Part shown: one piece after another, positions 1-35,667 of the stretch
Position numbering within the stretch: position 1 is the stretch's first letter
Layout of the letters: each line of letters starts with the position of its first letter
From: Asterionella formosa
Lineage: Eukaryota
Direction: 5' to 3'
DNA length: 35,667 bases
Assembly (NCBI GenBank): GCA_002256025.1
Contig: NKIB01000051.1
Location: 1 to 35,667, forward strand
Position numbers and translations under genes: made by a program
The notes under the pieces: model-generated
Seen by the model: the letters and a program-made list of their open reading frames with translations, nothing else
Database searches by the model: none
What the model was told of the DNA's origin: nothing

Positions 1-227
1 ACGAAATTTCGAAAAGTCAAATGAATTATTTGAAACATCAACTAATTCAGTCTCGCGTTCAAAATTCATTGTGAAAACTTCACATGAAACAGTTAAAACT
101 TCACATGAAACCGTTAAAAGTAATCTTTTTTACGTGAAGAGTGGCATTAATGCATGTGAAGTACCACATAATTAACACTCATACGTAGACGAAATTTCGA
201 AAAGTGGCGTATTTCGCGGCTTAGATG
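1..227. mobile_element. End of an unclassified DNA transposon (terminus ...CTTAGATG) with subterminal repeats
   Basis: Repeated motifs: acgaaatttcgaaaagt at 1 and 189, and ttcacatgaaac.gttaaaa twice. The reverse complement of 185-227 (catctaagccgcgaaatacgccacttttcgaaatttcgtcta) resembles 22745-22787 (catctaaggcgccgcttatgtcatcttttcgaatttatgtcta). It abuts a Copia protease fragment. Confidence 0.55.
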
Positions 228-660
228 CACCAATGAGCGTGGTTGTGGCAATCCCTACATTACATTGGATGTCCAGTTTCTTATGGTGTTTTTGAATGAT
301 GATAAGGAGTTCCTTATTATGGAACACATCCATGGTGGAATGGATGTCAAGAAGAATCTATCTTTTTGGCAGCTGTCCATCGCTACCAACTTGCATTATG
401 ACCTCATCATTCACCATCTCAGTTGCTTGGCTATAGAATTGGAAGTTCAAGTTGCTGTTGAATTCACCATGGGATACTCCATTCAGTAGAGTTGCTGTGG
501 CAGTCTGATTCTTAAAAGATGACTCTTCACTAGGTGTTGTTGCTGCTGCTGGCATTCATTGGCATAGTGCCCATTCTTGTGGCATTTATTGCAGGTGACA
601 TTAGCTTTCCTTCAGGCCTCATCCTTTCTCCATTATTTAGCAATGGTGAGTAGCATCTAT
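228..660 (-). pseudogene. Fragment of a Copia-type gag-pol (aspartic protease region)
   Basis: The minus-strand frame reads ...QLPKR*ILLDIHSTMDVFHNKELL...LDIQCNVG. This resembles the (W)ILLDxxSTxxxF...CNAG protease segment of diatom Copia elements and carries an in-frame stop. Confidence 0.6.
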
Positions 661-718
661 CACTAGTGTTGAAAGACCAGTTTTGTTTTTACTCCTTGCA
701 TTGTTTTTTTTAACCTTG

Positions 719-843
719 AGTTGAAACAGACAAGTCAAATGAATCTTGTTTGTGTCTCCAAATTAGTCCAGTCATGACCTTTTTGGGTCTAGTCATGAAC
801 ATGAATCAATCTTTGAGTTTTGTCACGAACATGAGTCGATCTT
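719..843 (+). repeat. 5' LTR of Copia A (truncated by deletion)
   Basis: Near-identical to 4061-4205 apart from a short duplicated motif, then jumps directly to the PBS. Confidence 0.85.
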
Positions 844-975
844 TATGAGCCTAAAACGCGCGCTTATACCTGCGCATTCTTCAGTTGGTTTCTCCTTCTC
901 CTTTGTTCCCAGAGCCATTTTCTAAAACCAGTTCATTTTCTTGTCCCAGTGACAGTGTCAAACTTCTTTCAGCAA

Positions 976-1197
976 ACTTAATTGCATATTCTTTCATTGT
1001 TACCCAGTATTGCCCCTTGAGACAATCGCCCGGTCCTTTTTTCTTCTCTCTTTCTTCTTTCAGTAGACTTAATTGCATTTTCTTTCATTGTTATCTGGCA
1101 TTGCCCCTTGAGACAATTGCCCGGTCCTTTTTTCTCTCTTTCTTTTCTATATTACCCAGTATTGCCCACTGAGACATTGCCTGGCCTATCTTTTTTT
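976..1197 (+). repeat. ~91-bp tandem repeat (about 2.5 copies) in the Copia A leader
   Basis: acttaattgcat.ttctttcattgtta...ttgccccttgagacaat.gcccggtcctttttt starts at 976 and 1067, with a partial third copy from ~1152. Confidence 0.8.
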
Positions 1198-1265
1198 AAC
1201 TTTTCTTCACTCTCTTCTTTTATCACTGCTTTCTTATCTTTCCCATACACTCCCACTTCCTTGCA

Positions 1266-1800
1266 ATGTCAGTATCCACTATTATTAATACTATTCTACC
1301 TACCAAGTTTGGCCAAGTGACCACTGGTACTGTTGTCAAACGGTACTCTGGTGGGCAACTGAATGATGACTTTACTATCACCAAGAAACCAATGTGGTCT
1401 CCTTACCAGATCCATTCAGATTATTCCAGGGACATCAAGACCGCATTTGAGTTTTTTACTCAAAAACATGAAAAGGTATACAATGGCCCCAATGGTGACC
1501 CAATCAACAATCTCACTGTTGCTCAGCTCTGCACTCTTATTCACAATTATGCAGAGACTGGTGGTGTGGACACTTTCCTCTATGCTCCTGACAATTCTGG
1601 TAAAGTTTGGTGTATGACCAGACACCACACTTGACTTACTTTTAAAGAGACAAAGAAATCTGTTGATCATTGTATTGGTCTTGAGACATTCACACCAGAC
1701 ATTGACACTAAAACTGGAAATCCCACAGCTGATTCTCTCACCAAGTCATGTCAGATTTTTGATGATCAGGCATTGGATGATTCTTCCCACCTCTGATAGT
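1266..1800 (+). pseudogene. Truncated gag of Copia A
   Basis: First long ORF after the PBS/leader (122 aa, then a premature TGA at 1632-1634). Its position fits gag. Confidence 0.55.
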
Positions 1801-1914
1801 TTCCTACATTTCCCCAAGCCCCATAGTGTGATCTTATTTATTGGCAATCATTTCTAACCAGGAGGTATTATCTGTAAATCATAAAGATTGATTCGAGCGG
1901 TTCATCTACTGGTA

Positions 1915-3408
1915 AATATTTTATGATTTGTACCATTTGAAAATTTTGTATGACTCCCGCTAATTGAGGGGCTTAATTAAATTACTTACTTGTAGGTACA
2001 AGAATTGATGCGGAAAAATTCAAAGACAGTACATCAGGTCATGGAAAACAATGTTTTCCTCATGCATTGTATATATTTGAATTATGTATAAGCTTAATTG
2101 ATGATAGTATACACATTATGTGCATATATTTATACATTTTCAAATTCTTATAAATGTACACATATCCTATCTATACATTTGAAATCATGTTTAGAGGTTC
2201 CTTGTTATGCATACCGGTAGCACATGATCCTGAAATGAAAGATCATCTCTGCACTGTGACAAGGAAAACTGAAAGAACGACGCTTCAACGCACCCAATGA
2301 TGATAAACCTTTCGGCTTAGAAGGATTGAAAATGGAAAAGTGAACTGAATCTAGCTATGGTATGTCAAGAGTACATGCCAAGGTGATCAATTGTTGGGTT
2401 CACAAAGACAAAATGATTGCCTCCTTCCCTAGCAATTCAAAAGCACATTTCGCATTCAGTGGGATACCACCAATGCTGACCAAAAACTTGTAAATGCTCT
2501 TGTTGGATCAATGAGCCACTGTTAGAACATCACTGACACATGTTTGTTTTTCAAACTTTCAGGATAATTTTAATCAAAGATTTTTGTTGTAAGTTATAAA
2601 TGACATTGGTGGAATGGTTTATTGATTTGTACTTATGTGACCATTGACTGACACATTATTTTACTGAATTATGCGAAAAGTTCATCGATTTCTGGTAAGT
2701 GGAGCATGCTAAAATGGGACTGCAGTATTGAGATATAAACAACATGGCTACTAACAAGCGATTAATTCCTTCTCATTTTCATTATGATTAGGAAATCAAA
2801 ATAGATAAAACAGAATCGGATCAAAAGGAAATGGGATTTGCAGCATGAAGTCAGATGGGTTTCAGAGTCTGAGTGGAAGGGAGGCGGGAGGCATGCATCA
2901 AGAGATTTGAAGGCAGGATGCAATGCATCCTCAAGAGCATTGAAGGGAAGCAGGAGGCATGTATCCTTAAGAGCATTGAAGGGAGTTGGGGGAGGCATGC
3001 ATCCTCAAGAGCATTAAAGGGAGGCAGGAGGCATGCATCAAGAGCATTGAGACAAGAATAGAAAATGGGAACATTGGCTGTTTAACCTCACAAAATGTAG
3101 AAACATAAAATTGATTTCGTGATATAACAGTAAAATTACAATCCTTTTCAACCTATTTTTAACAGCTATTTCGATTAGAGTTACCATCATATCAGGCAGG
3201 ATAGGTATATGATAAAGGAAATACATCATAGGATAATATTTTGATAATTATATGGTGGTTTGATCATTATGAGTAAGCTTAGCCTGTTCACTTTCATAGT
3301 ATGCATTCATTTATCATACATATAACGAAAAATGTATCATGCACAGAAAAATTCTGTGCCAGTTATCGTATGATACCCCTGATTGTATAAGTACGATTTT
3401 TTATTTAC
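1915..3408 (+). mobile_element. Inserted fragment of an unknown repeat family, homologous to 24343-26005 (inverted)
   Basis: Collinear shared blocks with the reverse complement of 24343-26005: acttgtaggtacaagaattga, ttccttgt.atgcata, tgtagaaacataaaa, ctgtgcca.tta...tttattt.cag. Confidence 0.75.
2876..3050 (+). repeat. Minisatellite, 5 copies of a ~33-38 bp unit (gaagggaggcaggaggcatgcatcctcaagagcatt)
   Basis: Directly visible head-to-tail degenerate units with no spacers. Confidence 0.85.
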
Positions 3409-3409
3409 A

Positions 3410-4037
3410 GGCAATGCTACTTTATGTGGCCTCTAATTCTCGTCCTAACATTGCTTTTTCTGTTCATCAGTATGCTCGCTTTTCTCATTTTCCTCATGCT
3501 ACTCATGAAATAGCAGTAAAAAAATTTGTCGGTATCTTAAAGGCAGTTTTGATCAAGGAATTAGTTTTACTCCTACTCCTGATGCCTTTGACATTGAATG
3601 TTATTGTGACAGTGACTTTGTTGGCCTCTACTGATCCAGTCTGTTCTTACTCTCGAACTGGCTATGTCATATCCCTTGCTGGATGTCCCCTCCTCTGGGT
3701 GTCCAAATTACAAACTACCACTGCACTATCTACAATGGAAGCAGAAAATCAGGCTCTTTCTGCCAGTTGTCCTACACATTGGTAAAGGTTCAGCTGTTCG
3801 ATCTTTTTCAAAAGTCTAAGAAGATAATAGTGCATGCCTGTCCCAAGCTACTATGCCAAAGATGACCCCTCATACTAAGCAGATTGCTGTAGCTTATCAT
3901 TGGTTTTGTGAATAGGTCCTTTCTGGAGTTTTCAAATTGTCAAGGTGGATACTGCAGCCAACCTTGCTGATATCTTTACAAAAGGTCTTGTGGCTGACAA
4001 ATTCACAGCTATACACAAGCAGTTATGTGGTTGGTGA
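3410..4037 (+). pseudogene. Copia RT C-terminus/RNase H pseudogene
   Basis: Motifs MLLYVASNSRPNIAFSVHQ, SRTGYVISLAGCPLLWVSKLQTTTALSTMEAE, EDNSACL, TKQIAVAYHWF, NLADIFTKGL...CGW*, with frameshifts and stops. Confidence 0.92.
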
Positions 4038-4060
4038 CTGTTTGCTCTGCTGAGGGGGAG

Positions 4061-4548
4061 AGTTGAAACAGACAAGTCAAATGAATCTTGTTTGTGTCTC
4101 CAAATTAGTCCAGTCATGACCTTTTGGGTCCAGTCATGAACATGAATCAATCTTTACTCATGCATGAATCAATCTTTGAGTCTTGTCATGAACATGAGTT
4201 GATCTACTCATGTATATGACTTAGTTTTGTTTGTTTGGTTTGCTAAAAGTTAATTCTATAAGCTCCCTTTATTTGGAAATACCAATCGAGTCAGATCTAT
4301 CCTACAACATTCTCCTAAATTCACCATGATCCTTCGATCCACTGCCTGGCACCTACGTTGCTTACTGGTAGTATATTTATCAAGATATAACAAGTCGAAC
4401 TCCTTTCAGGTTAATCTACGACTTCTCGTTCAAGTCCTTGCTTCAACTGTGAACCATTCGTCATCTTGTCCTTATAATTTTGTCTCACCATCTGCTATTT
4501 TAGTTTCATTATCTGAAGACTTTCACTTGCCATCTGTTAGTTCCAACA
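4061..4548 (+). repeat. 3' LTR of Copia A (right end approximate)
   Basis: Starts AGTTG immediately after the PPT. The candidate end is ...gttccaaca at ~4548. Confidence 0.7.
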
Positions 4549-4644
4549 AAGACAGCCACGTGTTAAATCTTTGTTTTCTCCAAATCTCAAAATAGGCAGA
4601 GGAAAGGGAAAAGCATTAATCTATTGGACTGACAAAGAAATAAG

Positions 4645-5724
4645 ATGGCCCATGACGGCGAAACATCGCCTGCCACCTATGGTATCAATCAGGAGGATAG
4701 ACACAAGACCATTGGTGTTCACGGTAGGACCCCTCTTCACATTGTTACCCCGGTACACCATGCGCCACATGGCAGATATATGGGGTTTCTGCAATGCTGC
4801 CGTATTTATCGCCGCATTCGCATCACCGCCATCCTTGTGTTTTTTAGTTTATTCATTCTATTTGGCCTCCCAGATGTAGAAAATAGGAATTGGACGTTGG
4901 CTGCAGGAGAAAGCAGACAAGTCAATCTCGGCGTCTTGAATAGGGCAGTTCACGTCACTTCAAATGTTGATGATGGTGTCAACATATACGCGCTCGATGG
5001 GGTGTGTCCAGCTTTGACAGGCCCTGTGGTTTCTATCAAAGTACTATCTGACGAGATCATTGTGGCCCCAGGAGCTTACCAATCGGTGGCCTTGTACCTT
5101 AACCAAGGTAGTTATGTAAATATGACGTTTCTCCTTCAGTCTGGCGCCTTGAGAGTGCTTCTTAAAGGCCCATTTGTAAGCCTTTCCCGAAATACGCCCA
5201 TCGATCAGGATTATGATACAAACAATTTCATCCTTGCTGATCTATATACAGACAAGGTAGATGAGACAACCGGTATAGAATTCAAGGCCTCAATGTCTGA
5301 TGACTATACCTTGCTCTTTGTTAACGACGGAAATGTCACTGGCAAGTTGAGCGCAACATATGAAGAAAATCTGACTTCTTTTGATTTGACAGACAAACAG
5401 CCCATTGCCTGTGGAGCGACACAATGCAGAATTAGTTTGTTGAGTGGTTCACATGACTGCGTTATAGTTCAGGCCAAGGAATTGGTCACCGTTAACATTA
5501 CCTCAAATCCCTTTTGGTTTGTGATTGTCTTATTGGCAGCAGTGCCTCTTGGGATTTTATATTTGTTCTTGAAGATGGAGAAAATGTACTGTACACCGCT
5601 GGCTGTTGTTTCAAGTCCAAATTTACCAGAATATGAAATTGTAAGAACATCGGATCCTATCTATGCAGCGCCAGATGGAAGCTCCCTACCTGTGGCCACC
5701 CCCGTTGGTTGGAATATTGTGTAA
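4645..5724 (+). CDS. Membrane protein, 359 aa, two predicted TM segments; weakly resembles the APD1-4 E3 ligase N-terminal/middle region without a RING
   Basis: Intact ORF with hydrophobic segments ITAILVFFSLFILFGL and FWFVIVLLAAVPLGILYLFL and a YLNQGS motif. The family call is from memory only. Confidence 0.7.
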   Translation: MAHDGETSPATYGINQEDRHKTIGVHGRTPLHIVTPVHHAPHGRYMGFLQCCRIYRRIRITAILVFFSLFILFGLPDVENRNWTLAAGESRQVNLGVLNRAVHVTSNVDDGVNIYALDGVCPALTGPVVSIKVLSDEIIVAPGAYQSVALYLNQGSYVNMTFLLQSGALRVLLKGPFVSLSRNTPIDQDYDTNNFILADLYTDKVDETTGIEFKASMSDDYTLLFVNDGNVTGKLSATYEENLTSFDLTDKQPIACGATQCRISLLSGSHDCVIVQAKELVTVNITSNPFWFVIVLLAAVPLGILYLFLKMEKMYCTPLAVVSSPNLPEYEIVRTSDPIYAAPDGSSLPVATPVGWNIV

Positions 5725-6380
5725 ACGAGATTACAATATTCAAGTCTATAACTACAAGCGATTTGGTTGAGCGCAAGTGATGGATTCTTGCGCACTTCTG
5801 TTTTCAAAGGGACATTTTTCAAGCCAGTAACATTTCCTCAAGTTTTCATTTATCACTGTTGATGGATGCATGGCTGGTAAAATATTTCAGGGTATTTTAA
5901 AAATGAAATAATAGTTTGCCAATTTTGATGATATACACTTTTTTCTGCATGTTGTATATTAGACCTGAAAATAAACTAACATGCACTCATATCATAATGT
6001 GCACCATGAGTCTTGCTGGGACAGCTATGGAGAATCAATGGATGTGGAATGGGTCTCTCAAGTGGTCAATATTGAATGCACACAATCAACTTGAATAGGT
6101 GAAAAAAACAAAATTACTGCCTTGATGAGGATGGGGAAACGCGTCATCAGTAGTGGGCAAATCTCTGAAATCGACTAGTTTACTGAGCTGCTCATCTGTA
6201 CGGGTACAACTAATGAGAATCAAAGAGCAGGGCCATAAACGATTGTTCAAGACAATGATATAGATCAAACAGGGTGTTGACAAGACCATGTCGGCGAGTT
6301 GTGTGGTGGTTATAGCAAATGATGTGGTTGGGGTAGCATATAACATATATTCCCTCATACTATCATATTCGTACATCTCT

Positions 6381-7103
6381 TTATGTAATTCTTGACGTTT
6401 CACCAACCAGCGTGCTAAACTCCTTGTCATAGTGACCACTGTCAGTAGGTGGCAACTCCACCAAATCCAAATACCTGTCCAAAATGTCCAAGGCTTCCAA
6501 AAACTTTCTTTGAGCTGCCGGATCGCTTGTCTTTGGGTTTTTGACTACCATCTTCTCCATGTCATCCATGGTCTTGAAAAACGCCTTTGCAGCCTTAACA
6601 GTAGGCAAATTGTCAGGAGCTTTGACCTGATTTAAACGAAAGGCGTTACCCAGCAAATACATACTGGCCTTCATATCATTGTATCTAGAGTCTCTGATTT
6701 CTTTTCCCTTGCAGTCTCCATCCTTTTTGGTACATTGTCCGTTGACATCCTTTCTCTTGGCTTCCACTACGACAGTCCCTTGTACATCAAAGAAATGCTG
6801 GATTTCTGGTTTCGTCATGTCACCCGCAATGACAGCAGGACCCATGATGAGAAATTCATGAACTGCTTGCTGTACGCGCCCGTAGTAACGGCGCTTGGCT
6901 ATAGGAATCGTCGTGTATTTACCCGCAGTGGCGCCACCAGATGCCAACGAGGGAACAGAGGAGGCGATCCAAGCCGTCGTTGCAATGGTGGTTTGGAGAA
7001 AAACTCGTCGCTCGATATGAGGCGTGGGATCCTTGACAGAGAAGGAACTACAAGTGCCAAGTAGCATGGCGAGACAGGGGAAAAGAGCCGTTCTCGTCCT
7101 CAT
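6381..7103 (-). CDS. Putative thylakoid-lumen protein (240 aa) of unknown function
   Basis: From the ATG at 7103: signal peptide MRTRTALFPCLAMLLGTCSS-F, then a twin-arginine RRVFL, a hydrophobic stretch and an S-L-A cleavage site, followed by a helical mature domain. Confidence 0.8.
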   Translation of the reverse strand: MRTRTALFPCLAMLLGTCSSFSVKDPTPHIERRVFLQTTIATTAWIASSVPSLASGGATAGKYTTIPIAKRRYYGRVQQAVHEFLIMGPAVIAGDMTKPEIQHFFDVQGTVVVEAKRKDVNGQCTKKDGDCKGKEIRDSRYNDMKASMYLLGNAFRLNQVKAPDNLPTVKAAKAFFKTMDDMEKMVVKNPKTSDPAAQRKFLEALDILDRYLDLVELPPTDSGHYDKEFSTLVGETSRIT

Positions 7104-8259
7104 GATAGAAGCAAGGTTTCTGGTTATATGCTTCCGAAGCTGTGATTGGCGTTCTGAAGAAAGAAGTAGAAAAGATTTTGGATCCACCTGCTTATAACTT
7201 ATTCTTATACCTCGAACCAGTACCTGGTACCCTGGTCAACCTAGTTCGTAACTATCCCTGGTACCAGGTACCAGGTACCGGTACTGGGATCTGGGGTGTA
7301 CCTGAAACTCGTTCAATGTACGATAGAGCCTTATCGGAAAAGATGGCTGACACCAAGACCTCAATTAACGTATTTGTACCGTCAGAGTTATTTATGTGAT
7401 GTTCATACGAACCCCAAGCACAATGAGACGACGAGCGCAGGCAAACGTTCAGCCCATGCATGTGGCAGTCGAGAGCCCGTAACGATGACGTTGATCGAAC
7501 TGATCAGCCAGCATGCCACAGATACCGGTACCCTGATACCTGCAAGTTGCCGTCATTTTGCCGAAACTGAAACGCGGCGCCGGCAGGCACTCAAATTCGA
7601 CTCCTCGGGTAATATTTCCGTACCTGGTACCTGGTACCTGGTAACGGGTAACTGGTATTGGTACTATAGAAATCTTAATGGTTTCACCCTGGCCAATTAA
7701 TATCAATATATGATCAAAATCTAAATTTGAAGAATGATTTTCTGAAAAAACCAGTTTCCAAATCTTGCTACCGATACTACGATTGGTGGGTTTCGGATTG
7801 GGGTTTTTCCCCCCAAGCACAATTCTGAGTGTCAAGATTCCTTATTCCAGAAATCTCCTCGTTTACTGCTATGTATATGCATTTCACTAGTACCAGTATG
7901 AATGTAAGGCTGAAACTTACTGTGCCCGAAATACAAAGATCAAATATTGTAAAGCTATCATGGCAAAATCTTCGATCTTTGTATTCGGGAAATTTTATGG
8001 CCACCTTGCAGTCCCGAAGATAAAATAGTATGTCAATCCATGCGTCAAATGACCAATCTTGTGAATTGAAATTTATTTCCTACATGAAAATTGGTAGAAT
8101 TGTCCATAGGAATATTATAGTAATTAAAATAATAATAATAATAATAATTGTCAACACTCAACGCTCCATTGCTGTCATTGCTGTTGTTGTAGCAAGATTG
8201 GCCTTCACATCAGCCTATCTCCTTTCTCCTCTCCAACCACCAGCATCTCCCTACTGTCA

Positions 8260-9553
8260 TGATGGTGACTCAAGAACCAACTGAATACTCAACTGAGGAG
8301 GAGCATTCCTTTGCGACCATATTCGATATTGGATAGGCAGCCCCATTCAACTACACATGCTTTGAAGTGTGCAGATTGCCATTATATTTGTTGCTGGTTG
8401 TTGTGAACTTCAACACAGGTTTGCATCAAGGGAGGAGAAGAAATTTCGAGATATGGCTGAAGCGTATTTTCGAATTTGGAATGAAGACCTTGAGGATGAT
8501 ATGTGCAATACCGCCATAAAAACTCAACTGCGATATGCATGAGGGTCCAAGGATGAATCGAGCATGACTGGCGATACCTTATGGAGAAAGTGGCAGGAAA
8601 TTAGGATCAAAATTTGCAACAGTATTATTTTTAGTTCAAAGATCGCCCAGGATTTGCACAAACTTCCAAGTAGACAAGGTTTGAAGGATGCATCTTTCAA
8701 ATTAGTCTGCAATATTTACAAGCAAAGTTTCCAAAAGAAGAATCCAATGTGTCAAATCATGATTATGGAGTAGATCTACCTGGTCAATCAACCAGCAGAC
8801 TCAAAATCATTGTTGTTCCAAGCCCACCCAATCATTGGGAAAACAGGGATCCAACTTTGTGCTATTTACTTACTTAAAGATTTTTCGGAAGAATATACAA
8901 TTGGTTCCAGATGTGAAAGACAGTGATTTTGTAAATATAAGTCGACAAGAGATGCTGCTGGCAGATTGCGAAGAGAAGAGGCATAAGGAGCATGGAAGGA
9001 GCAGCAAATGAAAGCATCATCATGATAATGACTATTCATCACCAAGCAAACAGAAAACCCCAACCATGATGGATATGTCGATGCTCGATTTTCAAGCGGC
9101 GCAAACTTGAAAGGTAAAAACGGATGAGATTGTTGCTCATCTTGATCTATACAAGAGATGCAAGCACATACTCCCTGAAGACAGATATCATGCAGCTGTT
9201 TTGAATTGTTTCGATAATCTACCTTCCCTACAAACTTATGATGTTGAGAGTACAAGTGTTGTCATTGCGACAAGTGTCTTTGGAAATGAGCTCACTCCAA
9301 CAGATACTACCCCAATTCCCTCTTTTGTTTGTAATGACAATCAAGATAAAGATCAAGGTCCAGAACTTGGAGGGATTTGCACTGACTGCCAAGTCATAAA
9401 CAGTGAACACCTTTGCATTGATTGAAACAAATTTGTCTGCTCCATTTGCTGTGATTGTTTTCAAAATCTAGAGAACATTTGGTGATGTGGTGCTTGCTTT
9501 TCTATGCACAGCTCTGATGTTCAGGAACTAATTAGGCAGCATAAATACTCATG
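8260..9553 (+). pseudogene. Probable Harbinger second ORF (DNA-binding partner), disrupted
   Basis: Fragmented frame with a LWRKWQEIR helix motif and a Cys-rich C-terminus. It lies opposite the transposase within the TIRs. Confidence 0.5.
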
Positions 9554-9579
9554 AATATATTCTAAGCTATCTTGCTAAC

Positions 9580-10760
9580 TTGTTCCATCTTTTACGAAAT
9601 TCTTCATAATAATCAACAAGTTGTTGAACTCTATTCCACCATTGGCTTTGTTTACCAGCAACTGTTTCATTAAAGTAGCTGTGTGAAGTATCATTCAATT
9701 CCATGCAGTCACCTTGCACAGTATGTACAGTATGCTGTGTCTCAGAACTTTCACAGTCAAGAAGGTAACCATCACATTCTTATAGAATGTTATCAAGCAT
9801 ACAGCATGACGTGAACGCATTTTCGATATGCTCAGGTCCAAGTTGTTCCAGTTCTTAAGAAAAAACCATCGACTTTTCAATATACCAAAAGTACATTCAA
9901 TATCTTTTCGAAAAGACTCCACCATCATACCCCATGCCCTATCTTTTCCATTTTCATTGCCATATTTAATTGGACAAATCAACAACGGCCATCATAGGTA
10001 CTCTCCATCACAAATGATGAAATAGTAGCCTTTACAAGTAATAGACGACTCAACAGTGAGCACATTCCACTCTTAACTGCCAAGAAACGAATTTCTATCG
10101 TGTAGATTGGAAACAGCAGCATCAAACTTTACTATGTGTTTGTCATTTCTTGTTCCTCGGTGTAGGTAGCTGATTGATAAATCTTTCTTCTGTGATCAGA
10201 AACCACCTCAAAAACAACTGAAGGATAACCCTTGGAACCTTTAAATATATTCTTCCAGTAGGTGGGACATCGATTCCACCCAATGTACACACAATCGACA
10301 GAGCCTATACAGCCTGGAAGCCCAAGGGAACTGTAATCATTAAGAATTCCTTCAAATTGTTCATCATCTTCCTCTTCCTCTTTCTCTCTCAGTGTGTATA
10401 CATTTTCATCCTTCTTTTCTGCAAACTTTGAAGTCCAGTGAATGAAAAATTTTCTGTGTACCTCTTGTTTAGAGATATCAGTTTGAATGTTCACATACAA
10501 ATGGGAAACACCGGTTGCTATAGTGTAAAGAACACCATGTAGGAGCAACTCAAGGGCCTTGCACAGAAGATTGGTGCAATCTTCTTCCCTGTGCGGATCA
10601 TACCAACTATTTGATATTGTCATATCATACAGTTTCAAGAATATGTCGAATGGAAGACAAAACAGTTGTAAAAGAGTCTTTCTTCCCATGTGTTCATGTC
10701 CAATTGTAAGATGCGCTTTTCGTTTGTTAGGAACTTCTTCCACTAACATGACTCTTCCCT
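9580..10760 (-). pseudogene. PIF/Harbinger DDE transposase pseudogene
   Basis: Motifs GLPGCIGSVDCVYIGW.RCP, KGSKGYPS, IICDGEY and ESFRKDIECTFGILKSRW, split by frameshifts and stops. Confidence 0.92.
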
Positions 10761-11822
10761 TGACACCAGAGGTTGTTTAATTCCTTTGTCGCTTAGTAAA
10801 TGTTGTTGGATGGCGATTGCTGTTGGACGGCAATTGCTGATTCCCTCTTTCAGATTGAACTTCCAAATGGAACTGAGAAACCAGCTCATTTCGCAACGCA
10901 GCTGGCAAGGCTGCTGGTAGTTCCCATGACAACCATTGTTGCTTCCATGGCTGCACACACTGTTGAAAATGTGCCAGGAAGGTTGACGATAGCGTTGGCG
11001 GAGTTGTTATGTTAGAAATTATTATTATCATAATAAAAATATAAAAGTATTTAATAATGACAATAATACTACAATAGAAGTATCGAATACTATATCATCA
11101 GTATAGGTGATGACGATTATATATTGTTTCCGCCATTCTGATTGGTGCAAACAATCTTCGTTTGCCCGAAGATCAATCTTTGGGAAACGAAGATTGTTCA
11201 AGAAAACACGAAGATTGGGTCAATATCGGTGATGACCCTCGAAATATTCAGGCGAACGAAGATTAATCTTCATAATTGGGGGGGATTTGCGAGTTATTTA
11301 GCCCGTAAGGACGAAAATACGAAGATTAAACGCCGAACAGGTATCTGGGCGACTCAATCTTCGTAATTTGGGCACTGTAAGACGGGGTCTGAAGAAGTGG
11401 AAACTGCTGTGGTACATACCGGTTGGTAACGTATGCATTACATGAACATGCCAGTAGTAAACAACATGCATGATGTTCTATGCACTGCCTGTACATACAT
11501 AAATAATTATACAATCACTGGCAAATCGAACATGAGAAATTGGCCCCCTCCAAAAATTATCAGCAATACTGGCAAGTATCCTTTCTGTTGTCACTGATAA
11601 AATAACTGAAAGTACACAAGCATGGCACTAATTTTAGCACCACATATTAAATTTCAGTTTGGCATGGCTGTGCAGCACCACAACATTTGTTTTCAATGTT
11701 TACAGCCATCATGTGCGAAAAGCATCACGGTGATGTCTTGAACCTACTATGTCAGGCACCCACCATGCTGGCTGAACTTATGCAAGGAGATTTTGGTTCA
11801 AATGTATTTTCAACAGATTCCT

Positions 11823-11995
11823 GGGGAATAGCTTAGTTGGTTAGCTCACCTTCCGAGGTGGCGGGTTCGATTCCCGCATTCTCCACCTGCTTTCAAGCAG
11901 GTCTAAGGCCCTCTGGGGGGCCAAGTGCGACTTCACAACCTCCACAATTGTCGAGTTCTCTAACAATAGCGTACTATAAAATTTACTTAATCATT
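11823..11995 (+). mobile_element. tRNA-Ala-derived SINE-like insertion (173 bp) with 18-bp TSD
   Basis: A box TAGCTTAGTTGG (11829-11840) and B box GGTTCGATTCC (11864-11874). Acceptor stem GGGGAAT/ATTCTCC-A. Direct repeat tattttcaacagattcct at 11805-11822 and 11996-12013. Confidence 0.85.
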
Positions 11996-12189
11996 TATTT
12001 TCAACAGATTCCTCAAGTTCTGACGTTGTCCAGGCTTGTTAGGAAATTGTACAATGTAAGCGAAAGCGTGATCAGGTCTTCAATCTGTTGTACCAAGGCG
12101 ACACCTTGGAACAAAATATTTCTATAATCTATAATAAATTCCTCTAAGAAATTGTCATGTAAAATAATAATCTGCATTAAATTTATTTC

Positions 12190-13380
12190 ATGTAGTTCCA
12201 TCCTTCTCCGCTCAATATTAGCTGGAGGTCGTTGCAACCCCATGTTACAAATCCTGTAAAGAATGACATCTGGAATGACAGAACTGACAGTCATTGTATC
12301 TTATCTCTCAAAAGTAGGCAAATATCCCCTATCAAGAGGAGAATTAGTGACTGGGGTGATTTCAGCTAAAAGCTGCTGGATGTTGCCTGTCTCATCACTT
12401 TCACTTAGTAACCCTGACAAGTCATTTATCAAAAAGATTCATTTATGGCATTATTGTGTAGTTGTGCATTAACCTCAAGATCTTTTGCTGTTGTTGCCAA
12501 GCCAATTATTCAGTTACATTTCAGAACACCTCATTTTGTCTGTAACAAAAGAAATGCCATTTCTATCCTGATTGTTAGTTGGGAAAGAGAAAAATGTTCG
12601 GCATCTTGTGTACAGTCATCACGCTGGGAACCAACAAATGGAACTAACATGACATCTAACAATGTGTAGACAGTATCACCAATAAGTTAGCTAGAACTAA
12701 ATCAGGTGATGCAATTTGGTTGGGAAGGGAGGTTCTCTCAAATGCACCTTGATTGCAGCTGAATCTTCTAGGAGCAATCACACCAAAGAAAACAAAGCTA
12801 ATCTCAAGCTCACAGACTGCTTGACAATTGATCCCATATCATGTCATGTAATGATGGACTTAATAAAAAGCCCCTGGATTTTTCCAGTTACCTAGCATGG
12901 GGCGACTTTTTGTGGCAAGGAAACCATCAATGGCACCAACACAAGCCAATTTGATCAAATCATTCCTTGTTTCTGGGCAAACAATTTTATGATCATCACA
13001 GTAAAATGAATTTTCAAGGAATAGATCTTAGCATCTATATATTGCAGCAATTTTGCATCCATAGGCATGTCAAATTTTGATGTAGCTACCACCAGCCAAC
13101 CATTGAATGCCAATGGCCAACACGATTTCTGGATAAATTGGATCAGATGACCTACACTTTAATTATAATTTTCTGTAACCTCACTCCCTAGTAAGGAAAC
13201 CAACTTTTTGAAAGCTCGAAGGGGCATTCTATATGTCTTCTCAAAAGCGTTATCATGACTGAGCTTTTCGACATGAGAGTGCCTTGAGATTCTGTCATGT
13301 TTCCATTTGGCCTTCTTTTTTGTCACCAGTAAACATGTTCCATGAACATACATAGTATATAGAACAATTAATAATATTTA
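12190..13380 (-). pseudogene. Second, older PIF/Harbinger transposase pseudogene
   Basis: Motifs FEKTYRMPLRAFKKLVSLL, ACVGAIDGFL, YGINCQAVC, LIGDTVY, LSQLTIRIEMAF and QLHN across several frames. Confidence 0.85.
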
Positions 13381-14463
13381 TTGTATCAATTCACCATTAT
13401 GCACATTAAAAATGTATTCATTGATGTACAAATAGAGACTACAAATATTTTACATTGATATACCAGCATATTTATTCCTGAATATTTTTAGTCATTGTAT
13501 AATATAGAATGTAAAATTGTTTGTAGTTGGTAAACATATGCAATTCCTCTGTGCCTCTGACCCTGGTGGAATCTTGCTCTCTGGTAGAAAACCCCGATTG
13601 TTTTTTGATTGGAGTTTTTTGGATTAGGGAAATGAGCTTCACTCAAAAGGAGTTCCAGCCAAATCAAGTTCCAGGGGAAAGTATTCAAAATTAACATACC
13701 ATGAATGAAAGATAACTGTTTTCCGAGCTGGCCAGCATATCTAGCTATTTACGTATTGGATCAGCGGGCATGAATAGTATCCTGGACAAACTGTGTAGCA
13801 GCTCCAAAACTGTAGTGCTCCGGCTAACATGATTAAGAGCCCTATAAGAATTTCCTGAGGTGTACCTGGAGAGGTATCCCACAACACATATTGTTCCTGG
13901 AACTTTGGCACTCTCCATCTTGACTTGAATAGTCCAATCTTTTCACCAGTGATCTCACCATCAATCTAGGCTGACACACAAAATGATATGTTTTCTACGT
14001 AATCTGGTGTCCTAAAGATAAGCTGTTCTGCATTTGAGTGAGTGCAAATTGATGCAATTGTTTTCAAACAGAGGGAGTATAAAGGGATCAGCATCAAGAT
14101 GGTAGCCTTTGGTTTCTGGTAAAGAAGGAATGACCAATATTGCAAACCTAGTAGCAAAGGATCACAAGAAAATCTTGGAGGTCAATTCTTTGCATGTAAG
14201 TGAATCTGTATATTAAATGGTTTTACAATTGAATAAGGAAAATAACAGGGAAGGAACTCACTCAAGATATTATGTTATGCTCCAAAGATCCATTATCCCT
14301 TAATCTGCCAAGCTATTTTAAATCGATAATTCATCAATGAGACATGACCAAAAGTAAGTGCACATATCTGGTGGTGCTGAGCGAGTCTGGCATACAGCCA
14401 TTTTCAATGCTGGTTAATACTATTATGCAGTTAGGCCCTCCTAGGTACCACCACGGATAACGC

Positions 14464-16587
14464 CTATAAACCAAAGGCACCCAGACGAGATTCTGGAATT
14501 CCTTCCAATGCAAATTTTCTGTTCTTATTTCGCTTCTTCTGGCCACCATTAGCATCCTTTTGCATTCGTTTTTTTTCCTTTTTCTTTGAAGCCTTTTCGT
14601 CAACCTTTTCTAGTGATGAAGGTATTTCAAATGGCGCAAATGGCTCCTCAATTTCACTGCCGTGCTCAAGGAAGCTTTCAATCTGCATTTGAACATTTTT
14701 GTCTTTCTTCTTTAGTCTCTTCGCCTCGATAAAGCTGTCACTAAGTGTGTCGACTTCTTGATTTGAAATTTCAAAAGGTGTGACATCCGTGACAAGTGCG
14801 GCATTTTCATCAACCTCCTGCATTGCCTTCTTCTTGCCCTTCTTTTGACGGCGCTTCTTCTTGTCGCCCACTGGTTTTACTACAGAAACATCTGTTTCCA
14901 CGTCCTCGTGCTCTGGGTGAACTCCTTCCTCTTCCATTGCTTCTTCGAGATCAGCCTTGAGCATTTCACGGAATTTGCGTCGTTTCTTGCTTCCAACCAA
15001 GTGTTCTCCATCATCCTTGTAAGGTGCCATTTTCTTCAGACTTACAAAGTTTTTCAAGGTTGAGTCACGAGCAAAGAGAATTTCTTGTGTGGTCAACCCA
15101 TAATCATTTGGTTCTACCTTACGATACTTGAAGCGAGTTGGCATGCCAGCCACAATATCTTCGTAGTCCAGTTTATATAGCTCGTCGTCCATCTTCTCCT
15201 TAAGTTTTCTTTCCATTGACGTTTCTTCTTCCACGTGCTCGTCGTCTTCTAAGTAGCCATCATCATCTTCAGCATCGGCATTCGCATCTCCATTTTCATC
15301 GTACTCAAGACTTTCATCGTACATGCCGCCTTCCAGGTCATCGTCACCTACCAGCGCTTTCCCATCGTCATCTTGCAACAAGGCGTTTCGTACATCTAAA
15401 TCCGACTTCCACTGGGGATCCTCTTCTTGATAAAAGTCGTCCCCGTATTGCTCCTGCATAATTTTTTCAAATTTTTCTGGATCGAAATCACCTTCCATCA
15501 GCTTCAACATTGCATCTTCATCCAAATTTGAAGCGACGCCAATAACTTTCTTGATTTCACTCAATCGTTCTTCCATCTCTTCTCGTTTGGCATTCTTGAG
15601 GCGCTTTAATTGTTCCTCTTTTGCTTTGCGTTCCGCTGCTTTCCTCTCCTTACGAGTTTCGCGTTTTAGTTTCCGCGTATCGTCTTTGCGACGCAAGGTT
15701 GTCATGGACCCAGCGCGTGCATAAGGGACAACAGAAAATTCAGCGCCGGATTTTGCGGCAGCTTCTGCTTGTTCGAACCGGAAATTATAGGTTGATTCAA
15801 AGTCGTCGGTCTTGTCAAGTTGCTCCAAAGATTCTTCGTCTGATTCCGCAGGAGGGGGCTCATGGTATTCTTCTCCTTCGTCCTTGTCCATCCATTTTTT
15901 ATTTTTGAGAAAGTCCAACAAAAACTGCTCGCCATCTGCCACTTCGCCACGAGGATCGGAAATATTGGACACAACAGGTTTTGACTTCTCCAGGGCTTCA
16001 TATTCCTTTTCAAGTAGTTTTTCTTCTTCGTCAGTTGGTTTGACCCTTGACTTTACAACAATCAAGTCATCTTCGTGTTCGTCACCATCGTCATCGTTCG
16101 TTGATTCAAGAAAGGCTTTCTTGAGATCAGATTGTTCCTTGTCGTATTCAAGTCTGTGTTTCCTCTGGTCATTATCTTTATCGACATGGTTTCCATTCTC
16201 CTCTTGGTCCATTTGATCAAGGATCTGTTCTCGAATCACATCCTTGAAGCGTTTCTTAACATGTCTTTCTTCCTTTTTGTCACTGTCTCCTTCATCTGTC
16301 ATTTTGTGTGGAAAGAATTCCTTCTTTGGATCATAAATCGACTCGTCTTTGGTTCTCAGTGCCTGAATCGTTTTGAGAATGTTCACATCTAGTGACGTCG
16401 TCAAAAGATCAGCGTGTTCGTCTTCTGACTCGTCTGAAGACGAAGACTCATCGTCGTCGTCGTCGTGACGAGAGTTACGAAGTTCTTCTTTTTGTTTCCT
16501 CGAGGTGTACGCTTTGGCAAATGACTTGTTGACTTGAATGCGTTCGTCTACGTCCTCGTCATCTTCATTAAAAAGAGGCTTTGACAT
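14464..16587 (-). CDS. KRI1: KRI1-like 40S ribosome biogenesis protein (707 aa)
   Basis: Conserved motifs I.VNKSFAK.Y, IYDP, FESTYNFRFE and LDYEDIVAGMPTRFKYRKVEPNDYGLTTQEIL...SLKKMAPY, C-terminal SRL.AFGL, and acidic/basic low complexity. Confidence 0.95.
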   Translation of the reverse strand: MSKPLFNEDDEDVDERIQVNKSFAKAYTSRKQKEELRNSRHDDDDDESSSSDESEDEHADLLTTSLDVNILKTIQALRTKDESIYDPKKEFFPHKMTDEGDSDKKEERHVKKRFKDVIREQILDQMDQEENGNHVDKDNDQRKHRLEYDKEQSDLKKAFLESTNDDDGDEHEDDLIVVKSRVKPTDEEEKLLEKEYEALEKSKPVVSNISDPRGEVADGEQFLLDFLKNKKWMDKDEGEEYHEPPPAESDEESLEQLDKTDDFESTYNFRFEQAEAAAKSGAEFSVVPYARAGSMTTLRRKDDTRKLKRETRKERKAAERKAKEEQLKRLKNAKREEMEERLSEIKKVIGVASNLDEDAMLKLMEGDFDPEKFEKIMQEQYGDDFYQEEDPQWKSDLDVRNALLQDDDGKALVGDDDLEGGMYDESLEYDENGDANADAEDDDGYLEDDEHVEEETSMERKLKEKMDDELYKLDYEDIVAGMPTRFKYRKVEPNDYGLTTQEILFARDSTLKNFVSLKKMAPYKDDGEHLVGSKKRRKFREMLKADLEEAMEEEGVHPEHEDVETDVSVVKPVGDKKKRRQKKGKKKAMQEVDENAALVTDVTPFEISNQEVDTLSDSFIEAKRLKKKDKNVQMQIESFLEHGSEIEEPFAPFEIPSSLEKVDEKASKKKEKKRMQKDANGGQKKRNKNRKFALEGIPESRLGAFGL

Positions 16588-17207
16588 GCTTTTTTTCCTT
16601 GATACACTTGACTTGATCTATTCTTGGTAGATCAATGACAATGTTACTTCGAGCAGCAAGCGATAATATGGTACGTATTTGTTTACCTTCGTGATGACAT
16701 TGACAACGGCCGGTGAACAAAAAATATATTATAATGCAAGTATGATAATGATTATATTTTTGGATTTTGAATGGCTATAATACGATGTGAGAATCCCCAG
16801 CGAAATCTAAGAGGACCCGGACTTCCAAATAAAACATGGTGGTGCACATTGATTTAAAAGGTTTCTGCATCACCATGATGGCTAATGGCTGGATGATATC
16901 TTATACCCTGGAGAGTACCTAGTAGTTTACCATGTAGACTTCATTTGAAAGGCGGCTGCGGTAAATTGTTTTAACCAAGTACTCCTACCGGTACTGTACC
17001 GGTAGTCTAGGAATTTTAATTTTTTAAATTATATCTGGGACTTAGAAGTCTAGCTACGGTATACCGGTAGTTGGGCCCCATCATGTACAACGAATGACCC
17101 CCCGGTATAATCAAACTGGAAAGCCAACAAAAGGCACAGTATTTTCTGTTACAGAAAATTAATTGTTCGCAACAGACGGTAATATAAAAAGAGTGTAGTT
17201 TTTACGT

Positions 17208-19229
17208 TCAGTTTAGTGTTTCAAAGTCTGGTAGGGGAGTTGCCCATCCATCTCGTTCAGGCAACAATTGGTAAGTCTCTTGCAATCTGGCCGTGATTAC
17301 TCCTCGTTCACCATTGCCGATGACCCGTCCATCAATCTTCGTGACGGGCGTCAATTCTCCCATCGTCCCTGTGGTAAAGACTTCATCGGCCGAATGGAAT
17401 TCTGACAAGGATATGCGTCGCACTTCACATGGAATTCCCAACTCTGCGGCCAAGGTAATGACAGTTTGGCGAGTAATTCCTGGTAGACAGTGATCGGCAT
17501 GAGGTGTCATCAAGACCCCATCGTCTACCAAAAACAAATTGGTGGCATTGGTTTCACTGACATATCCATCAACATCCAACATGATGGCATCAGCACATCC
17601 TGCCAAATTGGCTTGTATCTTTGGTAAAATGTTATTAATCAGATTGTTGTGATGAATTTTGCTGTCAACTGTATCGGGACGATTCCGTCGTTGACTGGCA
17701 GTAATGAGAGAAATTCCATTTCTATTGTCGTAGGTTGTGGCGCCTTCGGTTGGCTTCCATTCGGGTAAGATAATGAGAGTCGTCCCATAAATGTTAAATA
17801 CTGGATTCATGGACGACGTGCACTTTTCCCCTCGAGTCAAGGTCAATCTCATGTGCGCACCATCTCTCATTCCGTTGGCCGCTAATACGCGAAATATACT
17901 TTCAACAACTTCTTCTTTCGTATGAACTTTCTCAAATCCCAATGCCTTGGCTGACTTGAACAATCGTCTCAAGTGCTTGTCCAAGGACAAAATCTTTCCG
18001 CGATAGACTCTCAGCCCTTCCCAGGCAGCGTCACCGCCTTGTACTGATGAATCAAATGGACTCACGCCAGCCATGTCTCTTGGAAGCAACCTTCCTCGAC
18101 CAGGTGTTCCGATCCAAACTAGTAAATCCGCATTGCGTGCATCTTCGTACACCATAGTTGGGCGAGTGAAAATTTGGGAGTGAAGAAATGCATAGGCTGG
18201 CATGGATGCTCGCAGGGCCGATACCAGTGTTGGATCGAGAGTACGGTATTTGGAAAGAGGGGCCATGTGTGATTTTCGAACCCAACCTGTCGATTTGTGA
18301 ACATCATCGTACCACCATTTGGCCCATGGTCCATCACATGCTTTCGGTCCTGCGGGCCATGTGAGCATGGCATCGGTGTACTCAATGCCCAATTCTGCAC
18401 ATAGGTGGCCAAGTGTCCCCGATGGATCCGATGCAAGGTCGTCGCTGTCCAATAGGACCACCGGAAGTGTTGAATGAGACGTGAGTGTACTGTAAATGGC
18501 CAATAGGGGAATAATCCCCACTTCGTCTGTACTGGGCGAGTTGCCATGCACGTGCGAAGAGTTTGACCACGAACTGAGCACAGCGACGGGATCTCTAATC
18601 AGCAAGACGTGGCGTTGAATGATCTCAACGTTGCGTGGAGCCTCCAAGAACATGTCTTGTTCTAGGTCATACAGGCCACTATGTTTGGCCATGTGCTTGC
18701 AAAAAATAATACCCGATGCTCGTCCTGATAGGGCCTCGATTCCGTCTAGAATTCGCTGCTGCATGGACAGCTGCTCTCGTTGCCACTTGTCCACATTCGC
18801 TCCATCTGGCGAGGTCCCATCCATCATGCTAGCGAGGTAGGGTCGTTCCACGGAGTGTCCCTTTTGAATGAGCCATTCTCGATAGAGAGGTTCGTCCAGG
18901 GCGATCGTATCGTCTCCTCTGGCTTCAAAGCTGTAGAGCAGGGCTGTGCTGCGAGAGCGAGGTGCTGACCAGCAGTGGACAACTGTAATGGTGGCGGCGG
19001 ACGAATGATCCGACATGGTGTCTCGAATGACGGAGGACGAATCGGTACTAAAGCACAGCGACCGATGAAGGCCATGACGCCTGCGGGTTGGGACAACAAC
19101 ATCAAGATCAGCAGTCTCTGGGTTTGTTGATGCTGGAGGGAGACCCCGACCATCACTCTCTTGGTCGTTCTTGTTCAAGTTAGGGTCGTTCTTGTTCAAG
19201 TTAGAATCATAGTAATTGTTCTCCATCAT
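17208..19229 (-). CDS. Fusion of an N-terminal sulfotransferase-like P-loop domain and a class IV PLP aminotransferase (BCAT-like protein type); start at 19229 or 19016
   Basis: N domain: WSAPRSRSTALLYSF, DEPLY, KHMAKH, LLIRDP. C domain: FDSSVQGGDAAWEGLR, HLRRL, SKIHHNNL, ETNATNLF, LPGITR, ADEVFTTGTMGELTPV. Confidence 0.92.
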   Translation of the reverse strand: MMENNYYDSNLNKNDPNLNKNDQESDGRGLPPASTNPETADLDVVVPTRRRHGLHRSLCFSTDSSSVIRDTMSDHSSAATITVVHCWSAPRSRSTALLYSFEARGDDTIALDEPLYREWLIQKGHSVERPYLASMMDGTSPDGANVDKWQREQLSMQQRILDGIEALSGRASGIIFCKHMAKHSGLYDLEQDMFLEAPRNVEIIQRHVLLIRDPVAVLSSWSNSSHVHGNSPSTDEVGIIPLLAIYSTLTSHSTLPVVLLDSDDLASDPSGTLGHLCAELGIEYTDAMLTWPAGPKACDGPWAKWWYDDVHKSTGWVRKSHMAPLSKYRTLDPTLVSALRASMPAYAFLHSQIFTRPTMVYEDARNADLLVWIGTPGRGRLLPRDMAGVSPFDSSVQGGDAAWEGLRVYRGKILSLDKHLRRLFKSAKALGFEKVHTKEEVVESIFRVLAANGMRDGAHMRLTLTRGEKCTSSMNPVFNIYGTTLIILPEWKPTEGATTYDNRNGISLITASQRRNRPDTVDSKIHHNNLINNILPKIQANLAGCADAIMLDVDGYVSETNATNLFLVDDGVLMTPHADHCLPGITRQTVITLAAELGIPCEVRRISLSEFHSADEVFTTGTMGELTPVTKIDGRVIGNGERGVITARLQETYQLLPERDGWATPLPDFETLN
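19163..19204. repeat. Perfect 21-bp tandem duplication
   Basis: ggtcgttcttgttcaagttag twice; in frame, encoding NLNKNDP/NLNKNDQ on the minus strand. Confidence 0.9.
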
Positions 19230-20164
19230 GGAGCAGAATATGTTCCAGCTACCTATTGAATCAGTGTGGAAAGCACCGGTAAATGCGTCCAAAGACCCTC
19301 AGTTCGAACGATGGCAATGATGTCTATGTATGTGCTGAGATGTAGAGGGCGGATGGTCAACAATTTCTCTGAATTTTGTGGTAACAGCGATGGTGACAGG
19401 AGGGACGAGAAATCACAGAATACCCGGCGGTGCGAGTGTACCGGTAGTTAGGATCGAGCAACGACTGCGATGGCATCAGGATGCGCGTGTCAGCATACCG
19501 GTACCTGTGTCCGATACATACCAGGAGGCAGGAGGGGCGATGGTCCCGGGAGTACTGTATGTACTGTAGTATAGGGACCCTAAGGTACTCTATGCAACTA
19601 AGCCAAAACCTGGTACCTGGTACCGGTACTACCACCTGGTAGTATTTCATTCACACAACACGTGTGCTCGTATTGTATGTATGATGCGATTTAGGATTCG
19701 CATTTTGTGAGCTCGGCCGCTCTATCGTACAGTCATGCGGCCGACACTGCATCACTCACACAAATAAAAAAGCATGGCGACCGGCACAACTTGTATACCA
19801 CCACTATAAAAGGCTATGAGTATGCACGTTTGCGAACTCGAGATTATGTACCGGTATCTGCCTACCAGTACACACATACATGTACAGCAGAAAATAGATT
19901 CTTTACTACCGCCGGGTACAAAAGGTTGGCCGTGCATGAACGGTAAGCACAAATCGACAATGTAAATACCGGTATGATAGGCAGCTACCGGCATAAAATA
20001 AAGCAACTTTTCTCAAATGTGTGCAGCAAAGAGAAAACTTGTGCATCATCCAAAATGCATCACTTCGTTTACTTGGAGAAAATATAAAATCGCACATACG
20101 CTAGAAATAACAAGTAGTTACAATTTGTTTTCATCATTTCCTGTTTATATTAAATGGGCCATGG

Positions 20165-21429
20165 TCAAGTCATTGAATGTGACTTCCCCAGGAAGGCTTT
20201 GCTGGTCTTGAGTTTGGAGAACTTTCCGCCCACTCGAGACTTGCGCTTCAACGCCGTATCTTCCTTTTCTAGCGCCGTTATCGAACTAGCTGCCGCGGCC
20301 TCTGCCGCTCTCTTTGCCGCAGCCTCAGCTCGCACCTTACGGATGTCGACTTCTTGTCCGTCCTTGTCCTTCAGAATTGCGGGCGATTTGCCGTCTAACC
20401 TCGCTCCGTCCCCCGCATGAATTGCCCAATAATCAATGGTAGGTGCCTGCAATGGGAACGCAGCATTGCGTTGAACTCCCGTCGTCCCAAGCTGGTCGGC
20501 CAAGAACTCCGTTTGTGGGGCTGCCGGCGCCGCCACTTCGTCTGGACGGACAATCGTGCCGTTGACGATGCGAGTTCCCTTTACATCGGCATCGTCGTCA
20601 TTGGAAATGCCAGACATGGAGGAGGGAGTCGGAGAAGGGCAGGAGGAGCCATATGCGGATTGCTTTGGTAAATTCGATAAGTTGGAGGCATGCGTAGACA
20701 CCGACTCAGTTCGTTCCGGTTCTTTGTAGCCTATGGGTGCATCAAAGTCTACGTTACAATCCGTTTCAATAATACATGCCGCATTCTGTGGTTGCACTTC
20801 CTTTAGTTCGAAATGATAGTTTTTGTTGTTGTATGGAATTTGAATAACATCGCCCTTGGTGACACATGAAAAGTTGCGCAGAGCGTGCTCCAGGACTGCT
20901 CTGGGGTTGGAAATTTCCAGAAAGTCAACGTGCTGGGGCTGGAGCTTCACGAATGTTGCCTTTGGCAAGCTGACGTTTGTGACTGTGATGACGGTTCCTT
21001 CTTCAATAAGTAGATTTTGCATCATCCAAAACGGGATAAAGCAGGAGCCTTCTTCTGCTGTGAACTCCAACACGCCGCAATGTGTCTTTGTGCCTTTCGA
21101 AGGACTGGAGAGGCCGAACAGCATAGGGTAATCGACTTGCAAGCGTGCTAATGTATCAAATGCCGATGGAGGAAGAAGGATCTTGTCTCCTTTCTGAAAT
21201 GGGAAAGGAGTCCGTCGGGTTAGCTGCGTAGCACCAAGGGCAGTACAGGTTGTCTCTGGTATGGTCGCTACGACCATTACCATTTCAAATGATTCCATCA
21301 ATCATATTCCATGCTGCTCACCTCCAGATGTGGCTTGTCCGCATACGCCACACTATAGCAATGATATTGCTCTTCAAAGCGTCGAGGGACGCCCTGTCGG
21401 CCTGCGGTAAAGCCCCAGCCGTTCATCAT
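20165..21429 (-). CDS. UFD1: Ubiquitin fusion degradation protein 1; exons 21429-21322 and 21193-20165 (378 aa)
   Basis: Exon 1 MMNGWG...RFEEQYHCYSVAYADKPHLE, then a GT-AG intron at 21321-21194. Exon 2 has KGDKILLPPSA, THCGVLEFTAEEG and IIETDCNVDFDAPIGYKE, with SHP-like motifs near the C-terminus. Confidence 0.96.
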
Positions 21430-21813
21430 TTTCTCCTTGTAACTGTGAGGAATATAAATGGAGCAGGCTTTGTCGTTATTATCGTTTTCTTGTCGTGGGT
21501 TGTTTTGTTTTCATTACTGTAAGCCATAGTAAAGCAGGAACCAGAAGGTCATTCCTCGTTGCTGTTCGTTGCAGTTTTCTTTCGCTCACTCTTCGAGAGA
21601 CTTCCATGTCAGCACCCGGCAAGGGAATATTGGGAGGCTCTGTCACAAACGACCACGTGTTCAACTTGACGCGACGCGAGCGAAAACGAACGCAAAGGAA
21701 AAATCGGTACCCGGTAAAGAAAATACTAACACGTGGCTGAACCTAACAATTTAAAACGCATTTAATACCGGTAGTCGGCAAGACTAATGGTATACCAGTA
21801 AAATAGGGAAGGT

Positions 21814-22509
21814 AGTTGGTAGATGCTACGAATTTGTAGCTCTCACGCAGTAAAAGTTGCTAGAAAAAATGTTTCTACACAATTTGTTTGTTTTACTTAG
21901 TTTGCTAGTAGCTAATAGTTCTTGCTTTTATAAAAGAGGGAACTTAATGTAAATGTTAATGTAAATTTGAATTTATAATTTTGAAACTTACAAGCTCATG
22001 CATGTTTCAAAATAGAGTTGATCTTCAGTGGTGATATTCATTTGTGTTCCCAACTTGAACTGAGAATAAACTACATCCTCTTCCTAGTACTAAATACACA
22101 TTTGTCTTAATCTTGGCCTGTCTCAACTTAGGCCAGATGCTGTTTGATCGAAGATTGCTTTCCGAATAATCTTGTTAATCATAAATAGATCATGCATATC
22201 TAGTTAGCTTCTTTAATGTTCCTTGATTTTGCGGACATATCTGTAATTGTCTAGTCAATCATTTATTGATTTGGCCTCTAGTTCCGATTGCCTTGTTCTA
22301 GCTAGATTCCATTTAAAAGGTTAGAGAGAACTTCTCCTGAAAGTTCCTCTCTCAACTGTGGCATTGTACATGCGATATTCAACCATGTGTCCTTGAATCA
22401 ATAATCTAGTGGATTGGGGTACATGTTCCCAATCAGGTCACCAGAGACGAAATTATATTGACACTCTCATAACCTGATCTGGAATCAGGAATCTCTATAT
22501 GTTTCAACT
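21814..22509 (-). repeat. 3' LTR of Copia B (696 bp)
   Basis: Direct repeat of 29858-30556 with termini AGTTG...CAACT, adjacent to the PPT. Confidence 0.95.
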
Positions 22510-22529
22510 CTTCCTCTCAGCAAAAGCAT

Positions 22530-22744
22530 GTTGCCACCATCCACATAGTAACTTGCGTATTGCTGTAAATTTCTCTGCTACTAAACCCTTTAGGAAAATG
22601 TCCCCAACTTGTTTTGTAGTTTCAATCTTTAAGATTTCAATATTACCTGATGACACGTACTCTCTTAACCAATGATATGCCACTGCAATATGTTTTGTAT
22701 GTGGCGTCATTTTCGGCATTGTCGCTTGAGACAAACATGCACTA
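22530..22744 (-). pseudogene. Copia RNase H C-terminus
   Basis: SACLSQATMPKMTPHTKHIAVAYHWLRE...QVGDIFLKGL...LCGW. Confidence 0.9.
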
Positions 22745-25700
22745 CATCTAAGGCGCCGCTTATGTCATCTTTTCGAATTTATGTCTAAAGTGACGTATTT
22801 ATGCTACTTATCTAAAATATTATGCTAGTGTTTTGGGAATTTATTCGGTTCAAACCAAAATTTATGTGTTCTATAACAAAATTATCTTCACTTATCGAAT
22901 AATTATGTGATCAAACAAATAATTATGTGAGTTCGCAACAATATTTTCTTACCAACTAGCCATTATGGCCAACTTGCGTCACTTCACGGCAATATTATGC
23001 TGGTCACACCACATAACAAAATAAAGAGTCCCCAGTTTCGACTCAAAAAATATTTTTTCCGCTATCACAATTGACTTTGATATCAACTGCCAAAGAGCAA
23101 CACATCTATTTGCGCCAATACCTGCATCCACGAATACACAAATTATCGGGGGCACAGTAGAATCAATCCATTCTCAGTTGATAAAAAACATTTTTAATAC
23201 CTTTTGATTCAACTAATCATGTTATTGTTATAGTCGTTGTCTTACTCATTGCTCAGCTATTGCGACAATGTCAAATCTGCTCGCAGCAGCGTCGTTTTGG
23301 ATTGTGCAGCTATAGATAATGTAGAAAAAATGTGCCATTGGCGATTTCAGTTTTCGTTGTCAATATCAGTGTTACAACAATTATTCTTTTGCGATTGTAT
23401 TGTATTTGTTGTGCTTGAAATTTGTACCAAATATGAAAGTTTCGTTCTCAATTTTCGTAGAGATTTCCCCTATTTTTGTCATGGTCAAGGCTGAGACAAC
23501 ATGATTGAGGATGCTCCAGCCAATCACAACGACTTCACTGTATTGTTTTGTATATACAAAAGAATCGCATGATTACCGGTATCTCAGCTATATAATAATC
23601 TACTATGTTTCGCCTACAAGGGCTACCTTGGGTACCAGCACTGTATCCTGAGCATGAACACATCCATACGTATTTTACTCATGTTTCTATTACTGGTGCT
23701 GCGCAGTTGAAGAGTGGTGGTAAAATTAGAGGTTCTCATTGTATGTAGACTCGTTCAACACTGCAGACCACGCCAGGATTTTAGCGTGTTCAGTTTACAG
23801 TAATCTGGTACATTGTATTAGGAAATGAGCACAATTGATCGCGCCCATATTAATTCATTACATATATGTTATTGTCGTCAATCTTGCACCACATAATAAT
23901 AAAATCATGCTGAAACGCAAACTCGCATTGACTACTATGATGGCCTCGTCATGGTACCACATTTCATGTGATTTTTCTTTTTTCTGAGCTGCTCCTTCTC
24001 TCAGATCAACCTTCTTCTTTCTCATTATACCAGAAATGAACCGTTGCAGTGCTCTGTTAGTTCTGGTACTGCGTCGCTATGGAAGCGACATTTCTTGTTG
24101 TTGACTTTGCTCAATTCATTCTTGTTCCAATGCTGCTGTTTCTTGTGGAATCACTCCTACAGCATCTTGTACCATATTCCTAGTGGGAGGTAGCCTAAGC
24201 AGCCACTTACTTGTATCCCCCACATCCATCTGTGCTGGTACACTCTCCAATACTTCGGGTGGTAGTGCAGCAACACTAGAGTACAATTGTGTATACCTTA
24301 CTGGTGTCATAATCACCTTCACTAGTGACTCCCCCTGAGGTTGTCTGCAAATAAAAACTATCATGAACATATGATCAAGGGTATTGTATGCTAAGTGGCA
24401 CAGGATTTTTACATATATGATAGTTGTTGGATCAAAAATATCATCAATGTATCATATAATTATGATCATGCAGTAAACTTTTACCAAGCTTGAAGTATGA
24501 TGATCATACTATCATAGTTATATTACCATTGCATCATATAATTAGTTAAACATGGTCCTATGATGTGTATACTTTTGTCATTCATCTATCTTACATGATC
24601 GTAATTCTCATCGATATCACTGTCTAAATAGGATGAAATTGATCGAAATTTAGAACTATATTTAAAAATGGTTTTATGTTTCTACATCTTGAGTGGCTAC
24701 AGAATGTTCTACAATGCTCTCATCGCAATGATTGGTGCTTTCACTTCCACCTTCCTCCCAATCCAATTCTGAATGTTGTTGTAGTAATACTGGTTGCCTT
24801 GCCCTTGTTCCCCTGCTTTCCGTTTATTCCTGATGGATCTAAGTTTGCATTCACGCATTTTCCCATTACTACTTAATCTGTTTCGTTGTCCCAATTATAC
24901 TACTAACAAAGAGAAGCAACAACTCATTGTTACCTGTTCATGTTTTGCTTACACAACAACATGCATTTCGCTTCTATCTTCACTTACCACAAATTGAGGA
25001 AGTAACTGATGCATATTTCTGTCAAATAATGTGCGTGTAAGTTGAACATTTGAATAAGCAAGTATAGATGATCAATGAATAGGCTCCAACGCTGCTGGTT
25101 GTAACTTACAAAAACTGCTTGTCTACCATTATCCTGAAAGAAGCAACACAGCCACATGTGTCAGTTTTTCTAACAGTTGTGGATTGATCCAAAGATGATA
25201 GCACTTTCCGAATTCTTTTGTCCACATTGATGGTTGGCCAGCCACCAAATCGAAAAGGAGCTATTGAATCACTGAGAGGGGACGAGTCATTCTTCTGTAT
25301 TTGTAATCCCAGAAATTGATCATCCTGGCATTTGCTATTGACAAACCGTGATGCTATGCACAGCGTGTTGATTCCGCCCTTCTCCATCATATTCACTCCT
25401 TTTAGCCGCATGGTGTATCATCGTGTTGTATTGTCACTTCAGTTTTTCGCATCATGTGTTGCTTGAGCTCGTCCTTCATTTCAGGAAGTGTATGCATTAC
25501 AAGGAACATGAAAGTCATTTGCTCTTGACTTACCATTAATTGATCCCGCCCTTCCTCTCCGTAGTCACTCCTTCTAAGCCGCAAGTATCATTGAATTGTA
25601 TTATCACTTTCGTTTTCCGCATCATCATGTGTGATGATCCTCCATTTCAGTAGCAAATTTTATGCATGACAAGGAACATGAAAACATGATTTCAAATGTT

Positions 25701-26330
25701 ACAGCCATCATGAATACATCTATATAAATTTGTAAGAAATTTAAATGTATATATAGTTGAACATTTGCATAGTTTTAAACACGCTCATTATATGGCACAT
25801 CCTTTGTATACTAACATCAATTTTGATTATACATAATTCAAATATATGCAATGCATGATAATTTCATAGTTTTCCATGATCTGTTGAATTTTTTGAATTT
25901 GCTTTGTGTCAATTCTTGTACCTACAAGTCAGTGGCTGATTTTTAAGCCCCTTAATAAACAGGAGTCTTTACTAATTTTTCAAATGGTCTAAATCATACA
26001 TTTATGAATATAGACACCATATTGACCACCATATACATTCGAAAAATTCATATGTCCTACCAGTAGTACTGTATACTTGCTGGGAATTACTTCTATCATG
26101 GGAGCACCACAATAGTGCAGCGGAAAACTGAATATGCTCATGTGTTTAGGATCATTTGATCATCTTTCTAAGATCAATTAGTAATCCTGATTCCTGAAAA
26201 TTAATTTTGATCTTTCATTTTCTCATCAACGACACCATTTATCACATGATCAATATGTTAGCTAGTCTATGATCAAAGGTATAGGATGATCAAATCAAAA
26301 TTTATTGATTGAAGATCATAATTTGCTTAT
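22745..26330. mobile_element. Unclassified nested insertion beginning CATCTAAG, with ttatg(t/c) subterminal repeats and decayed, possibly intron-containing coding sequence
   Basis: Interrupts RNase H at the EDN|SA motif. Its terminus is related to 185-227 and its internal part is homologous to 1915-3408. The right boundary was not identified. Confidence 0.6.
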
Positions 26331-26479
26331 ACCGGAGTAGTTGCTCATGTATGCAACCCTTCCCCCCCTGTATACAGTAGCTAGCTACGGAAGTGATTAC
26401 CCCCAAGCTACCGAAATTTTATGTCTTGTAAGAATTATCGCAGCATGCATGCATACATGACTCCTACTGCTATATACAA

Positions 26480-27525
26480 TACCAGACTACCAATGATCCC
26501 ATAGGTCTTGTAGAGTTTTCGAATGCGTTCAGCTATGTAAACTTTTGCTCCTAGACACTATCTCATCACCCTTGTTATAGATTTTTCTTTATCTTTTGGC
26601 TGCACAGGCCCAGGTTACTCAATGCCTTCATCTGCAAGTTCAGCCAAGCATGTTGGCGTCAAGAAAACCTCAACCCCGATTTTCCTCACATGCTCCGCCC
26701 ATCGACCCTTTCATTGATGAAGTCGAGGTAGCTAAATTGGCATCAGGTGGCGCTGGCTTGTGTATGGAATGATGATGCCGAAATCATTGCTTCCTTTTCC
26801 GATAGGTACCTATTTGTCAAGAAAATTGTTTGGGTCAATCTATCATCCTTGTTCCCGCAAGACCAGCAGCAATTATCCCTTTACTTATCCTCCCAAGAAT
26901 CTTCTTTTCTCTTTCACAAGAATTGTCCTGATATTTGCAGAGAATTTTTAGTTCCCTTTTGAATTTTCCACTGGTTTCGATCCCTTTGGCATTCCAGTCA
27001 AGAAACAAGCAAGCCATTGAGATTTCTGGAGGTTTTGGTCAGTGGCACCAGACAGCAACAACCAACAGATCATGGCGGCTGTTCTCCATTTTCTGTAGCA
27101 AGTGACATCCAAGAAGGGTCTTGGATCATTGGGGAGAAAAATTAGTAAACTTCTCTGTGTTTGGGGGGGGGGGGGGGGGCGCGCGCGGGGGGGGTGGCAT
27201 TCTACCATTACTTGTTCCTCTCAATCAATAACAGTAAAATTGAAAACCGTAATTAGATGAAATGTGACTTCCAGTTTCTAATATTTTACATTGTTGCACT
27301 AAGACTGAAACTTGAATCCATAAATGGGCATTCAACTTGTGCTTTTTGCATTTTTGCAGTAGATAGTAGGCCAAAGTGTCTGGCTTTTTATGAGCATCTA
27401 CAAAGTCGTGCTTTTGTCTAGGGTTGTGTCTAAATCCAACTGCTGCCATCCATTGAACCATTCTAGATACATCAAAGAATACGCTCCTGTTGTCAAAGGT
27501 AAGGAACTGGTACGATGACAAAGGA
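26480..27525 (-). pseudogene. IS630/Tc1-like DDE transposase remnant nested in Copia B
   Basis: Motifs FVDAHKKPDTLAY and LTPTCLAELADEGIE resemble (Y/F)VDGHE.P and TPKCH.ELAGEGIE as recalled for this group; many frameshifts. Confidence 0.6.
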
Positions 27526-27649
27526 TATCTAATGAGACATGAAAATTACGAAACGAGAATCACTCTCTTACTATACATACTAGACAGTCTCTTGCTTCTT
27601 TGTGCATATCGCCTGCTATGCTGCGTTTCAATTCTAAATGTATTATGTT

Positions 27650-29650
27650 CTCGTTAGAGAGACGATCCATGTCTAGGTACCACTAGAGACCAAGTAAATA
27701 TATCAATTGGTGATTGTCCTGTCCGTGCTCCTGGCACATGGTTATAGACATGTACAGCATAATCAACAGTCATGGGCCATAGCGTTGCATCAGCAATTTC
27801 AGGCCATCTAATTGATGCATGTAGCATCAGCCATGACTCTTGCCATAGTATTAGGCAGATACAGTTCGTATGCTTCTCTCAGCAGCCCCATTTGGTGATG
27901 TGCACCTACTCCACAGTAATTAACCTGTTTTACACGTGCAATGATAGCATCAACAAAGTCCTTAGTGCCAAAAGTGCCATTGTTGGTCATATGTTGGCCT
28001 AGTACTATGAGAACCCGTGGTTGTAAGCCCAGCCAATTTTCGAATTGCTGCTTTTGGTTGCTGAGAATCCCACCTGGTGGTGGACATAAAGTAGGCCAGA
28101 TGCATGGTGCATACACAAAGATACAGCCCCCTTTATACATACAGGAGTCATGTGACTTTCTTCACAAAGAATATTGTCTTCCAAGCACTCGTGATTCGAA
28201 ATGGTCTATAGATACCACTCCTGAGACTGGATAGCCTGGATGTATGTCTCCTAGCTTCACCTTTCTCTCCCTCTCAGGCGATGGAGTGCCAATTGTAGGG
28301 TGCAGTACAACGGCGGGCATCTGCACTAATTGACAGTTGTTGTAGTATCCACTGTATAGTGGCAGGGCCCCAATGTCCCAATTTATAATGCCAGCGCAGA
28401 TGCTACTCCTTCTGAGGAGCTTCCGCTAGGTTCCGGTTACAATCCTTAGTGTCGCATAGATGTAGTGATTCCTTGCGTAGTAGTGTCGCAGTAGAAGATT
28501 GGGTGGCTTTACTTGTTGGCACTTCATTAATCGGGTCGTGATCAATGCTCAGTATTGGTTTACCAGCTATTTGTAGCTGTGCGTGGTCATCCAGTACAAC
28601 AAAACAACCAGAAATACCTTGTTCCTTAGAGAAAAGTATCCGTTGGGGAGATAGTAGGCAGACACGCACTGTGGGCATAGCGGGACTTCAGACTGTAGCT
28701 ACCTGTACCTATTCCTTCTAATGTAAGACCTGATGCTCCCCTACCAAACCATCTGACTGATTCTTGGGAAAACAGTCTTGAAAGCTGGCCAGCGGTCAGC
28801 CATATTCAACTAGGTGCTTGTAGCTGGTCATAGCCAACTAACATAAATATTTGACACCTACTAAAGAAGTATTCTGGAGTGCCAGAATTATCATAATGTC
28901 TTTCCCAAGCAAGTACCTCTCCTCATCAACCTCAACAGACTTGGAATAGAAGAGAGTACGAAATTCCTCAACACTGCAGCATAGAAATTTAGCAATAACC
29001 ATGCTGGACATACTAGTAGCAGGGACTGCATTGTTAATATATTTAAGCAAGTTATACATACTAGTTAGTACATCATTGACTAACAAACATACGTTCTCAC
29101 CAGGATAGTTTGACAGAGACAGGTTTCAAAAGTGTTCGACCACAGAACCACTGTCCATAAGTTGAGACGACACTGAGATAGCCTCATTCATCAAAGTTAC
29201 CCATAGAAGGAGTCCAGGACCCCTATCAGCCACCATGCTGCTAGTCATCAAGGCGTTCGTATAAGCCACCAAGTAGCTTAGGATCTACATGAGACTCAAT
29301 CAACCTCCATAGGTGCATAGAGTCATCCCTAGCTTGGTCATCCCAGACCATGGCCCTGGCTAGTACAGATGCCTCAGTTTCGGCTGTACTAGGGGCGTCA
29401 TACTGATACTACAATGGGCTGGCTCTGGTACTACAGGACCAGATTTGATGCGAAAATGACATTGCAGTCTTGAAATGTCTGGTGATTGCACCACCAGAGT
29501 ATTGTAACCCCTTGGGCGTGACGTCTCCACATTTTGTTGCTTGCGTCCTCATCATCGTCATTAAGTATGCCTGGTCGTGGTGAGTTGTTGCTTGTTGAAG
29601 TTCTTAGTTCAAGCTGTTTTGTTCGAACAGCACCCTCAAGAAAATTTAAA
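27650..29650 (-). pseudogene. Copia B gag-protease-integrase remnants
   Basis: Integrase motifs VSIDHFES, YKGGCIFV, TNNGTF, YCGVGAHHQMG and LWPMTVDYAVHVYNHVP, plus an upstream LGH zinc-binding segment. Integrase precedes RNase H, which is the Copia order. Confidence 0.85.
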
Positions 29651-29836
29651 TGACACACTTCACGAAGAATACATCTGTGTTGTTACCTTGTATAACAGAG
29701 GCACTGATGCAGTCGTGCTTGCTAGTATCTCACGTGACTATGTAGGAGGCTACAAGAAGTCGAAAGCAATCTCTTGCCTGACTCTCACAACCTTGTGGTG
29801 GAACGAACCTTGTTGTGTAAGAACAATTTAGGTACG

Positions 29837-29857
29837 AGCGTGTTGGGCTCAACAACA
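29837..29857 (-). other. Primer binding site complementary to the D/anticodon arm of initiator tRNA-Met
   Basis: The plus strand agcgtgttgggctca(acaac) resembles the tRNAiMet internal segment AGCGTGxTGGGCxCATAACC and lies directly inside the 5' LTR. Confidence 0.75.
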
Positions 29858-30556
29858 AGTTGATAGATGCTAAAAATCTGTAGCTCTCACACAGTAAAAG
29901 TTGCTAGAAAAAATGTTTCTACACAATTTGTTTGTTTTACTTAGTTTGCTAGTAGCTAATAGTTCTTGCTTTTATAAAAGAGGGAACTTAATGTAAATGT
30001 TAATGTAAATTTGAATTTATAATTTTGAAACTTACAAGCTCATGCATGTTTCAAAATAGAGGTGATCTTCAGAGGCGAGGTTCATTTGTATTCCCAACTT
30101 GAACTGAGAATAAACTACATCCTCTTCCTAGTACTAAATACACATTTGTCTTAATCTTGGCCTGTCTCAACTTAGGCCAGATGCTGTTTGATCGAAGATT
30201 GCTTTCCGAATAATCTTGTTAATCATAAATAGATCATGCATATCTAGTTAGCTTCTTTAATGTTCCTTGATTTTGTGGACATATCTGTAATTGTCTAGTC
30301 AATCATTTATTGATTTGGCCTCTAGTTCTGAATGCCTTGTTCTACTAGCTAGATTCCATTTAAAAGGTTAGAGAGAACTTCTCCTGAAAGTTCCTCTCTC
30401 AACTGTGGCATTGTACATGCGATATTCAACCATGTGTCCTTGAATCAATAATCTAGTGGATTGGGGTGCATGTTCCCAATCAGGTCACCAGAGACGAAAT
30501 TATATTGACACTCTCATAACCTGATTTGGAATCAGGAATCTCTATATGTTTCAACT
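29858..30556 (-). repeat. 5' LTR of Copia B (699 bp)
   Basis: Direct repeat of 21814-22509, with about 16 substitutions and one 3-bp indel counted by eye. Confidence 0.95.
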
Positions 30557-30601
30557 AAGGTGGAAAAGTAATGTAGGTGCAGTAGTTTGAATTATTTTAA
30601 T

Positions 30602-31042
30602 TCACGCCTTGATAACCTTTAGGGCAATTCCCTCAAAACCAAGAGTGAAAACAGTTTCAGCAAGAGTTCTCATTGCCTCTTTCTGATCGTGTGGTGTATC
30701 AAATTCATTAGAGATCCATTCGACAAAGCAATTATCGCCGTCACTGGTCTTGGTGCATTTCAATGTCGCCTCAAAGTTTGTAATTGGAAAGGGGCATTCC
30801 AGGATTTTGTACTTGTACATGTGCTCCTCGTTCGACCAGCCAATGAGTACTTCACGAATGACGGCCCCATCATGCATAACGACCTTGCGAACAGCCCCCA
30901 ACTCAGTACTTCCTTTTTCGTTTTCAATCAGGCTGCTCGCAATAGCAGCATGCCAATTAACAAGACTGTCATAGGATTGAATGGTCTCCCAAACTTTTTC
31001 GACTGGTGCTTCAATGATGCGGTTGACAGAGACTTTCACCAT
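30602..31042 (-). CDS. SRPBCC / polyketide cyclase 2 (MxaD-like) family protein, 146 aa
   Basis: Motifs I.APVEKVW, W.H.AI, GAVR, G..IRE.L, Y.Y.I and FVEW, plus a C-terminal helix; intronless. Confidence 0.88.
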   Translation of the reverse strand: MVKVSVNRIIEAPVEKVWETIQSYDSLVNWHAAIASSLIENEKGSTELGAVRKVVMHDGAVIREVLIGWSNEEHMYKYKILECPFPITNFEATLKCTKTSDGDNCFVEWISNEFDTPHDQKEAMRTLAETVFTLGFEGIALKVIKA

Positions 31043-31766
31043 AATTGCAAAGTATTGTTAATGGACACTAGTATTCGTTTTTTATGAGATAACAAAGATA
31101 ACATGTTTGTTTCAGAGATTGGCTTGGCGCTGTATTTGCTCGGCATGTAAGCATGGTGAACAGATTTTTCACAAGGTTGCAATTGCTGTCGTTGGCGTCC
31201 ATGTAGGAATTTTGGTCCCCCCAGAGCGCAGTGCAGTGATATCATTCGTGCACGACACGCACACCACTGGTATCTGGCTCAGCCCCACTGTGATCCAGAA
31301 TTTGCTGGTGCCTCCAGATTTCAGAAATCAGTTGTTCAGTTGCTGCATGCTCCATAGCGTGTTCCTAAAGCCAACATTCCTCGCAGATAGAAGAACAGAT
31401 CTGAAAACTGGATGCGGCAGAGAATATTTGTTTCCCATCATATTATGATTCGTTTCTGGGTCATCTAACAACTGACTAGCTTCAATTTATTTCTTCGAGA
31501 TTCAATGGCGTTCAACCATCTATTGGACTCATGTCATTGGCGATAGCAAAGTGACATGTGACAAAGCTATACTTAGGCCAGTTTGTTCATCCCCACTTCC
31601 AACTTTTGTAAGCTTTTATTGTTCAAAACTACTAGACGTTTACTGCGCAAATAGTTCACTTAATATTGGGCTTCTGAAACATAGAACCAAAGAAAATAGT
31701 GTCCGTTGTCCTTATAAAACATGGTTAATCCTGACAAAAACGTTTACAAGGCTCGTATTTTTGGTA

Positions 31767-32672
31767 TCAATTTTGCACTCTCGTCTGGATGAACCAAATA
31801 CCATCTCTCGTTTTGTGCATTCTCATATTGTCGTCAATGTATCGAACCTGAAAGCCGGCACCCTTAGATTGGGATCGTCCTTTCGATCCAAACTTGGCAA
31901 TGGCAGATAGAAACTTAAAGGACGGCAAGCGGATTGTGATCTTGCTCAAAAATCGAGGAAAGCGGGATTTCCGATGAATTATGACTCGTTTGAAAATTAA
32001 ATCCATCTCGTCATTGGATGTGGCTTTTCCTTCGACAACGACGTCAAATCCCTTGACCTTTCCCTTTTCGAATGCAATCTTGTTGATCAATGTTCCATCA
32101 AAAGCGCTTACAACTTGCGACGTGTTGGCTTTGCCTCTGATAGGACTCTCGGCAAAGGTTGCGTCTTTCCCTGAGGTAAATCGGAGCTTCCATACACCGT
32201 TGAGAGGACAGTCGACAGGTGAACCACTCCCATAGCCTAGCCACCCAAAGGTTGGAATTTCGGTTGGGTTAATCGCAGAGAGACGCTCGGCGAGATCGAT
32301 TACTTCTCGGCCTTTTTCACCGAGATCCACTTCGATTGCACCGATACTTGAAGCACCAAAAAGTCCGTTGATCCTCTCGTCGTCGGCCAGACCGTCTCGT
32401 CCTCTTTTCTTGTTAATTCTTTTCGCCTTGTCGACAGCCTTGGTAGCGAAGATTTCTTCCTGCAGCACTTTGAACTCATCGGCCGCCCTAAGCAAGCCTT
32501 GTTTCAAGTCAGAGCGCATCACAGATTCAGAGTTCAAATCAATGGGTGCCTTCGCCGAACCGTGAACAGTCTTCGGGAGGCAACGGCGAATCAATACCTG
32601 TTGAATGTTCAATGTGCAGGCGGGTTCAGCAAAAAGAGCCATCAAGGCCACCAATCGCTGGATAGTAGTCAT
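31767..32672 (-). CDS. PAP/fibrillin-family plastid lipid-associated protein, 301 aa
   Basis: N-terminal signal peptide and motifs L...NPT..P, LNGVWKLRFTS and YIDDNMRMHKTRDG.WFIQTR. Confidence 0.85.
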   Translation of the reverse strand: MTTIQRLVALMALFAEPACTLNIQQVLIRRCLPKTVHGSAKAPIDLNSESVMRSDLKQGLLRAADEFKVLQEEIFATKAVDKAKRINKKRGRDGLADDERINGLFGASSIGAIEVDLGEKGREVIDLAERLSAINPTEIPTFGWLGYGSGSPVDCPLNGVWKLRFTSGKDATFAESPIRGKANTSQVVSAFDGTLINKIAFEKGKVKGFDVVVEGKATSNDEMDLIFKRVIIHRKSRFPRFLSKITIRLPSFKFLSAIAKFGSKGRSQSKGAGFQVRYIDDNMRMHKTRDGIWFIQTRVQN

Positions 32673-33353
32673 GATTGCTGCTTTATGGTCAAGTCGACTA
32701 CCGGTATATCCTTCCTATTATATGATGAGAGCGAAAAGCGCGCGAAATATATTCTTGCTAATCAGCACAATAACATCGTCGAACAAAGGCGGGCGAAGGA
32801 GGGCTCCTGTTGATTTATTTAACTCTTCAGCCATTTGTGATCATGAGGAAGCGCGACCATGTGCTCATTGAGTAACACGTATCAAAACAAACAATTCATT
32901 TTAAAATGTATTCCTTGTTGTACCATGGATAAGCATCTTTACCAAGGTACCCTGGTACCTGGTACCTGTTACTACCGGTACCGGGGCGAAGTGAGTACCA
33001 AGTATCAGTACAACGGTAGAGTATTACTTTTACTGCATAAATTTATGAACATAGACTTAGACACTGAGGCCTGATGTCGTCGGCATCACCCATGTTCCAA
33101 TTCCTAACGTACGTCAGTGGCGATGCACAAGCAATGTTCTCGTTCGTGAAACACCGCTCCAATACGTACGTGATGTATTGCGCCCTGAATACACTTTTGA
33201 GATGTTCGACTAGCATTCAATGGATTGTCTATAAGTTATTCAAATTCAATTGTGCAGTTACAAGATACTGTGCTTCATTTCTGTTCTTAATGTTTTAGAG
33301 TACAAAGAGAGGCAGTGAAATGTTCTTGATGAAAACCGTTTTAAGATGAACAT

Positions 33354-33997
33354 CTAGTTTCTGTTTCCAGGGGCACCAGGCTTGTCGCCAGCCTTTGGGT
33401 TGGCAGCACGTTCCTCGGCTTCGGTACGCTCGATCATCATCTGAGCGAAGTTGATGTTTCCGCGAAGAGGATCTTTGTACCAACTCTCACCAGGGAAGTT
33501 TCCAGAGGCATCAGGACTGTTTCCGTTAAAAGTCTCGAAGGGGTTGAAGTTGTTAGGGGAGCGAGGGGCATTAGGGTCCCAAGATGCGTACATCTCCTTC
33601 TTGGCCTCGTTGTCCCACAATTTGCCGTCGAATCTTCCGTAGCTGGTAAAATGTAACGAAAACAATGTGAGTTCGTGAACCGATGGCGAATGACTCAAAC
33701 AACGATGACTTACTTTTCCTCAACGAAAAGGCTGGTGGCGGTGCGTGCACCGAAAGGAGCAGGGGCAAAGGCAGAAGCCGAGGCGACAAGGGCCAAGATG
33801 GTAACAAACTTGTACTGGAGATTCAAGGAAAGGGGCAAAGTGAGAAGGCAGTGCATCACAACCAATTATGCGTTTCTAATATTTCTTCGATGACGAAGGA
33901 CTGAGATACCCCTTGCATTCACCCGCTATGATTTCAAAGATTTCAAACCTTTGCAACGTTGCCTTCACTCCAAACTTGTTGAGCAGGTACTTACCAT
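33354..33997 (-). CDS. Plastid-targeted protein of unknown function, 130 aa; exons 33997-33995 (ATG only), 33814-33714 and 33642-33354
   Basis: ATG|gtaagt intron (33994-33815, ends ctccag) and a second gtaagt...accag intron (33713-33643). The spliced product MYKFVTILALVASASAFAPAPFGARTATSLFVEENYGRFDGKLWD... has a canonical ASAFAP motif. Confidence 0.9.
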
Positions 33998-34452
33998 TTT
34001 CGATTTGATGATTTCGAGAAATTATGGTATGTATATTGGCAATACGTATGTGTGTCAACTTCTAGATTACCCCCTTGCTGTAACTACCTGTTCGATCTTT
34101 TCACAATCCTGGCTTTCTCGTTGAATTCTACCAGAGGACCGTCACCCAAAATTCTTTGTACGTACTTAAAAAAGAAAAACCTATTTGTACCAGACGTGTA
34201 GCTACCATTGTACAGCAATGTCTCTTGAAATGACGTCGGCGGTTCTTCACAACACGCACCTTGGAATGTTGTGTGGTCCACAGGACCTCAGTGGCGGCTA
34301 CACTGCCTGACCGCATCCTGCACTCTAAACCTCGCTCGCTCGAAGGCAAGACCAACCTGATGACACTCATTCATGTACCCAACTACCGGTACCGGGATAC
34401 ATACCGGTACTTCCCGGTATCCTTCGTATCATTTGCTGGTTCGAGGTACCTG

Positions 34453-35352
34453 GTACCAGTAAAAAACTGCATTGACCCACTGACGGTATTAAAAACACGT
34501 TTTGTGATGAAAAAACATTCATTTTCTATTTCTTAAGCTCTAGAATGGATCTTGAGCATATGGCAGTCATACTCTTATTTCTCAACCGATTGGACGTCGA
34601 TCTTTCATTAATTTAGGTCAAAAGTGGTGATCGGAAAAAAAGTGAAAAGCACGGATTATCCCAAGTTTGGAGTTCTCATCTTATATAATGTACAACGATG
34701 AATATAAATTTCTCGCATTTTACGTCTTATCCATAACCTTGTCAATAATAATTCTGTAAATAAAAATTGATGGAACCCGGCTTGACTGTGTAATACCGTC
34801 TTATCCATAACCTTGTCAATAATAATTCTGTAAATAAAAATTGATGGAACCCGGCTTGACTGTGTAATACCGGTTTCTATTTAGGTAGACCATTATAAGT
34901 GGTACGGAGCACCTGTTACCTACCGGCATATCTACCTATGAGTGCGAATAAAACTGAAACATCTATACCGGTAGTACCGGTACCCTGGTACCAGGAATCG
35001 TACACGTGCGATTCAGGTATAATATATGGAGCATCATGCATTTTATGTCTTTTCGCTTTGAACCAAACAGGATAATCCGCCAGTGTTCACCAACGAATAT
35101 AAAATTACTTACAGGTATAGAAAAAATTTCATATACTGAATTGACCCACTGAGACTGAATTTTACGTCTAGATGAATATAAATATCTTCTGAACCAGATG
35201 TTTAATTTTACTAGGTATAGAGTGCTAATGTACCGACGCCTTATGCCTTCAATATTTCCGAACAGATTTCAGAGAGAGATGAGCTAAGTGTTAGTCGAAT
35301 TAATCAAACGAATGGGAGAAAACAGTGGGTCAATGCAGTTTTTTACTGGTAC
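34453..35352. mobile_element. MITE-like non-autonomous DNA transposon (~900 bp)
   Basis: Perfect 30-bp inverted repeat gtaccagtaaaaaactgcattgacccactg (34453-34482) with its reverse complement at 35323-35352. The interior is AT-rich and non-coding. Confidence 0.75.
34723..34870. repeat. Perfect 74-bp tandem duplication
   Basis: cgtcttatccataacc...gactgtgtaatac at 34723-34796 and 34797-34870. Confidence 0.95.
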
Positions 35353-35667
35353 TATGACCGGTACAATACATAGGAACCAGGTGCAAAGAAGTGGTAAGGT
35401 CCCCGGGTACTCAACTAGCGGAAATTGAGAAATTTAGCTTTGTTTCCCTCATAGTAAAAGCCATATTTTACCTTAACTCCAAGAGTACCTACATACACAG
35501 CAAGTACGGTATCAGGTACATGAACACCGTATTTGAGATCTACTATTGGATGCATCAAGGACTGGTGCTCCAGGTACTAGGTAGATACTTAGCTACTACA
35601 AACAAAGGTAGGTGAAAGTACCGGAATGATACTGCAGTATTGGATACTGAGGACTGTTCTTATCATT

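Follow-up and report, generated by a model that had tools for sequence, protein, structure and literature searches.

The tRNA-related SINEs (SINE2/tRNA) undergo transcription by RNA polymerase III (Pol III) from an internal promoter, and a partner LINE supplies the reverse transcriptase that copies their transcripts through target-primed reverse transcription. Other eukaryotes, unicellular or filamentous, are well known to carry elements of this kind with flanking TSDs; among the oomycetes, Phytophthora infestans has families of tRNA-related SINEs. In Aspergillus fumigatus, AfuSINE2 is a tRNA-related SINE with TSDs (PMC5063351). SINEs have long been held to be absent from most unicellular eukaryotes (PMC5859163, PMC7466962, citing Kramerov and Vassetzky 2011). 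For diatoms, 13 'putative SINE' copies (1,454 bp) were given for Phaeodactylum tricornutum and called the first in a diatom (PMC5859163), the repeat classes of Cyclotella cryptica include SINEs (PMC7466962), and a SINE class is given for Pleurosigma (PMC12803021). A long-read re-annotation of P. tricornutum assigns 0.2% of the genome to SINEs and counts only two other diatoms in which they had been found earlier (PMC8147415). In the portions of this literature available to us, no structural description of a diatom SINE was found, and a related family could already be present in supplements or repeat libraries. What the available text of these reports gives is limited to classes or counts from automatic annotation, in agreement with the original prediction that SINEs are poorly documented in diatoms.

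Here, an element of this kind is described in a stretch of 35,667 bp, which was analysed over its whole length and is referred to as the window. The element very probably represents an inserted copy from a genuine family of tRNA-related SINEs in a freshwater diatom. The SINE is a known kind of element, and what is new is a family in a host group where this kind is barely documented. In common with the tRNA-related SINEs, the element is short (173 bp, the class ranging from about 80 to 600 bp) and non-coding, its head starts from tRNA position 1 and carries, at the level of the sequence, A and B boxes, its body is made of variable modules, no T4 occurs internally, and there are many dispersed copies with different flanks, the copy in the window being bordered by a TSD. 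It differs from them in having a head reduced to a mini-cloverleaf of 62 nt, with a hairpin of 5 bp and a tetraloop and with no variable arm, and in a tail made up of neither poly(A) nor simple repeats. Its TSD of 18 bp is at the long end when compared with the 4-14 bp of AfuSINE2 (PMC5063351). The 'putative SINE' annotations of other diatoms belong to the same host group and to the same nominal class. In the text available for them, and compared by description only, these annotations are automatic class labels and counts without anatomy, TSDs or a tRNA origin, whereas the element in the window allows anatomy, boundaries and a signal of high copy number to be given for one family.

An insertion between direct repeats

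The sequence TATTTTCAACAGATTCCT forms an exact 18-bp direct repeat at 11805-11822 and 11996-12013 (neither copy being assigned a strand), and these are its two occurrences in the window, with no further site elsewhere in the window when up to 3 mismatches are tolerated. At this tolerance of 3 mismatches, the two-match outcome was obtained in 0 of 100 dinucleotide shuffles. With one mismatch the repeat grows to 21 nt, 11802-11822 and 11993-12013. The insert between the two copies spans 11823-11995, and its 5' end reads GGGGAAT. Exact 18-bp direct repeats around a 173-bp insert had been predicted from the sequence, and both copies were found at the expected places.

The 18-mer is a TSD and not a part of the element, because the boundaries of the element in public contigs coincide with those inferred from the repeat, and because the flanks differ among copies. 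The left copy lies outside the repeated unit both by contig depth and by the unlike loose ends of the contigs, which are described below. No TTTT is present inside the element (11823-11995), and the first one past it, at 11998-12001, falls within the right copy of the repeat, where it is a possible Pol III terminator. Directly before the duplication, the dinucleotide AT is common to the target and to the 3' end of the element (ATG/ATT), and this could be a microhomology between primer and template.

The tRNA-like head and the promoter motifs

The head of the element (11823..11885, plus strand) has a cloverleaf-like fold of 62 nt followed by A-C-C, the A of which, at 11885, is discriminator-like. 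The first 63 nt fold with an energy of -24.9 kcal/mol (z = -2.64), which was matched by 2 of 200 shuffles. It contains an acceptor stem of 7 bp (G1-C, G2-C, G3-T, G4-C, A5-T, A6-T and T7-A), a short D arm, a hairpin and a T arm, while the variable arm is absent. The hairpin CACCT-TCCG-AGGTG (11847..11860, plus strand; 5-bp stem and 4-nt loop) replaces the anticodon and variable arms in sequence and fold, and is followed by the T arm GCGGG-TTCGATT-CCCGC (11861-11877, plus strand). The start at tRNA position 1, the intact T arm, the G3:U70 pair and the compact hairpin, all of them predicted earlier, are therefore present in the fold of the head, and the 5' boundary at 11823 is backed by loose ends of contigs in four runs.

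Pol III boxes had been predicted as well. The putative B box GGTTCGATTCC lies within the T arm at 11864..11874 of the plus strand, where the pattern search gave the sole match in the window to the consensus GGTTCGANNCC (0.11 expected; at least one match in 9 of 100 shuffles). The A-box consensus is TRGCNNAGTGG, and the A box is represented by an A-box-like Pol III motif, TAGCTTAGTTGG at 11829..11840 of the plus strand, which was read by eye against this consensus. Descent of the head from tRNA-Ala is suggested by just two features, the G3:T70 pair and the A at the discriminator position, the head having no readable anticodon. As far as can be judged from its sequence, the head appears to be a degenerate mini-tRNA that keeps the parts serving as promoter and fold (D arm with the A box, T arm with the B box, and acceptor stem), its anticodon loop having apparently contracted to 4 nt with loss of the variable arm.

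A functional tRNA-Ala gene was rejected, with no tRNA reported by ARAGORN at the default or the 80% threshold and a loop of 4 nt; at the 60% threshold the program returned a shifted and implausible tRNA call. No Rfam family reached its gathering score on the element. The best weak match, in a permissive scan of 251 bases, is to the tRNA-like domain of tmRNA (RF00023), with an E value of 3.7e-06. Membership in this family was also rejected, the score being 19.2 bits against a cut-off of 47, the alignment linking acceptor stem and T arm with 6 nt standing in place of 304 model positions, and ARAGORN reporting no tmRNA. The element and the tRNA-like domain of tmRNA share the GGGG start, the G3:U70 pair, the T arm GGGUUCGAUUCCC, the 3' strand CUCCACC and the lack of an anticodon loop. 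On the other hand, tmRNA is not known to have the D arm of the tRNA type and the A box that the element has, and the element is without pseudoknots or a tag reading frame and is nuclear, multi-copy and flanked by a TSD. The likeness to tmRNA is a resemblance of shape only, not membership.

RNAs of the mascRNA type, which RNase P and RNase Z cut from longer transcripts, are small tRNA-like cloverleaves that measure about 60 nt and in which the anticodon arm is shortened. The head of the element resembles them in size, in its cloverleaf and in the shortening of the anticodon arm, but the element is a mobile repeat and not a single conserved locus. The head might be read as a mini-tRNA with an acceptor stem of the Ala type (G3:U70, A73), a CC encoded in the genome and the anticodon arm exchanged for a tetraloop hairpin, which would be released in the manner of mascRNA or of the tmRNA domain; this is an unlikely reading. 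Under the same unlikely reading, the family would be the first of the tRNA-related SINEs of diatoms with a defined anatomy, a high copy number and recent activity, and its head would be not simply a decayed tRNA but a selected mini-tRNA of 62 nt, released by RNase P and RNase Z as a stable tRNA-like small RNA. If the mini-tRNA reading were true, the element, while a mobile repeat, would also supply an alanine-acceptor-like RNA.

Body and 3' end of the element

When the whole element is folded, its minimum-energy structure (-54.2 kcal/mol, z = -2.72) contains two hairpins downstream of the head, both on the plus strand. The first is formed by ACCTGCTT..AAGCAGGT at 11885..11902 and the second, which is GC-rich, by GGCCCTC..GGGGGCC at 11907..11922. 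The tail is AT-rich and without poly(A) or a simple repeat, so that both hairpins and the nature of the tail are as they had been described in the original prediction. The 3' module (11894..11995, plus strand), as delimited by contig alignments and by 3' loose ends, is made of body and AT-rich tail with the end ...TTAATCATT; a partner reverse transcriptase would be expected to recognise this part. The stop-to-stop frames that cross the element are all short.

Copies and boundaries in public contigs

A part of 11500-12300 is present in 20 public-run rows from 14 studies, which are mostly freshwater, lake or river metagenomes, together with one 'algae metagenome'. The contigs of four public runs (X1, X2, X6 and X12) were aligned on 11300-12500 (1201 bp) with a likeness of at least 85%, and 2487, 387, 269 and 33 contig pieces, respectively, were placed on this stretch. 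In the bins covering 11833-11996, the summed depth is 268,000-637,000 in X1, where the unique flank bins have about 915-1,075. The corresponding values are 2,087-7,642 versus 16-19 in X2, 354-1,223 versus 4-5 in X6, and 20-94 versus 3 in X12. Averaged over the four element bins, the depth of the element relative to its flanks is about 460-510-fold in X1, 250-295-fold in X2, 160-215-fold in X6 and 17-fold in X12, summed contig depth being distinct from copy number and open to contributions from related species in the metagenomes. Read within these limits, the depth points to copies on the order of tens to hundreds. On the left side, the bin 11792-11832 has a depth far under that of the element bins, and on the right side the depth of the bin 11997-12037 is about 1.5-3 times the flank level in X1, X2 and X6 and near zero in X12.

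The same boundaries are given by the places where contigs leave the alignment. Loose ends before 11822/11823 were found for 11 and 25 contigs in X1, 19 in X2, 14 in X6 and 2 in X12, and loose ends behind 11996 for 12 contigs in X1. Many contigs of X1, X2 and X6 match the stretch from 11894/5 to 11995-12001 with an identity of about 90% and continue into unlike sequence. The sequence beyond the loose ends is AT-rich and is not the 18-mer, and its consensus agreement is only 0.41-0.63, which means that the flanks differ from copy to copy. Taken together, the depth of the element bins and the unlike loose ends at 11822/11823 and 11996 show that this is a multi-copy element with these boundaries, from which the 18-mer is excluded. 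By blastn, the window itself contains one copy.

The original prediction of a multi-copy, SINE-like family had named two outcomes that would speak against it, and neither occurred. The element is not single-copy, its depth being from 17 to about 500 times that of the flanks, and the copies do not all carry the same flanking repeat. The loose-end flanks of the other copies are unlike the 18-mer, which upholds the reading of the latter as a TSD.

The 3' junction of the window copy is crossed, with at least 31 letters on each side, by record 7 of X1 (11962-12091, 0 differences) and likewise by record 31 of X6 (11945-12500). The contigs of X2 enter the element by 28 and 25 nt from either side, which is under the bar of 31 letters. 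The insertion at the window locus is real. As for an empty site, none of the 13 joints listed for X1, X2, X6 and X12 skips 11823-12013, in contigs, which drop rare variants.

Two contigs of X6 join 11996 back to 11824 or to 11838, and therefore some copies are arranged head-to-tail. These joints are what could be put forward for the element being the unit of a tandem or satellite repeat. Most contig ends, however, enter unlike AT-rich sequence on both sides, and the window copy is solitary between flanks of unique depth. An origin in assembly or chance is opposed by the finding of the junction in runs of independent studies (X1 and X6, with X2 reaching 28 and 25 nt into the element). A tandem unit, an assembly artefact or a chance feature is a very unlikely reading, and the dispersed copies are better seen as those of a SINE.

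Family structure and age of the window copy

The copies in the contigs fall into several forms. At 11893|11894, other members carry 58 extra nt (3 contigs in X1, 7 in X2, 3 in X6 and 2 in X12). This position is the tip of the hairpin 11885-11902, and it is there that other members of the family gain the 58 nt or diverge; in the long form, the stem of this hairpin would close a larger insert. Divergence after 11889 is seen in 45 contigs of X1, 25 of X2, 15 of X6 and 2 of X12, and loose ends are also found behind 11893. Loose ends before 11838 in X2 and X12 lead to other heads, ...GGGGAATGGCTTAG, with the GGGG start behind unrelated sequence, and several internal-deletion joints occur among the copies. 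The family is heterogeneous, with and without the middle segment of 58 nt and with many internal-deletion variants. The short form is also found elsewhere, in record 25 of X6 (11839-11976, 12 differences), which places at least one copy of it at another locus.

Outside these runs, a 22-mer of the 3' module gave one locus in metagenome contigs (L001), a degenerate copy on an unrelated contig. Over its 3' 85 nt the identity is 82%; the T arm is deleted in part, the tail has a gap of 10 nt, and part of the middle segment is retained. The GC-rich hairpin 11907..11922 is largely conserved in this copy, CTCTGGGGGGCC being common to both, and no TSD is detectable around it. Viral contigs gave 0 loci with three patterns, and prokaryotic genome contigs gave 0 loci with a 27-mer of the head. 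Two loci in bacterial MAGs that came up in a 19-mer search (L002, 2000-2019; L003, 2001-2021) match only 20-21 nt of the SINE body and were set aside as chance.

Thirteen variant places were listed within the element, and 7 of these are C>T or G>A changes at CpG. The changes fall on five of its seven CpGs, and the two without a listed variant are those of the T arm (11868/69 and 11875/76), one of which is inside the B box. Such decay at CpG suggests that the repeats are methylated, and the pattern fits deamination of methylated repeats with the promoter kept in the copies that propagate. Copies also vary, at roughly 4-37% of the depth, in the loop of the head hairpin and the base next to it (11852-11856).

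The copy in the window differs from the majority of the depth at one listed position, 11960, where 98% of the depth has T. The perfect TSD and this single listed difference indicate that it is a young copy, as was originally proposed. This age holds only with a qualification, and the copy is not brand new: the same insertion is present in record 31 of X6, where the differences, at 16 of 556 bases, lie entirely or almost entirely in the flank.

The anatomy of the head also bears on the possibility that a single functional Pol III gene, encoding a tRNA-like small RNA, gave rise to the copies as processed retro-pseudogenes. The family would then be the by-product of a cellular RNA that is expressed, a mini-tRNA comparable to mascRNA or to the tRNA-like domain of tmRNA, and not a self-propagating SINE with a tail of its own that matches a LINE. 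Such an origin would agree with a compact and well-folding mini-tRNA of 62 nt that has an acceptor stem of the Ala type and then A-C-C, with the tRNA-like domain of tmRNA as the best Rfam match, and with CpGs of the T arm that are free of listed decay. Yet the repeated unit runs 110 nt past the tRNA-like domain to a common 3' end at 11995/11996, and the modular subfamilies with different middles are typical of the evolution of SINEs. The score for tmRNA is also far under its cut-off, all but 6 nt of the 304-position core being skipped. This origin is improbable, and it differs only in degree from the 'master-gene' view of SINEs. A SINE family with its own 3' module remains the preferred reading.

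Proposed propagation and significance

From the general biology of tRNA-related SINEs, a mechanism can be proposed for the propagation of the family. RNA polymerase III would initiate at the first G of the head, guided by the internal A and B boxes, and transcription would pass through the 173 nt of the element, which has no TTTT, and end at the T run of the flank. The reverse transcriptase of an autonomous non-LTR retrotransposon (LINE) would then capture the RNA via the 3' module. Insertion into an AT-rich target would follow by target-primed reverse transcription of the RNA, and the duplication would measure 18 bp because the nicks would be staggered by 18 bp. The genomic copies would subsequently decay at their CpG sites, as expected for methylated repeats.

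A SINE family of a diatom for which head, body, boundaries and TSD are defined and whose copies number roughly hundreds would supply repeat libraries with a curated SINE consensus, point indirectly to an active machinery for non-LTR retrotransposition in the lineage, and yield presence/absence markers for populations of freshwater diatoms. The known picture of the function of SINEs is unchanged by it.

Host and genomic surroundings

The window contains eukaryotic genes, namely those for Kri1, UFD1 and PAP_fibrillin and an ORF with sulfotransferase and class-IV aminotransferase domains. For the UFD1 ORF, all the named relatives among the 120 listed are diatom proteins with 56-72% identity, and among the matches listed there are also unnamed metagenome proteins with up to 84-99% identity. 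These protein sequences place the host among the diatoms. A scan of 49 ORFs of the window found neither a reverse transcriptase nor an endonuclease domain. Four RNA runs contain 0.05-0.12 of the sampled words of 11500-12300, a share of words and not a measure of expression.

Genes are few around the SINE, and remains of Harbinger-type transposases occur there. A domain scan found Plant_tran (PF04827), of the Harbinger/PIF type, in two ORFs of the minus strand, at 9698-9991 and 10135-10776. With blastn of 11501-12400 on the window, only the self match was obtained, with no sign of the flanks being a host repeat, and most of the flank bins are at unique depth.

A neighbourhood rich in remains of DNA transposons (the Plant_tran/Harbinger-type ORFs at 9698-10776, minus strand) and the short segments of high depth in the flanks raise the alternative that the element is itself a non-autonomous DNA transposon, MITE or Helitron-like, with a captured tRNA-like fragment. 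Cut-and-paste transposases make duplications of 2-10 bp, a size far exceeded by the 18 bp found here. Terminal inverted repeats are absent at 11823/11995, and the six inverted pairs detected in 11000-13000 are all away from the ends of the element. A MITE or another cut-and-paste transposon was rejected because no inverted repeat involves these ends. Helitrons end in 5'-TC and 3'-CTRR, and such ends are absent as well. Furthermore, the element starts exactly at tRNA position 1, as is expected of a Pol III transcript. A DNA transposon is accordingly very unlikely, and retroposition of a SINE is the reading retained for this insertion.

Several other features of the surroundings were observed. 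The SINE is located between the Harbinger/PIF-type remains at 9698-10776 and putative ones at 12016-13377 (minus strand), just past the stop codon (12013-12015) of the ORF 12016-12300 of the minus strand. Read by eye, the ORF pieces 12531-12686 and 12860-13027 of this strand resemble a nuclease of the DDE_Tnp_4 type; no Pfam family was found at E <= 0.01 for the minus-strand ORF pieces scanned in 12016-13377.

In X1, the segments 11300-11381, 11587-11627, 12038-12119, 12161-12242 and 12325-12406 have depths 20- to 140-fold above unique. Some of the high-depth segments in the flanks are also seen in X2, X6 and X12, and these segments point to further short repeat families surrounding the SINE. 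A repeated piece of about 36 bp at 11587-11622 is delimited by loose ends of X12. At 11150-11369 there are short repeats on the motif AATCTTCG / CGAAGATT, which form five inverted pairs and two direct families. This cluster overlaps one of the high-depth segments and may be a palindromic MITE-like or microsatellite-like repeat.

Farther from the element, an uninterrupted frame of 696 aa at 17208-19298 of the minus strand carries a sulfotransferase domain (PF19798) and then a class-IV aminotransferase domain (PF01063), and is possibly a fusion protein.

Follow-up and report, generated by a model that had tools for sequence, protein, structure and literature searches.

A decayed diatom Ty1/Copia copy with AGTTG...CAACT termini and the terminal bases of its relatives

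Introduction

For integrases of the retroviral type, the CA-3' end is regarded as all but invariant. Departures from TG...CA long terminal repeat (LTR) termini have nevertheless been described in several systems, the diatom Copia elements (CoDi) among them, where 3 of 26 families (CoDi3.2, CoDi4.2, and CoDi4.3) lack TG/CA, each standing beside TG/CA families of the same groups (Maumus et al., 2009; PMC2806351). Plant Copia elements with other ends include Tos17 (TG..GA), lotus elements (TGCT, TACT, and TGGT) and Rosaceae elements (TGTT and AACA); CT-3' ends are abundant in lotus Copia, and lotus elements with different ends cluster together (PMC9804982). The authors of LTR_retriever describe the first T as apparently invariable in plants. 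Outside Copia, the LTRs of the errantivirus/Zam clade of Ty3/gypsy read 5'-AGTTA...TAATT or TAACT-3' (PMC3601003). Half-tRNA priming has been described for the hemiviruses (PMC1181622; PMC5371799).

Results and Discussion

Boundaries of the Copia B Insertion

Positions 21809-30561 of the window (the whole 35,667-nt stretch of DNA that was analyzed) probably represent a single minus-strand diatom Ty1/Copia insertion, termed Copia B, with ends AGTTG...CAACT that were joined via a CT-3'OH. Its outer features are:

21809..21813, left copy of the target-site duplication (TSD), AAGGT, adjoining the LTR edge and identical to 30557-30561
21814..22509, minus strand, 3' LTR of 696 nt, plus strand AGTTGG...TTTCAACT, element strand beginning AGTTGAAAC (direct reading and repeat finding)
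22510..22521, minus strand, polypurine tract (PPT) GCTGAGAGGAAG, adjoining the 3' LTR
29842..29857, minus strand, primer-binding site (PBS) TGTTGTTGAGCCCAAC, adjoining the 5' LTR (29857/29858)
29858..30556, minus strand, 5' LTR of 699 nt, plus strand AGTTGA...TTTCAACT (direct reading and repeat finding)
30557..30561, right copy of the TSD, AAGGT (direct reading)

The insertion boundaries are derived from the repeat edges together with the TSD; an empty site, with a joint across the entire element, was not among the contig joints listed. Across 699 aligned columns, which include one 3-nt indel, the LTR pair shares 97.3% identity and differs at approximately 16 positions, and its termini were read directly as AGTTG...CAACT, with A and T at all four edges, outer and inner. 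As the flanking bases differ at the repeat edges (t vs. a preceding the LTRs, c vs. a following them), the LTR boundaries are fixed to the nucleotide. At positions fixed in advance, a 5/5 match such as that of the TSD would arise by chance in about 1 of 1000 cases, and this figure applies equally to the 5-nt terminal inverted repeat. The left junction was found to recur in contigs X5 and X6 of independent public runs, reaching 32 nt into the LTR, and the right junction in contig X2, reaching 40 nt into it. The purine tract, GAGAGGAAG in the minus-strand reading, adjoins the LTR at 22509/22510 and corresponds by homology to the tract GAGAGGGAG found in L001, an intact relative, and in most related loci.

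Direct reading and repeat finding therefore confirmed the LTRs, the TSD and the abutting PPT and PBS of the original prediction. The minus-strand orientation, in which the left LTR is the 3' LTR, was absent from that prediction. The element has the direct-orientation LTRs, the 5-bp TSD and the LTR-adjoining PPT and PBS of Copia; the TG...CA termini that are usual, if not universal, in Ty1/Copia are lacking.

Interior and Decay of Copia B

Between PPT and PBS the following segments were distinguished, residue numbers being those of P0005, the pol of L001:

22537..22743, minus strand, remnant of the RNase H C-terminus (residues 1239-1307, 93% identical, tblastn)
22744..24025, minus strand, interior at the expected place of RT/RNase H, without protein similarity and without Pfam matches in six frames
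24026..24340, minus strand, remnant of the IN-RT linker of pol (residues 617-721, 80% identical)
24341..27665, a foreign or non-coding stretch of 3.3 kb in place of pol residues 474-616
27666..28736, minus strand, protease and integrase remnants (residues 95-473, across three frames)
28745..29841, minus strand, leader and gag-region remnant (~86% DNA identity to L001 63-443 and 733-1383)

The gag, PR/IN, linker, and RNase H remnants are collinear with L001, and only residues 95-473, 617-721, and 1239-1307 of P0005 were matched. No RT domain was found in Copia B with P0005 as tblastn query, and Pfam found no TE domain in its ORF pieces or in six read-through interior frames; similarity in the interior surfaced only when the intact relative was used as query. 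The longest ORF in 22510-29857 is not above 117 aa. Copia B thus lacks the uninterrupted gag-pol with all catalytic domains of an autonomous element and is a non-autonomous, decayed Ty1/Copia copy on the minus strand. The stretch 24341..27665 has very high contig depth in public runs, with many contig joints ending at 24343, and is piecewise 67-79% similar to the interior (about 1922-3257) of Copia A, a second family in the window.

L001, from a marine metagenome, has an LTR about 87-90% identical to that of Copia B. P0005 contains Pol_BBD (62-141), gag_pre-integrs (207-263), SH3_retrovirus (474-541), and RVT_2 (815-1056) domains, and L001 shows the Ty1/Copia order PR-IN-RT-RNase H, with which the Copia B remnants, RT being absent, are collinear. 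Its LTR starts with AGTTGAAAC directly behind the PPT GAGAGGGAG, as in Copia B. Although L001 is without its 5' LTR start, both LTR ends are present, the 5' LTR ending CCAACT against the PBS (GGTTATTGAGCCC) and the 3' LTR ending CCAACT before an unrelated flank (tcttacg). The PBS of Copia B differs from that of L001 (GGTTATTGAGCCCAAC) at two bases.

Copia A

Two parts of Copia A bear on the termini:

719..843, plus strand, truncated 5' LTR copy beginning AGTTGAAAC, followed by TTATGAGCC, which resembles a PBS remnant
4049..4400, plus strand, PPT GCTGAGGGGGAG at 4049-4060, followed by the 3' LTR, which starts at 4061 and has its end, not pinned, near 4360-4400

It had been proposed that Copia A starts in the same way in both copies. 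The AGTTGAAAC start is indeed present at both positions (719 and 4061), with a PPT adjoining the 3' copy; the 5' copy, however, matches over only ~125 nt, and a TSD was not found, the left flank CCTTG being unmatched by any candidate right flank. Comparison with a relative, L065, indicates that the true Copia A LTR is at least 300-340 nt long, and the junction of PPT and AGTTGAAAC is common to both. An LTR end at GATCT with the PBS directly behind it was considered and dropped, since the LTR of L065 continues for at least 300 nt. The four edges of Copia B, the ends of L001 and the Copia A/L065 junction agree, which upholds the view of the termini as a heritable trait and not a one-off mutation.

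Terminal Bases among Related Loci

Terminal bases were surveyed in 77 related metagenome loci, curated by hand. Behind a near-invariant GAGGGAG tract the LTR is A-first in 22 of these (20 AG and 2 AA) and T-first in 42, with a further eight unresolved at the LTR start and five without the pol end. T is the last base of 12 of the 13 A-start LTRs for which both ends were readable, and A that of all 18 such T-start LTRs; for most relatives these ends come from PPT and PBS anchors on metagenome contigs, some of them collapsed or possibly chimeric. First and last base are thus complementary in 30/31 elements, the exception being L010, with an AG start and a ...CCA end. The penultimate bases vary: A-start LTRs end in CT, GT, or TT, and T-start LTRs in CA, GA, or TA. 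The anchors were confirmed by true LTR pairs in Copia B, L009 (start), L054 (TSD CATCC), and L066; Copia B alone, as a full element with both LTRs and a TSD, shows AG...CT. The A...T termini are real and lineage-wide, albeit a modest variant. In L034 the LTR is 139 nt long and ends at the PBS, a 72-nt reading from a self-match having been discarded. A scan of viral contigs for the PPT-LTR junction returned one unrelated chance match (L078).

Either GGTTATGAGCCC(AA) or, in the other half of the tree, GTTTATCAG adjoins the LTR, as read automatically at 23 loci and found at others. The conserved core GGTTATGAGCCC would presumably pair with the anticodon arm of initiator tRNA-Met. A search for tRNA genes in the window and in 42 loci gave none. 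As in hemivirus-type Copia elements (copia, Ty5, 1731, and Osser), the PBS follows the LTR immediately and begins with something other than TGG; in those elements the outermost base pair is T...A and not, as in Copia B, A...T. Drosophila copia, with termini TGTTG...CAACA, differs from Copia B only in this pair.

Pol Tree and Integrase

On the pol tree, A...T elements are interspersed with T...A relatives, and the A...T state requires 5-6 changes, of which well-supported branches account for 3-4; group I (25 rows) is uniformly T-first. The A...T type is therefore not the single diatom Copia clade that was originally envisaged. Nor was an integrase specifically adapted to a CT-3' end borne out: inspection by eye of the integrase catalytic core found no alignment column separating A...T from T...A types, and close relatives of different terminal type, L017 (T) and L004, L005, and L010 (A), have the same active-site loop, GVGGHHHNG.AEN. 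A phylogenetically independent test of covariation between first and last base gave a median p of 0.25, with only 3-5 pairs available. Taken tentatively, and at somewhat below an even chance, these elements may form a diatom-associated, half-tRNA-primed and mostly environmental Copia group in which the outermost pair has repeatedly alternated between T...A and A...T, the two ends nearly always together and with the integrase loop visibly unchanged.

Proposed Mechanism and Alternative Explanations

In the proposed course of events, the LTRs are bounded as is customary for such elements: the plus-strand primer GAGAGGAAG would set the U3 start of Copia B and a PBS of the GGTTATGAGCCC type its U5 end, which would fit hemivirus half-tRNA priming by the anticodon arm of initiator tRNA-Met. 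The cDNA ends AGTTG...CAACT would then have been joined to a 5-bp staggered cut without trimming, as suggested by outer LTR edges that equal the inner ones. With untrimmed ends of this kind, the integrase would have used ...CT-3'OH at both ends instead of ...CA-3'OH. Copia B, being unable to move alone, may have been mobilized in trans by intact L001-like members, or it may have decayed after insertion. For Copia B, we infer the joining via a T 3'-OH, the trans-mobilization and the identity of the tRNA primer from these features of the sequence.

The integrases of the group might instead read the terminal nucleotide loosely, so that the choice between A...T and T...A drifts, with symmetry as a weak constraint, and does not mark out a clade whose integrase has been re-specified, an explanation whose chances are put at nearly even. 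It is in keeping with the number of changes on the pol tree, 3-4 of which are forced by well-supported branches, with the variable penultimate bases and the A...A reading of L010, with the active-site loop common to L017 and the A-type L004, L005, and L010, and with the clustering of lotus Copia elements that have different ends (PMC9804982). Pure drift, however, would not be expected to leave first and last base complementary in 30/31 elements, and the uniformly T-first group I implies that some lineages are constrained.

That the locus is an assembly artefact, with two solo LTRs or a chimeric join in place of one insertion, is very unlikely. The rearranged interior and the very high-copy stretch are places where assemblies often fail, but the perfect TSD ties the two outer flanks together, the remnants keep the order of L001, and contigs of other runs contain the flank-LTR junctions as well. 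It is extremely improbable that Copia B is a canonical TG...CA element with end bases mutated after insertion, or with mis-set edges and a coincidental TSD, since, despite the ~16 LTR differences that attest to some mutation and the TG and CA that lie 3 nt in from each end (AGT-TG...CA-ACT), A and T are found alike at all four LTR edges, TG...CA edges would give the flanks GTAGT/ACTAA and no duplication, L001 and Copia A/L065 have the same junctions, and retrovirus-like trimming to the subterminal CA would have removed the outer AGT and ACT, both of which are present.

Comparison with Described Elements

The single insertion with AG...CT ends resembles in its motif the errantiviruses, whose termini are near-identical (AGTT...AACT). 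These belong to another superfamily, with RT before IN, insect hosts, an env gene, and a 4-bp TSD; in P0005, IN precedes RT and no env was seen, so that only the end motif is alike, and this likeness is convergent.

With the CoDi elements Copia B shares a diatom host, the Copia domain order and the LTR length (153-844 bp in CoDi), and the occurrence of TG/CA-less families among TG/CA families matches the interspersed pattern of the relatives; the PBS type and a joint change of both ends go unmentioned in main-text sections of that study (PMC2806351). Plant non-TGCA Copia elements likewise transpose with a non-CA 3' end, and their end types are often interspersed on integrase trees. In the plant AACA elements, the first base is altered and CA-3' is kept, whereas in the A...T relatives reported here (AG...CT and AA...TT) both outermost bases change together and the ends stay symmetric. 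The novelty of these ends is limited, as CoDi families without TG/CA (2009) and plant Copia elements with CT-3', TT-3', or A-first ends had already been described. A narrow, word-matching literature search found neither AG...CT-type retrotransposon termini nor AGCT beside TGCT and TACA. AG...CT ends are uncommon and probably not unprecedented.

Implications for Integrase Recognition and Annotation

The AG...CT finding leaves the general picture of LTR retrotransposons unchanged. A repeated joint change of both terminal bases would nonetheless provide natural substrates with which to ask what an integrase reads at a DNA end. If the repeated joint switching is true, the integrases of this group would read the symmetry of the ends (the same 3' nucleotide on both strands) and not an "invariant" CA, and A...T types (AG...CT, AA...TT, and AG...GT) would make up a sizeable share of the LTR retrotransposons of diatoms, one passed over by motif-based pipelines.

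The expectation that TG...CA-constrained finders miss such elements agrees with the fallback motifs named in the LTR_retriever preprint, all of which are T-first; an AG...CT element would therefore go unrecognized by that module. Pipelines bound to TG...CA or to a T-first list would drop such elements or misplace their borders. As LTR_retriever has been used in at least one diatom genome study (PMC8147415), estimates of diatom LTR content and insertion dating could be biased.

Host

A diatom host, as originally predicted, is supported by the UFD1 of the host, for which every named top match was a diatom protein. Among the pol relatives, P0070 is 53% identical to P0005, for which a protein atlas gave no taxa, and the members of the 90%-identity cluster of P0070 are proteins of Fistulifera solaris.

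Boundaries and termini of element B

The boundaries of element B, a decayed Ty1/Copia LTR retrotransposon, were established by direct reading and repeat finding as follows.

21809-21813 and 30557-30561, target site duplication (TSD) AAGGT, adjoining both outer LTR edges
21814-22509, minus strand, left LTR, 696 nt
29858-30556, minus strand, right LTR, 699 nt

The two LTRs were found to be direct repeats with 97.3% identity across 699 aligned columns and a single 3-nt indel, both starting with AGTTG and ending with CAACT on the plus strand. As the bases outside the repeats differ (left and right repeat preceded by t and a, and followed by c and a, respectively), the edges are fixed to the nucleotide. 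The chance of a 5/5 TSD match at pre-set positions is ~1 in 1000, and likewise for the 5-nt terminal inverted repeat. Shifting the edges inward to the nearest TG...CA gives the flanks GTAGT and ACTAA, with no duplication. Immediately inside the left LTR the plus strand reads CTTCCTCTCAGC, which on the minus strand is the polypurine tract (PPT) GCTGAGAGGAAG, while TGTTGTTGAGCCCAAC lies on the minus strand immediately inside the right LTR; this arrangement places B on the minus strand. The AG...CT termini and 5-bp TSD of the original prediction are therefore real, and its description was accurate overall, with the strand of B and details of Copia A (a second Copia element, plus strand, 719 to ~4360-4400) requiring correction.

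Interior of element B

The interior of B (22510-29857, 7348 nt) contains no open frame of more than 117 codons, and translation in six frames across stop codons gave no Pfam match. P0005, a pol protein of 1307 residues with Pol_BBD, gag_pre-integrs, SH3_retrovirus and RVT_2 in the order typical of Copia, was identified by searching with a Copia A piece of 161 codons and matches B as follows.

28736-27666, minus strand, P0005 residues 95-473, split over three frames
24340-24026, minus strand, P0005 residues 617-721
22743-22537, minus strand, P0005 residues 1239-1307

With P0005 as query only these three regions matched and no RT domain was found in B; in place of residues 474-616 there are 3.3 kb without coding signal (24341-27665). 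These domain losses indicate that B has decayed or is non-autonomous, within a family with intact members. The interiors of A and B share pieces that are 67-79% alike, and the pieces in 24341-27665, which is a separate very high-copy repeat, resemble the Copia A interior at ~1922-3257.

Relatives of element B

P0005 is encoded exactly by L001, an intact relative of B on a metagenome contig, whose LTR is ~87-90% identical to that of B. Downstream of pol, its junction runs from GCTGAGAGGGAG directly into AGTTGAAAC. The contig opens with the final 62 nt of the 5' LTR, ending CCAACT and followed by GGTTATTGAGCCCAAC, and the 3' LTR ends with CCAACT at 6917 with unrelated sequence beyond; as the start of the 5' LTR is missing, no TSD is readable there. 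The AG start and CT end are inherited in L001, a copy with intact pol, and the AG...CT feature of B is real and inherited.

The 3' LTR of Copia A starts at 4061, right behind GCTGAGGGGGAG, and opens with the same nine bases AGTTGAAAC as L001 and B, outside of which the LTRs of A and B are unrelated. This sharing between otherwise unrelated LTRs upholds the earlier claim that the termini are no one-off mutation. The match of the 5' copy of Copia A at 719 spans only ~125 nt. In L065, another member of family A, the LTR extends over at least 300-340 nt, a length that rules out a short LTR ending GATCT; where the LTR of A ends on its 3' side is not pinned. No TSD was found for Copia A.

LTR ends among related loci

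An alignment of seven relatives, used to scan metagenome contigs, yielded 77 loci (L001-L077). GAGGGAG (or GGAAGGAG, or GAGGAAG) was found 10-190 nt past the stop codon in nearly all loci reaching the end of pol. The base behind the PPT is the first LTR base according to true LTR pairs in B, L009, L054, and L066 (in L009, the base in front of the AGTCAG start differs between the two copies, t against g). By our own curation of the PPT junction readings, the first bases are AG in 20 loci, AA in 2 and T in 42 (41 TG, 1 TA), with the first base unresolved in eight and the pol end not reached in five. At the other end, the conserved primer-binding site (PBS) adjoins the LTR without a spacer, as verified by LTR pairs in B, L001, L054 (TSD CATCC), and L066.

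Termini of LTRs starting with A
B, L001: AGTTG...CAACT
L004, L005: AGCAA...GTCGCT
L026: AGTGAAG...CTTTCCT
L059: AGTTAG...CCTACT
L060, L003, L008: AG...GT
L009: AG...TT
L012: AATCG...CGATT
L034: AATTG...TAATT
L010: AG...CCA (exception)

Where both ends were readable, the last base is T in 12 of 13 LTRs starting with A and A in all 18 starting with T (13 CA, 4 GA, including one that starts with TA, and 1 TA). Most ends were read from PPT/PBS anchors on metagenome contigs, several of them collapsed, and such readings carry less weight than LTR pairs with TSDs.

The GA ends, in place of CA, occur in the T-first relatives L054, L056, L038, and L051. L054, an environmental Copia element related to B with a perfect 121-nt LTR pair (951-1071, 7565-7685), is of the TG...GA type like Tos17. 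Repeats of 99-244 nt were seen at both contig ends in L006, L015, L018, L028, L039, L042, L062, L074, and others. The exact repeats of 99-132 nt look like assembler overlaps, and several end repeats are interior rather than LTR sequence; these contigs look circular and are probably assembly products. Some of them are binned or named as bacterial in their sources.

Primer-binding sites

Two PBS types, GGTTATGAGCCC(AA) and GTTTATCAG, divide the group into halves. On the pol tree, GGTTATGAGCCCAA occurs in the half that holds all A...T elements (first and last LTR base), and GTTTATCAG(A/T) in the half that is T-first throughout. Examples of the two types are found in L018 (5811), L066 (198), and L054 (1072). 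Taken as a complement, the GTTTATCAG type would be expected to match an anticodon loop CUGAUAA rather than initiator tRNA-Met. The PBS of the other half presumably matches the anticodon arm of initiator tRNA-Met. Judged from its sequence, the PBS type would fit half-tRNA priming of hemiviruses, in which cDNA synthesis begins at tRNA nucleotide 40 (PMC1181622) and which has been described for Ty5 and copia (PMC5371799).

Pol phylogeny and integrase

The last 360 pol residues of 62 loci were used for a maximum-likelihood tree, with loci of <200 residues left out and B absent because it has no RT. The tree has two well-supported halves, one of 25 rows which is T-first throughout and one of 37 rows which holds the B family and all A-first elements with T-first ones interspersed. 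Five changes of the first base and six of the last are needed, 3-4 being forced by the starred branches alone. The single diatom Copia clade proposed for the A...T type is thus not borne out. In phylogenetically independent pairs on supported branches the last base tracked the first in ~2.9 of 3, with a median sign-test p of 0.25, the 3-5 pairs being too few for significance; covariation of the two bases is consistent with these data, not proven independently of relatedness.

The outer LTR edges of B equal its inner edges, meaning that the cDNA ends were untrimmed and that a subterminal CA did not serve for joining as it does in retroviruses. On the simplest reading of the integrated product, both 3' ends would have offered ...CT-3'OH to the integrase and been joined through it with the usual 5-bp stagger. 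The integrases of A...T families may prefer T or may tolerate either base. When the catalytic core was aligned for 11 A-type, 23 T-type, and 3 untyped loci, no column separating A-type from T-type was seen by eye. Both types share the loop GVGAHHQNG.AER in front of the catalytic glutamate, and the T-type L017 carries the variant GVGGHHHNG.AEN of its A-type relatives L004 and L010. This unchanged loop and the repeated switching of the terminal base speak for tolerance under a symmetry constraint. That first and last base pair almost perfectly speaks against a terminal base free to vary.

Comparison with known termini

Diatom groups CoDi1-7 were defined by Maumus et al. (2009; PMC2806351), who reported that TG/CA is missing in CoDi3.2, CoDi4.2 and CoDi4.3. 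The LTR_retriever preprint gives TACT, TGTA, and TCCA as plant non-TGCA motifs and, from earlier work, TG..GA, TA..TA, TA..CA, and TG..CT, with only the first T appearing invariable among plant motifs. TGCT Copia copies are reported in thousands in lotus (PMC9804982), Copia families with TG...TT and AA...CA in Rosaceae (PMC5659011), and AGTTA...TAATT or TAACT in Zam-clade errantiviruses (PMC3601003). A word search of the literature for AG...CT-type termini or AGCT in motif lists gave no match, which is weak evidence of absence. B is a variant with non-canonical termini within a known class, and absence of TG/CA in diatoms has been noted before. Possibly new are the joint change of both terminal bases and how widely and repeatedly the A...T state occurs among environmental relatives, for which the evidence is largely anchor-based reading of metagenome contigs rather than finished genomes.

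Occurrence in public runs

Contigs of four public runs were matched to the window at 90% likeness, the runs containing the stretch being labelled algae, freshwater, riverine and lake metagenomes. Flank contigs stop 30-32 nt into the left B LTR and start 29-40 nt into the right one, ends which fit a repeat beginning at 21814 and ending at 30556. The same B insertion is present in the samples of the four runs; among the matches listed there was no joint across the whole element. Summed contig depth in X1, which is not equal to copy number, was ~1,000 for the flanks, a few hundred thousand for the LTRs and >1 million at 24243-27839, and these values show that the B LTR family and, above all, the 3.3-kb stretch are highly repeated. 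In each of the four runs, the top contig depth of the whole region lay at 24341-27665. Position 24343 is reached by many contig joints that come from various places, 27618 among them, a pattern that a tandem or circular form would explain.

Host genes and other features of the window

Ordinary genes in the window are KRI1, an aminotransferase IV/sulfotransferase fusion, UFD1, and a PAP_fibrillin protein. The named top matches of UFD1 are all diatom proteins (56-66% identity), the matches closer than these being unnamed proteins. Among pol proteins, P0070, which is 53% identical to P0005 over RT-RNase H, has proteins of the diatom Fistulifera solaris in its 90%-identity cluster. The remaining features are listed below.

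358-688, minus strand, gag-like ORFs broken by frameshifts and carrying a CCHC zinc knuckle (CNKCHKNGHYANEC), directly left of the truncated 5' LTR of Copia A; probably a third, truncated retroelement
963-1135, tandem duplication in the Copia A leader, units of 82-91 nt, 90% identity
10132-10776, minus strand, ORF with a Plant_tran match (PIF/Harbinger-type transposase-associated; Pfam E = 3.7e-10); a DNA transposon remnant between host genes
17208-19298, minus strand, one 696-codon frame with Sulfotransfer_5 and class IV aminotransferase domains, an unusual fusion
34723-34870, exact 74-nt tandem duplication near the end of the window
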